Positions 1 to 64,000 of a stretch of DNA of 64,000 nucleotides are shown one piece after another. Numbering within the stretch: the first letter of the stretch is position 1; each line of letters begins with the position of its first letter. The translations under genes and the position numbers were made by a program. This stretch comes from Octopus vulgaris (Eukaryota): NCBI GenBank assembly GCA_951406725.2, contig OX597823.1, forward strand, positions 93,248,001 through 93,312,000, read 5' to 3'. The notes below the pieces were generated by a model. It ran no database searches. It worked only from the letters and a program-made list of their open reading frames with translations, and was not told the origin of the DNA.

Positions 1-1321
1 GCTAGAAATCCTCTTACTAATATTTTTAACTAAATTTTTGAATACTATAGGGGGATGGCATGAACCTACATTAATATAACTTAGTCTATCATTGGGCTTC
101 CTATAAGGCTTATAAATATTATTATTAAGATCTAAGGAAACGTCTAAGAAATTGACAACCGTCAGGTTAGTGTCTATAGTTATACTAAGTCCGAAGTGTT
201 TCATTAACTGGATAATATCCTTCCTAAAACGATCTTGTGCTGGTCCATTTGTATTAGCTGTTAAGGCGAGGGCATCATCTTTGTAGATGGCGAAATGTAC
301 GTTAGGGAATGTCTTACTGAAGGTATCTAGGAGAAAGAGTCCAATTAGATCACAGATGCCTGCCCCATCATATGAACCCATGCTCACATCGAAAGCGCCC
401 TCCGTGTCGGTGTTTTTTACCCACTTTGCATTCTCACTGAAAAGTAATGTCTTTCTAGCATGGAAGATTATATCCTTATCATTGGTACTAATTTCTATGA
501 AGTCACTAGCGAAGATTAGGGCTTTATCTAGCAGTTCTTTAGAGATAGAGGCATAAAAATCAACAATATCGAATTGTGTAAACCTCGCTTTTTTCTTATT
601 CTTAATAGCTTTAAACCAGTCTACGACTTCTATACTATTGGACCATTGCACTAGCCTAGTATCGGTCTTAATTTTCGTATTTATTTTATCTAAAATTTCT
701 TTGCTAATAATCCCTAGTTCTGACTTGGCTGGATTGATAAGCCTACATTTAGGATTGGAAAGGAAGTTTTCTTTGTGGTCTTTAATAGTAATAAAGGCCT
801 CTTTTTGGGGGAGGGTTTCTATTTTTTTATCTAATTTAAGTTTAGCGGCGATGACGCTAGCTTCTTTATTAATTTCGTTATATGTCTGTGCCCTAGCCTT
901 AGTATAATTATTAATGATGCTGTTGTGTAAGAGTTGTGTGTATTTGCTGTTATCTACCAGGTATAAGTTCTTGGTTTTATCCGAAAAAAGTGCTTTTTTC
1001 TTGGAGCTTTTTTATATGATCAATATCTTTTTTCAATTTATGTTGGAAATTGTTAAAAGACTTACGAAACTTTATTTTGCTCATGATCTTCAGCAGGTCC
1101 GCTTCGAAATCTTCCAAGCCTTTAATCCTAGGAGGGAATTTTTTGGATTTTATCCGATAGCAAATGTTTTCCTTGGTGTTCGCTTCTGTGTCAAAAAAGA
1201 AAGCCTTCCATCTCATACGCTTAATTACATCAGTAATTTTTTGCAGAAGTTTCTTAGAGTAAAAATTCTTTGATGGGATCGGTATATTTTTCATAGAATA
1301 ATCTATGTGATATGCGTCCAT
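1..1321 (-). pseudogene. Second tandem PLE ORF copy, frameshifted, continuing past the window edge
   Basis: Near-identical to 3911-2592. The T run at ~1008-1013 has 6 T versus 5 T at 3599-3603, giving the truncated 114-aa ORF 977-1321. Confidence 0.85.
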
Positions 1322-1526
1322 ATTAGATTCTTTTGTTTGTGAGAGTCCTCAACCGATGTTAGGCGATAATCCCAAAAAGGTCGTATTAGCTCTTAGTTGA
1401 GAATAACGTCGTCCGGGAGGTGATTTATTGATAAAACGGTAAGATAACAAAAGAAAGAAAGAGACCTCAATATTATGTAAATAGAGGAAATTTATCTATA
1501 CAATATGTTACATTACTCGGTAGTCA

Positions 1527-1589
1527 AGATAAAACTCTGAGTTTCAGATGCCGAAGTGGAAATCCACAACACCATCTCTTCGGTTATCT
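1527..1589 (-). ncRNA. Variant hammerhead ribozyme, inter-copy pLTR
   Basis: Reverse complement of 5991-6053. Confidence 0.7.
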
Positions 1590-1784
1590 GGCTATTTGAA
1601 AACGTTATGAAAAAATACCGTTAAAAATGAAGGGAAATTACTCTGTTATAACTCTGCTTTGCCTGCGTACTTATACATCGCTCGCATTTTTCGTCATAAA
1701 AATTATATAAAAATACATAAAAATATATAAAAAATATATAAAAATATATAAAATCTTCTTGGGACATAACACAGAAAGCATGTT

Positions 1785-3911
1785 CTATCCGTTTTCTTTA
1801 GGGGACCAAAAACGTAACAGAAATTTAGTCACATGTGGGCATGATCCGAAAAGCTCTGTCCTTGTATTTAGACATGTGGTAGGGTCTAAGCTGCTTTTCC
1901 AGATAAGCCATCTCTCCATGTCGCATAAACCGCACCTTCCGCTGCCGTTAGTATAGGGCTTACATCTGGCCAAAATCTTCCATTGTATGTTATAATCGAC
2001 ACCTTTATCTCTTAAAGACCAAATATGATTGGATAATTGTGTCGCTTTTCTTTTGTTCCAGTGCCTAAAGCTCAAAGTGTGGTTATTGAACCTGGCCTTG
2101 AAATTACCCTCTGTCAGGCCCACGTATTTCTTCGTCGAAACGGTGTCTTTAGTGGTTATAGAGTTTACGGTAGCTTCATATATGATGGTCTTGGACATGC
2201 AAGCTCCATTTAGCGGGCACAATTCTTTATTCCTGCATGAACAGCTGTTTTCTTCTTGTGTTTTTTGTATGTTATGATTGATTATGTTTTTAAAATTGGT
2301 AGTTGAACTAAAACTAATTTTTAAATTGTGTCTATTGAAGAGTTTCCTATAAGCATGGTTAACTGGAAAATGTCTATCTATCAGTGCTAGGAAATATTTA
2401 CCTATATTGAAGGCCACCTCGGGTGAGTAAGGGGGCGTAAACCAGATGACCTTCCTATTTCTATTATTCCTTTTCCTTATTGTTGGGCTGGTGATAGGTG
2501 TATATTTTATTTTTTCGCTAAAACCACTATCTTTTAAAGCTTTATTATAAACTGGGGCAACGCTATTGAAGATGTCCTCATTAGATGAGAGGCTAGAAAT
2601 CCTCTTACTAATATTTTTAACTAAATTTTTGAATACTATAGGGGGATGGCATGAACCTACATTAATATAACTTAGTCTATCATTGGGCTTCCTATAAGGC
2701 TTATAAATATTATTATTAAGATCTAAGGAAACGTCTAAGAAATTGACAACCGTCAGGTTAGTGTCTATAGTTATACTAAGTCCGAAGTGTTTCATTAACT
2801 GGATAATATCCTTCCTAAAACGATCTTGTGCTGGTCCATTTGTATTAGCTGTTAAGGCGAGGGCATCATCTTTGTAGATGGCGAAATGTACGTTAGGGAA
2901 TGTCTTACTGAAGGTATCTAGGAGAAAGAGTCCAATTAGATCACAGATGCCTGCCCCATCATATGAACCCATGCTCACATCGAAAGCGCCCTCCGTGTCG
3001 GTGTTTTTTACCCACTTTGCATTCTCACTGAAAAGTAATGTCTTTCTAGCATGGAAGATTATATCCTTATCATTGGTACTAATTTCTATGAAGTCACTAG
3101 CGAAGATTAGGGCTTTATTTAGCAGTTCTTTAGAGATAGAGGCATAAAAATCAACAATATCGAATTGTGTAAACCTCGCTTTTTTCTTATTCTTAATAGC
3201 TTTAAACCAGTCTACGACTTCTATACTATTGGACCATTGCACTAGCCTAGTATCGGTCTTAATTATCGTATTTATTTTATCTAAAATTTCTTTGCTAATA
3301 ATCCCTAGTTCTGACTTGGCTGGGTTGATAAGCCTACAATTAGGATTGGAAAGGAAGTTTTCTTTGTGGTCTTTAATAGTAATAAAGGCCTCTTTTTGGG
3401 GGAGGGTTTCTATTTTTTTATCTAATTTAAGTTTAGCGGCGATGACGCTAGCTTCTTTATTAATTTCGTTATATGTCTGTGCCCTAGCCTTAGTATAATT
3501 ATTAATGATGCTGTTATGTAAGAGTTGTGTGTATTTGCTGTTATCTACCAGGTATAAGTTCTTGGTTTTATCCGAAAAAAGTGCTTTTTTCTTGGAGCTT
3601 TTTATATGATCAATATCTTTTTTCAATTTATGTTGGAAATTGTTAAAAGACTTACGAAACTTTATTTTGCTCATGATCTTCAGCAGGTCCGCTTCGAAAT
3701 CTTCCAAGCCTTTAATCCTAGGAGGGAATTTTTTGGATTTTATCCGATAGCAAATGTTTTCCTTGGTGTTCGCTTCTGTGTCAAAAAAGAAAGCCTTCCA
3801 TCTCATACGCTTAATTACATCAGTAATTTTTTGCAGAAGTTTCTTAGAGTAAAAATACTTTGATGGGATCGGTATATTTTTCATAGAATAATCTATGTGA
3901 TATGCGTCCAT
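1785..3911 (-). CDS. Intact PLE polyprotein, 708 aa: reverse transcriptase + Cys-rich linker + C-terminal GIY-YIG endonuclease (tentatively Hydra clade)
   Basis: RT motifs FTQFDIVDFYASI, FDVSMGSYDGA, AIYKDD, VNFLDV, YRKPND. Linker CSCRNKELCPLNGAC. Endonuclease IIYEATV...KYVGLT...FKARFNNH, then RCGLC...E...LN...CPH. Confidence 0.93.
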   Translation of the reverse strand: MDAYHIDYSMKNIPIPSKYFYSKKLLQKITDVIKRMRWKAFFFDTEANTKENICYRIKSKKFPPRIKGLEDFEADLLKIMSKIKFRKSFNNFQHKLKKDIDHIKSSKKKALFSDKTKNLYLVDNSKYTQLLHNSIINNYTKARAQTYNEINKEASVIAAKLKLDKKIETLPQKEAFITIKDHKENFLSNPNCRLINPAKSELGIISKEILDKINTIIKTDTRLVQWSNSIEVVDWFKAIKNKKKARFTQFDIVDFYASISKELLNKALIFASDFIEISTNDKDIIFHARKTLLFSENAKWVKNTDTEGAFDVSMGSYDGAGICDLIGLFLLDTFSKTFPNVHFAIYKDDALALTANTNGPAQDRFRKDIIQLMKHFGLSITIDTNLTVVNFLDVSLDLNNNIYKPYRKPNDRLSYINVGSCHPPIVFKNLVKNISKRISSLSSNEDIFNSVAPVYNKALKDSGFSEKIKYTPITSPTIRKRNNRNRKVIWFTPPYSPEVAFNIGKYFLALIDRHFPVNHAYRKLFNRHNLKISFSSTTNFKNIINHNIQKTQEENSCSCRNKELCPLNGACMSKTIIYEATVNSITTKDTVSTKKYVGLTEGNFKARFNNHTLSFRHWNKRKATQLSNHIWSLRDKGVDYNIQWKILARCKPYTNGSGRCGLCDMERWLIWKSSLDPTTCLNTRTELFGSCPHVTKFLLRFWSPKENG

Positions 3912-4116
3912 ATTAGATTCTTTTGTTTGTGAGAGTCCTCAACCGATGTTAGGCGATAATCCCAAAAAGGTCGTATTAGCTCTTTGTTGAGAATAACGTC
4001 GTCCGGGAGGTGATTTATTGATAAAACGGTAAGATAACAAAAGAAAGAAAGAGACCTCAATATTATGTAAATAGAGGAAATTTATCTATACAATATGTTA
4101 CATTACTCGGTAGTCA

Positions 4117-4179
4117 AGATAAAACTCTGAGTTTCAGATGCCGAAGTGGAAATCCACAACACCATCTCTTCGGTTATCT
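4117..4179 (-). ncRNA. Variant hammerhead ribozyme, upstream pLTR copy
   Basis: Reverse complement of 5991-6053. Confidence 0.7.
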
Positions 4180-4216
4180 GGCTATTTGAAAACGTTATGA
4201 AAAAATACCGTTAAAA

Positions 4217-5794
4217 ATGAAGGGAAATTACTCTGTTATAACTAGGCTTATCAACCCAGCCAAGTCAGAACTAGGGATTATTAGCAAAGAAATTTTAGAT
4301 AAAATAAATACGAAAATTAAGACCGATACTAGGCTAGTGCAATGGTCCAATAGTATAGAAGTCGTAGACTGGTTTAAAGCTATTAAGAATAAGAAAAAAG
4401 CGAGGTTTACACAATTCGATATTGTTGATTTTTATGCCTCTATCTCTAAAGAACTGCTAGATAAAGCCCTAATCTTCGCTAGTGACTTCATAGAAATTAG
4501 TACCAATGATAAGGATATAATCTTCCATGCTAGAAAGACATTACTTTTCAGTGAGAATGCAAAGTGGGTAAAAAACACCAACACGGAGGGCGCTTTCGAT
4601 GTGAGCATGGGTTCATATGATGGGGCAGGCATCTGTGATCTAATTGGACTCTTTCTCCTAGATACCTTCAGTAAGACATTCCCTAACGTACATTTCGCCA
4701 TCTACAAAGATGATGCCCTCGCCTTAACAGCTAATACAAATGGACCAGCACAAGATCGTTTTAGGGAGGATATTATCCAGTTAATGAAACACTTCGGACT
4801 TAGTATAACTATAGACACTAACCTGACGGTTGTCAATTTCTTAGACGTTTCCTTAGATCTTAATAATAATATTTATAAGCCTTATAGGAAGCCCAATGAT
4901 AGACTAAGTTATATTAATGTAGGTTCATGCCATCCCCCTATAGTATTCAAAAATTTAGTTAAAAATATTAGTAAGAGGATTTCTAGCCTCTCATCTAATG
5001 AGGACATCTTCAATAGCGTTGCCCCAGTTTATAATAAAGCTTTAAAAGATAGTGGTTTTAGCGAAAAAATAAAATATACACCTATCACCAGCCCAACAAT
5101 AAGGAAAAGGAATAATAGAAATAGTAAGGTCATCTGGTTTACGCCCCCTTACTCACCAGAGGTGGCCTTCAATATAGGTAAATATTTCCTAGCACTGATA
5201 GATAGACATTTTCCAGTTAACCATGCTTATAGGAAACTCTTCAATAGACACAATTTAAAAATTAGTTTTAGTTCAACTACCAATTTTAAAAACATAATCC
5301 ATCATAACATACAAAAAACACAAGAAGAAAACAGCTGTTCATGCAGGAATAAAGAATTGTGCCCGCTAAATGGAGCTTGCATGTCCAAGACCATCATATA
5401 TGAAGCTACCGTAAACTCTATAACCACTAAAGACACCGTTTCGACGAAGAAATACGTGGGCCTGACAGAGGGTAATTTCAAGGCCAGGTTCAATAACCAC
5501 ACTTTGAGCTTTAGGCACTGGAACAAAAGAAAAGCGACACAATTATCCAATCATATTTGGTCTTTAAGAGATAAAGGTGTCGATTATAACATACAATGGA
5601 AGATTTTGGCCAGATGTAAGCCCTATACTAACGGCAGCGGAAGGTGCGGTTTATGCGACATGGAGAGATGGCTTATCTGGAAAAGCAGCTTAGACCCTAC
5701 CACATGTCTAAATACAAGGACAGAGCTTTTCGGATCATGCCCACATGTGACTAAATTTCTGTTACGTTTTTGGTCCCCTAAAGAAAACGGATAG
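4217..5794 (+). CDS. Inverted 5'-truncated PLE copy; 525-aa open frame with complete RT core and GIY-YIG, first 9 codons derived from the antisense pLTR
   Basis: From RLINPAKS onward it is nearly identical to the 708-aa ORF. MKGNYSVIT comes from the reverse-complemented pLTR before the junction at ~4241-4243. Confidence 0.8.
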   Translation: MKGNYSVITRLINPAKSELGIISKEILDKINTKIKTDTRLVQWSNSIEVVDWFKAIKNKKKARFTQFDIVDFYASISKELLDKALIFASDFIEISTNDKDIIFHARKTLLFSENAKWVKNTNTEGAFDVSMGSYDGAGICDLIGLFLLDTFSKTFPNVHFAIYKDDALALTANTNGPAQDRFREDIIQLMKHFGLSITIDTNLTVVNFLDVSLDLNNNIYKPYRKPNDRLSYINVGSCHPPIVFKNLVKNISKRISSLSSNEDIFNSVAPVYNKALKDSGFSEKIKYTPITSPTIRKRNNRNSKVIWFTPPYSPEVAFNIGKYFLALIDRHFPVNHAYRKLFNRHNLKISFSSTTNFKNIIHHNIQKTQEENSCSCRNKELCPLNGACMSKTIIYEATVNSITTKDTVSTKKYVGLTEGNFKARFNNHTLSFRHWNKRKATQLSNHIWSLRDKGVDYNIQWKILARCKPYTNGSGRCGLCDMERWLIWKSSLDPTTCLNTRTELFGSCPHVTKFLLRFWSPKENG

Positions 5795-6149
5795 AACATG
5801 CTTTCTGTGTTATGTCCCAAGAAGATTTTATATATTTTTATATATTTTTTTATATATTTTTATGTATTTTTATATAATTTTTATGACGAAAAATGCGAGC
5901 GATGTATAAGTACGCAGGCAAAGCAGAGTTATAACAGAGTAATTTCCCTTCATTTTTAACGGTATTTTTTCATAACGTTTTCAAATAGCCAGATAACCGA
6001 AGAGATGGTGTTGTGGATTTCCACTTCGGCATCTGAAACTCAGAGTTTTATCTTGACTACCGAGTAATGTAACATATTGTATAGATAAATTTCCTCTATT
6101 TACATAATATTGAGGTCTCTTTCTTTCTTTTGTTATCTTACCGTTTTAT

Positions 6150-6151
<2 letters not shown>
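5795..6151 (+). repeat. PLE 3' UTR / pseudo-LTR (other copies 1428-1784 and partial 4018-4241 on minus)
   Basis: Three essentially identical copies flank the ORFs and contain the HHR-like motif. Confidence 0.9.
5991..6053 (+). ncRNA. Variant type I hammerhead ribozyme in pLTR (CCGAAGA core)
   Basis: AGATAA-CCGAAGA-GATG..GTGG ATTT CCAC..CATC-T-GAAA-CTCAGAG-TT-TTATCT. Stem I AGATAA/TTATCT, stem II GATG/CATC, short stem III, GUU site. Confidence 0.7.
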
Positions 6152-6210
<59 letters not shown>

Positions 6211-6330
6211 TATATAGAGAGAGAGATAGATAGATAGATAGATAGATAGATATATATATATAGATATATATACATATGTACATATATATAGAGGGAGAGA
6301 GACTGACAGACAGAGAGGGAGAGAGAGCGC
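6152..6330. repeat. (TA)n/(GATA)n/(GA)n compound microsatellite, PLE target site
   Basis: Seen directly; starts immediately after the pLTR end TTTTATCAAT. Confidence 0.95.
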
Positions 6331-7337
6331 GAGAGAAAAATCGTTATTAATCCAAACAAGTGGAAGTATGGAAGAAATGAAGTTGAAAATACAGGGAGAA
6401 TATATTAGAATTAATTAGAATTTAACTATATTTTGAATTATAGGAATTCGTGTTACCGGTTTCATATGGGGTTTTCAAAAGTGTATAGCAAATAGCGCTA
6501 TGTTGCGAATTATGTCTGACTCTCTTTATAAAAATACTTTGTTTTTAAATTAGGGATGTGAATCAGAACGTCATCGGTTAACGTACAGATTGAATGGTCA
6601 TGAATGGTCAGCTTTCATGAATTTAACTCATGTGGCAGAGACGTGAGGGGAGAATATAGAAGTACTTCTCACCTGAATATGTCACATAACAGTTAGAAAC
6701 GCGAGATATGAATAAGTGATATAATAATCGTTTACATAAAAGTGCAATGGATAATTACTGCTTATTATTCTGTCGTAGAATAACATTATCATTTCGTGCT
6801 GGTTCACTCTCGTTGAATATGATGAAACATCCTTTCTTTACAAGGTTTGATGTCAGTCACATAACGAAGTGTGGAGTGAATAAAATAGAGGATGGTCGCT
6901 ACAAGAATTTTGGCTTTCTTAAGAACGATCCTAAATTGACATTCTACAATAATTAATTCATAGAAAAAGGAGAATCTTGCATTGCTGACGTTTTCTATAG
7001 CAGCAGCTCCTATTTTTAATAAACAAACATCCCTTATTAATTCTTGTTTTGTTTAGGGTATTGTTTGCTCGTTGACAGAGTGAGAAGAAATTTGGAAGTT
7101 TTGATTTTCGCGCATGTGGCCAAAAGTTAATTTAAAAATGTCCAGTTTTGGGATCAGGTGTGTGGGGGTGCGTGGGTGTCTGGGTGTGCGTGGGTGTTTG
7201 TGTGCTTACGCTCATTCTACTCTATGATAACGAAATCATCTCCTGCATTTAACCAGTTAACAAATCGATTGTTTGATTAACCAGTATAAACAATCACTCA
7301 GTTATTTTTGCCACAGCTCACTCCTCCCTATTCTCAA

Positions 7338-7383
7338 AACACCTAATGAAGGCTGGAGGGTATATCAGCCGAAGCGTTGTGTT
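7338..7383 (+). ncRNA. Decayed minimal type I hammerhead
   Basis: AACAC-CTAATGA-A-GGCTG-loop-CAGCC-GAAG-CG-TT-GTGTT. Stems I and II are perfect; two core substitutions (CTAATGA, GAAG). Confidence 0.6.
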
Positions 7384-7439
7384 AGCAACAAACAAGATGA
7401 GGACAAATATCCGTCAAATGTAAATAATGTGCATAATAA

Positions 7440-7778
7440 TGAGCCCTGATGCAGTACCAGGCAGTGGCTCACAGTTATTTGGGGTTTAGATGATTCACCT
7501 TTGGAAACATAGGGGTTTCGCTCAACATACTTAAACAACACTTATTCAGGGTCTTTTTGAGATGGATGGGTTACTCTTCCTGACGAAAATTCTAATTGGT
7601 CTCCACATGCAAGGTCGGGTGCTGTTTATCTTGATAAGAGATCACCATGTCGCACACAAATGGTTGTGATGCATGTGCTTGGTGTAGCTTTGTCAGACGA
7701 GTAGTCATGATGGGTATACTGGGCTTCGTATATTTTACCCTAGTGTCACTTTGATGGCATGCACTGCTCTCTCACTCA

Positions 7779-7845
<67 letters not shown>
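7440..7845 (+). mobile_element. Retroposon 3' end with (AAT)n tail; second diverged copy of the last ~140 bp at ~8177-8330
   Basis: caccatgtcgc..gatgcatgtgc..ctctcactc followed by (AAT)n occurs twice. Confidence 0.5.
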
Positions 7846-7848
<3 letters not shown>

Positions 7849-9146
7849 TGATAATTAACAGGTTGTAATTGAAGAAATACATCGAAGAGGCCAGGGAACA
7901 GAAGAAAGAAGAAGAAAGAAGACATGCACCCAATACCAGAGCTGAAGACACCTCCGAAAGGGGGGGCGCCACGTCAAAACGGTAGAGGAGTAGGGGCCGA
8001 AACCGGACGTGGTTCCTCCTGATGATGTCTTAAGCTAACCGGACTCTATAAAGGAGCTATTGTGGTAGCAGACCACGAAACACGGTTGTAATTCCTCCAG
8101 TATGGATGAGGCTTCATTGCTGTTGGAGATACTGTCCAGATGGAAAACAAACGACTACTAGAATATTTACAGAACACCATGTCGCGCACATATGGTTGTG
8201 ATGCATGTGCCTTGTGTCCCCTTATCAGACTGGTACTCATGATGGGTATATTGGGTTTCGTATATTTGTACCCCAGTATTACTTTCATGACGTATAATGC
8301 CCTCTCGCTCAATAATGATAATACTAATAATGGTGCCAATTTCTAGCACAAGTTCAGCAATTACTGGGCAGGCATAATTGATTAGTATCAACTCTAGCAC
8401 ACAACATATACTTATTTAATTGACACCGAAATTATGAAACGCGAAGGTGACCTCGGCAGTCTTTGGACTCAGAATGTAAAGACGAACTTGGCAATAGCGA
8501 TTTTGTTGCATGGTTAATGTCTGTGGACGCTCATGTCATTTAGAAGGCCTACGTCAGACGCAGATATCTTTGCAGGTTGTGAAGTCAATTGTTTACCGAT
8601 TACGGTTGTCTTTTTGTTTGTAAATATGCATGGACATGGATGTATACAATTTGCTCGGCATTTATGCTATTCCCTCTTTTCATCTAAAACTTCTTACGAA
8701 ATTCGGTCGATGGGATTTGATTCTTGCGAGACTTTGTAAAGAAAACTTACCGTTGGAAATATCTATACAACTGTAAAAACACAGTTAAACCAATACTAAG
8801 GTACGTAGACGATTTTGAAAATGAATACACAATTAGTGAGTAATCAACACAGACACACACACACAACACACACACATACACGCGCGAACAATTTCAATTC
8901 ATTCAAGCACACAGAGATGATCGATGACAAACTTGATAAACTACAGCAAATGTTTATAATTATCAGCCTTACAATATACATTGATAAAAACAAAATGCGT
9001 GTGAGTGTGTGCATGTGTGTGTGTGTGTTTGTGTGCACTCTCCAATATAGTGTTATACATAACATTCAACCACACGCAAGCTACGATATACTCACATGTT
9101 TATATGTCTGTGAGTGTGCGCGTGCATGTGTGCGTGTAAGTATGTA

Positions 9147-9210
<64 letters not shown>

Positions 9211-9311
9211 CGCGCGTGTGTGTGTGTGCGTGTTCATGTATGTATATGTATATGTAAATGTACATACACACTCATTTATAATGTGCAGCTGTAAAGATAT
9301 GTGTGTATTTA

Positions 9312-9444
<133 letters not shown>

Positions 9445-9587
9445 ATAGATAGATAGATATATAGATAGATAGATAGATAGATAGATAGAATGATAGATAG
9501 ATATATATATAGATAGATAGATAGATGGATGGATGGATGGGTGGATAGATAGATATACACACACACAAATACATTCATATATGAATA

Positions 9588-9618
<31 letters not shown>

Positions 9619-10511
9619 CTGTCCATGTATTTATGTAAATGCAATATGTGTACGTATACCTGAACGAAAGGAGAGAATATACATACATGCATATGTTGCG
9701 TGTATGTAAGTGCGTGTGTATCTTTGTGTCTGCGAGTATCTTTGTGTGCGTGTCTGTGTGTAAAGTGTGTGCGTGTGTATAGGAAAAAACGGGAACACAC
9801 CTATTCCAAGCATTTACGCATAAACGCACTCATTCACACACCTTACCGAGTGCTTTGACAAGAAACCTTCGTATAAAAGTCTCTTGTGGAAGAATTGTTC
9901 GCTGTCTAATGGCACTAGAGAATTATCAGGAAATCTTGTTGATGGACTCCACTGTTTTACATTGAGCCGTGGAACAATGCAGCTAATAGGAACACTCCAG
10001 CTTGTCTCTGCTAATTACTCGGTATTGCATTCATTTAGTGGAGAATCAGCAGAATTCAAAGAATTCCGCGAAATACTTGCGACTGCAACGCTCTGACACA
10101 CATACACACACGCACACACATACGATAAAAGGCACACACACACACTCATGAATATTCGAACACAAAAAAACACACAGAGAAACACAGGCACAGAAGGACA
10201 CACGCAAATAAACAGACTGACAATGTCACACCTTCCTTGTCGGGAAATAACGGATATCTTTGACAAGGAAACTAAGCATGAATATGCATGTAGACGTACA
10301 AGTTTATGCACGCATACATTTCTACGCAGGCACATATATACATACATACATACACACACACATACGTACATATATATATATATAAAATATATATATATCG
10401 ACTGATAGACAGATGATAGATACATAGATACATAGATAGATAAAGAGATCCATATGTACGTACATATATTTAGCATACATGTATTATGTAAACAGACATG
10501 TATATATGTAC

Positions 10512-10568
<57 letters not shown>

Positions 10569-11344
10569 GTTTGTATGTATGTATGTAATATGTATGTATG
10601 TATATATCTATATATATTAGATATGCATATGTATATATGTATATGTGTGTACATATATTTATATACATGCACATACACACACGTATATACATATATACGC
10701 ACACACACATATTTACATGTATATGCGTGATCGAGACAATCAGAAGGGCCAGTCAAGCTGCACCAAGACTTGCTTGATAATTTCTATTCTTCCTGTTTTT
10801 CAAAATCAATGAAGTTTCATACACACAGGCGTATGTTTGCGCGTGCGTCTCTGTGTATGTATGCATGCATTTATGTACGTATGTGTATGTATGTACGTAT
10901 GCATGTATGTCTGTATGTATGTAAGTATGCTTCTGTTCTTTGGTGCATAATGCTTTTAAAACAAGAAGTGGTGACGTTGCTATTATCTATTATCTAGCGA
11001 AACGGATACCTGTCTCTAGTTCAACGGCGGCCAACGATGTGAAATAATATGAGACACGTAAATGTAACAAATATTAACTGTTTGTCCATATTACAAATTT
11101 TCGTAATTTCGTATTGTCTTTTATTCTTTCATTGATTTGAGTGTGGCCATGGTTGCACACGACCTAACCGAAAAATTCAACCAAATCCTTACATATTTCT
11201 ACTTATTGAGTCTATGCAGTTTTGGCCGAAGCACTAGGTCACTGGGATGTGAACAAAGCAACACCTGTTGTCAAGTAATGCTGTGTAACAAAGTGACAAT
11301 ATCACACACTTACATACATACATACATACATACATATACATAAT

Positions 11345-12255
11345 ATGTAACCCAGTTACGACATTCTCAAATGATGCAGGGTTAACCTTTGGTCGAGATA
11401 TACTTTGTTATATGGTTGTGAAAAAGGGGAACCTATAAACCAGACTAGCAACATCGCCACGAATGACTTGACTGTTTTCCCTATAACTGACGAGGAATGT
11501 TACAGGTATCTAAGGGTGGATGAAAACATATCTTACAATGGCACCTGTAACGAAAAACTATCAGTAAAGAATATTACAGCCCAATAAATGAAAAAAAAAA
11601 CTGGACCTAAGAACTCTCTGCATTTAATAGAACAGTGGCTCAAAATGTGTTTGCATTGCCAGTACTCATAATAGCATTTGGGCTGCTTCATGATGAAATC
11701 CGAGCCATTGATGTGAAAGTCTGGAAAATTCTAACAAGCACATGATTTCCACATAAACGGTTATGTAGACTGACTCTACCTAAAACGAAAATCAGGCGGC
11801 AGTGGCTTAACACTGATCCAAAATACCTTTGCATGTCGTATCACATCCCTTCGATAACATCTTTTAACCGCCAAGTGTCGAAGGTGGATCCCTTGATGAA
11901 GGTTGCATACATAAGGCTGATATCATCATAAGACTTTGAAGGCAGCTCCTTGAAAAACACTCTTTGTCTGATAACTTTAAATACACGCAGAGAGAAGTCG
12001 CACTCTATCGCAACATATTATCTGACGAAAGGATGAGCATAAATGAGCTGAAGACTATGAATGATATGTTAGTAGAAATCCTCGAGATGACAGTAACATC
12101 GATCATCATAGCAGTATATCATGGACCAATAACCGAATTACTACCTCCTACTTTGAAGGGTGTGCGTTTGCAATACAGGAACAGGAAATATCAACCAAAT
12201 ACCTGATGCACAAAAGGGATAGAGATGCAGAAAAGCAATACAATGTGACAAGTGT
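11345..12255 (+). pseudogene. Decayed R4/Dong-like (RLE-type) LINE fragment, RT C-terminus
   Basis: Broken frames give CYRYLRVDENISYNG, ELSAFNRTVAQNVFALPVL, FHINGYVD*LYLKRKSGGSGL and AFAIQEQEISTKYL, typical of R4/Dong ORFs. Confidence 0.7.
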
Positions 12256-12596
12256 TGCACAGTAAAGGAGCCTTGGATCTAGGTTAGAAACCGGCTGTTT
12301 CGCTATTAGCAAGATACTTTGAAATAAAAATGAATGATGACATACATACGTATGTATGTATACTATAAGAAGAAAATGGGATTACAAATTGCAGGCCGAT
12401 ATCAACAAAGTACTCAGAAGAGTACAAGAAGAGAATTTATTATTAAACATGACAATTGTTTCGAGACATCTAACATCAATCCCTCACAGGTAAGACACTC
12501 AGATGAGCTCCACATTACAGATTAAATCATCCAAAACATTCCACCGGTTAGTCACTAGTATATAAGGAGAATGTTAGCGATTATCATAGTAATACA

Positions 12597-12730
<134 letters not shown>

Positions 12731-14289
12731 TTCTGCCCTATATAGCTGTTAATGATGCCAATTCTTAGCATATGACCAAATACTTAGAATTACGTATCAC
12801 CTAGGGGCATGAATCGAAACATAAATGTAGGTACTTGGCATTTGTCATTTTGTTCAGAGCTTTACAATTTATAATTTATTTGTATTGCTCTTATAAAAAA
12901 AATGTCAACATTTTTAGTCATAAAAATAAATTATTTATACATCCATATTTCTCCATTTATGTGCTTTCATTAATATATAAAGAATATAAATGTAATAGAA
13001 TAATTAATAATAAAAGGATTAGAATATGTTTTTCAGTATTTAAAAGTTTGTTTAGAATTATCTCTCCCATGTATACATGTACATGTGTGTGTGTGTATGT
13101 CTACATAAATAAATAAATGCATACGTACAGGGGGAGAGCAGAAACGATCGTCGGTATTGTATAGTGGTATTGTATAATTAAAGATGTGATGTAGAATCTC
13201 AGTGTCTGCCCCTATTTATTATCATTATTTTACTTCTCTTGTAGATATGATGCGCTCACAATGAATTTTGGTCGGCCAGTTCCACATGCAAGCGGTTCAG
13301 CGAAAGATATCAATAGAATAACTACCACACTTATAAAACAAATATGTTCTAGAATAAATTTGTTGACTAAAACCCTCCAAGATGATGTCCTGTCTTGCTC
13401 TCCTTGCCCCAGCAGGCAGTTTAATCACTTGTACGAATATGCATAATTCTTCGACTGTAATGTCTTGTTTGTTTCTGTCTATACATTTGCTAGCTTTTCC
13501 CAGTTGCATAATAACAGCACTGGCACCTCCAAGATTGATTGGTCTCAATTTTTAAAGTCACGAAACCACTATGATAGTTTGCCCCATGGACTGAGGAGGA
13601 AAACTCAGCTATGTATATTCCGCGTATCGTGTCTCTGTCTATATTCCCCGCCCATTATGTTTTCAACTAGTTTCCCATTTGCGCTGCTATCGTCCAAGTA
13701 TTTCTCCTTGTTGTGTCTGTCCAACTCTTCACACACACACACACACATACATGTATATATATATGCGTGTGTACGCTTGTGTATTGTCCCATAACCTAAG
13801 TGAAATAAAATTTGTCTTCCCTATGATTTTTCTTCTTAGTTATTTGTCATTTCATTTTAACTGGCCATCACAAATTCCAACTAAATACCCCAAACATATA
13901 TCTTTCAAAACGATTTGATGGATGTTTCTATCCGAATGATAGAAATTCTCCCTTTCGTCACAGAATAAAATTCTTTCCACAGTTTGAACTATTAAAATTA
14001 CTATTTTTCGACGCAAGAACAGCTACCAATTTCTCTAATGCAACCGTTTCAATACCTATCTCTACATATTTATGCATCTGCGTTCATGTACATTTACACA
14101 CTTGTCTTTACGCACATGCGCATGTAACAGTATGGATGCATACTATTACATATGACCAAATACACACGCACACACATACACACATACATATGTATATAGA
14201 AATATATTACTTTTTTTATTCTTTTACTCGTTTCAGCCATGCGGCCGTGGTCATGCTGGAGCACCACCATGGTCTTTCTGACTTCCCCA

Positions 14290-14600
14290 GTCTGGGTGTT
14301 TCACATCACCCCTCCTGTATATACATTTTCCCCAGCTGTTGGTACATTTCTTGTATGATGGAGTTTGATTCCGCTGTCCTCGTCTGTACCTCATGTCGGG
14401 CAGTTGGTTCATCCGGTATTATGGAGAAGAGCATGTCTAATTCCCTTTTGAAGTCATCTACATCCACCTTGTGCAAATTTCTTCGTGGGGCATTCAAAAG
14501 CTGTGGGCCTTTGAACCCTAGATTATTGCAATACCTGGTCCTGAATTTAGACGGAGTGGACGGTACCTTTGGTACAATACAATGGCAGCCAGTTCGAAGT
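14290..14600 (-). pseudogene. CR1/L2-like LINE ORF2 C-terminal fragment
   Basis: Minus translation ...RTRYCNNLGFKGPQLLNA...DDFKRELDMLFSIIPDEP, a CR1-type C-terminus. Confidence 0.6.
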
Positions 14601-14716
14601 CACTGTCTGTCATGTCGTTGTAAAATAAATTTGTACTACAAGTTATTGAGTACTCATTCAGTTTCAAGTTAAGTTTCTTTTATAAATAACTTGATATATG
14701 CACATATATATGTGTG

Positions 14717-15979
14717 CAATACCGTGCAAAAGTTGTCGGCCACTTCAAATTATTGTAAACTTCTACTAATTGCCAACTTGGATATTTCACATTGCGTTTT
14801 TTACAGAAGAAACATTGGCGCTGTTGGGGTCATTTCCAAACCTAATCATTATAGTTTGTAGTAGGGATTCTGAAAGAAAGAGCAAGGTGCGAGACAACCA
14901 CCAAAAATAGTCGTGCAAAAGTTTTCGGCCAACTCACATAAACCAAACAGGATACATTGTTTTAAAACAGAAAAATATCTGTGATGAAAATTTATTACAT
15001 AATGTTCATTTCAAGAAGTTACTGTACATTGTTAATATTTCGTGTGGCTTCCCTTAGCTTGAATAATTGCTTCAATGCTCCTGGGAAGATATGCATTCAA
15101 ATCCTCTACCATCTTCATAGGTGTGGGATACCATTCTCTGTGGCAAGCTCCCACAACTCTTCAAGATTGCGTGGATTTTTTCTCACGAACACTTCTCTTT
15201 TGTTCTGTCCACATTTGCTCCATGATTTTTAAGTCAGGGATCTGAACTGACAAATCTTTCAGTACGGTAACACCTTCATCACCTTCATTGTGTTGCAGGT
15301 GATCGGTGGCAAGGAGCTCAGACATGCTGAAAAACCTCATCTTCATCCAAGTCTGATATCAAATTGTCCTTCAGAAACTGGATGTATTTGGCACTATTCG
15401 CGTTGCCGCCAATTTTTACCAGCTTTCTTGAGCCATCACTTTTTATGCATCCCTATGGCATCAGACTCTTACCCTCAAACTTCAGTTTTCCTGGAGGCGT
15501 TCTGAAAAATTCTCGCTTATTAGAAGAATTCAAGCTATCTTGAAGAGCTGAGAGGGCTTAACCACATAGAATGGCATCTCACCTCTGAAGATGGTGAAGG
15601 ATTTGTACGCATCTTTTCGCATTGAAGCAATTATTTAAGCTAAGGTAAACCACACGAAGTATTAACAATATTCAGTCACTTCTTGAAAGGAACATCATGC
15701 AATAAATTTTCATTATAAATACTTTTTCTGTTTTAAAACCGTATATCTTGATTAGTTTATGTGAGTTGGCCGAAAAAGGTTTGCAGGGCCATTTTTGGTG
15801 GTCGTCTCGCATCTTTCCCTCTCATTTAGAACCACTGTTACAGACTATAAGGATTAGGTGTGGAAATGACTCCAACAGGGCCAATGTTTCTTCTGTAAAA
15901 AATTCAATGCGTAACATCCAGTAATAAATTGGCAAAGAACAGATATTTACACTAGTTTAAAGACTTTTGCACGGTACTG
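14717..15979 (-). mobile_element. Decayed, internally deleted Tc1 transposon with ~260-bp IR/DR-type TIRs
   Basis: Left caataccgtgcaaaag... pairs with right ...cttttgcacggtactg|TA. Internal direct repeat gtgcaaaagtt..ggcc. Minus remnant KYIQFLKDNL...EVFQH..APCHRS. Confidence 0.8.
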
Positions 15980-16304
15980 TAAATACATATATGAGTGTGC
16001 GTGTGTACACATATATATATGTATACACATACACACATACATGCATACAAATATGTGTGTGTGTGTCTGGTTCAAAATGATATAAAAGCAAAACAAAATC
16101 AAAAAATGAGATGAGAACAGTAAACAAATTTTATTAGTGTAATGCTCGGAAAAAAATGGAAGAAATCTTAGACGTTTCGAGTCTACGCTCATTTGCAGAC
16201 ATGAATTAGGAGTGAAAACTGATCGAAAAAGTGAATAAAAAGGGGTGGATCCAGCCAGTGAGACAAACACACATACAGACATATACATATGTCTATATGT
16301 ATAT

Positions 16305-16370
<66 letters not shown>

Positions 16371-16377
<7 letters not shown>

Positions 16378-17957
16378 GGCCAAAATGTTAAGAACGGCAT
16401 TGTTTTCATCAGAAAAGTAGATATAATTTTTTATCAACGTTGTTTTATATTCTATAATTTCCACAGACAATAAATATACTACTGATTGTTATTGTCTGAG
16501 ATTTCGGTGTAATTTGAGAGCATAATACAAAAGTTATAGATGATTTAGTGATTTACTGCAAAACCAATGGCGGCCAAAATGATCAGAACGGTTGCTTTTA
16601 CTCCGTGTTTTAGTATATTTAACCGGCGAAGTCTAATATTTTGAATTTGTTTACGTGACGGTTCGTTTACTAAACATTAGTAAGAATATTTGCAGTGTAC
16701 TTTGTTAATATAATGCCACTTACTCCGTTACCAATTCGTCAGCAGATTATTAAGCTTCGAAGGAAGGATACTTTAAGTATTGGATCTATTGCAAGGATTG
16801 TTAACAAGTCAAAAAGTGTTGTACACGGTATTCTTAAGGTCTACGATGATTGTGGTTCGTGTGAAGCAAGCAAGTTTACAGGTAGGCCAAGAAAAACGAC
16901 CAAGAGAGAAGATCGTGCTATCGTAAAGTTGGTTAAAAAGGACAGATTTAAAACTGCTGCTGCTGTTTCTCGGAAAATGAGCACTGTATTGAAGAAAACT
17001 TTATCTCGAAAACTGCGTCTCTTCGTTTAGTTGAACATGATCTACAAGCAAGAGCACCTGCAGTGAAGCCACTGATCAGCTCCAAGAATAAAAAGTGTCG
17101 TCTTACCTTTGCAACCGAACTTGTGTTGTGGTCTCAAGAAAAATGGCAAACGGTGCATTTCAGTGATGAATTTAAGTTTATGTTATTTGGCTCAGATGGG
17201 AAAAGTAGGAGAAAAATTGTTGCCTAAATGCCTTAAGACTAGTGTTAAATTCGGTGGAGGAAGTGTCATGGTTTCGGGGATGATATCTGGAGATGGTGTG
17301 GGCCCTTTGGTGCGATTACATGGAAAGGTAAATGCAGAAGTTTATAAACAACTTGTAAAAGATCATGTATTTCCTGTGCTGAGAAATTCAACTAAGCGAC
17401 CATCCATATTCATGTCACAAGGCTAAGGTGGTCATGAACTTCCTCAAGGCTGAAAAGGTTATTGTTATAGATTGGCCTGCTCAAAGCCAGATCTCAATCC
17501 TATTGAAAATGTATGGAATATTCTAGGAGAACGTTCGAAAGCCAGAAATCCTAAAACAACTGAGCAATTATGGAATGCCCTTCAGGACGAATGGAATAAG
17601 ATCACCCAGCAAGAAATTGAAAATTTAATTTCCTCATGCAGTCAAAGATGTCACAGTGTGATTGAAGCTAAAGGGCTTCACACTAAATATTAAATAATTC
17701 CAGTATTCTCTGTCATTTTTGATTATTTTATTATTTTTTCAACCGTTCTGATCATTTTGGCCACCATGGGTTTTGCAGTAAATTACTATATCATCCATAT
17801 CTTTTGTATTATCCTCTCAAATTACACCAAAATCTCAGACAATTCATATTGTATTTATTGTCTGTGAAAATTATAGAATATAAAACTACTTTGATAAAAA
17901 ATTATATCTACTTTTCTAACGAAAACAATGCCGTTCTGAACATTTTGGCCGCAACTG
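16371..17957 (+). mobile_element. Tc1 transposon with ~220-bp IR/DR TIRs inserted in (TA)n
   Basis: gcggccaaaatgttaagaacggc at left versus gccgttctgaacattttggccgcaactg at right. Inner direct repeats at ~16569 and ~17743. Flanked by TA arrays. Confidence 0.9.
16713..17693 (+). pseudogene. Tc1 DD34E-type transposase, frameshifted, with deletions
   Basis: HTH region, TGRPRKTT, VHFSDE, VKFGGGSVMV, WPAQSPDLNPIENVW, GLHTKY. The segment with the second catalytic Asp (QDNAP-like) is missing at ~17412. Confidence 0.9.
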
Positions 17958-18004
17958 TATATATATATATATATATGATATATATAAATATATATATATA
18001 TATA

Positions 18005-18201
18005 TAGGGAGAGTTTACGAAAAAAACAAAAGACGAAGACAGGTGGTGTACAAAACAAACAGATGTATTAGTATAACGCTCAGGAATAGAAAAATGTCTT
18101 TTACGTTTCGAGCCTTCGCTCTTCTACAGAAAGGGACACAGAAAAAACGAGGAGAGAAACAAAGAGAGAAAAAATGTGTGTAGTGGCTAACGATCTATTA
18201 T

Positions 18202-18205
<4 letters not shown>
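18005..18205 (-). mobile_element. Short (TA)n-inserted pLTR-like element with decayed minimal hammerhead; relatives at ~16060-16230, 21952-22022, 23085-23272, 24195-24370, 37570-37768, 54040-54245
   Basis: Minus: CTTT-CTGTAGA-A-GAGC GAAG GCTC-GAAACGTA-AAAG, followed by the shared tail cctgagcgt..actaataca..tttgtt..cacc.gtcttcgtctttt. Confidence 0.6.
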
Positions 18206-18256
<51 letters not shown>

Positions 18257-18479
18257 CATCTTCATAGCTGCACCCTCGTTACACGAGAAGTGCCATTGCC
18301 AAAAAGACTTGCTGAAATGATTCCTTGATGCCATGTGGTGCCCTTATATGACCTTTAAGCCCAGCCAAACTTTTACGCATTTTATTATATACTAGACAAT
18401 GATGCTGGCTGACTACCAGGAGAAACAGGTTTCACAATATGCACTCCACATTTTACATATGTTCTGTTGTGAATTTTAA

Positions 18480-18745
18480 CAGCCACATCACATGTTTATC
18501 ATGTGAGATTTTTAATCCTACAAACCACACACACACAAAGCAATACTCTCTCAATTTCCACAGGTTCCCTCTTTTTAAACCCCCTTTTAATTCTCTCATA
18601 CTTCACTCTCTCCCACATGCACTATCTTCCTCCATCTATTCCTCTCCCAACTACAAGCTGCAATTCCTGTCTGCATTAGAGCATTTTTAAGGCAATCCTT
18701 AAACCTCAGTTTAGGCTTATGCGCTGGTCTCCTGCCATCTTCCAT
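18480..18745 (-). pseudogene. RTE-clade LINE C-terminal fragment
   Basis: EDGRRPAHKPKLRFKDCLKNAL...SWERNRWRKIVHVG, typical of RTE ORF ends. Confidence 0.65.
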
Positions 18746-19309
18746 CCATACACACTCATATGTATGTACATATGTATGCATGTATGTATGCATGTATGTA
18801 TGTATGCATGTATGTATGTATGTATGTATGTATGTATGTATGTATGTATGTATGTATGTATGTATGTATATTGGTATGCATATATATATATGTATGTGCT
18901 AAAAATGTGAAATGTAAGAAATCATAGCAAATACACTAAAGTTAAATCAAGCTCCCTTTTTTTTTTTAAATAATTTTTAAAGTTCTTTTTCCGTTCCTTG
19001 CTTTCTAACGCGTGAACAACTCAGGGCAAACATGTAACTGAGTACGTGACAACGCAGCGAAGCCTGTGAGTCACCGATGGTTCAATAAACGTTCAGATAA
19101 ACGTTGTAAAGCATCAGTTTCGACTGGCTGTCTTTGTGATTGATGCAGCAGCGTGCGTCAGGTGTTAATATCGAGAGAATCATGGCAGAGAGAAAATGAA
19201 GACTGTAAAGACGGACAAGTCAATAAAGTCAATAGAGAATTATACCGGGAGATAACGTCATCAAACAACCTGAAGCGACTATAAAATAATAAAAATAATA
19301 ACAACAATG

Positions 19310-19385
<76 letters not shown>

Positions 19386-20055
19386 TAATAATAGTAATAA
19401 TGATTATAATAATAATAATAACAAAAATAATAATAAGCAAAATAATTATAATCATATTATTAATCGTAAAACCAACTACAAAATCAATAATGAAAATAAT
19501 GCTGATAATAACATTAATATCGATACTACTGATAATGAGAAGGAGTAGGAGTGGAGGGGAGGGGAATGGGAGTAGGAGGAGTTAGAGGAGAATGCCTTCG
19601 GTTAGGATGATGCTGTTCAGGTGGGAAAGATGGACGGCGGTGGTAGTGATTATGGTAGTGGTGGCGGTGGTGGTAGTGGTGAAGATGATTGTGATGATGG
19701 TCATCAGGACGATGATGATGACGACAATGATGATGAGGATGACGATGATGACGATGATGATATCATGTGACATGGATGCTCCAAGTTGAGGAGGAGGTTT
19801 ATGTCGAAGAGTATAACGACCGTCATCAACAACAACAGAATCAACATCCACATCCACATCACCAGCAGTAATAGTAGTATAAATTAAAACAACAGCAACA
19901 ACAAAAGTAACATTAAAGTAAATGAAAATAACGACAACATAAATATTGATATGAAATGATGAAAAGGTAATAATTAGGAACAATAACAGAAATTGGGAAG
20001 TTGTGGCCCCGTATAAAATCAGTGAAATATTCTTGTTATATTTATAATCATGGGT

Positions 20056-20109
<54 letters not shown>

Positions 20110-20273
20110 CAGCAGCAGCTGTTATTGTTGTTGTGATTGTTGTAGCAGCAGCAGCTCCCTAATTCCTACAATTTGTTAAGGACTGGAAGCAATTTCGTAA
20201 GCATGGGATCAACAACACCAGAAACAGCACGTAAACACACATTCACACGTTCACACACGTACACACACACATA

Positions 20274-20316
<43 letters not shown>

Positions 20317-20318
<2 letters not shown>

Positions 20319-21340
20319 AATTAATAAATTAATAAATAAAACATATGTATATATACATACATATATGTATACCTACCTCTACATGTATATATACACGCAT
20401 ATATGGGTACAGGTCATAAAAAAAACGTCGAACACAATGAGCAACGAAAACATAAACACAAAACCAAGGAACTGGACATTTTTCTTAAACAACAAAAAAA
20501 AGAGTACAGGACAAATAACACAAGGAAAATTCCCCTTCTTCAGTCGCCATGGTTTAATCTACTCTGCGTTTCGAAGGTGAATGCGATATACATCTTCAAC
20601 AGAAACTTTCCTTTCCGCGAAAAGCAAATTAAATAAAATTTGAGATCTTTTTGCGGAGGGGTAAAAATGGTAATAAAAACAGGACAGTAACGACAGTACA
20701 AAATATAAACAGTAAAAGACAGGACAAGGAAAATAACAAGACAAGAAGGGCTGTTAAGCCGAACGAGAAAAAGTATTACGAACGCTATTTTTGAGAACGG
20801 CGAAGGAGCAACAGAAAATGCCGTCCACACTTCAAGGAAGTCAGGCCAGAAAGACAGTAGCAGAACTCTCGTCGCGGGTCAATGACGGGAGGGAGGAGGA
20901 TGAGCAAGACAAAGGGAGTGAAAAAAAGGAAATGGTTGTGAGGAAACCAGAAAGAATGAAGAATGAGAGAGAGGGAGAGACAGTAAGGTAGAAGAAAAGG
21001 AAACCAGAAAGAATGAAGGCTGAGAAAGGGAAGGGACAGTAAGGTCAAGAGTGCGCATCATTATTAATATCAAGAACAATCTTACTTAGAAATGGATGCG
21101 TGCGTTCCGTCATATAATAAATTAATAAATAAAACATATGCATATATACATACATATATGTACGTACCTACCTCTACATGTATATATACACGCATATATG
21201 GGTACAGGACACCCAAAGAAAAACGTCGAACACAATGAGAAACGAAAACATAAACACAAAACCAAGGATTTGGACATTTTTCCTAAACAACAAAAAAAAG
21301 AGTACAAGACAAATAACACAAGGAAAATTCCCCTTCTTCA
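20317..21340 (-). mobile_element. Older non-coding element with ~220-bp direct terminal redundancy (period ~800 bp) and decayed HHR, between (TA)n tracts
   Basis: ~20326-20542 recurs diverged at ~21119-21340. Minus-strand TTT-CTGTTGA-A...GAAACGCA-GAG at 20562-20605. Confidence 0.55.
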
Positions 21341-21387
21341 CTTGTACACATATTTTTGTATGTGTGGGTATATAGAGACATGGACAC

Positions 21388-21437
<50 letters not shown>

Positions 21438-21920
21438 AAAATGAGGTGAGATAGAAAATCCTAAAATAATTTCATCATGAAGAACATTTTGGTACCGATT
21501 TTAGTCTTTGCGACTTTTTCAAATTAGAGTACAGCACCACAAACAATTAAATTGCGTAAAAATTAAATGAAATCTATTTTTTAAATATTCCATAGCATTT
21601 AAATACAAGAGACATTTTTCCCTTTCCGTCTCTCTCTTTCTCTCTCTTTCTCTATCTCTTTATCTCTCTTCCTCTCTCTGTCTCTCTCTCTCCCTTTACA
21701 CTTGCGTATGCTTGATAGTAGGTAGTAGCTGTCCTAAAACAAACAACATTACATTTAATTTTTCCTCGATTTAATTATTTTTCATGCTTTATTCTAAGTT
21801 GAACAAGTTGCAAAGTCTGAAACCGGTACAAAAATGTTATTCAGGACAAAATTATTTTAGCATTTTCTACCTTATTTTCTTTATACATATCAACATGTAT
21901 GTTACTTTTAAGCCTTCTAC

Positions 21921-21953
<33 letters not shown>

Positions 21954-22022
21954 CTAATACATTTGTTCGTTTGTACTCCACCTGCCTTCGTCTTTTGTTT
22001 ATTTTCGTAAACCTTCCCGTTG

Positions 22023-22080
<58 letters not shown>

Positions 22081-23022
22081 TCTGTGTGTCTGTGTGTATA
22101 CACACATATATAGAAACACACACACATCCACATATACATATATATACACACACATATACATGTACATATATCCTCGTCGTATTTACGACTGCTGCGCATT
22201 GGTGACACTCAATTAAACGCCCGTCCTCCAGCTCTTTATATCATCCATCCATTACGTTCGTTGTCTGTTTCTTGGTCTACTAACCTCTCATCCTGCTTCT
22301 CTTTCTCTCTTTCTCTCCCTTTCTCGCTCTGTCTTTCTCTCTCTCTCTGTCTCTGTCTCTCTTTCTCTCCTCTTCCCTCTCTACACGTCCGTCCTGCTAT
22401 CTACTCCTGTCTATTGCCTTCCCTCTCTCTGCCCTTTGCCGCTTTTTCTCCCTCCTACTACTGACAGGTGACCCGTAGTCTCCTTTTCCTCTATTTCTCT
22501 TTCTTCTTTCCTTTTCGCGCCGACTGCCGAACCAACTGGTCGTATTTTCTCTAGTCTCCAGCTTCAACCTGTTTCGCTGTTTGTTGTCCGTTTCTAATCA
22601 TTTAAGAATTTCCTCTTAGCGTTATTCATACTTCCGTCTTCTGCCTGACCTTAAAGCCGCAGTCTATTTATTTCGTCTTGTTCGTTCTCTTCTTTGTCCC
22701 TCGTCCGTCCACCAATAATCTCGTATTTAATCACATTTATTCCTGTTCCTATGTCCACGTCTCTATTGCGAATTTATTCATTTCTTGTTTGTTCGTTCAC
22801 CTTCTGTAGTGTTTGGCTCAACTTCTCGGTGGCTTCCTGCTGCCGGTCGCACCAAAAGGGAATCAATATTATTGTAATGCTCGAACTTGCATTTGACCTT
22901 CTGGCCGACAACTGATTAGGGTTTGCTGACCTGTGTCAGTTTTCCGTTTGTTTATGCATTTGTTATGTTTCTAACTTATGCATGCATACATACATACATA
23001 CATACATACATACATACATACA

Positions 23023-23054
<32 letters not shown>

Positions 23055-23143
23055 CACATTCACACATATAAATATAAATCGTGTATATCGTCAGCGATTT
23101 TCTTTCTCCGTCTTCCCTTCCTTGGACCTTTCCTGTTGCTATG

Positions 23144-23176
23144 TTTCTGACGAAGAGCTCCACTCGAAACGTTAAG
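23144..23176 (+). ncRNA. Minimal type I hammerhead with canonical core
   Basis: TTT-CTGACGA-A-GAG CTCCA CTC-GAAA-CG-TT-AAG, with palindromic AACGTT stem III as in dimeric PLE hammerheads. Confidence 0.7.
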
Positions 23177-23272
23177 TCCTCCTTTCTTTCTTTTCCTGAG
23201 CGTCCAATAACACTATACTTGTTCCACGTCCTCGCGTTGTTGTATTTTCTCTTTGTTCTTGTTTGGATTAAC

Positions 23273-23295
<23 letters not shown>

Positions 23296-23304
<9 letters not shown>

Positions 23305-23937
23305 TACATAAATATATATACATACAAAATAAGAAAATGGAGAAATACATCCAAATCAAATATCAATTACCAAATAATACCCAAACACATACTTTATTGA
23401 ACCACCACATAAGAAACTTTAAAGTCAAACATAATAATGTAGAACAAAACAGTGTGCATAAAGAAGTAATGTTATACAATAAGTACAATATATATAAGAG
23501 AATATAAATATAAGTAAATATAAATATAAATAGTCTATATTTATATTTATATTTACTTATATTTATATTCTCTTATACATATTGTACTTATTGTATAACA
23601 TTACTTCTTTATGCACACTACTTTATGTACACTGTTTTGTTCTACATTATTATGTTTGACTTTAAAGTTTCTTATGTGGTGGTTCAATAAAGTATGTGTT
23701 TGGGTATTATTTGGTAATTGATATTTGATTTGGATGTATTTCTCCATTTTCTTATTTTGTATGTATATATATTTGTGGTAAAACATTTTACCTTTACCCA
23801 TATAATACAGTAAATGAATTAATTGCATCGCAATTCTTAACATTTATGTATTAACTTTGTTGGGTTCTTCACTAGCAGAATATTGGATATATGTTATCCC
23901 ATAGAGGGTTGCATTTACAACCCCCTATCTCAATTTA
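23296..23937. mobile_element. Fold-back element: ~240-bp palindrome centred at ~23533 plus 3' tail, in (TA)n; related copies at 25654-25970 and 27745-28100
   Basis: 23296-23532 is the reverse complement of 23536-23775. Tails share gtaaaa..ttacctt..aaatgaattaattgcat..tatcccatag..gggtt..aaccc. Confidence 0.7.
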
Positions 23938-23972
23938 TATATATATATAAATGACACCCTCATTTTTAATTG

Positions 23973-24016
<44 letters not shown>

Positions 24017-24106
24017 GTCTGTGTGACCGCGTGTGTATCGCTGAAACTTGATTTAGCATATCTAATTTGAATTTTTCCCTGTAAGTTAGGAAATATATTC
24101 CCTCAA

Positions 24107-24183
<77 letters not shown>

Positions 24184-24819
24184 TATACATATATAAAGTC
24201 AATCCAAACATGAAAACACAACAACGCGAGGACGTGGAACAAGTATAATGTTATTGGACGCTCATGAAAGAAGGAAAGAAGGAGTGTTTAACGTTACTGC
24301 GTCAGAAACCTAGGAAAAGGAAAGATCCAAAGAAGGGAAGACGGAGGAAAAATAATCGCCAACGGTACACGCGTGGTCACATTAGAGAGAGAGAGAAAGA
24401 GAGAGAGAAAGAGAGAGTAGTGGTACGACAAAGCACCAATGTTAACTGGAAAAGCAGTCGATACATTTACGACACTATAGTAAAGCTTCAATTACTGACA
24501 AAAGACGTGTATGTGCAGCGAACAAAAATTTTGCCTTACCTCTAGGATGAACATTATAAAAATGGACAACCAGAATCGGATAATCCAGTACCTAGGTTTC
24601 AGATTCTTCAAATACGATTGTCATCTTAAATTTGATTAGTCTTCATCAGCTGGATTTACCTGGACACTATTTCAAATGCTACATCAATGCCAGTATAACT
24701 GAGATATATTTCGACCAAAGATTGGTGCAGGTCATGTCTAACTTAATAGCACCGTATGATAGGATTAGATGCATCATTTTGAAGTCAAATTTTGTGGTAT
24801 CATGTTCCAATCAAGTAAG

Positions 24820-25625
24820 GTGTTCGTGTTGAGTGAGTTGTATTTAGGTATAAGTTGGCTTATCTGGTACTCCTTGAAGAAATTTGTCCAAATTCCATTT
24901 ATAAGTGATGGAACACTTTTCCTGTTTGATCAGCATCGGGACAATTTTATATAGGGCAGGGCCTTTTGAGGAAAAGAAATTATGTTGCAGTGTATATATG
25001 TGGTGTGATCATCAGTTGTGTAGGGGTCATACGTTCTTTAAAATAATTCTGAAACTACGGCCTTGAAAATAATTCTGAAAATAAGGCCTTGAAAATAATT
25101 CTAAAAATAAGGCGTTGAAAATAATTCTGAAAATAAGGCCATGAAAATAATTCTGAAAATTCGGCCTTGAAAATAATTCTGAAAATACGGCCTTGAAAAT
25201 AATTCTGAAAATAATTTTGAGATCGTTTGGGCAATGCAGGTGGTTTATTCTCCTCATCGGGAAAATGACGTATCATTCAAGGCGACCGGAAGGTTCTTAG
25301 CATCAAGGAGCTCATCATACGAGCTATATCAACCTTATTGTTGATGTGGGCACTCCAGCTATGATTATTGTCAACAATTACTCCTAAGTCTCTGATATTA
25401 TTAAATGATGTGACTGGTTCGCGTAAAGGAAGAGTGTAAGGCTATTTTAGCATAGTCTTTGTTCAAAAATGCATCAGCTCAAATTTTCCCTAGTTTACTT
25501 GCATTTTGCTTTGTCTGCTCATTGACTTACAGTATGGAGATAAGACTGAATTTAAGTTGAATCTTTTTTCTCTGTTGACAATTTTCTGGAGCTTGGGGGT
25601 CATCAGTAAATATTTTCACTTAGAT
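24820..25625 (-). pseudogene. CR1-like LINE RT/C-terminal fragment
   Basis: Minus frames VKIFTDD, RDLGVIVDNNHSWSAHINNKV and GPALYKIVP..WNLDKFLQGVPDKP. Confidence 0.7.
25039..25218. repeat. 26-bp minisatellite (~6.5 copies) inside the LINE fragment
   Basis: Unit aaaataattctgaaaata(a/c)ggccttg. Confidence 0.9.
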
Positions 25626-25967
25626 GTGCTTATATATATATATATATATATATAGTGCAAAGAAAGAGAGGGGTTATGGGTAACACACTATGGGATATAA
25701 TTTATACAGTATACTGTTGATAAAGTGCCCAAATTCTTAATACATGAATGTTTTTAATTGCAACGTAAGAGGTAATTAGGATTTCATTAATTATGACTTT
25801 TAAAACTATGACTTTTAAAATCTGTATTTGTATTATTATCTTAACTATTGATTTATATATTTTTGTATGCTTTTGATGTTCTCATTTGCAAAATTAATAA
25901 ATAATCCAGCATTATATTATCCGTAAGTTGATGAACAAACCAAATTTGTTTCTCCATTTTTATTATT

Positions 25968-26062
<95 letters not shown>

Positions 26063-26529
26063 TTATATATATATATGTGTGTGTGTGTGCATGCGTATTA
26101 TTGTGCCTGGGGAGTTTCTTTCTCTTTTAGTGTCTTATTAAGTTTTCCACTCATCTATTTATTTTAGCTAAAATTTTCATTGCGACTTCCAACCTTTTCA
26201 GTAGTCACTGAGTCTGTCCGTTATCAGAATTGCGTTCTTTATTTTTTTGTAGCCATGCGTGTGCGTTAGCGTGTGTGTGTATATATATGTATGTATGCAT
26301 TTATGTGTGTATGCATACTCATATGTATGCATGCATGCACGTTTGTATGCATGCATGCATGTATGTATGTATGTATGTATGTATGTAATCTGCATATTTG
26401 TGTGTATGCATATATGTGTGTGCATGCATATATATATGTGTATCCATGTGTGTACAGTTGTATGTATGTATATATGTGTGTATGCGTGTGTTTGTGCCTG
26501 TCTGTCCATATTTCCTATTTAATACTGGT

Positions 26530-27725
26530 GATGTTTCATTAATGATGATGTACTCTTCTATCTGTCTGAGTGTTGTGTCATTCGGGTGCTTGGATAAAAT
26601 GCGGATGTCAAGTTGACCCAGTGTGCCTCCATATTGGTGGGATATGAAGGATCGTTTTTGTCGTCATATTGTTTCAGTCTCAGGGGTTCATTTAGTCTAT
26701 CCTTAATGTCCTAGATGTCTCACCTTATATATTATGTTTTTGTCTTTGCAAGCGCCCTCTATGCACCTTATGCACTTCTAGTTCTACAGTTAATGCCAGG
26801 TTTAATCTTACATACTATGCAGTTATCATTGGTGCCTTTGGTATTCTCAAAGGAGTACATCCTTCATAGTTGTGATCTGATGGAGCTCCCTGGCTTTTCA
26901 ACGATCCTAATCTTGATTTAAGCCTCCTTTAGATTGTTCCTAAATGTACGAGTTTGTTATCAATGGGCTGAGGCCTCTACAAACATCACCCCTTGATATC
27001 TGTCGGTCCTGAACCACGTATTCACCTTGTTTGCTTTGTTAGAAACTCCTTGTATCGCATTCCAATCTTTACTTCTATATCTATTGCAGGTACCATTGGT
27101 TTCATTACTTATAATGCTAACCTCTTTCTAGCACCCCTGTATATCCGATCTCTATCTTTCTGATCATATCGAGAGAACTGTATGTGGTGCATGAAGTTCC
27201 GTTCATGCTGCTTCGTTTCACAGGATTCGCATAGGGGGGACACGCTCTCAATTATCCTCACTAGGTCTGCTATCAGTTTGTTGATTTTTATGCTGTGTGA
27301 CAAAACTGAGTTCTTGTGAACAACATATTTAGAAGCTATAGGTTTCATGTAGTATATGTGAAGAAGCTGCATTCTGTTGTTCACAGTCTCTAACCAAATT
27401 TCAGTATCAAGGACAGGGAGCCTATTGTGAGAGTTCCTATTGGGGTAATCTATAGTTCCTTTGATAATTTGGTGCATGGAGTTAGTTACATGCTGGATGT
27501 TCTACGTTATGCTCCTCTCCGTTTCTACATGGTGGTTATTAGAGTCTATCCTAATTAGAGCGTCAATATCATCTACATACCTACAGTAAAGTAAAACATT
27601 ACTGGATTGTTTTCCTAAGGATCGTTTTAGTTTCCTGTACCACTAAGTCCCGAAGAAGCCGGCCTCATCTCTAGCCACACCGATACCAATAGCTTCACCT
27701 TGAACATGCATGTATAGTTTGTTGT
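26530..27725 (-). pseudogene. Decayed PLE of a second, unrelated family (RT motifs B-E, thumb, GIY-YIG remnant)
   Basis: QGEAIGIG, YCRYVDD, DYPNRNSHNRLPVLD, YYMKPIASKYVV, then CIVC..NCRT and a GETSR-like remnant, with multiple stops. Confidence 0.75.
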
Positions 27726-28098
27726 TAGGTATATATATATATATGATACAAATAAGAACATGGAGAAACAAATTCGGTTAGTTCATCAACTTACGGATAT
27801 TATAATGTTGGATATTTATTATTTTACAAATGAGAACATCAAAAGCATACAAAAATATATAAATCAATAGATAAGATAATAATACAAATACAGATTTTAA
27901 AAGTCATATTATAAATTAATGAAGAACAAACTAAATTTGTTTCTCCATTTTCTTATTTGTATTATAAATTTGCGGTAAAATATTTCTTTACCTTCACCCG
28001 TTTAAAGCAATAAATGAATTAATTGCATTACGAACAGTATATTGGATAAATGATATCCCATAGTGGGTTACACTCATAACCCATTTCTTACTTTGTAC

Positions 28099-28129
<31 letters not shown>

Positions 28130-28281
28130 CTATGAATGTAAGTATGTAATGCTTCTTACAACAGAAAGAGCTATAAAGCGTTTACGCAACTCCTGTTTTA
28201 TTCTTTTCATCATATATATATATATATGTTTATATATATACATGTACACGCCGAACACATCTATCTTTATATATATACATA

Positions 28282-28350
<69 letters not shown>

Positions 28351-28583
28351 TTATATATGAGGATAATATCGATATTTAAGTGTCGAAATTATCAAGTGGC
28401 CAGCATGAGAGAAATACCTTACAAAGGTAAAAAAATTTTAACAATTAAAAATGAGGGTGTCTAAAAGACACCAACATGCCGAAATAGCAGTCGAAACACT
28501 GGCTATAGTACCACGTTAAATGTTCATATCGCACCATGAGGTAAAGCGGAGGGACAAAACATACAAGCAAAAATTATTGAATA

Positions 28584-28643
28584 ATTCAAGATCCAAGGAT
28601 TTCTGGTTCTGCTTTAGATAAGCTTTACCGTCATCAATTGAAT
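28584..28643 (-). ncRNA. Type I hammerhead, inverted copy
   Basis: Reverse complement of 29014-29073. Confidence 0.75.
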
Positions 28644-29013
28644 ATATCAAGGGTACATAAATACAGATATATATATATGCACAGCAAACGATATACTTAC
28701 ATATACGAGCGTCGTACATACATACATATGCACGTATGGACACAGCCAGTTTGAGTCACCCGCCAAATCACCGCATAAGTACGATATGGTTAAAATAAGC
28801 ACCGCAGTGAATATAATAACGAATTATATAAATTTATATATGAGGATAATATCGATATTTAAGTGTCGAAATTATCAAGTGGCCAGCATGATTTGGCGGG
28901 TGACTCAAACTGGCTGTGTCCATACGTGCATATGTATGTATGTACGACGCTCGTATATGTAAGTATATCGTTTGCTGTGCATATATATATCTGTATTTAT
29001 GTACCCTTGATAT

Positions 29014-29073
29014 ATTCAATTGATGACGGTAAAGCTTATCTAAAGCAGAACCAGAAATCCTTGGATCTTGAAT
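29014..29073 (+). ncRNA. Type I hammerhead (TTGATGA core variant)
   Basis: ATTCAA-TTGATGA-cGGT..GCTT..AAGC..ACCa-GAAA-TCC TT GGA-TC-TTGAAT; AUC cleavage triplet. Confidence 0.75.
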
Positions 29074-29209
29074 TATTCAATAATTTTTGCTTGTATGTTT
29101 TGTCCCTCCGCTTTACCTCATGGTGCGATATGAACATTTAACGTGGTACTATAGCCAGTGTTTCGACTGCTATTTCGGCATGTTGGTGTCTTTTAGACAC
29201 CCTCATTTT

Positions 29210-29408
<199 letters not shown>

Positions 29409-30707
29409 TAGATATATACAGGCAAACATGGAGTATGATTAGGTCCGTACCCTTCCTAGATAGCAATTTGAGTAACTAAACACATTCATGCTTAAACAAA
29501 CAATTGAAATATTATATTCTAAATATTGAAATAAGCTGAGGTCTTGAAGCATAAACCGATATGTCATTGAAAGAATCCTGTTATTTATGTAAATTATTGA
29601 TCCTGGTAATTGGGCACAAATTCAAAGATGTTCTGGTTTCGTTGATACAGAGTCAATATAAATTGCTCCAATACATGTGAATTATATATTTTATGAAAAT
29701 ATTGAACAAGCTTTGAATCATATTTCCCAATATCGATTTAATCATATATATTATATGTAAATATTTATTACACATGCGGAAAATGATATCTACTTTTGCT
29801 ATATACCTACACAACTTTAAGATACATGTGCAGTCAATAGACTAGATATTATCAAGTGCTTATTTCGTTAAACGTTGATGCATGAAACGAACGAATTTCA
29901 ATTGGGAACGTGAAGGATGTAGAAAATGGCTGAAATATATCTTTTTCAGATACATTCATTCGTATTTTCTTTCTTGCTTTTTATTTAAACATTTTAATCG
30001 ATCGTAGTGTTTTAAACTTCTTCTTCACTTTCTTTTTCTTTTTTTTTTTTGTAGCTGCTCTATTCTTCTTCGAAATTGAATGAATTTTATATCGCTTCAG
30101 ACAGGACGATGGAGTGCCATGGAGAAAAAAAAATGAACGACGAATTTCTCTGAGAACCCAATAGAAGAGTGATTGTTGCCATCCTGCTTGTTGACACAGA
30201 AATCACCGGACCAATGCAAAACACTCTACTGCATCATGCTACACGGCATTACGCTCTCTCTCGTACAATGCTTGTTATCAGAACATTGTAACGAAATAAT
30301 GACTACAGCACTGTTCTTCCTATTGTACCACATCTTTGCAGCAGAAAACTGTGTAGAAATGTTCTAATATAGTACAGTATATTACCAGCTTACACAATAA
30401 AATGCAATTTACAGCTATTTTACAATACGATCCCTTGTATGGTAATACATAGCGCAGCATTTTCTAAACTACATAGCACTCTATTGCGAAACACTATACT
30501 TCCAGACAATATATTATTGTACTGCAGTGGATTTCCTACAGTTTATTAAATGCTGTTATTTTGCACTAGACAGCACTGAATCTTAAGCTGTATGGACTGC
30601 CTGGTACGGTGTTAAAGAACATTGCGCACGACACAGCGCTGTTAAACACAAGGGATCCTAATGCTGATCACGCTATGTTACATTAAAGGTTTCCATTCTA
30701 AAAAAGG

Positions 30708-31024
30708 AGCACTCCGTCGGTTACAACGACGATGGTCCCAGCTGATACGATCAACGGAACAGCCTGCTCATGAAATTAACGTACAAGTGGCTGAACACTC
30801 CACAGACACGTACACCCTTAACGTAGTTCTGAGGGAGATTCAGCGTGACACAGACTGTGACAAGGCTGGCCCTTTGAAATGCAGGTACAACTCATTTTTG
30901 CCAGCTGAGTGAACTGGAGCAACGTAAAATAAAGTGTCTTGCTCAAGGACACAGCACATCGCTGGCAATTGAACTCACGACCTTACAATTATGAGTCGAA
31001 TGCCCTAACCACTAAGCCACGCGC
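30708..31024 (-). mobile_element. tRNA-derived SINE
   Basis: Minus head TGGCTTAGTGG (A box)...GAGTTCAATT (B box). 3' body shared with 39388-39718, 62280-62840, 63396-63739 and 34320-34430. Confidence 0.8.
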
Positions 31025-31380
31025 ATTTACAAAGGTTTCCATTACACAGTGATGTATTATATTACGCGACAAATACGCCACTGCAGGACAAGGCACTCAA
31101 CTTGTTCTCTACTTCGCTACACAGCATAAAAGAATATATAAGCATCCTTTTATTTTCTGCCTGTCAACACATCAGATCTTGTGTTGAACTACATACATTT
31201 ACATCGAGGATTTCAAATTCTTTCAAATGCAATTTGTCTTTCATTCTTTAGGACTTCGTAAAATTGTTGCAAGATAATAGAGTTGATTTGAATTACTGAA
31301 TACCGAAGTCTATTGTCTCCTGTCAATCTAGACATCTAGACACTAATGTTTGCATTGATTGAATATAATACAGGTACAAT

Positions 31381-31745
31381 CATGGCTCTGTAATAAGAAG
31401 CTTGTTTCTCAATTATAAGGCGTGGCACCTTAGGCAACTGTTTTTCTACTATAGCCTCGAGCCGACTAAAGCCTTATGAATGGACTTCATAGACGGAAAC
31501 TGAAAGAAGCCTCTTGTATATGTCTGTGTGTGTATGTGTGTTTGCCCTCCACTGCCGTTTGAAAGTCGGTGGTCATGTGTTTGTGCCCCCTTTATCTAGC
31601 GGTTCGGCAAAACAGACTCATAGAACAAGTACCAGGCTTTAAAAAAAGCATAAGCATTTGAGTCGATTTGTTCGACTAAAACGTCTTTAAGGCGGTGCCC
31701 CAGCATGGCCAGTCTCCAATGGCTGAAACGCGTAAATAGTAAGAG
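31381..31745 (+). mobile_element. SINE (family of 54680-55075 and 37800-37950)
   Basis: Shared gtggcaccttaggcaactg..ctatagcc..gacggaaactgaaagaagcc and cagcatggcc..ctgaaac tail. Confidence 0.7.
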
Positions 31746-32739
31746 ACAAAAGATATTGTGACAGGATATAAATCGTAAAACTATGGGACTGAATGCAATG
31801 TATTCAGCACGAAGTCTCACCACGTTTTCTTCTCAGCTGAAATCGTTGTCCACGCTACATTCCATACGCCAAGCTCGTCCAAGGGGCAATACCGAGCACA
31901 AACTGACATATAATTATTGTTTGCTAAAAGAAACCATCAATGAAGGAAGATTTACGTCATTCCGTGGCAATAAAAACGCACATTAGCATCAGCCAAACAA
32001 TAATTAAATTTTCATGATTCGTTTAAAAAAACATAACTGCAGCATTGATAAAATTTCCCCCTTGTTTAGTAATCTTTTGAGTTCATAAAATAACATGTAA
32101 TGATAGGTTTTATGTGTACACCAATGACTAATTATCTTACTTTTATCACACGATACCTTTTAAGAAATATATGCTTCATCTCACCAAATATATGCTTCAT
32201 CTCATGCGGTCAAGGCCTGCCCAATTTGTTTTTGTTGATTTTCCAGTTTTTCATACGTGCCAGAGCCAGCTATTATGCATCATACTAACTGATTTTCGAA
32301 TTTTTTTCTGCTGTTCGTATGGGGATTATGCTACGTACCTTGTAAATATTGTTGATGTCTTATCTTCGTATCTGTATTTTGGTACAATTTCAAGCAGAAC
32401 CGTAATTATTTTGCTGTATAATAAAACACAGGTCTGATAATGACATACGGCCTGTCGTACAATGTTGTTAACGTTCTCGTATGTCCTCTATTAGCTGCAA
32501 TTCAGATCGCTATTGAAGCGCTGTCAACATACGTCTCCGTTTAGTTTTTGACATTTTGCTTTAGCAAGACAATTTCACAAGAGAAATAGAGGAATGAATA
32601 AAACCGATGACATCCATGAACAAGAACTAAATATTCAGATAAAAGGAAAATGTGATCAAGCAAATGACTTGTGATGTGACGATTATGTTACAACATAGGA
32701 AACGATTTCATATCTATCTACCTGTCAAATTGTCTGTCC

Positions 32740-32833
<94 letters not shown>

Positions 32834-33011
32834 TTATCTATCTATCTAATCTATCTATCTATGTATCTGTCTATCTATCTGTCTATCTATCTATCTGTCT
32901 ATCTGTCTGTCTGTCTATCTATCTACGTCTCTATCTATCTGTTTCTCTCTTTCTCTTTTCCCTCTCTCACTATCTATCTGTATATCCCTCTCTCTCTCAC
33001 TCTCTCTCACG

Positions 33012-33072
<61 letters not shown>

Positions 33073-33087
33073 AAGGACCAGCTGAAG

Positions 33088-33560
33088 TTAGGTACTAATT
33101 AGAGCGGTTCAAGATTAGTGTTGATAAACACCGAGCGTACTTTTGCGTCATTCCAATACATATATACATACATATGCGTGCGTGTGTGTATCTGTGCGAG
33201 TGTGTGCGTGCATTTGTTTGTATGTGTGTTTTGTGCGCATTGGGTTGGCCAAAATGTCCGATCGATGTTTGTCAACACTAAACTTCAACCACTTTAATGA
33301 GTAGCTAATTTCAGCTTCTCCCTTGCGAATCCGCACTCATTAGACAATTGACGCTTCAACATAGTTCGAAGTGAAGTTCCAACGTGACAAGTCGTATTCT
33401 GTGTGCTTCGAATCACCTTCAAAATGGAGAACCAAGACGAACATATTCGACGCCTCATACATTCTATTTTGTTTAAAAGGCTAGAAAGCGGTTGGAACAC
33501 ACAGTGTGATATGCGTTCTGTAGTGAGAGGATGCTGTTATGGATCGTGTGACAGAACTGC
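33088..33560 (+). mobile_element. Mariner remnants: TIR + transposase N-terminus (33240-33560) and an oppositely oriented TIR copy (33088-33158)
   Basis: attgggttggccaaaa TIR-like start and MENQDEHIRR..F. 33088-33158 is a diverged reverse complement of 33239-33310. Confidence 0.55.
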
Positions 33561-33725
33561 TTTTCAAGATTTTGATCGCAACATTCTTCGGCTCAAATTG
33601 CATCTCGCTTCAGCTGTTTCTTTTTCATCACTGCTCGACACTGGTTGATAAAATGAGTACCAAGCGAAAACCGAGTTCGACTGGAATCCTCCGCGAACAG
33701 TGTCAGACTCTAAGCCTAGAGTCAA

Positions 33726-33773
<48 letters not shown>

Positions 33774-35289
33774 TAACTAATTTGACCCGTGAAAAATTCA
33801 ATGAAAACAAAATTTAAGCATCTGTAAACAGTGTACTGGTGCCATGAGAAATATTTGTTTATTACGACCGTCTGTTTTTACGTTCTGAGTTCAAATTATC
33901 CCGAGATCGCCTTTGCATTTCGTCCTTTCGGAGTCGATAAATTAGGTATCAGTTGTTTACTAGGTCAATCTAATCAACTGACCCCCTCCTCATAACAAAT
34001 TCAGGCCTAGAAAAGTATATTGTTACAGTTACAGAATATAGAAAGTAACGTAACACCAATGACTAATATAATCCAACCAAAACATCTCCGTTGCACAAAC
34101 ATAAACGGAATTACTATTTAACCTTAAAATACATCGTGCATATTCAAAGAACCTCAATGTACAAATTGAGATGCAAAAGAACAAAATAATAAATGGATTT
34201 ATGAATGAAAGGTTGGTAAGTGCGTTTATTTCCACCAAGCGACACCTATTATTGCAAACATGTTTTAAGTAACCTAAACTATACACACATACAAATACAT
34301 TCATATATATATATATATATCTCCAGTTGTAGCTGTAATTCCGGCTTTGTCATATTCTGCGTGACGCTGAATCTCTCTGAAAACTACGTTAAAGTTATGC
34401 ATTTCACTGGAGTTCTCAGCCATTTGTGAGTTATTTTTTATCCTCGTGTGACAATGAAAAGAGAAATTGACATCCAATATTTGCTGTGTGCATGTATCTA
34501 TGTGTGAACTTTTCTTTGGTTTTACATATCTGTCGTCTCTCTCACTTTCTTTCTCTTTCACTTCCTTTGTGTCCCTCTTCTATCCCGCATTTGATTTAAC
34601 AATGTGTATATGTATCTATATACCTACTTCTCTAGCGATGTGAGAAGCATTTAAAAACACAAAACGAACGTTGTCACCACTCACTGCCTCTTTCACGTTT
34701 TCTATTTCTCTCTCACTATTTCTCTCTCTCTCTCACTTTCAAAACGAACGCTGTCACCACTCACTGTCTCTTTCACCCTCTCTCTCTCTCTTTCTCTCTT
34801 ACCTCCTCTCTGGAACATTTAAAAACACGAAACGAACACTGTCAGTACTCAATTTCTCTTTCACTCTCTCTCTCTTTCTCCTTCACTGTCACTTTCTCCC
34901 TCACTCTACCTTTCTCTCTCACTTTCTGTTACGTCCTCTCTATTCCTCTCTCGCTTTGCCACTACTTTGAAGTGTGACACACACAACAGGTACCTCAAAA
35001 CCAAAGAAGTTAGTGTATTAATATTATTGATAATAATAATATTATCACTTCTACGAAAGGTACAAGACATGAAATATTCTTGTAGTGGAGTCGTCAATTA
35101 CATCGACCCCAGTTTTTTTACTGGTGTTTAATTTATTGATCCAGAAACGTTCCGTATTGAAATGCCGCTGAGGACTAATTTGCATTTCGGGTTCGATTAA
35201 TTAAGTACCAGTTGCGTACTGGGGTCGAGCTAATCGACTTGTCCCCGTCCCACAAATTTCAGGCCTCGTGCCTATAGCAGAGAAGATTT

Positions 35290-35304
35290 TCCTTATTATT
35301 ATTA

Positions 35305-35335
<31 letters not shown>

Positions 35336-35386
35336 CATTATTATTATTATCATCATCATCATCATCGTCATCATTATCATCATCAC

Positions 35387-35443
<57 letters not shown>

Positions 35444-35462
35444 TATCATCATCATCATCATA
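35290..35462. repeat. (ATT)n/(CAT)n microsatellite
   Basis: Seen directly. Confidence 0.95.
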
Positions 35463-36653
35463 TGTTGTTGCTTTACACAACTTTTATCGTGTCCGGTTTA
35501 CCAATGCTTCCTTTCAACTTACATCTCGGATTTAATGAACTTTTATTATAAAAGTATTTTGCACTTCGTATTTCTTCTAACACTGTATTTAAGATTTTCC
35601 CGTTTGATTCTAGTTAAAACTAGTAAACGTTCATTCTGCGCTAGCACCTACGCTCAGGTCAAGATCGAATTTTACACGTCTTTTACTGAAATAATACTTG
35701 TTCACAATATTTAAAGCGCCAGTTATAATGAACAGCATCATGATCTTTCTAACTTCTCTGTTCCAGCACCCAAGGATTTCTTTTTTACTTGAAGCCGATT
35801 TACATTTTTCCTCTCTTTTGACTCAGATAGCAAAAGCACATGTTCCGCCGATTACAAAGCATACATCCTTCTTCTTATCACCGACTGCAATATCCATACA
35901 TTTGCGTTCTATTCTCCTTTCTGTTTGTATAGTTAAGTTCCACAGGAACATCACTTCATCGCTTGCAAAGGATTGCATCTCTATTCTCACAAAATGGTTA
36001 TCACTTTTTTGTTTTCTTTACATGAAAAACCAAATTTCCTGCAAAACCAAATTTCCTGCAAAACGTTCAGTGCATTATTGCCGCAATCTTATCAGGCCCA
36101 CACATTTTTTAATTCATTGTCAGCTAACTACCGTAATTCCGATCCAATGCAAACTATAACCTCATCTGAATCATTAGGCATTCTACATTTCCGTGAACAT
36201 TTCTGCTGATTTCTTAACCGCTTCTTTAAATTTACTCCCAGGGCTTGTCCTTGCGCTGCCAAACTCATTCAGGGGCTCTCATTTCTTCAATATTCCTTTC
36301 TTAGTTATAGCCACCTTTCAATGTCTTCATTTATTTCTTTTGTACTTGCTCACTATTATTATTATATTCTATTATTGTTATCGTTATCCTTATTATTATT
36401 AGTAGTAGTAGTAGGAGGAGGGGGGAGGGGGAGGGGGAGGGGAAGAAGAGGAGGAGTATAAAGGGTGTCGGTGATAAGCAGTATCTTTATAGATGGCGCC
36501 AAGATGGCAAAATCATTGGAACGCCGGGCATATTGCATAGCGGTATTTCGTCCATCGACAGTATTTCGGGGTCGATTGAATAAGTAACAGTTACGCACTA
36601 GGGTCGATATAATCGACTTAATCCGTTGTATAAACATGTGTGCGCGTGTGTGT

Positions 36654-36694
<41 letters not shown>

Positions 36695-37121
36695 ACGTGC
36701 TAAGGATATAGCTGTGTAACGTGCTAAGCATATAGATGTTTAAGGTACTAAGGATATAGCTATTTCTGGCATTAAAAATAATCTCTAAAACAATTTGGAA
36801 TTAAATTGATTACACTAATGATAATAAACAACTAATTCCAATCGTACTGACAGTTGTAAATAAGTGGTTGTAAATACAGCATCAACACAAAATTACTTAC
36901 GTCGAAAACTTATCGGCTCTGGACATCAAAATCCCATCCAATTATATTTTGCTCAAATTAACTATTTTATCGTTGCATAGAATTTATCTTTTCCGCTGAC
37001 ATAAGATTCATAGATTACTACAATATATGAAATTGAATTAATTTTCCAAATAAGTAAATTGGTTGTGTCACAAAATAATACATATCTTCTAAAATATTTC
37101 AAACATTGTCACGAACTAACG

Positions 37122-37300
<179 letters not shown>

Positions 37301-37494
37301 TAGATATAACTATAGATATAGCTGTAAATGGGTAAACCTGCGACGGTGCCTTCCGATCAGAGATGTTGGTCCACTTGTTCTTGCCAGTGGAGTGACATCA
37401 TTCGAAAGCTAAAACGATGCAAAGTGCATTGTGGCAAGCGATGTATAACATCATCTGATAGTCTGATCGATCTCCTGATCCCGTGATACACATT

Positions 37495-37526
<32 letters not shown>

Positions 37527-37626
37527 AACACACTCACACATAAGCACACATATATACATACTTCAGCAAAATACGTGGTCCGTTAGCGATTTTTTCTCCT
37601 CCTTCTTTAGAATTTTCTCTTTCTCT

Positions 37627-37659
37627 TTTCCGACGAAGAGCTATGCTCGAAACGTTAAA
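37627..37659 (+). ncRNA. Minimal type I hammerhead, CCGACGA core variant
   Basis: TTT-CCGACGA-A-GAGC TAT GCTC-GAAA-CG-TT-AAA. Confidence 0.6.
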
Positions 37660-38326
37660 CTCTCCCCTTTCACCGAACGTCAGGCTAATACATTTCCTCA
37701 TGTTCGTTGTTTTTCCTCTTTTTTCTCGTCTTTTTTCGTTTATTTGAATTATTTGCTTATTTGAATTATGTGTGTGTGTGTGTGTGTATGTGTGCATATA
37801 CCCGGTAGTCTAACAAATCCACTCGCAAGGCTTTTGTCGGCCGATGGCTAAAGTAGAGAAGAAACCTCCCCAAAATCCCAAGCAATGAGACTGAACCCGG
37901 AACCATGAAGTTGGAAAGCAAACTTCTTACCACAAAACCACGCCGGTGCCTAAATATTAGTTTTATTCAATTATTTGTATTTATTCATTATTTTCATTTA
38001 ATTAAGGAATTTGCAACCACTTTGTTGCTGTTAAGAAATTGAATTTGTTCAGCTTCGTTAAGTTTTCATGTCTAGCCCAATTTATTGCAAATTTTTGCTT
38101 TACAACCATTCTTTGCATTGCGTCGATTTCAATCACACCTCATAAACGAACCCAATTATATAAAACTCATGATTCTTTTTACGATCCTGCTTTATCATTT
38201 TATAGTTCTACATTATTTATATCTACTTCACATTTATTGTGTAATTATTATTCTATTTCTGTTATTTATATTCCAAAGAATCAAATTCCACAAAATCATT
38301 TTTATTATTGTGCAACAAGATTAACG

Positions 38327-38720
38327 AGGTGAGATGGCAGAAACGTTAGCACGCCGGGAGAAATGCTTTGCGGTATTTCGTCTGTCGCTACTTTCTGAGT
38401 TCAAATTCTGCCGAGGTCGATATGCCTTTCATCCTTTCGAGGCCGATAAATTAAGTACCAGTTACTCACCAGTGATATATTCGACTTAATCCGTTTGTCT
38501 GTCCTTGTTTGTCCTCTCTGTGTTTAGCCCCTTGTGGGTACTAAAGAAATAGATATTTCGTCTGTCTTTACCTTCTGAGTTCAAATTCTGCTGAGGTCGA
38601 CTTTGCCTTTCATCCTTTCGGAGTCCATAGATTAAGTAACAGTTGCATACTGGAGTGGATCTAATCGACTGGTCCCTCCCAAAAACATTTCGGACCTTCT
38701 GCCTAAACTAGAAAAGAATA
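38327..38720 (+). mobile_element. tRNA-derived SINE with internal duplication (relatives 42305-42700, 50287-50575, 60347-60560, 62390-62630 minus, 35195-35285, 33870-34010, 36500-36630)
   Basis: TGGCAGAAACG A-box-like and GAGTTCAAATTC B box, body gaggtcgactttgcctttcatcctttcgg..taagtaccagtt repeated twice. Confidence 0.8.
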
Positions 38721-39387
38721 TACTACTACGACGACGACGACGACTACTGCTGCTGCTACTACTACTACTAGTACTAGTACTCTAGTCAATTTGAGCGGAA
38801 TTTGAACTCAGATCTTAAATACGCACGAAATGTCTCTAAGCATTTCGTCAGAGTTTTAAACATTGCGCTTGCTCACTTCCTTAATCGTAACTTGTAATTA
38901 CTTATTCAGGGTGTCTCAGAGATGACCGGTAATAAAGTCACAGTTTTGGCTAAGAAAAAAGTCACAATTAAATTATGGGATCTGAACAAAACCCTTCTAG
39001 GACAAAACCCTCCAGACAAAACTCCTGTGGCATTTTATCCGTGACTTTTTTCCTGTAACTTTATTACCTGGATTCGTTTCAGAAGTAACTATCTATTTTA
39101 TAGAAATTGAGAAAATTAAAAAAGAAAAAAAGACGGACAGAATTTCGTGTTTATTACTTAATTATGGTACCAAAGCAAATATATTTATAAAACTTACGTC
39201 AAAACATGAACTTTTTGAAGCATTTCAGGAGTGATTTCGTCCGCTACTTATAAAATGCATTCTTGAAAATCACCTGAACTATTGCCCCAACCTGGGATGG
39301 AGGGAGAGAAAATGATTGCGACAAAATTGAAAAAGAGCTATCAATATCCAATGATATACTCATCTTAATCTACCTGTAACCTTAATC

Positions 39388-39718
39388 GTGGAGGCACAAT
39401 GGCCTAGTGTTCAGGGCAGCGGTCGAAGGATAGCGGTTTCGATTCCCAGACCGGGCGTTGTGAGTGTTTATTGAGTGAAAACCCCTAAAGCTCCACGGGG
39501 CTCCAGCAGTGGATGGTGGTGAACCCTGCTGTACTCTTTCACCACATCTTTCTCTCACTCTTTCTTACTGTTTCTGTTGTACCCGTATTTCAAATGGCCA
39601 GCCTTGTCACACTCTGTGTCACGCTGAATCTGCAGAGTGCTCAGCCACTTGCTCACTTGCAAGCTGTTCCGTTGATTGGATTAACTGGAACCCCCGTCAT
39701 CGTAACCGACGGAATGCC
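39388..39718 (+). mobile_element. tRNA-derived SINE
   Basis: TGGCCTAGTG...GGTTTCGATTCC; same family as 56812-56995 and 63396-63739. Confidence 0.8.
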
Positions 39719-40143
39719 AAGATACCTTTATCTACCTCGGTACGAATTCCCTGAACCCTCCTCCTTTTTTCCATACCTATTATTTTCTTAGTTTATCTTT
39801 TATCCTTTCCTGACTTTATTTTTAATCTCCTCTCTTTACATATATTTCTTATTAATTTGCTATTATTTCCTATTATTTTCGTTTCTTATCGTTGTATATT
39901 TTCCTTATTAATTTCTTGTCCTTTATGTTTTATTTTTATTGTATATTATTAAATCGTAATATAATATTTAATTTCTTTACATTTCACATTCACATATATT
40001 AGTATAACATTCTATGAGTTGCGAACTTTGTTACATTTTCTCTCTGCAATATGCTTGGTAAGATATGGCTCTTTATGGCTCTTGAATGATATATAGTTAC
40101 TTATAATTGCACTATAGAATTATACCATAATCTTTATGTAAAC

Positions 40144-40201
<58 letters not shown>

Positions 40202-40390
40202 ATATATAAAAGGGCTTAGTAAAATAAATTACTTTGCCGCATACTGAACTCATTAGAAATAGCAGCTAAAAAACTTTTTTAAAAACCATTTCTAATACTT
40301 AAAGAAAATCTCTCTCGTATAGTGTTTGGTCAACTCAACTCACGAAAGTTTGGGGGTAAAGACATAAAAAAATCAAATGCAAAGGTTATT

Positions 40391-40442
40391 TGAGAACGTA
40401 CGTTTCAAGATTAGTCATCAAGACACTTCTATCATCAGCTCA
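40391..40442 (-). ncRNA. Type I hammerhead, inverted copy
   Basis: Reverse complement of 41022-41073. Confidence 0.8.
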
Positions 40443-41021
40443 GAAACTCCTTGGTTTGGATTTGAAAACACTGAAAGTGAGAGCATACTCTTTCGGCCTC
40501 TCATCGCCTTCGAAGATCTGCTCGTAACTAACAGTGCCAACAAACTCAAACATGCAAGCGAAGAATTTCTGCCCTCCCCTTTCCACCAGCGTGGGTTAAA
40601 ATCAACAAACACTCTGCTTATTTCGGTAAAATCCGAAGCATTAATTAGAGGAGATTAATTATAATTTCAACAATTGAGGGTAAAATTAATTAATTATTAA
40701 TTAATTTCACCAAGTGTTCAGTATGCAAAGGGACCATTTAAGGCGAATTCAAATTATTACAATATATAAAAGGGCTTAGTAAAATAAATTACTTTGCCGC
40801 ATACTTAATCTCCCTCTAATTAATGCTTCGGATTTTACCGAAATAAGCAGAGTGTTTGTTGATTTTAACCCACGCTGGTGGAAAGGGGAGGGCAGAAATT
40901 CTTCGCTTGCATGTTTGAGTTTGTTGGCACTGTTAGTTACGAGCAGATCTTCGAAGGCGATGAGAGGCCGAAAGAGTATGCTCTCACTTTCAGTGTTTTC
41001 AAATCCAAACCAAGGAGTTTC

Positions 41022-41073
41022 TGAGCTGATGATAGAAGTGTCTTGATGACTAATCTTGAAACGTACGTTCTCA
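41022..41073 (+). ncRNA. Type I hammerhead, canonical core
   Basis: TGAG-CTGATGA-tAGA..GTC TTGAT GAC..TCTt-GAAAC GTAC GTT-CTCA; palindromic stem III AACGTACGTT; GUU site. Confidence 0.8.
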
Positions 41074-41403
41074 AATAACCTTTGCATTTGATTTTTTTAT
41101 GTCTTTACCCCAAACTTTCGTGAGTTGAGTTGACCAAACACTATACGAGAGATTTTCTTTAAGTATTAGAAATGGTTTTTAAAAAAGTTTTTTAGCTGCT
41201 ATTTCTAATGAGTTCAGTATGCGGCAAAGTAATTTATTTTACTAAGCCCTTTTATATATTGTAATAATTTGAATTCGCCTTAAATGGTCCCTTTGCATAC
41301 TGAACACTTGGTGAAATTAATTAATAATTAATTAATTTTACCCTCAATTGTTGAAATATATATATATATATATATAAATAAGCAACAAGGATATGAAAGG
41401 CAG

Positions 41404-41491
41404 TGTAGTACAATCGTTTCATGCTACTTCATTTAATTAAACACCGTAAGTATTACATCAGTTTTAAAATGTAGAGCACTCTTCAGCCACA
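41404..41491 (-). ncRNA. Type I hammerhead with long stem II in a separate (TA)n-flanked insert (41376-41756)
   Basis: Minus: TGTGG-CTGAAGA-GTGCT...AGCAT-GAAAC GATT GTA-CTACA; GUA site. Confidence 0.8.
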
Positions 41492-41753
41492 TATACAATT
41501 TTTTAATTGAATAGACAATGTTCATTTTTATACTTATTCTATTTGCCAACATTACAAAGAGGGTAGTTATATAGACAGAGAGGTTAATTTCATCATTAAG
41601 AACATGGTAGTAGAAGGTCCTTCTCCATGGGCAGATTTTTTATCACTTATCTCGATTATAATCACCCCATTTGATTTATATGGATAATACAATATTAAAT
41701 TTTGGTGCCTCTAACATAAGTACCATATTCATCTGAATCTAAATTTTGCTGAA

Positions 41754-41793
<40 letters not shown>

Positions 41794-42304
41794 TGTATGT
41801 ATGTATATTTATATATATGTATGTATATATATATGTGTGTGTATGTATATTAATCCTTTTTTGTATATGTATATGTTTGTCATATATTCTTTTTATACTG
41901 TTATATCTAATTATATCCATACACAATTTTCGTAGCTGTTAATTTTTTCTTGTATACTTACATTTAATTATGTCTATATATTATTGAATCATTTATCTTA
42001 TCATACTACTTCTAACCGCTTACTTCCAATCAATACATAATATGTATACTTTTCCAGATAAATTTCATATGAAAATCGTGATCACTGATTGCCTGGTCTT
42101 TGTAGCGACCACCTAATACTTATGTAATGATGAGATATTAGGGTGATTTCACATGTTCGTCATCTCCTTTTCAATGTTGATACTGATCTGTATATCCCTC
42201 TTATTTAATAGGGTTCTAATGCACCTTTATAGTTTTTTTTTTATATATTTTTTATATTTTAATTTCATTTTTATACTGCATAACATTACACGGTCTTTAA
42301 TGCA

Positions 42305-42700
42305 GCGAGCAGGCAGAAACGTTAGCTCGCCGGGCGAAATGCTAAACAGTGTTTTGTCTGCTGCTATGTTCTGAGTTCTAATTCCACCCAGAGTGAAGTT
42401 TGCCTTTCATCCTTTCGGGATCGATTAAATAAGTACCAGTTACGCACTAGGGTCGATATAATCGACTTAATCCTTTTGTCTGTCCTTGTTTGCCCCCTCT
42501 GTGTTTAGCCCCTTGTGGGTAGTAAAAAAATAGGTGTTTCGTCTGTCTTTAAGTTCTGAGTTCAAATTCCGTCCAGGTCGACTTTGCCTTTCATCCTTTC
42601 GGGGTCGATAAATTAAGTACCAGTTACGTACTTGTGTCGATATAATCGACTGGCCCCTTCCCCAAAAATTTCTGGCTTTATGCCTAGAGTAGAAAATAAT
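42305..42700 (+). mobile_element. tRNA-derived SINE, same family as 38327-38720
   Basis: Colinear similarity over ~390 bp. Confidence 0.8.
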
Positions 42701-43408
42701 ATTAGATGGGCTTTTCCTATACCTTGATTAAAATTGTTTTCCCTCTGAGCCCTTAATATTTTCCTAATCCCAATATAGCATCCTATGATTCATAGCGTAC
42801 TCCCCTTTCATTGATGAGACTTAATGTCAACCCAGCCTCTTTTATGTGCTTTTACTGCTATCTGATTGACTCCTTCAAAAGTGTATTTCTTGTTGTGACC
42901 AGGGAATTTTATGACAGTATGAAATTAAAGTTTGCTTCTTTTTGTGGTGAAATGTATCTATGGCATTAAGAAATTGAGGAACAGGAGAAACATCTAGTAA
43001 TATTTATTTATAACCAGCAGCCAGCTATGATCTGTCAACTCACAATCTCCTTTATTCTCAATAAATGTAGTATTCAAGCCTTAGATATTTGCTGATGATA
43101 AGAAGGTGGATAAAAAATATTAGAAATTAATTATAATCCTATGACCCTCATTGTGTTCCACGCCAATCCAAAACTTAGAATATTTTTGCTGCAATAGAGA
43201 CAGCATGAAATTCTTTCCTCCTTTAGCTTTGACAAAATGTTTGAGAAAAATTGTATTAATATATGTTGTCTGTTGAAATTCCATGTTTATTGCAACTGAA
43301 GATAGCATTTTATTTAAATTTTTGTAATGGCCGCATTGCACTAATACGGCTTATTTTCATCTTGACCTGGATTCTCAACGTTAGGACCTAATTCAACTTA
43401 TCCTAATC

Positions 43409-43454
<46 letters not shown>

Positions 43455-43505
43455 GTATATATGTGTGTGTGTGTGTATGTAAATGTATGTGTTTATATGT
43501 TTATG

Positions 43506-43562
<57 letters not shown>

Positions 43563-43689
43563 GGCACCATGTTGCCAAGTGGTATCCAAGAAGTTAAGCG
43601 ATTTCCGACAAGATGGTAAAGAACGATACAATGAAGAAACAATTCGAAGTGTATTGTGACCAGCGATATTTGATCGTCTGGTCGATAGA

Positions 43690-43736
<47 letters not shown>

Positions 43737-43821
43737 TTTATTTAAATTTAAAGCAGTAGAAAATTCAGCAAAACCTGTTACTCTGAGTTTAACGTTGCCG
43801 TTCGTCGGACAGTTTTACTCC

Positions 43822-43864
<43 letters not shown>

Positions 43865-44786
43865 ATAGATAGATACATACATACATATATAAACATATAT
43901 ATATATGTGTGTGTGTGTGTGTATTATATGTAGGGAGACAGACAAACAGAGAAATAACAAGTAAAATGTATGGAATGGTCAACCATTGAATAATTGGTAA
44001 AATTCTGTTTGAAATTGCCGTTGCCGCATTAACACCAATCGTTCCATTAACACACGCACATATACACATATGCACACGCATATGTATATATAAATGATCA
44101 CGCCAATAGAAAGAGACATGGCTAAAAGCGTCAATTGTACGCAGTCTTTCATTGACAACAAGTACTATCACCCCCACCACCGCCACCACAATAATATTAA
44201 TACTAATAACAGCAACAAAACGACAGGAACAACACAGCAACAACAGCCGTCGTATTAGCAACGATATTTATTAGTAACGAGTTGGCAGTTTAGATCGCTA
44301 TATTAAAAAGCTTCAGTTAATAACAAAGGCTAATAAACGATTAATATACACAACGATTGATTAAGCAAAACAAAGAATAGGCAAAACTGATAATTTGTCT
44401 TTGAGGTTCGGAAACGTTAGTGAATGGTTCTTCTGCATGGTATAGCATCACCTTGATCAATACTCGATACATAATTCCGCTTACTTTTTAATTATGTTCA
44501 TTATCTTTCGTTTTGATTTGTTTTATTTTTCTTATTATTTTTCTAAATATTATTTTCTTCATCGTCGCCGTCGTCTTCATGATACTCTCTCTCTCTCTCT
44601 CTGACTTTCTCCACTCTCTCTCTCTGTCTCTCTTGCTTTTTTTCTCGTTATCGCTTTCTTCTTCAAACCAATTTAATGTTTGTGCAGCAAGTTTCTGAAG
44701 CGGAAATATGGAAATCGAAATCAATCAGCTGTAACATGCAACATTGTCATGACTCCAGCATAGATATTTTGTGAGGAGGATGGCAC

Positions 44787-44804
44787 TACCACCACCATCA
44801 TCAC

Positions 44805-44839
<35 letters not shown>

Positions 44840-44862
44840 CCACCATCATCATCCTCATCGTC

Positions 44863-44894
<32 letters not shown>

Positions 44895-45200
44895 CTTCAT
44901 CATCATCGTCGTCATCATCATCATCACCACCACCACCATCGACATCATCATCCCCATCATCATCATCATCACCGTCACCATCAACATCATGATTATTGTT
45001 GTCGTTATCATCATAATCACCATCACCATCGACATCATGATTATCGTTGTCGTTATTATCATCATCATCATAATCATAATCATCATCAACATCATCATTG
45101 CCAATGCAATCCTCATAATAATCGTTAACACAACGAACACCGTCATAATTATCATTAACATCAACACCATCGTTGTCGTCGTCGTCGCTGTCGTCAATAT
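44787..45200. repeat. Imperfect (CAT)n/(CAC)n trinucleotide tract
   Basis: Seen directly. Confidence 0.9.
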
Positions 45201-46227
45201 GATCGATATCTTCACGTGATAGGATAAAACTGGATGTACGGTATATATGTAAGTAGTGTGCGTTTATATGTGTGTATATTTGAGTTGTTTAGAAAATGAA
45301 AAAGGAGGGGTAGCATGAGTAGAATGAGAGATGGATAACGAGGAGGCAGATTATGTAAAGTGAATGATAAACTCGACGAGAGAGAAAGTCAGAGAATGTG
45401 TAAGAGATGAATGGCAAGAGAAAATATATTTTAAGCGAGAAAGAAGAAAAACAGTAGAGAGAAATATTACACGAGAGAGACGGGATGGGAAAGCAAGGGG
45501 TAGTTTGAGAGGGGTGATCACAAATGAAGTTGTAGAGACAGAGAGAGCGGTAGAACGGGATAGAGTGAGGGAGGGAGAAAGCCGTTCAATCTATGTATTT
45601 GCCACCAGACTGAGCATCTGTTGTTGTATATCGAGTAATGATAGGGAAAGAGCAGCTGGCATATCAGAACTTTCCTGTGACCAACAGACAGGAGAAGAAC
45701 TATAGAACTACACGTTTTTGTTCTTTGTTCGTCGATTGCATTTGTTTTTATGGAGGTCATGGTTGTTGTTTCATTTTGATGTTATTTATATACATAAAAC
45801 GAAAATAGGAAAATTATTAAGAATATAATAATAAAAGAGCATCGGTTCATTTTTGACAGTGGCATGTTGTCATTAACTTTATAAACCTAAGATGATAAAT
45901 GATATCATTTTCGAAAAGAAATTTAAATACGAACGCAAGAATGAAATGTGGGTAAAACAACAAAACGTATTGATAAGATATACAAAAATAAATAACTGTT
46001 TTATTTGATTGGAGCGCAGACCATATAATTTGCAACACTGAATTCTGGTGAAACAAGTGTATGGTGATGTCTGCATTTGAACATATGTGTGCCTAAATAT
46101 ACACATACACACACACATTAACACACGCATACACACACACATATATATACATACACATATATATATACATATATGTAAAAATATATTCACATACATATGT
46201 ATACACACACACAAACACAGACACACA

Positions 46228-46700
46228 GTGTGTCGCCTAGTGGTTATACGCGTTGCACTTTCAATCCTGAGGTCGTGGTTTCGATTCCCAAATTGGCTGC
46301 TGTTTGCTTATATACGTTTATGTGAAGGCAATTAGAGTAGTGGTTATGCGCGTTGCACTTACAATCCCAAGGTCGTGGTTTCGATTCCCAAACTAGCTCT
46401 CACTTGCCTACAGACGTTTAAGTGGAAACACGCGGCCTAATGGTCATGCGCGTTAGATTTACAATCCTGAGGCCATGGTTTCAAATCCCAAACTGGCTGC
46501 ACGTTGTGCTCTTGACCAAAACACTTTTCGGCTCAGTTGTAAATACGTAACCTAGCAATGGAATACCCTTCCGATCCAGGGGCATGTTAGCCTGCTCACC
46601 TACCCACCGGGGTGGTATCATTCGAAAACTAAAACAATACAAAATGCAAATTGCATTGTGACCAGCGATGTATAACATGCAATAATCTTTATGATCCCGT
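46228..46700 (+). mobile_element. SINE with triplicated tRNA-like head (~100-bp period)
   Basis: tagtggttat.cgcgtt..ttacaatcc..aggtcgtggtttcgattcccaaa occurs at ~46235, ~46338 and ~46435; the third continues into a SINE body. Confidence 0.75.
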
Positions 46701-46730
46701 TATATATATATATATCCATATATATATATA

Positions 46731-46840
46731 TATTGATAAAAACGGTAAGACAAGAATATGGTGGCGTGGATTTCCACCTCGGCATCCGAAACTCGGAGTT
46801 TTATCATCGCTACCAAATAATTGTCACATATTACATTTAC
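46731..46840. mobile_element. Rearranged solo pLTR fragment related to the PLE at 1-6151
   Basis: attgataaaaacggtaaga is the reverse complement of the pLTR 3' end. It is followed by atggtggcgtggatttccacctcggcatccgaaactcggagttttatc, a diverged copy of the pLTR HHR (6005-6052). Confidence 0.75.
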
Positions 46841-46852
46841 AGATACACACAT

Positions 46853-46913
<61 letters not shown>

Positions 46914-47057
46914 TAAATATAAGAGAGTGGTCACTATATGGCTCACTCTAGCACCAGTTAATCCAAAAGGTTTCAACCACGAAAATACATGTTTCCCATG
47001 AAAGTCAGTACGATTGTTAGCTCACACGGACAGGGCAAATAAAAAATAACAAAAATA

Positions 47058-47154
47058 CAGATTATTTTGGGACAATTGTTTCGCTATTAATGAATTAAAT
47101 GTAATTTTACTTACAAAAAAAATCCATTTGTAGCTCGTCAGCCAAAACTATCTG
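47058..47154 (-). ncRNA. Canonical type I hammerhead, unit 1
   Basis: Minus: CAGATAGTTTTGG-CTGACGA-GCTA..AATGGATT..TGTAA/TTACA..AATTCATT..TAGC-GAAAC AATT GTC-CCAAAATAATCTG; GUC site. Confidence 0.92.
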
Positions 47155-47600
47155 GATGAAATCCACTCAATCACACGCCAGATTTTACCATAACGATAAA
47201 TACGCGTGTGGTTCAATTGATTACATCCGACGTTATAATTCAAATGCCCCAACTAACAGCGCGCCAAACTTTCACGGAAAACAATTACAGCATTTAGAAA
47301 TAAATGCAGCATAATTATAATTAATTAATAAGGGTGAGAGAATTAGATACTAATTTAATAGTATATCTATTCAACACCAAGTGGCCTAGTGCTACGAGAA
47401 ACCTGGATTATTATAATATTTTATAACATATTATAATATTTTTACAAAATAAATATAAGAGAGTGGTCACTATATGGCTCACTCTAGCACCAGTTAATCC
47501 AAAAGGTTTCAACCACGAAAATACATGTTTCCCATGAAAGTCAGTACGATTGTTAGCTCACACGGACAGGGCAAATAAAAAATAACAAAAATACAGATTA

Positions 47601-47683
47601 TTTTGGGACAATTGTTTCGCTATTAATGAATTAAATGTAATTTTACTTACAAAAAAAATCCATTTGTAGCTCGTCAGCCCAAA
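47601..47683 (-). ncRNA. Type I hammerhead, unit 2 (one stem I mismatch)
   Basis: As unit 1, with cagcccaaac instead of cagccaaaac. Confidence 0.88.
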
Positions 47684-48136
47684 CTATCTGGATGAAATCC
47701 ACTCAATCACATGCCAGATTTTACCATAACGATAAATACGCGTGTGGTTCAATTGATTACATCCGACGTTATAATTCAAATGCCCCAACTAACAGCGCGC
47801 CAAACTTTCACGGAAAACAATTACAGCATTTAGAAATAAATGCAGCATAATTATAATTAATTAATAAGGGTGAGAGAATTAGATACTAATTTAATAGTAT
47901 ATCTATTCAACACCAAGTGGCCTAGTGCTACGAGAAACCTGGATTATTATAATATTTTATAACATATTATAATATTTTTACAAAATAAATATAAGAGAGT
48001 GGTCACTATATGGCTCACTCTAGCACCAGTTAATCCAAAAGGTTTCAACCACGAAAATACATGTTTCCCATGAAAGTCAGTACGATTGTTAGCTCACACG
48101 GACAGGGCAAATAAAAAATAACAAAAATACAGATTA

Positions 48137-48218
48137 TTTTGGGACAATTGTTTCGCTATTAATGAATTAAATGTAATTTTACTTACAAAAAAATCCATTT
48201 GTAGCTCGTCAGCCAAAA
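48137..48218 (-). ncRNA. Type I hammerhead, unit 3
   Basis: As unit 1; A run one base shorter. Confidence 0.9.
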
Positions 48219-48671
48219 CTATCTGGATGAAATCCACTCAATCACACGCCAGATTTTACCATAACGATAAATACGCGTGTGGTTCAATTGATTACATCCG
48301 ACGTTATAATTCAAATGCCCCAACTAACAGCGCGCCAAACTTTCACGGAAAACAAATACAGCATTTAGAAATAAATGCAGCATAATTATAATTAATTAAT
48401 AAGGGTGAGAGAATTAGATACTAATTTAATAGTATATCTATTCAACACCAAGTGGCCTAGTGCTACGAGAAACCTTGATTATTATAATATTTTATAACAT
48501 ATTATAATATTTTTACAAAATAAATATAAGAGAGTGGTCACTATATGGCTCACTCTAGCACCAGTTAATCCAAAAGGTTTCAACCACGAAAATACATGTT
48601 TCCCATGAAAGTCAGTACGATTGTTAGCTCACACGGACAGGGCAAATAAAAAATAACAAAAATACAGATTA

Positions 48672-48754
48672 TTTTGGGACAATTGTTTCGCTATTAATGA
48701 ATTAAATGTAATTTTACTTACAAAAAAAATCCATTTGTAGCTCGTCAGCCAAAA
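48672..48754 (-). ncRNA. Type I hammerhead, unit 4
   Basis: As unit 1. Confidence 0.9.
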
Positions 48755-49207
48755 CTATCTGGATGAAATCCACTCAATCACACGCCAGATTTTACCATAA
48801 CGATAAATACGCGTGTGGTTCAATTGATTACATCCGACGTTATAATTCAAATGCCCCAACTAACAGCGCGCCAAACTTTCACGGAAAACAAATACAGCAT
48901 TTAGAAATAAATGCAGCATAATTATAATTAATTAATAAGGGTGAGAGAATTAGATACTAATTTAATAGTATATCTATTCAACACCAAGTGGCCTAGTGCT
49001 ACGAGAAACCTGGATTATTATAATATTTTATAACATATTATAATATTTTTACAAAATAAATATAAGAGAGTGGTCACTATATGGCTCACTCTAGCACCAG
49101 TTAATCCAAAAGGTTTCAACGATGAAAATACATGTTTCCCATGAAAGTCAGTACGATTGTTAGCTCACACGGACAGGGCAAATAAAAAATAACAAAAATA
49201 CAGATTA

Positions 49208-49290
49208 TTTTGGGACAATTGTTTCGCTATTAATGAATTAAATGTAATTTTACTTACAAAAAAAATCCATTTGTAGCTCGTCAGCCAAAA
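49208..49290 (-). ncRNA. Type I hammerhead, unit 5
   Basis: As unit 1. Confidence 0.9.
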
Positions 49291-49592
49291 CTATCTGGAT
49301 GAAATCCACTCAATCACACGCCAGATTTTACCATAACGATAAATACGCGTGTGGTTCAATTGATTACATCCGACGTTATAATTCAAATGCCCCAACTAAC
49401 AGCGCGCCAAACTTTCACGGAAAACAAATACAGCATTTAGAAATAAATGCAGCATAATTATAATTAATTAATAAGGGTGAGAGAATTAGATACTAATTTA
49501 ATAGTATATCTATTCAACACCAAGTGGCCTAGTGCTACGAGAAACCTGGATTATTATAATATTTTATAACATATTATAATATTTTTACAAAA

Positions 49593-49678
49593 TTATAATC
49601 CAGGTTTCTCGTAGCACTAGGCCACTTGGTGTTGAATAGATATACTATTAAATTAGTATCTAATTCTCTCATCCTTAA

Positions 49679-49685
<7 letters not shown>
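49593..49685 (+). repeat. Inverted ~90-bp terminal fragment of the 536-bp unit, fused to (TA)n
   Basis: Reverse complement of ~49461-49555 with one substitution and a 3-bp deletion. Confidence 0.9.
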
Positions 49686-49756
<71 letters not shown>

Positions 49757-50017
49757 GCATACATAGATGTGTGTGAATGTATGTTTTTGTCTGAAATGTT
49801 TCAAATGGGTAACGACGTTTGCATATTAATACTTTTAATAATAAATAAATATTATTTAGTTAGTTTTGGGGAATGGAATGTAGTATTACGTACGTTAGGG
49901 CTGCGCATTCTCATAAAAACTCGCTTTTTCTGGTTTCAATTTATAAGTCTGAGAATTGTACTTTTTGTCTTTTCCTTTTCTTTTCTTTTGCTTTTTTTTA
50001 AGTAAGGCAATGAGTTG

Positions 50018-50265
50018 TAGAGGCGCGTGGCTTGGTGTCTAGGGTGTCAACATCGTGATCGTGAGATTGTGGTTCCCATTCCTGGACCGGGCGACGCGTT
50101 GTTTTCTTGAGCAAAACACTTCATTTCTCCAGGGATCCAGTCTACCCAGTTGGCAAAATAAGTAACGCTGCGATGCACTGGCGTCCCATTCAGCTGGTGA
50201 ACACATACGCCACGGAAACCGGGAAACCGGACCCATGAGTCTGGCTAGGTTTTAAAAAGGGCGCA
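50018..50265 (+). mobile_element. tRNA-derived SINE
   Basis: TGGCTTGGTG..GGTTCCCATTCC head followed by cttgagcaaaacactt body. Confidence 0.7.
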
Positions 50266-53019
50266 TTTATTATTATTTTTTTTTAAAGGCAGTGAGTTGG
50301 CAGAATGGTTAGAGCATCGGAATAAATGACTTGCAGTATATTACTGTTGTCAGTGTCAATAAAATAAAGAAACGTTGGCAGAAACGTCAGCCCGCCGGAT
50401 GAAATGCATAGCAGTATTTCGACAGGCTTTATGTTCTGAGTTCAAATACCGCCTAGGTCTACTTTCTCTTTCATATTTCCGTGGTCGATAAATTAAGTAC
50501 TGGTTGCGTGCTAGGGTCGATCTAATCGACTGACCCCTCCCCAGCAATTTCGTGCCTTGTGCTTAGAAGAGAAAATAATTAAATAAGGTTCCACTAAAGT
50601 GTTGGCGTCGACGGTTTCATTTAATGCATTCGCCCACACTGCCCGACCGGGTGCCGAGATAAGAATCCAAGGAGGCAAAATGTCAGAATCATTAATGCGT
50701 CGGAAGAAAAACCTTACACTAAATTATCCGGATCTATGTATTCTTAGTTCAAATCCTACCAAAGCCAACCTTGACTTTTAATTTTTATAATCGATAAAAT
50801 AAAATATTAGCCAAGAACTGGGCCGTTGTTATCGATTACTTGTCCCACTTCAAAATTACTGGCTTTTCGCCCTAATCAAGACCAATTATAGGTAATTAAA
50901 GTTGATATTCTTTCGTTACTGTCAGGTAATTTAGAGAGATATCTATGCAATTTCAAATTTAAGTGTTAAGACTTTGATGCGTATCAACATTTGTCAAATA
51001 CATCAAAAGTGTTTTCTAAGTATTTCTTGGCACAGGAATTCCTTGAAGAGGGGGAAGACCTTGGACCGAATCTTAAACAATACGGACAATACAGCTTCAT
51101 CTCTATGTCGATTTCTTGGGACCATGCTGACTGAAGAATGAAATTTCACACACATAAACACACGCACACACATACATATATACACATATAAAAGTGTGTG
51201 TGTGTGAGATATATAAAGGAACGTAGCTTATTCCCGATCGCTAGATCGTAGGTTCCGTTCCCGGGCCGGGCTGCATGTTGTGTTCTTGAGCAAAACACAT
51301 TTTACGTTGTTCTGCAGATTGCAAAGTGTTAGAATCGTTGGCGCGTCGGCAGAGCTGCTTTATTGTATATTTTTAGGTCCTCTGCATTCTGAGTTCAAAT
51401 CCCACCTGCTTCGAGACGAGAAACTACTTCGCATTCTGAGTTCAAATCCCACCTGCTTCGAGACGAGAAACTACTTCAGTATTCATTCGACGTCTTGACA
51501 TGGATGGCTGTAGTTCCAATTGTCTACATAACGGAAACAGGGTATGGTACAGACCATCCCAGATCGCATAGAGAGTGCTGGAGAAGGTTCACAAGCACAG
51601 GACCTGCCAAAGAGCAGACCATGACTTGGTATCTGTACGCATGTGAAATTACATTCAGCTTCAGACGGTCAGTCGTTTCGGGTATTTTCACACGAATCAA
51701 TAGGGAGAAGAGAAACTGAGATTGGAAAATAAATTTATCGTAAAAATTATCAAAAAAATGATGGTTTAATATCAACTGGAATCTAAGCGCAGGCAAGGCT
51801 GTGTGGTTAAAGAGTTTGCTTTATAACCACCTGTTTCAGGTTCAGCCCTAATCTACGGCCTTTGAGGGTGCTCCATTCTATTAAAAATTCGAATCGACCA
51901 ATGGTTTGGGAGTAAAATCGAAAGACAGAAAACGTCGTATATAGGAGCGCATGTGTGAGGAGTATGTTTGTGTGTGCGTATGTGCGGTGTGTGGGTGTGT
52001 GGGTGGGTGTGGTATGTGTGTGGTGTGTGTGTGTGTGTGTTCGCAACGCTTGACACAAGTTGTTGCTTTCGTTACCAAACTTTAGCTTCCTAGTTTGGCA
52101 ACGAGGCTTGGTAGAACACTGTACGTAGATACATGCATCGGAGGGGAGATTCTACAATGAATTCCTTCCAAACTTAAAATTGTCAAAGATTAAAAAAGAA
52201 ATATTTGGAATAACAAAACTAAAATATAGCAAAATAATTCGAGACTTTCAACAGAAAATGGGCCCCAAAACCAGAGTTGTATGTTGGATTGGCAATAAAT
52301 TAAGAATAAATTTTACATTCCAAAATGACAAATTTAAAAGAAAATATATTTCGCAATCAAAATTCATTTATTGAATAATTATTTTATAACAGTTAAAATC
52401 CAATTCGCATTCAACACACTTGAAATCTCGAGTTCCTTTCCAAAAGACTCGAATATCCGAGCTTTTCTTTTCAGGTTGTGTCACGCATGTCAATTAGACG
52501 TTGCAGCAAATTTGTTTTAATAAATTTGACAAAACATTTTGCAATTAGATTTTAAAATGCCCACTTTTACTCCCCGATTCAAGGTTACTTTCTTTAATTT
52601 TGTTGTTTTTTATTCTACAACGATTAGTCCTTCACAAACATGTTGCATACTTCACAAATGCCGCGCAGAATTACATTTAGTAACTAATGTATATTGCAGT
52701 ATTTAGCAAAGTATAGACTCGACTTCAGCATACGAGTATACGCGTGTGTGTGTGTTTGTGTGTGTGCGTGTATGTATTTGTATATGAATTGACATTTGAC
52801 ATCAAAAATGTTCACCTCGAATCCTTTCCGTATAAGTATTAAAATTCAATGTGAATAGCAAGTGAAGTGAAGTTTTCCTGTATTTATTGATTGTTTTTGG
52901 AAATAACAAAAACAAGCAACACAGGGAACGGAGAGTAGAGCAGAAACAGCTGCAAGCCAAGTACATTACATAATTACTTGTCTTTGTCATATATATGTAT
53001 ATTTACAAACATACACATT

Positions 53020-53052
<33 letters not shown>

Positions 53053-53102
53053 ATGTGTGTGTGTGTGTGCATCTTAGTGTGTGTGTGCGCGTATACCAGA
53101 TA

Positions 53103-53640
53103 GTACAGGTCGTGTTAAAATGTTTCCGGACTGTTTCGGTAGCGTGCCAACAGATGACAGCACATAGATTCGTGCGCACGTAGAACAAGCGGTGACCTCT
53201 GTGAGGCATCTTGCCGAGTTGCATCGTTGTGTTTACTCCGCAAATTGTGAAATTTGAGTTATTGTGATCGTGTAAATTCTGGAGTCTGTGATTTTTGTCA
53301 CGGAAAGGAAGTCGTAACAAAGACCCAACGTAAAATTTTGCGTTAAACTTGTGAAGTCTGCTACAGAGATATTGAGCATCTGTCAGCAACTTTACAGCAT
53401 CGAGGCAATAACTCGTTCGCATTATTTCAAGGAGAGGTGCTTCAAATGTGGAAGAACTTCCTGGAAGAGGATGAGCAATCTGGAAGACCTGCCACAAGCG
53501 TCACCCACCTCGGAAATGGGGGGAGGGGTCATTAGATTACGCTTCAGGATCGTCTGTGGACAATTAACGCCGTTTTAATGTGCTTGAGACAGGACATTCA
53601 GCGAAAGCAACCGGATCTGCGGGGTGCGGCTAATTGGATT
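53103..53640 (+). pseudogene. Mariner transposon 5' end with transposase HTH remnant
   Basis: QRPNVKFCVKLVKSATEILS..QQLY..EA...FKCGRTS/LEEDEQSGRP; tacaggtcgtgttaaaa TIR-like start. Confidence 0.7.
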
Positions 53641-54679
53641 ATTTGCCCTGGATAAAACTGGACTCTTTCTATGATGAGAAATCACTCCAATACACCACGA
53701 CGTTTGAACCTTTTGAATCTTTTGAACTTTTCTAAAGTTTTTTGTACTTTCTATGGGATGACGTCATCAGCTGGGGAGCTGAATGGAACTTGGACTAACC
53801 AGAAAGTGGAAGGAGCAGGGGTGACACGTGCGCAGGCACAGCAGCAGCGGACTTTTTCGATCGAGATAGCCGAGCGAGTCGGATATGCGAGCTCGTTGTT
53901 AAGGTTGTGGAAAAGCAGCTGCTATTTCTAGTGTTCGGGTCGGGCAACGTGGAAGGGTACATTACCACTGGGGAGGTCTCACTCGAGCGAAGAGAAGGTA
54001 GGTGTCCTTAAGCGGTTGAGCAGTGGCAGCCTCGCATACAGCACACTTTCTGCCTTTTCCTATTGTTGTTTCTCTCTATCCGCACTCGTTCCATGATAGA
54101 TCGCTATTTTCTCTCCCAGTGTATTTCTGTGTCCCTCTCAGTAGGCTCGAAACGTAAAAGACTTTCTCACTTCCCGAGCATTAAACTAATATATATGTTT
54201 GTTGTTTAAACATCCGCCTTCGTCTTTTTGTAGATTCTCACTATATTTGCTTTTACCCGGTTTCACTTTTGTATGTTCCTAATTTAGATTGTTCCTTGCT
54301 GTTCATTACCACGCTATCTCTACATTAAATACCTATTTGTAGCTTTGAAAACAATATATTTAAATATTTAAATAATTCTATTAATAGGTTTTAATTAGTC
54401 TTGTTGAACTGATCCCTATTTAAGCCCCTATTATTACTTTTATTTGCATATATTTGCTTCCTTTTCATTCTTATTTATTTATGTTAAACACTTTGTGTCT
54501 TTACATGAGCTTCTTAAAATATGTACTTCGGTAACTTCCCAAGGGAACGCTGTGTATCTGAAATCTTCATTTGTTGTCCAATAGTTCTTTATTGTTTTTA
54601 TTAGTCTAGCTAAATAATGAATCTTTTTAGGGGTGAAATGTTATATTATGTAAGCCTTTATTCATTTATTTATTTTCAA

Positions 54680-55075
54680 TCTTTTCTCTTTTACTTGTTT
54701 CAGTCATTTGACTGCGGCCATGCTGGAGCACCGCCTTTAGTCGAGCAAATCGACCCCGGGACTTATTCTTTGTAAGCCCAGTACTTATTCTATCGGTCTC
54801 TTTTGCCGAAACGCTAAGTGACGGGGACGTAAACACACCAGCATCGGTTGTCAAGCAATGCTAGGGGGAAAAACACAGACACACAAACATATACACACAC
54901 ACTTATATATATATACATATATACGACAGGCTTCTTTCAGTTTCCGTCTACCACATCCACTCACAAGGCATTGGTCGGCCCGGGGCTATAGCAGTAGACA
55001 GTTGCCCAAGATGCCACGCAGTGGGACTAAACCCGGAACCATGTGGTTGGTTAGCAAGCTACTTACCACACAGCA
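54680..55075 (-). mobile_element. tRNA-derived SINE, full length
   Basis: Minus head gctgtgtggtaag..ggttccgggtttagtccc; body shared with 31381-31745. Confidence 0.8.
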
Positions 55076-55345
55076 TTTTTACTTTTTATTCTGTCTCTTT
55101 TTTGTTTTATTTTATTTATCCTTGTTTTCATGTAGATATTTTTACGTACCCTAGCATTAATTCGATATTTAAAATAAGTAACAGATATGACATCGATCGC
55201 CGTTTGTTACTGAAAGAATGTTAATTTACAAATAGCAACATTCACACAACTTACATTGTACATGCACAGACATACACACATATACTCACACAGAGTTGAA
55301 ACGCTGTTTTCTTTTTCTTTTCAGTGTTGAATATTCACCAGCCCA

Positions 55346-55376
<31 letters not shown>

Positions 55377-55584
55377 AAGGTTTCAACTACTTGTTTTTCA
55401 TTATCCCTTCCTTTATCATTCATATGTTGTGACGGAGTAAAGCACAAGAGGATTATTATAGTACGTTCTACTGATTAACGTTTCCGTTCAATTTTAAATT
55501 GATTTTATAAATAACGTGACATAAATCCACACATTATGTGTGTATTAGCGCGCGTGTGTGTATGCTTGTATGTGTGCTTGTGTA

Positions 55585-55629
<45 letters not shown>

Positions 55630-56187
55630 CGTAAACAGTTTTGAAATAATTTCCATTACATAACACTCCCTGAATTATGGCTTACAGCTGTTTCCAGTAG
55701 TCATTATAGGTACATTACTGATAGGTTTACTCAATTGTTCTATTGATCAAGTGAGGCTAATTGAGCGACCTGAAGAAATTAATGCTACTTTTGTCAGAGC
55801 TATTTCTAAACCTGTCAGTGATGTGCCTGTAATGAATACTGGAAACAGCCGTAAGCCAGAGTTGCTCAAATCAAGGAATGATATGTAATTACCATTATTT
55901 TTAACTTGTTTATTATATACCGCTCTTTGTAAAAAACAGTTTATTCGGAAACCATACACTGATTTACAATATAGAATTTTGATGAACCATATTCTGGGGC
56001 TATAGTAAATGCTTACCTGGAGGTCTTCACTAATCTAATCTATATTGTTAGGCTGGTGTGCCAATAGAGAGCTTATGAAGTATTTTGCTCGGGTTGCTAA
56101 TCCCTCACTATTTGTACTCTCTCTTTCTCCCTCTCGTTCTTTCTCCGTGTGTCTATGTGTGTGCATATGTATATGTATATATATATG

Positions 56188-56226
<39 letters not shown>

Positions 56227-56396
56227 ATTTAGGGCTAAAAACCATATGCTAGAAGAAGATCACATACGATCTAACTAAATATACACATGTATTGAATTTT
56301 TTTCTGACTTTTCAGATGTTTTATATGCTAGGCTACTGGTCTTAAATTGATATTAATTAAATTAATATTCAATTTATTTCCCTCATTATTTAAATG

Positions 56397-56452
<56 letters not shown>

Positions 56453-56811
56453 TTGTATATATATGTATGTATGTATGTATATATTTATTTATCTATAGGT
56501 ATGTATTATCTCTATACATTTATGTATGTTTTATGTGTGTATGTAACTATGTATGCATGCATGTAGTATGTGTCTGTATGCCTCAGAATCTCCCAAAACT
56601 GGACACCAATGTCTAAGTGTTATCTTAGCGTAATATAATTATCTATGAAGAAAAACAACCAGCATGAGCGTAATTAACCCCCACAATCTATGAACACGCA
56701 AACACTTGCCACATGAATGGTATGAAGAACAACTCAAATTAATGAGACTGAAAATAAAATATTCACAAATAGGTATAATACATTGGCACTCCTATCATCA
56801 CCATACACTGC

Positions 56812-56995
56812 CGTGGAGGCGCAATGGCCCAATGGTTAGGACAGCGGACTCGCGGTTTCGATTCCCAGACCGGGCGGTGTGTGTGTTTATTGAGCGAAAA
56901 CACCTAAAGCTCCACGAGGCTCCGGCATGGGGTGGTGGCGACCGCTCTTGTACTCTTTCGCTCCACCATTCTCTCACTCTTTCTTCCTGTTTCTT
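56812..56995 (+). mobile_element. tRNA-derived SINE 5' half
   Basis: TGGCCCAATGG..GGTTTCGATTCC; matches 39388 and 63739. Confidence 0.8.
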
Positions 56996-57329
56996 GTCCC
57001 CGACGTTCAACGCAACTGCTGAGCCTGGATGCGCATTCATCCATCCGTCGATGCTCTCGGTGTCGGGGGTTGACCTGCTTTCTCTTCTGCGGGACCACCA
57101 TTCGGGACCACCATTCGGACTTCTCCCACTGCCAGCTCTGTGACGAAGACCGTTTCGCTTAACAGCAACAGCAACAGCATCAACTGCCAAACAAATATCA
57201 TTATGGTTTCTATACCTGGGCAGTACCACTCAGTTTGCTGATGTCAACAGTTTTAAACCCTACCTGGGAATCAACAGTAATCAATAGGAGCAAAACGTTA
57301 GCATACTGTGTCTGTTACGACATCATCTG

Positions 57330-58050
57330 CTTAGTATTACCAACAGCAACATCCGGTCAAGAAACTAGTATTAATTTATAAAACCTAAAGCAAAAATCCT
57401 ATTCAAAAGGACATCGTGATCCCCAAATTATAATACAACTGAATAAGCGAACTAAACATATATATTCCATCCACATATACATGCGTGCGTGTGTAACTGT
57501 GTGTGTGTGTATGTGTGCGGTTGTATGTGTGTGTGTTTGTGTGAAGGTATTTGTGTGCACATCTATACACGGATGCGTAAACGTACATATGTTCTACTTC
57601 ACATTCTGCTCAATACCGTGTATTTTTCCATTGGCTGCCGTGTTCAATTTATTTTTATTTGTCGCTGTTTCCATCATTGTTCATTTGTTTTAACATCGAA
57701 AGAACAAAAGCGATTTTATCCATTCATGCCACCCTTTTCAAATCGTCATTTTTAATTAAATTTCTATTTTCTTAGAACTATATTTTCGAAATCGTCCAAA
57801 GTTTTCTCTGTCGCTGCGTCTTACGTATGTCTTCCATTAAATATCATGGTGTGAAAAGTCTAGACATTTATGCTTTGGCAGTGGCTACTGTGATTCAGAA
57901 GACCTTAGTATTACCAACAACAACATCCAGTCAAGAAACTAGTATTAATTTATAATTACAAAACAGTATCTACAAAGCAAAAATCCCTTTCAAAACGACA
58001 TCGTGATCCCTAAATTATAATACAACTGAATAAGCGAACTAAACATATAT
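57330..58050. repeat. Pair of ~140-bp diverged direct repeats (57330-57470, 57905-58050)
   Basis: ttagtattaccaaca.caacatcc.gtcaagaaactagtattaatttataa...aactgaataagcgaactaaacatatat occurs twice. Confidence 0.85.
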
Positions 58051-58669
58051 CCATCTACAGATGCAGGTCTAAAAATATGACCTGTGGCCTTCAGAAACAC
58101 ACAATATATGCATATATACTGTGCATCCATGCATGCTAATGAATTTTCTCCTGTTTTTACGCTCGTGTTTCTGTGGAAGATGCAACATATTTTATCTCTT
58201 CCGCTACAAAACCTGACAGAAAAGCAACAATTGACACATACACTTCATGAAATGGACATTACATCATCAGAAATTATTGTTTTATGTATTATTGTTTTAT
58301 GTCTTTATTTTCCATATTTAAATGTGATTTAAAATAAGATTAAAGTTAGAAAATATTAGAAATCTGAGAAAAATAATGCAATATGAGGTGGAACATAAAT
58401 ATATAAATATATAAAAAAAAAAAAAGCAATTGAGAATCGCATATTTTTCTCAGCAATAATATTTTCCGAAAATTTCCTGACCAAATTTCTCAAATTAATT
58501 TTCAAGCTTCAATTAAGATGCTTTTTATTTTATTAATTACAACAATATTAGTTTGAAGTTTCCTCTTGGATTAATAATTATCCTGTATGGGAGTGGTTTC
58601 TGTTAGGAAATGAAAATTAAAATTTCTTTACATGTGTCTAGATGTATATGTGTTTTTGTGTGAGTTTTC

Positions 58670-58716
<47 letters not shown>

Positions 58717-58775
58717 TACATATATGTATGTATATATATATATGTGTGTATATGTATATACATATACACATATAT

Positions 58776-58813
<38 letters not shown>

Positions 58814-59745
58814 TTGTTTTAAGAGCTATTATATTTTTGATTTTTCAATAACTCTTATATTTTTGCTTGTGTTGTGGGTTTTTTTTTTTTCAACATGTCT
58901 GTTATAAATCAATATGGCTAGATTCTACATATGAAATAGGTTGGAATTTTATAAAATTGAGCTCAAAAACAACAGCTGCTATAACAAATACATCAGCAAC
59001 AGGAGTCAAAGACTCATCAACCCAAACTCCCAACACAATGCCATATAAAATATAGTAATTAATTTGTCGATCTAGTTTCTTACTTTCCCAGATATAATTG
59101 AATTATCATTATGAAAGCTTCGAAGCCTTCTTAATTCCCTAATGTAACAATTATTATTTAGAAGTCTCTGTTTAACGCTTCAATCTGATCGTAGCTGCAT
59201 TATGAAAAGGCAGGAGGTGATAGATTTCTTGGTCATAGAGCGAGATTTGTTGATGGTTTTAATTGGCTTCAGTGTCGTCGGTTTAGATATATATATAAAT
59301 AAGACAGGAATGAAAAGGAAAAAGCTTTGGTGAGCAGATTGGGTAGCATGTAGGGTAACCTAATTGAGGGTAAGACGTGGAACACTATCATGAGGGCGTG
59401 TGTACCTGAGAGTGCACCTGTTGCAGTGGATAAGGGTACGTTTGGAGGAGAGTTCCTGTGAGAGTGCAGTTTAGTGTTGGTTCAAAGCGAGCAGGAAATC
59501 ATTGTGCTTTTGCTAAGGAAGAAGTATTTTTGACGGATAGAATATTATCGAAAATAACAGGATAATAAAAGTGTGATTCTTCTGGCAAAGTGTAAAAGAT
59601 TAAAAGGATTGGTAGCAGTTTAGGAATCGAGGAGAGAAAGATTGTCGATTATGTAAATGACTCTTCGAGTTGTAAAAGAAGGAATTAGAGTAATGGCAAT
59701 GACAGAATACTTCGCATTTACATAACTCTGTCTCTCTGCGTGTGC

Positions 59746-59815
<70 letters not shown>

Positions 59816-60630
59816 ATGTGTGTCTGTGTGTGAGTATACGTTTCGATATTCATGTATATGTAATTGCATATACATATTTATATTCATACATAGCGGTTTA
59901 TGTAGAACGGAAGAAAAAGTACTTAATACGTATTGTAGGTTCGAAATATCTTTAAAAACTTGGTGCAATAAACCATTCTCAATATTCAGATGATGCTAAA
60001 GTGTACACCAAAGAAATGTGCTTTTTTTTACATTTTGTACATTGGAAGCTTGTCCTCCAGGCACTGCGAAAGAGAACGTTGCCCAAGAGCGTAAAAGGAA
60101 AACTTGTAACTTTACGAAACTCTGAAATAAATTTCGTAAATTAGTTTTGAATATTGTTGCCAATATTTCATGTCCCTGTAATATTACAATTTATTAATTT
60201 TAACTAATTAATGTAAGAAACATGATGTGTTTTAATAATTAATCAATTAATTAATCATTACGTGATATTTGTAATTTTTTTTTTTTACTAATTATCATTC
60301 GTGCCAATAAATAATTCTAATTTTCAGTAATTTTAATATTTCGTCAAGGCGGCGAGATGGCAGAATCGTTAGCGCGCCGAGCAAAATGCTTAGCGCAATT
60401 ACTTCCACCTTCGTGTTCTGAGTTCAATTCCCGCCGGAGTCAAATTTGCCTTTCGTCCTCTCAGAGTCGATGAAATAAGTACCCGTTGAATACTGGGGTC
60501 GATGTAATTGACTTACCCCATTCCGGAGACTGCTGGGTCTGTACCAAAATTTGAAACCTATAATTTGACTGGCTCCTTTCATGGACTGTGTGAGCAAATT
60601 AAATCTGATTACCTACCTTTACGGCATATT

Positions 60631-61136
60631 CAGTTTTACCACGGCGTATGAGTTAACTTTTCCGTAGAGGTCGCTCGTAAAGCGAAAACTCGCAAAGCTG
60701 ACCAATAATTCCCCTTAATAGCAATATTATAAATGGTATTTTGTTCCCAGAGAAAGGTTTTACCTATAAAATTTATAATACTCGTGAATAAATGGGAATA
60801 AAACGACAGTAAAACGTAAAGAATATAATCGTTTTTCTGAATCACCTTCAATCCCACTAGGCCTGTGTACACCGTCACTTGTAGACACGATCGCCGATTC
60901 AGAAGCACTCGAAGACGGGCTAGATTCCGGTTTAAAAAATAATTATAGATCTGTTTGCTTAGAAGAAGCTTTTTTTTCGCTTAGCATAAATTTCTGGGTA
61001 ACACGTAGAATCATTTGTTATGTTAGTAGGAACTTTTGCACTTCACTCAAAACTTGGATCGTTGTATTCATTGTAAAATAAAACTCGTAAATCCGGAGTC
61101 TCGTAAAGCGGATCCTCGTAAAGTTAGGCATTGCTG
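60631..61136. mobile_element. Possible Tigger/pogo-like MITE
   Basis: CAG...CTG|TA ends with weak TIRs and repeated ctcgtaaagcg subterminal motifs. Confidence 0.4.
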
Positions 61137-63395
61137 TATTTTACTTTGAGAAAAATAAACCCTTTACCTAGTTTGTCTTTTCAACGGACTTCGGAGAAGC
61201 AAACACATCATTACTAAGCATTTGGTTCTTTCATCCTATCTGAAGTAATCCATAAAGGTGGAGCTTCAGACACTTGCAGATACTCTCTGCAGTTTCACAT
61301 GAAAAAATATAGTTACATTCCACTCAATGTATTGAGCATCCTTATACGTATTCGTTTTAAAAAGCGCCCCGTTTCCCCCCATACGTTTAGATCAGTAGTT
61401 GACAACCATGTTTTACCTATGGGCCCGTTCCATTGCATTTTACTCCACTCAACCTCTATATGTAATAAAGATCTATATATGTAATAAAGATCCTACTGTA
61501 TTTTTATAGCTGAATATTGTTAGGAATTGTATTAAAATATTTTCTGTAATGTAGAAATATATATATATAAGCAATTTATTGCACATAAATTTTAACGACG
61601 ATATCTCAGAGTCCTATGGACCCCAGGTGAGAATCCCTGCTTTAGATAATAAAATTAATAGAGGTCATAAAAGCTTAGTAATTACCATATCATATATCGC
61701 TCACGAGAAGACATAATGTTATCAAAAAAACTGCAATGTAAACGCTTTGCAGTATCAAAAGTGAGAAGCTGTAATAAGGAAAATGGATATCCAAGATGTA
61801 CATCTTCCAAAATTGCGCCAATAATGTAAGCTCAGACAAAATATTCAGATTCAAAATATATAGCGCCTCTAACGATCGAAAATTACATTGTCAGGTTTTT
61901 CTTGTTAAAATGATAAACAACATTTAATAATTACTACAGCATAGAAGCTCAGAAGTGACGTTTGTTACCTCCATTAACTCAAACAATACAGGGCTATAGC
62001 AAGAGAACCTACCTAAACAAGTTTAGGGGTGGCTGTTCCGGGGTTCGGTCCCGCCGCATGGCACGTTCCACAAGTGTCTTCCAAGAACCACCTTACAAGT
62101 GTCTTGTAAGGTGGATCTTGCTAAATGCTTTCCGGGTTCTTGTTTAATGGTGGTTTCGTTGTTTACATCATGGCTTCCACGTATAATTATATTCCGTTGG
62201 GATTCCATTTGTGTCTAGGGGAATAATTAAGGGTTTTCATTTTAAGGGAGTTTTTTTTTTTTTTATAATATTTAACTGGCACTCTGTCATTCAGGACGAC
62301 AATGGTTCCAGTTGATTCGAGCAACGGAATAGTTTGCTCGTGAAAATAAACGTGCAAGTGGCTGAGCATTCCACAGACACAAGTACCTGGAGGCAGACGA
62401 AATACCTATTTCTTTACTACCCACAAGGGGCTAAACACAGAGGGGACAAACAAGGAGACACACGGATTAAGTCAATTATAACGACACCAGTGCGTAATTG
62501 GTATTTATTTAATTGACCCTGGAAGAATGACAGGCAAAGTCGACCTCGGCGGAATTTGAACTCAGAACGTAGCAGCATACGAAATAACGCTAAGCATTTT
62601 GCCCGGCATGCTAAAGTTTCTGCCAGCTCTCCACAGACACAAGTATCAGTAACTTAATTCTGAGGGAGATTAAGGCTCACATAGAATGTGACAAGGCTGG
62701 GCCGTTTCAAATACAGACAGAAATCATTTTTGCCAGCTGAATGAAATAAAGTACCTCGCTCAAGGATAAAACCTGCTACCGTGAATCAATCACATGACTT
62801 CACCATCGAAAGCCAAACTCATAACAATTAAGCTATGCACCTTTTAAAACAATATCTCAATCATATACAGTGTATCCTATTGAATGCAATACCGCAAAAA
62901 TGCCAAACCCGCTACATGTTAAAAGCGCAGCTAACAACACCGCATTTATTCCAAAATGATGACACTTTGAATTAGAAAAAGCAGATTCTGATTAGAAAGA
63001 AAGCACATTTAAATGTTTTGGATAGAACAATATGAAAGGCCGCTACTTGCTGCATTGGAATTTTACGATGCTTCTTGTTAACTTAAATCAAATTGCATAA
63101 TATCAAAGTCATCCTGCTGAATTCTATCCCGCTATTCCTGAATGTTTTTCTTTAAAACCTCGAAAATCCGAAGAAAGCAGGTTAACTGATGTCAATATAA
63201 TCATCATAGTGAATTCAAAGAAATTTTTATTACTGCAAACAACTATTTTTAAAGTATAAAAAAGCTCTGAATATTTTGTGCATGAAGTGAATTTGTCATC
63301 GAATGAGAGTAGAATGGAGCGTGAAACTTGTGTTAATCTCTCGATTTGATTTTGTCTATGAAGACAATATGACGAAGCCATACATTAAATATCGT

Positions 63396-63739
63396 GGCAT
63401 ACCGTCGGTAACTGCCTGCTCGTGAAATTAATGTGTAAGTGGCTGAGCACTCCACAGTCACGTGTACCCTTAACGTAGATCTCAAGATGATTCAGCGTGA
63501 CACAGAGTATGACAAAGCTGACCCTTCGAAATACAGGTACAACAGAAACAGGAAGGAAGAGTGAGAGAAAGTTGTTGAGAAAGAGTACAGCAGGGTTCGC
63601 CACCACCACCTGCAAAATCTTCGTGGGGCTTTAGGTATTTTCGCTCAATAAACACTCTCAACGGTCGGTCTGGGAATCGAAATCACGATCCTAAGACCGT
63701 GAGTCCGCTGCCCTAACCACTGGGCCATTGCGCCTCCAC
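63396..63739 (-). mobile_element. tRNA-derived SINE, full length
   Basis: Minus head TGGCCCAGTGG..GATTTCGATTCC; body as 39388-39718. Confidence 0.85.
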
Positions 63740-63759
63740 ATAAACTAAGAATGGACATA

Positions 63760-64000
63760 CTCTGCTAAGGCTTACACAAATCTGTTTTCCGGGAGCTGCA
63801 CAGAGCCGGATTTCACAGGAGAGCTGCATTCAGAAAATCACTACTTTCAAAAACAAACGTTGCAAAGCGTTTAGAGTGGAGTAACAACCTACAGAATTGG
63901 TCCCTAGAGCAGTAGAAGAATATCATTTTCTCGGATGAGTTATCCTTTACCCTATTTCTGACCTCCAGCCTAGTATACGTGTGGAGACAGTCAAAAGTAA
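63760..64000 (+). pseudogene. Tc1 transposase fragment
   Basis: VFRELHRAGFHRRAAFRKSLLSKTNVAKRLEW...W...IIFSDELSF..VYVWR, with an internal stop. Confidence 0.8.

Follow-up and report, generated by a model that had tools for sequence, protein, structure and literature searches.

A high-copy non-coding 560-nt hammerhead repeat of Octopus vulgaris with two fixed 3' ends and Penelope-like inverted copies

The element at positions 40201-41357 of the 64,000-nt stretch of Octopus vulgaris DNA analyzed here (hereafter the window) is a recently inserted copy of a 560-nt non-coding repeat that occurs in high copy number, carries a predicted hammerhead and was probably mobilized in trans by a Penelope-like element (PLE) protein that primed at two sites of one template. 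Judged from its sequence, the repeat is a non-autonomous PLE derivative (i.e., a non-LTR retrozyme) with an inverted copy and an unusually long tail. This assignment follows from the behavior of the intact coding PLEs of the same genome: each inverted locus of the 560-nt repeat typically pairs two different fixed 3' ends, termed X and Y, and a coding family with a 717-aa ORF does the same in 15 of its 17 complete inverted loci. As far as aligned genomic copies can establish, the 560-nt family has fixed ends, an X+Y rule, TA targeting, arms of one haplotype and a conserved ribozyme core.

The host genome (2.8 Gb) is rich in microsatellites, and the element is flanked on both sides by (TA)n, so that any target-site duplication is masked and unreadable. 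The features of the locus are as follows.

40145..40200, no strand: (TA)n target microsatellite, left flank
40201..40805, minus: left arm, 605 nt (monomer plus 45 nt), ribozyme sense on the minus strand
40201, minus: 3' end of the left arm, fixed end X, ~197 nt downstream of the predicted cleavage site
40391..40442, minus: type I hammerhead motif of the left arm, predicted cleavage between 40395 and 40394
40805..40806, no strand: arm junction, head-to-head (5'-to-5'), asymmetric, with a 1-nt overlap
40806..41357, plus: right arm, 552 nt, inverted
41022..41073, plus: type I hammerhead motif of the right arm, stem I TGAG/CTCA
41026-41032, plus: right-arm hammerhead core CTGATGA
41058-41061, plus: right-arm hammerhead GAAA; stem II opens with a U.U pair
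41061-41068, plus: right-arm palindrome ACGTACGT, predicted GUU cleavage after 41069
41212..41305, plus: predicted 11-bp long-range helix (41212-41222 with 41295-41305) enclosing the AU-rich X site
41261..41357, plus: "tail" between X and Y, ~97 nt, at this end only
41310..41342, plus: AT-rich hairpin immediately before Y
41357, plus: 3' end of the right arm, fixed end Y, ~295 nt downstream of the predicted cleavage site
41358..41377, no strand: (TA)n target microsatellite, right flank

The geometry agrees with what a sequence-only reading of this DNA had described. The 560-nt unit (40201-40760) is repeated at 560-nt spacing, restarting at 40761 and continuing for 45 nt to 40805, and the right arm (40806-41357) is an inverted, near-complete monomer with another starting point, i.e., the reverse complement of monomer positions 464-560 followed by positions 1 to ~455, which crosses the unit junction of the left arm. 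Between the two arms there are three small indels, all within simple runs, and no substitution at 540 compared sites. The element contains no ORF of at least 120 aa, and the search of the 560-nt element for an ORF with reverse transcriptase (RT) and GIY-YIG endonuclease yielded none.

Both arms carry the sequence TGAG-CTGATGA-(stem II)-GAAA-CGTACG-TT^CTCA. The sequence-only reading had proposed a hammerhead with a 10-nt palindromic stem III in each arm; a type I motif is indeed found in both, although only 8 nt of the 10-nt palindrome (ACGTACGT) are able to form stem III. The outer A and T of the palindrome correspond to the core A14 and the cleavage-site H17 of standard hammerhead numbering. 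Given that the pattern CTGANGA-N15-40-GAAACGTACGTH had 2307 matches in the genome and its reversed control only 2, the motif is not a product of chance. The full motif was kept in 176 of the 183 sampled units, and 5 of 1145 ribozyme core letters differed (0.44%) compared to 4.36% overall, a contrast drawn from related copies that are not independent events; the core thus appears to be under constraint. Subfamilies keep the core and vary at N7, H17 and the opening pair of stem II. Among 176 units, stem II begins with U.U in 161 and with A.A in 14. Some subfamilies have A at H17, including the 545-546-nt ones whose arrays of 12 and 11 units lie at C1:71597378-71603427 and C1:33099609-33105375, respectively. 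Rfam returned no hammerhead at 40201-41357 at the gathering score or at E up to 10, and the matches over the element at E up to 10 were palindrome artefacts; the other hammerhead motifs of the window were likewise missed at the gathering score. The hammerhead call therefore rests on the motif and its conservation.

Stem III is predicted to have 2 bp in a monomer (+2.4 kcal/mol) vs. an 8-bp duplex between two copies (-9.8 kcal/mol), and the hammerhead fold (-4.7 kcal/mol; z 0.2-0.4) is not the minimum-energy fold (-11.9 kcal/mol). In axolotl, the hammerhead HHR_Amex2 is reported to have U.U as the basal pair of helix II; its activity is weak and improves on dimerization (PMC7229834). The whole 560-nt monomer is predicted to be strongly structured (z -6.4): X would lie in an AU-rich loop closed by the 11-bp helix, and Y follows the AT-rich hairpin. 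One pair of this helix showed a compensatory change, from C-G to U-A, in 21 of 112 loci. Covariation was mixed, with at least two double changes in 9 of the 178 predicted pairs and at least six breaks in 18 of them. The arrangement of CACTTGGTG, a hairpin and ACCCTYA before Y is common to the 560-nt family and a 536-nt family.

A 33-mer of the repeat matched the genome exactly 2056 times. The first 100 of these matches fell in 51 loci, so that about a thousand loci is a fair estimate of family size; the best copies were 97-100% identical. We mapped 128 distinct loci out of about 1000. They came from the 40 best BLAST matches, a set biased to long copies, from 51 loci taken in order along contig 1 (3 of them common to the BLAST set), and from 24 loci chosen by the Y-end pattern, 8 by the tail pattern and 8 of a 565-nt sister family. 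We excluded duplicates, 2 edge-cut loci, the further element present in L093 and any locus of the 536-nt family, and one locus (L021) was left unclassified. Positions are numbered on the ribozyme-sense strand from the predicted cleavage site (s1).

The sequence-only reading took the different endpoints of the two arms for circular permutations of the monomer and proposed the distribution of ends among genomic copies as a check. That distribution speaks otherwise. Among 211 3' ends in the 128 loci, 97 were at X, 109 at Y and only 5 elsewhere, i.e., 206 of the 211 lay at two sites. X falls at s186-204, a width caused by the TA-rich overlap with the target, and Y at s294-299, leaving a tail of 97-100 nt; TA adjoins 203 of the 211 ends. 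Thus, the "two permutations" at 40201-41357 are the X and Y ends of the family. The 5' ends, in contrast, are scattered across the whole monomer and are not enriched at the predicted cleavage site (3 seen vs. 2.6 expected). The copies are dispersed and combine fixed 3' ends with variable 5' truncation and partial tandems; tandem arrays reach 6 and 12 units. As 78 of 139 arms cross the predicted cleavage site, some for up to 6 laps, the template was longer than one cut linear monomer. The sequence-only reading is therefore upheld in so far as it saw a tandem unit that carries a hammerhead, was reverse-transcribed and belongs with the non-LTR retrozymes.

The two ends are paired with near strictness. 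Of 84 inverted loci, 80 were X+Y, none was XX or YY, and 4 had one odd end; all 84 had their 3' ends outward and unique flanks. In the position-ordered sample the rule held in 32 of 32 inverted loci, for which the chance is about 2e-10 if the ends are independent. The 43 single-arm loci ended at Y (27), at X (15) or elsewhere (1). The arms of one locus differed at 0.56% of sites (119/21351, 65 loci) vs. a median of 4.07% to other loci, and no other locus was closer than the partner arm in 51 of the 65, another being closer in 14. By this comparison both arms of an inverted locus come from one haplotype, although part of their identity could stem from later gene conversion. At L049, the Y arm has three different unit haplotypes and the X arm is uniform, for which a mixed template, template switching or conversion may be responsible.

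Coding PLEs of the same genome behave similarly. We took their proteins to be PLE proteins by RT, GIY-YIG and CCHH motifs; as a Pfam search with the 717-aa ORF gave no match, these calls rest on those motifs. The 717-aa RT plus GIY-YIG element in the window is young and intact in many copies. Its two 3' ends are 67 nt apart, and the two inverted loci outside the X+Y pattern comprise one YY locus and one with an odd end. The copy at window positions 1-6157 consists of 2590-nt units in tandem and inverted, with a hammerhead-like motif that has CCGAAGA in place of CTGANGA. In an 899-aa family, which has a hammerhead with a palindromic stem III, the ends are ~150 nt apart and X+Y was found in 5 of 6 inverted loci. 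This family (L244, L261, L262) is young, with a 3624-nt unit, a canonical-core hammerhead and a long insertion separating the RT from the endonuclease. A 781-aa GIY-YIG family (L327, L332, L349) has two 3' ends ~36 nt apart, the usual tail length.

In the reading that we prefer, tandem copies would be transcribed into a multimeric RNA. The hammerhead, probably as a dimer formed via the palindromic stem III, may cut the multimer into monomers, which would be ligated into circles. A PLE protein with RT and GIY-YIG endonuclease, acting in trans, would cut both strands of a (TA)n run; one target strand would prime at the AU-rich X and the other at Y, ~100 nt downstream, on RNA of the same haplotype. 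Each cDNA would halt at a variable point, and a template switch, often near the same RNA position, would join the two head-to-head, leaving the tail on just one side. Fixation of one cDNA without the other would yield a single arm, with X or Y as its end. The enzymes, the cleavage and the shape of the template are what we infer in this scheme.

We put a circular template at slightly below even chances. Junctions at the cleavage site lack indels in 185 of 187 cases, and the divergence in 27 paired loci is 0.40% among units of one locus vs. 0.27% between arms, the excess coming from two loci; units were heterogeneous in 3 of 54 multi-lap loci, one of which is probably misaligned. These precise junctions and like units fit a circle, but they also fit read-through from young, uniform arrays, and the mixed units of L049 mean that a single monomer circle cannot be the source of that locus. 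Contigs from presumed-RNA runs include the element, and strand, ends and circles are unreadable from such contigs. In a broader and more tentative form, Penelope-type insertion in general might be obligate two-site, two-strand priming, in which a dimer would set the cut strands on two structured sites of one RNA (in the present family, probably a circle produced by the hammerhead and lapped by both polymerases). The tail and the inverted copy would then arise in one event, and the tail length (36-150 nt here) would be set by the RNA fold of each family.

Other routes to an inverted pair have to be weighed against two-site priming. It is rather unlikely that a single priming event was followed by self-priming fold-back, with the endonuclease resolving the second arm at the other site, although ideas close to both steps are found in PMC3846280 and PMC8557442. 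Fold-back would account for arms that share a haplotype and for near-palindromic junctions: in 21 of 78 loci, no more than 10 nt of the circle separate the two 5' ends, vs. 4.5 loci in permutations, some of the 21 falling in internal hairpins where the alignments overlap. One arm is contained in the other in 52 of 75 simple inversions, which fold-back, too, would explain, and the Y arm is the longer one in 51. Yet the X arm is longer in the other 24, single arms end at X or Y, and in 23 of the 75, including 40201-41357, neither arm is a sub-interval of the other, 6 of these loci sharing almost no sequence between arms. Fold-back with endonuclease resolution thus does not fit the non-nested loci. 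It should be noted that in the purified PAc of Anolis the use of start sites was alike on the two strands (PMC11167929), and such equal use would not in itself predict the strict X+Y pairing of the two-site model.

Reverse transcription that entered a circular RNA at arbitrary points, and so produced random circular permutations, is improbable in the extreme. The 5' ends spread over the whole monomer, the many laps through the cleavage site and the indel-free junctions would all be expected of it, but almost all 3' ends lie at two sites, and the outer ends at 40201-41357 are exactly these. The fixed ends leave untouched a circular template that is read from set start sites. Palindromes are prone to rearrangement and assembly error, which lends some plausibility to two separate insertions, recombination between neighboring copies or a fold-back artefact of long-read assembly. 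We nevertheless give such origins hardly any weight, since 84 inverted loci share outward 3' ends, X+Y pairing, same-haplotype arms and unique flanks, and an assembly artefact would yield identical ends. Nor is it at all likely that two RNA molecules from one donor locus, one per subunit of a PLE dimer, supplied the two arms. The free overlap of the arms in sequence and the different unit patterns of the L049 arms past the first lap would suit this origin; however, two RNAs would often differ in a family of about a thousand loci with a median divergence of 4%, the junction points are correlated between arms, and strict X+Y pairing would have no obvious reason. Two-site priming on one template remains the reading that we favor.

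The coding partner of the 560-nt repeat was sought by shared sequence. No autonomous partner sharing sequence with the monomer was found within the 64-kb window, none of 30 GIY-YIG loci shared sequence with it, and ten 3' regions from PLE loci scored no higher against it than shuffled sequences. Four coding families, drawn from thousands of candidates, had no sequence in common with the 560-nt unit, and the search among the 1312-aa, 899-aa, 781-aa and 717-aa families yielded no partner. A search by a Y-then-ATG pattern and by loose contig ends found none, and L341 was rejected because its one weak match lay beyond the end of that element. At L247, L254, L271 and L278, 560-type copies share (TA)n runs with ends of the 899-aa family; they are apparently separate insertions. 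In a chimera found at two places on contig 1 (L183:1200-2900; also L213 and L214), an RT fragment from the 899-aa group passes into a 536-type repeat at the ribozyme, with short microhomology at the join, a hint that the 899-aa protein group handles such RNAs. The 536-nt family is also present in the window (46900-49690) as five non-coding units with a hammerhead motif on the minus strand, a GUC site, the palindrome ACAATTGT and a short inverted piece ending at (TA)n. Further hammerhead-like motifs lie at window positions 8019 (plus), 23147 (plus) and 24649 (minus), the last with a palindromic stem III (ACCTAGGT), and a decayed PLE fragment at 26493-27726 is related to a young 1312-aa family (L193), which looks Neptune-like by its motifs.

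Taken as an element, the 560-nt repeat is unremarkable: one more animal retrozyme whose ends are of the Penelope type. Its only novelties are the long tail and the counted X+Y rule, the latter a modest, testable addition. The family nonetheless provides a large, young, short-unit data set on how PLE inverted copies and tails arise, the origin of which was called open in PMC8557442. PAc cuts and extends both strands, its tail is the interval between two internal RT start sites, and it is predicted to be a dimer that does not require ribozyme cleavage (PMC11167929). The near-strict X+Y pairing and the same-haplotype, non-overlapping arms would tie these two in vitro start sites to dual priming, and they argue against simple fold-back. 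Since this genome offers both a 560-nt RNA and young, intact PLE proteins, the dual-priming model is directly testable. A survey of the open literature (subscription papers, preprint supplements and Repbase aside) turned up neither a count of X+Y pairing nor a dual-priming model for PLEs, nor any study of cephalopod retrozymes.

Like the non-LTR retrozymes (Cervera and de la Peña, 2020; PMC7229834), the repeat consists of non-coding tandem units of low GC content, from monomers to multimers, each with one type I hammerhead and a weak palindromic stem III. Its 560 nt, which the sequence-only reading thought long for a metazoan retrozyme, falls inside the 51-972 bp spanned by published animal families (bioRxiv 10.64898/2026.07.22.740005), and retrozymes have been argued to be non-autonomous PLE derivatives (Li, Clavereau and Pollet, 2026; same preprint). 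It exceeds the 170-400 nt of the RNAs shown to be circular, and it is known here from DNA sequence. The (TA)n runs hide any target-site duplication, and an inverted arm is present in about two thirds of the sampled loci, whereas the word "inverted" is absent from the main text of PMC7229834. The accounts in PMC8969392 and PMC5680766 agree with the other PLE and retrozyme literature and extend it no further.

The repeat resembles endonuclease-positive PLEs in that it has an inverted copy joined head-to-head, junctions that are palindromic, 5' truncation of varying extent, 3' ends fixed at two sites downstream of the hammerhead, and AT-rich or (TA)n targets (PMC8557442, PMC3846280, PMC11167929). 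According to PMC8557442, PLEs occur as partial tandems, carry inverted 5' copies and, at one end, a tail of 30-40 bp, and have a (TA)n bias. The one-sided tail, the inverted 5' copy and the (TA)n bias also appear in PMC3846280, where palindromic head-to-head junctions were interpreted as self-priming. Unlike these PLEs, the 560-nt element has no ORF, and its tail of ~100 nt is longer than the 30-40 nt published, compared to 67, ~150 and ~36 nt in the coding families of this genome. In L1 twin priming, a single RNA is primed from each of the two target strands, which yields an inversion with outward 3' ends; where the second strand primes is variable, and the arms meet without overlapping. The octopus repeat resembles L1 in its 3'-ends-out inversion and in the proposed priming by both target strands on one RNA; it differs in that its two sites are fixed and its arms have hundreds of bases in common.

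Follow-up and report, generated by a model that had tools for sequence, protein, structure and literature searches.

The five-unit hammerhead array in the window, by which we mean the whole 64,000-nt stretch of Octopus vulgaris DNA analysed here (contig OX597823.1, positions 93,248,001 to 93,312,000 of the forward strand), is one insertion of a young, dispersed and protein-free tandem repeat. Two-armed insertions of this 536-base family follow a countable rule, with one arm ending at a fixed 3' position termed A and the other at a second fixed position termed B. The element itself belongs to a published class of hammerhead retrotransposons (retrozymes), and its main interest is its insertion footprint, which is that of Penelope-type integration. 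We consider it likely that an autonomous Penelope-like element (PLE) supplied the enzyme that wrote the array into a TA tract by copying one monomer RNA, most likely a circle.

The array consists of two arms, described here in a monomer numbering in which position 1 is the first base after the hammerhead cut. The long arm (46911..49593, minus strand) comprises 5.0 head-to-tail units of 535-536 bp (2,683 nt), which differ from each other at 1-5 positions; it starts at monomer position 157 and finishes at the fixed A end (position 160). The short arm (about 49594..49687, plus strand) is inverted and extends from monomer position ~191-196 to the fixed B end (~291), pointing outward into (TA)n; its B end carries one substitution and a small deletion. 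The target tracts are located at 46863..46910 on the left, where the A junction shows an additional (ATTT) stutter, and at 49688..49755 on the right. The A-to-B region, ~130 nt in length and the equivalent of the Penelope 'tail', occupies 47316..47446 (minus strand) in one internal unit. An earlier sequence-only reading had described five near-identical, non-coding 536-bp units followed by a short inverted fragment. The units were borne out, as was their lack of coding potential, given that the longest stop-free frames of the circular monomer (GC content 32%) span 48 aa on the sense and 69 aa on the antisense strand. The inverted piece is present as well, but it is no mere fragment: it constitutes a second arm reaching the fixed B end. 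Further to the left, three tandem 100-bp tRNA-like units (46235-46500; 76-85% alike) are probably a SINE array.

Each unit of the long arm contains a minus-strand type I hammerhead motif, as had been claimed, with CTGACGA located 64-65 nt upstream of all five copies of GAAAC-AATT-GTC. The positions of the latter exactly reproduce the cuts predicted from the first reading. The first hammerhead (47058..47154; predicted cut 47071/47070) combines a stem I with an internal loop, CUGACGA, a 52-nt stem II and GAAAC-AAUU-GUC. It is followed on the same strand by those at 47594..47690 (47607/47606), with one stem I mismatch (47680); 48130..48225 (48143/48142), where the stem II U-run is shorter by one base; 48665..48761 (48678/48677); and 49201..49297 (49214/49213). 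The four cut-to-cut monomers measure 536, 536, 535, and 536 nt. The monomer displays the CUGANGA and GAAA core, the NUH triplet and the three helices with open helix I that define type I, and a type I descriptor matched the sense strand once but neither the antisense strand nor any of 5,000 base shuffles. Rfam, proposed earlier as a check, returned no hammerhead family for the array, neither at gathering score nor at E<=10, probably because stem II is 52 nt long. The description of the motif as 'textbook' therefore holds for the core but not for the helix lengths. Helix III has 2 bp only and is closed by a palindromic AAUU. This makes a double-hammerhead mode probable (computed self-dimer of the 8-nt palindrome, -6.4 kcal/mol), and such a mode has been reported for axolotl motifs (PMC7229834).

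At the level of RNA structure, the core is wrongly paired to the cleavage triplet in the local fold of minimum energy, and opening the core by force costs 4.6 kcal/mol. The predicted circular fold of the monomer reaches -151.8 kcal/mol (z=-6.2, 40 dinucleotide shuffles; 67% of the bases paired), compared to -116.5 kcal/mol for the opposite strand; it puts A within a linker that is unpaired, and B at an AU hairpin. The core and stems are conserved among copies: core changes that are fixed array-wide are limited to the free position 7 and U4C, and a G8A core change, found in 6/222 units, is in no multi-unit array fixed. One subfamily carries a compensatory U-A to C-G exchange in stem I, the mismatched state being common in others. 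Over the whole circle, pair-breaking changes account for 19/61 inherited and 27/58 single-unit changes, a difference that is not significant (p=0.09). The predicted fold and the conservation of core and stems are evidence for a constraint acting at the RNA level.

The first reading named the possibility that the unit exists as an ordinary tandem duplication at this locus only, and proposed a survey of dispersed copies and array lengths. This survey, run on the 2.8 Gb genome (227 contigs), recovered 2,064 exact copies of the 32-nt cut-site junction, the first 100 places of which represent 32 loci, along with 260 further copies of a variant junction and 816 exact B-end/TA junctions. A single-locus duplication fails to account for these numbers, and the 536-base repeat is a young, protein-free family of varied array length, dispersed at hundreds of TA-repeat sites. 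Most of the repeat sequence is also present in sequencing runs deposited under three organism labels in 7 studies, and none of the 20 runs containing it is recorded as RNA. For the analysis of individual insertions, we used a sample of 81 including the window, composed of 38 best-scoring loci (from an initial search that scored 39 of 1,030 candidates), 31 taken in order along one contig (C1), and 12 picked for their B end, the latter chosen without an exact junction nearby. A (TA) run lies within 30 nt of the outer 3' end in 122/126 cases.

The outer 3' ends fall at two points, A (~157-164 nt after the predicted cut) and B (~287-291), which are ~130 nt apart. Two arms, facing outward, were found in 45 of the 81 insertions, and 44 of these combine one A with one B end; A+A and B+B pairs are absent, and one case was unresolved. 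Among the 36 one-armed insertions, 17 have their end at A, 18 at B and one at another position. Position lists from two pattern searches (89 B ends and 61 A ends), sharing loci with this sample, likewise contain 27 A-B pairs in tail-out orientation and none of A with A or B with B; the genome-wide A-end pattern was used for positions only, its count being inflated by overlapping matches. Central joints, examined in 34 simple cases, are blunt (5), show 1-6 nt overlap (11), or carry a short gap or insert (18). Arms ending at A and B do not differ in length (medians 799 vs 636 nt, p=0.33), and arms can reach 6,810 nt and 12.7 units. The insertion features expected of a non-autonomous PLE-mobilised element, i.e. 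two fixed 3' ends, an inverted 5' arm and a microsatellite target, are present. A fixed target-site duplication is not established, as an 11-nt duplication is clear at only 2/19 loci and fails at 9, which counts against the model. Apparent arm ends at the cut site turned out to be BLAST splitting artefacts that were gone under exact mapping. Extra internal restarts, e.g. an arm containing another piece that ends at A or B, were observed at four loci (L085, 5956-7451; L086; L048; L068), which suggests repeated priming or nested insertion.

Sequence variation among units provides information on the template. Divergence, computed over 413 unmasked columns from which homopolymer runs and one AT-rich tract were excluded, is 0.33% between full units of the same insertion vs 1.9% between insertions (142 units, 51 loci); in the C1 sample, the values are 0.27% within, 2.3% between, and 0.01% across arms. 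The 32 loci with at least two full units display 21 majority haplotypes. Nine variants are restricted to a single locus relative to the 69 loci analysed, each of them occupying all 3-8 units that cover the site, and seven of the nine are present in both arms. At non-majority sites the two arms agree in 84/100 cases, and the 16 disagreements are nearly all single-unit changes. A mutation of one parent unit that appears array-wide in the daughter implies that this unit has been copied repeatedly. In addition, 241/243 crossings of the cut site have the exact inter-anchor length, which favours a covalently closed template, and the 5' ends show a uniform distribution over the monomer (113 pieces, KS p=0.61), with one located within 10 nt of the cut vs 4.2 expected. 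Judged from these genomic copies, the pattern favours repeated copying of one monomer, which would most simply be a circle.

The same twin priming could also have used an uncut linear multimer of the parent array, making the hammerhead incidental, with later homogenisation by gene conversion or duplication. PAc, a PLE of the Poseidon type, provides a precedent: in vitro, mutating its hammerhead leaves insertion normal and the substrate is mainly uncut RNA, so that processing by the hammerhead is dispensable (PMC11167929). Uniform 5' ends and clean cut-site crossings are equally compatible with a multimer, the possible mispairing of the core in the local fold fits as well, and mosaic arrays do occur. 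However, variants fixed over up to 8 units and in both arms, together with 21 haplotypes in 32 arrays, indicate repeated single-unit bottlenecks; no unit-by-unit pattern common to arrays was seen by eye, and array growth would need an extra step. We therefore regard a multimeric template as unlikely, though it is the strongest competitor of the circle.

A cleaved linear monomer, on which the reverse transcriptase (RT) jumps repeatedly from the 5' end back to the 3' end, would also account for homogeneity at the monomer level. The locus L057 (1038-3697) could be read in this way, as its otherwise uniform array contains one foreign-haplotype unit and the switch interval includes the cut. Yet, such jumps should leave scars at the cut, where 241 of 243 crossings are exact, and stops at the same place, where 5' ends show no enrichment. 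This reading appears improbable to us, clearly more so than copying from a multimer. The arrays of L060, L083 and the window are partly mosaic as well, with mosaic variants recurring in the long arrays of L060 and L083, and this counts against copying from a circle because a single circle does not predict it; the mosaics could be due to gene conversion, to switches of template or to errors in polishing. Single-unit changes are biased towards G>A (27 vs 10 C>T), and 30/37 correspond to C>T on the plus strand of the assembly. We dropped this excess as a mark of reverse transcription or deamination and treat it as assembly error because it follows the assembly strand, and for the same reason the noise within arrays is probably in part assembly error.

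Taken together, our preferred model of a Penelope enzyme copying a circular monomer would involve the following steps. A minus-strand read-through transcript would be cleaved at every hammerhead, probably in the double-hammerhead mode, to yield 536-nt monomers, which a host ligase may then close into circles, as in the retrozymes of coral, mussel, and axolotl. A Penelope RT-endonuclease, probably a dimer, would nick both strands of a (TA)n tract; on a single RNA, one nick would prime at A and its counterpart at B, 130 nt away, matching the pattern observed in the genome. Each polymerase would travel round the template through the cut site for a variable length and stop at random, and the joining of the two copies head to head would produce the observed anatomy, in which both arms face outward, with A at the end of one and B at the end of the other. 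Loss or extreme shortness of one arm could account for one-armed inserts. The first reading had suggested rolling-circle-like reverse transcription by a TA-targeting PLE. Both parts of this proposal receive indirect genomic support: the Penelope link from the A+B anatomy, the TA targets and the same rule in autonomous families (below), and monomer-level copying from insertion haplotypes, private variants shared by both arms and clean crossings. Circle-templated synthesis of tandem cDNA is the model proposed for animal retrozymes (PMC7229834). Evidence against it comes from a survey of Xenopus, in which 8/9 tested retrozyme dimers showed no cleavage (bioRxiv 10.64898/2026.07.22.740005).

A dimer holding one circle at two unequal fixed starts might moreover be the missing integration step of Penelope-type retrotransposition, a broader proposal, based on genomic sequences, for which we see the chances as evenly balanced. 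If true, such a mechanism would account for retrozyme arrays, for the tandem and inverted pseudo-LTRs of PLEs and for their one-sided tail, and a 536-nt circle with starts 130 nt apart would provide a minimal test substrate.

Potential partners are encoded in the same genome, and one of them lies in the window itself. This Hydra-type element (window 1-6152, its left arm continuing ~1 kb further outside the window; L161) is young, two-armed and tandem, with a unit of ~2,590 bp, a 717-aa frame, ORFs at 1785-3938 (minus strand) and 4190-5794 (plus strand), and a hammerhead motif with U4C at ~5996-6052. The motifs RWK, DKT, CxCX5C, CxxC, and CxH, which define the Hydra clade (PMC8557442), are present when read by eye. 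Its left arm runs to its own A site and its right arm to its own B site. A first look yielded 641 candidates for this family, and the 40 that were scored are 99-100% identical; A+B pairing is found in 6/7 two-armed insertions, with ends ~70 nt apart, and the seventh has an intermediate end. A second family (L129-L146) encodes a 781-aa protein with RT and GIY-YIG domains and is likewise abundant and young. Its frames are intact and 95-99% identical, its 5' region is long and AC-rich, and it has a degenerate hammerhead-like motif and two ends that abut TA and lie 40 nt apart. All three of its two-armed copies (20 loci fetched) are A+B, so that the rule holds for 9/10 two-armed insertions when both autonomous TA-targeting families are pooled. 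The A-B spacing of 130 nt in the 536-nt unit exceeds the ~40 and ~70 nt of these families, which counts against the partner model. About 70 bp to the left of the array and in the same TA-rich patch, the window also contains what is left of a terminal repeat of a related Hydra-type element (46734-46845), a tiny two-armed piece composed of an inverted B end, the 3' half of a hammerhead, and an A end. Next to a (TAT)n tract, a further GAAAC-AATT-GTC motif whose core is degenerate (~12440-12600, minus strand) is probably an old Penelope-type end.

The relationship between the monomer and these elements was also assessed by sequence similarity. Blastn of the monomer against 50 GIY-YIG loci, from a partner search in which 150 of 6,136 candidates were scored, gave no match, and reading the 3' ends of 14 further loci revealed no obvious match. 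The B end of the monomer shows a weak likeness to Hydra tails (reached by 6-17 of 1,000 shuffles at 25 nt), this being one of 12 comparisons and picked by eye post hoc; the A end is nearer to the 781-aa family than to the Hydra type. These data also speak to whether the unit is the terminal repeat of an autonomous PLE, or a satellite derived from such a repeat via unequal crossing-over. Xenopus retrozymes resemble PLE terminal repeats, and local amplification has been proposed for them (bioRxiv 10.64898/2026.07.22.740005). In octopus, however, none of the 81 insertions sampled from the family is joined to an RT or GIY-YIG ORF or to any other element sequence, as all are bounded by flank; the 50 GIY-YIG loci lack a match; and fixed 3' ends, random 5' ends and inverted arms mark insertion rather than crossing-over. 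We thus consider an origin as terminal repeat or satellite highly improbable, and copying in trans by a PLE enzyme remains our preferred explanation.

Several leads concern transcription of the monomer. An snRNA-type promoter has been reported for newt satellite 2 (cited in PMC2220036); no such promoter was found in the octopus monomer, where the best matrix score is 2.8 (sense strand) vs 14-22 in the training set, and was matched by 237/300 shuffles. The U1/U2 loci used here (L229-L268) have a hexamer at -64 to -52 in common (37/40), which may serve as a proximal promoter element. Read-through by Pol III would be unlikely given the sense-strand U-runs of 5-8. A-to-I editing fixed in genomic copies is not supported by the inherited changes (16 A>G vs 10 T>C), the polarity of which is ambiguous. 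One contig from a sequencing run (X3; depth 11, guessed to be RNA) carries five plus-strand T>C changes at 47592-47604, which read as A>G on the strand of the ribozyme; four of the five lie in stem I, directly past the predicted cut. These changes could reflect A-to-I editing that weakens the hammerhead.

With its tandem non-coding hammerhead units, low GC content, dispersed and varied arrays and highly paired predicted circle, and without an LTR, the octopus unit fits the published class of animal non-LTR retrozymes, here as judged from sequence and predicted fold. The class, its circles, and the proposed PLE partnership have been described (PMC7229834; bioRxiv 10.64898/2026.07.22.740005), and cleavage and circles have been demonstrated for coral, mussel, and axolotl retrozymes (PMC7229834). 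Genome re-entry, according to the available portions of both reports, has been proposed rather than demonstrated. Our literature search returned no octopus retrozyme, no account of the 536-bp family and no counted A+B rule; the supplement to PMC7229834 may bear on molluscan examples and on the insertion model. For the giant squid genome, 235 hammerheads are listed, with no accompanying analysis in the available part of the report (PMC6962438).

Like the coral, mussel, and axolotl elements (Cervera and de la Pena, 2020; PMC7229834), the octopus unit is non-coding, has a GC content below 50%, carries tandem type I hammerheads and lacks an LTR. It also has a highly paired predicted circle and PLEs in the same genome, and resembles the axolotl motifs in its short helix III with a tetraloop. 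It differs in length (536 vs ~170-400 nt) and has a stem II of 52 nt, and its two fixed 3' ends with head-to-head A+B arms are a feature that the available text of that study does not describe. Similarly, the octopus unit shares at least two consecutive hammerhead units and PLE co-occurrence with vertebrate retrozymes (Li, Clavereau and Pollet; bioRxiv 10.64898/2026.07.22.740005), and its unit length and array size are within the vertebrate range (consensus 51-972 bp). The link to PLEs, in contrast, is based on terminal-repeat homology in vertebrates, for which local amplification is favoured, as far as the accessible part of that preprint goes, whereas in octopus it relies on insertion anatomy, the searches having found no PLE homology.

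The closest parallels to this anatomy are found among PLEs. PAc/Poseidon (Frangieh, 2024; PMC11167929), the Hydra clade and non-autonomous Chlamys elements (Craig, 2021; PMC8557442) have AT-rich or (TA)n targets like the octopus unit, and two fixed internal RT starts, a tail at one end, an inverted 5'-truncated arm and tandem copies are common to all of them. Unlike PLEs, the octopus unit has no ORF, and its A-B distance of 130 nt compares to tails of 30-40 nt (PMC11167929; PMC8557442). The origin of tandem and inverted structures in PLEs has been named as an open task by Craig et al. (PMC8557442). The pairing of one A with one B end, which is treated qualitatively in the available parts of both studies, has been counted in octopus, and the resulting footprint allows specific predictions to be derived from a mechanism so far proposed. 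The family is young, abundant and found alongside intact TA-targeting PLE ORFs, and it provides a countable rule, in which each insertion has one A end, one B end, and one haplotype. For RNA-templated genome writing, too, a system that places many tandem copies of such a small circle in a microsatellite would be of interest.
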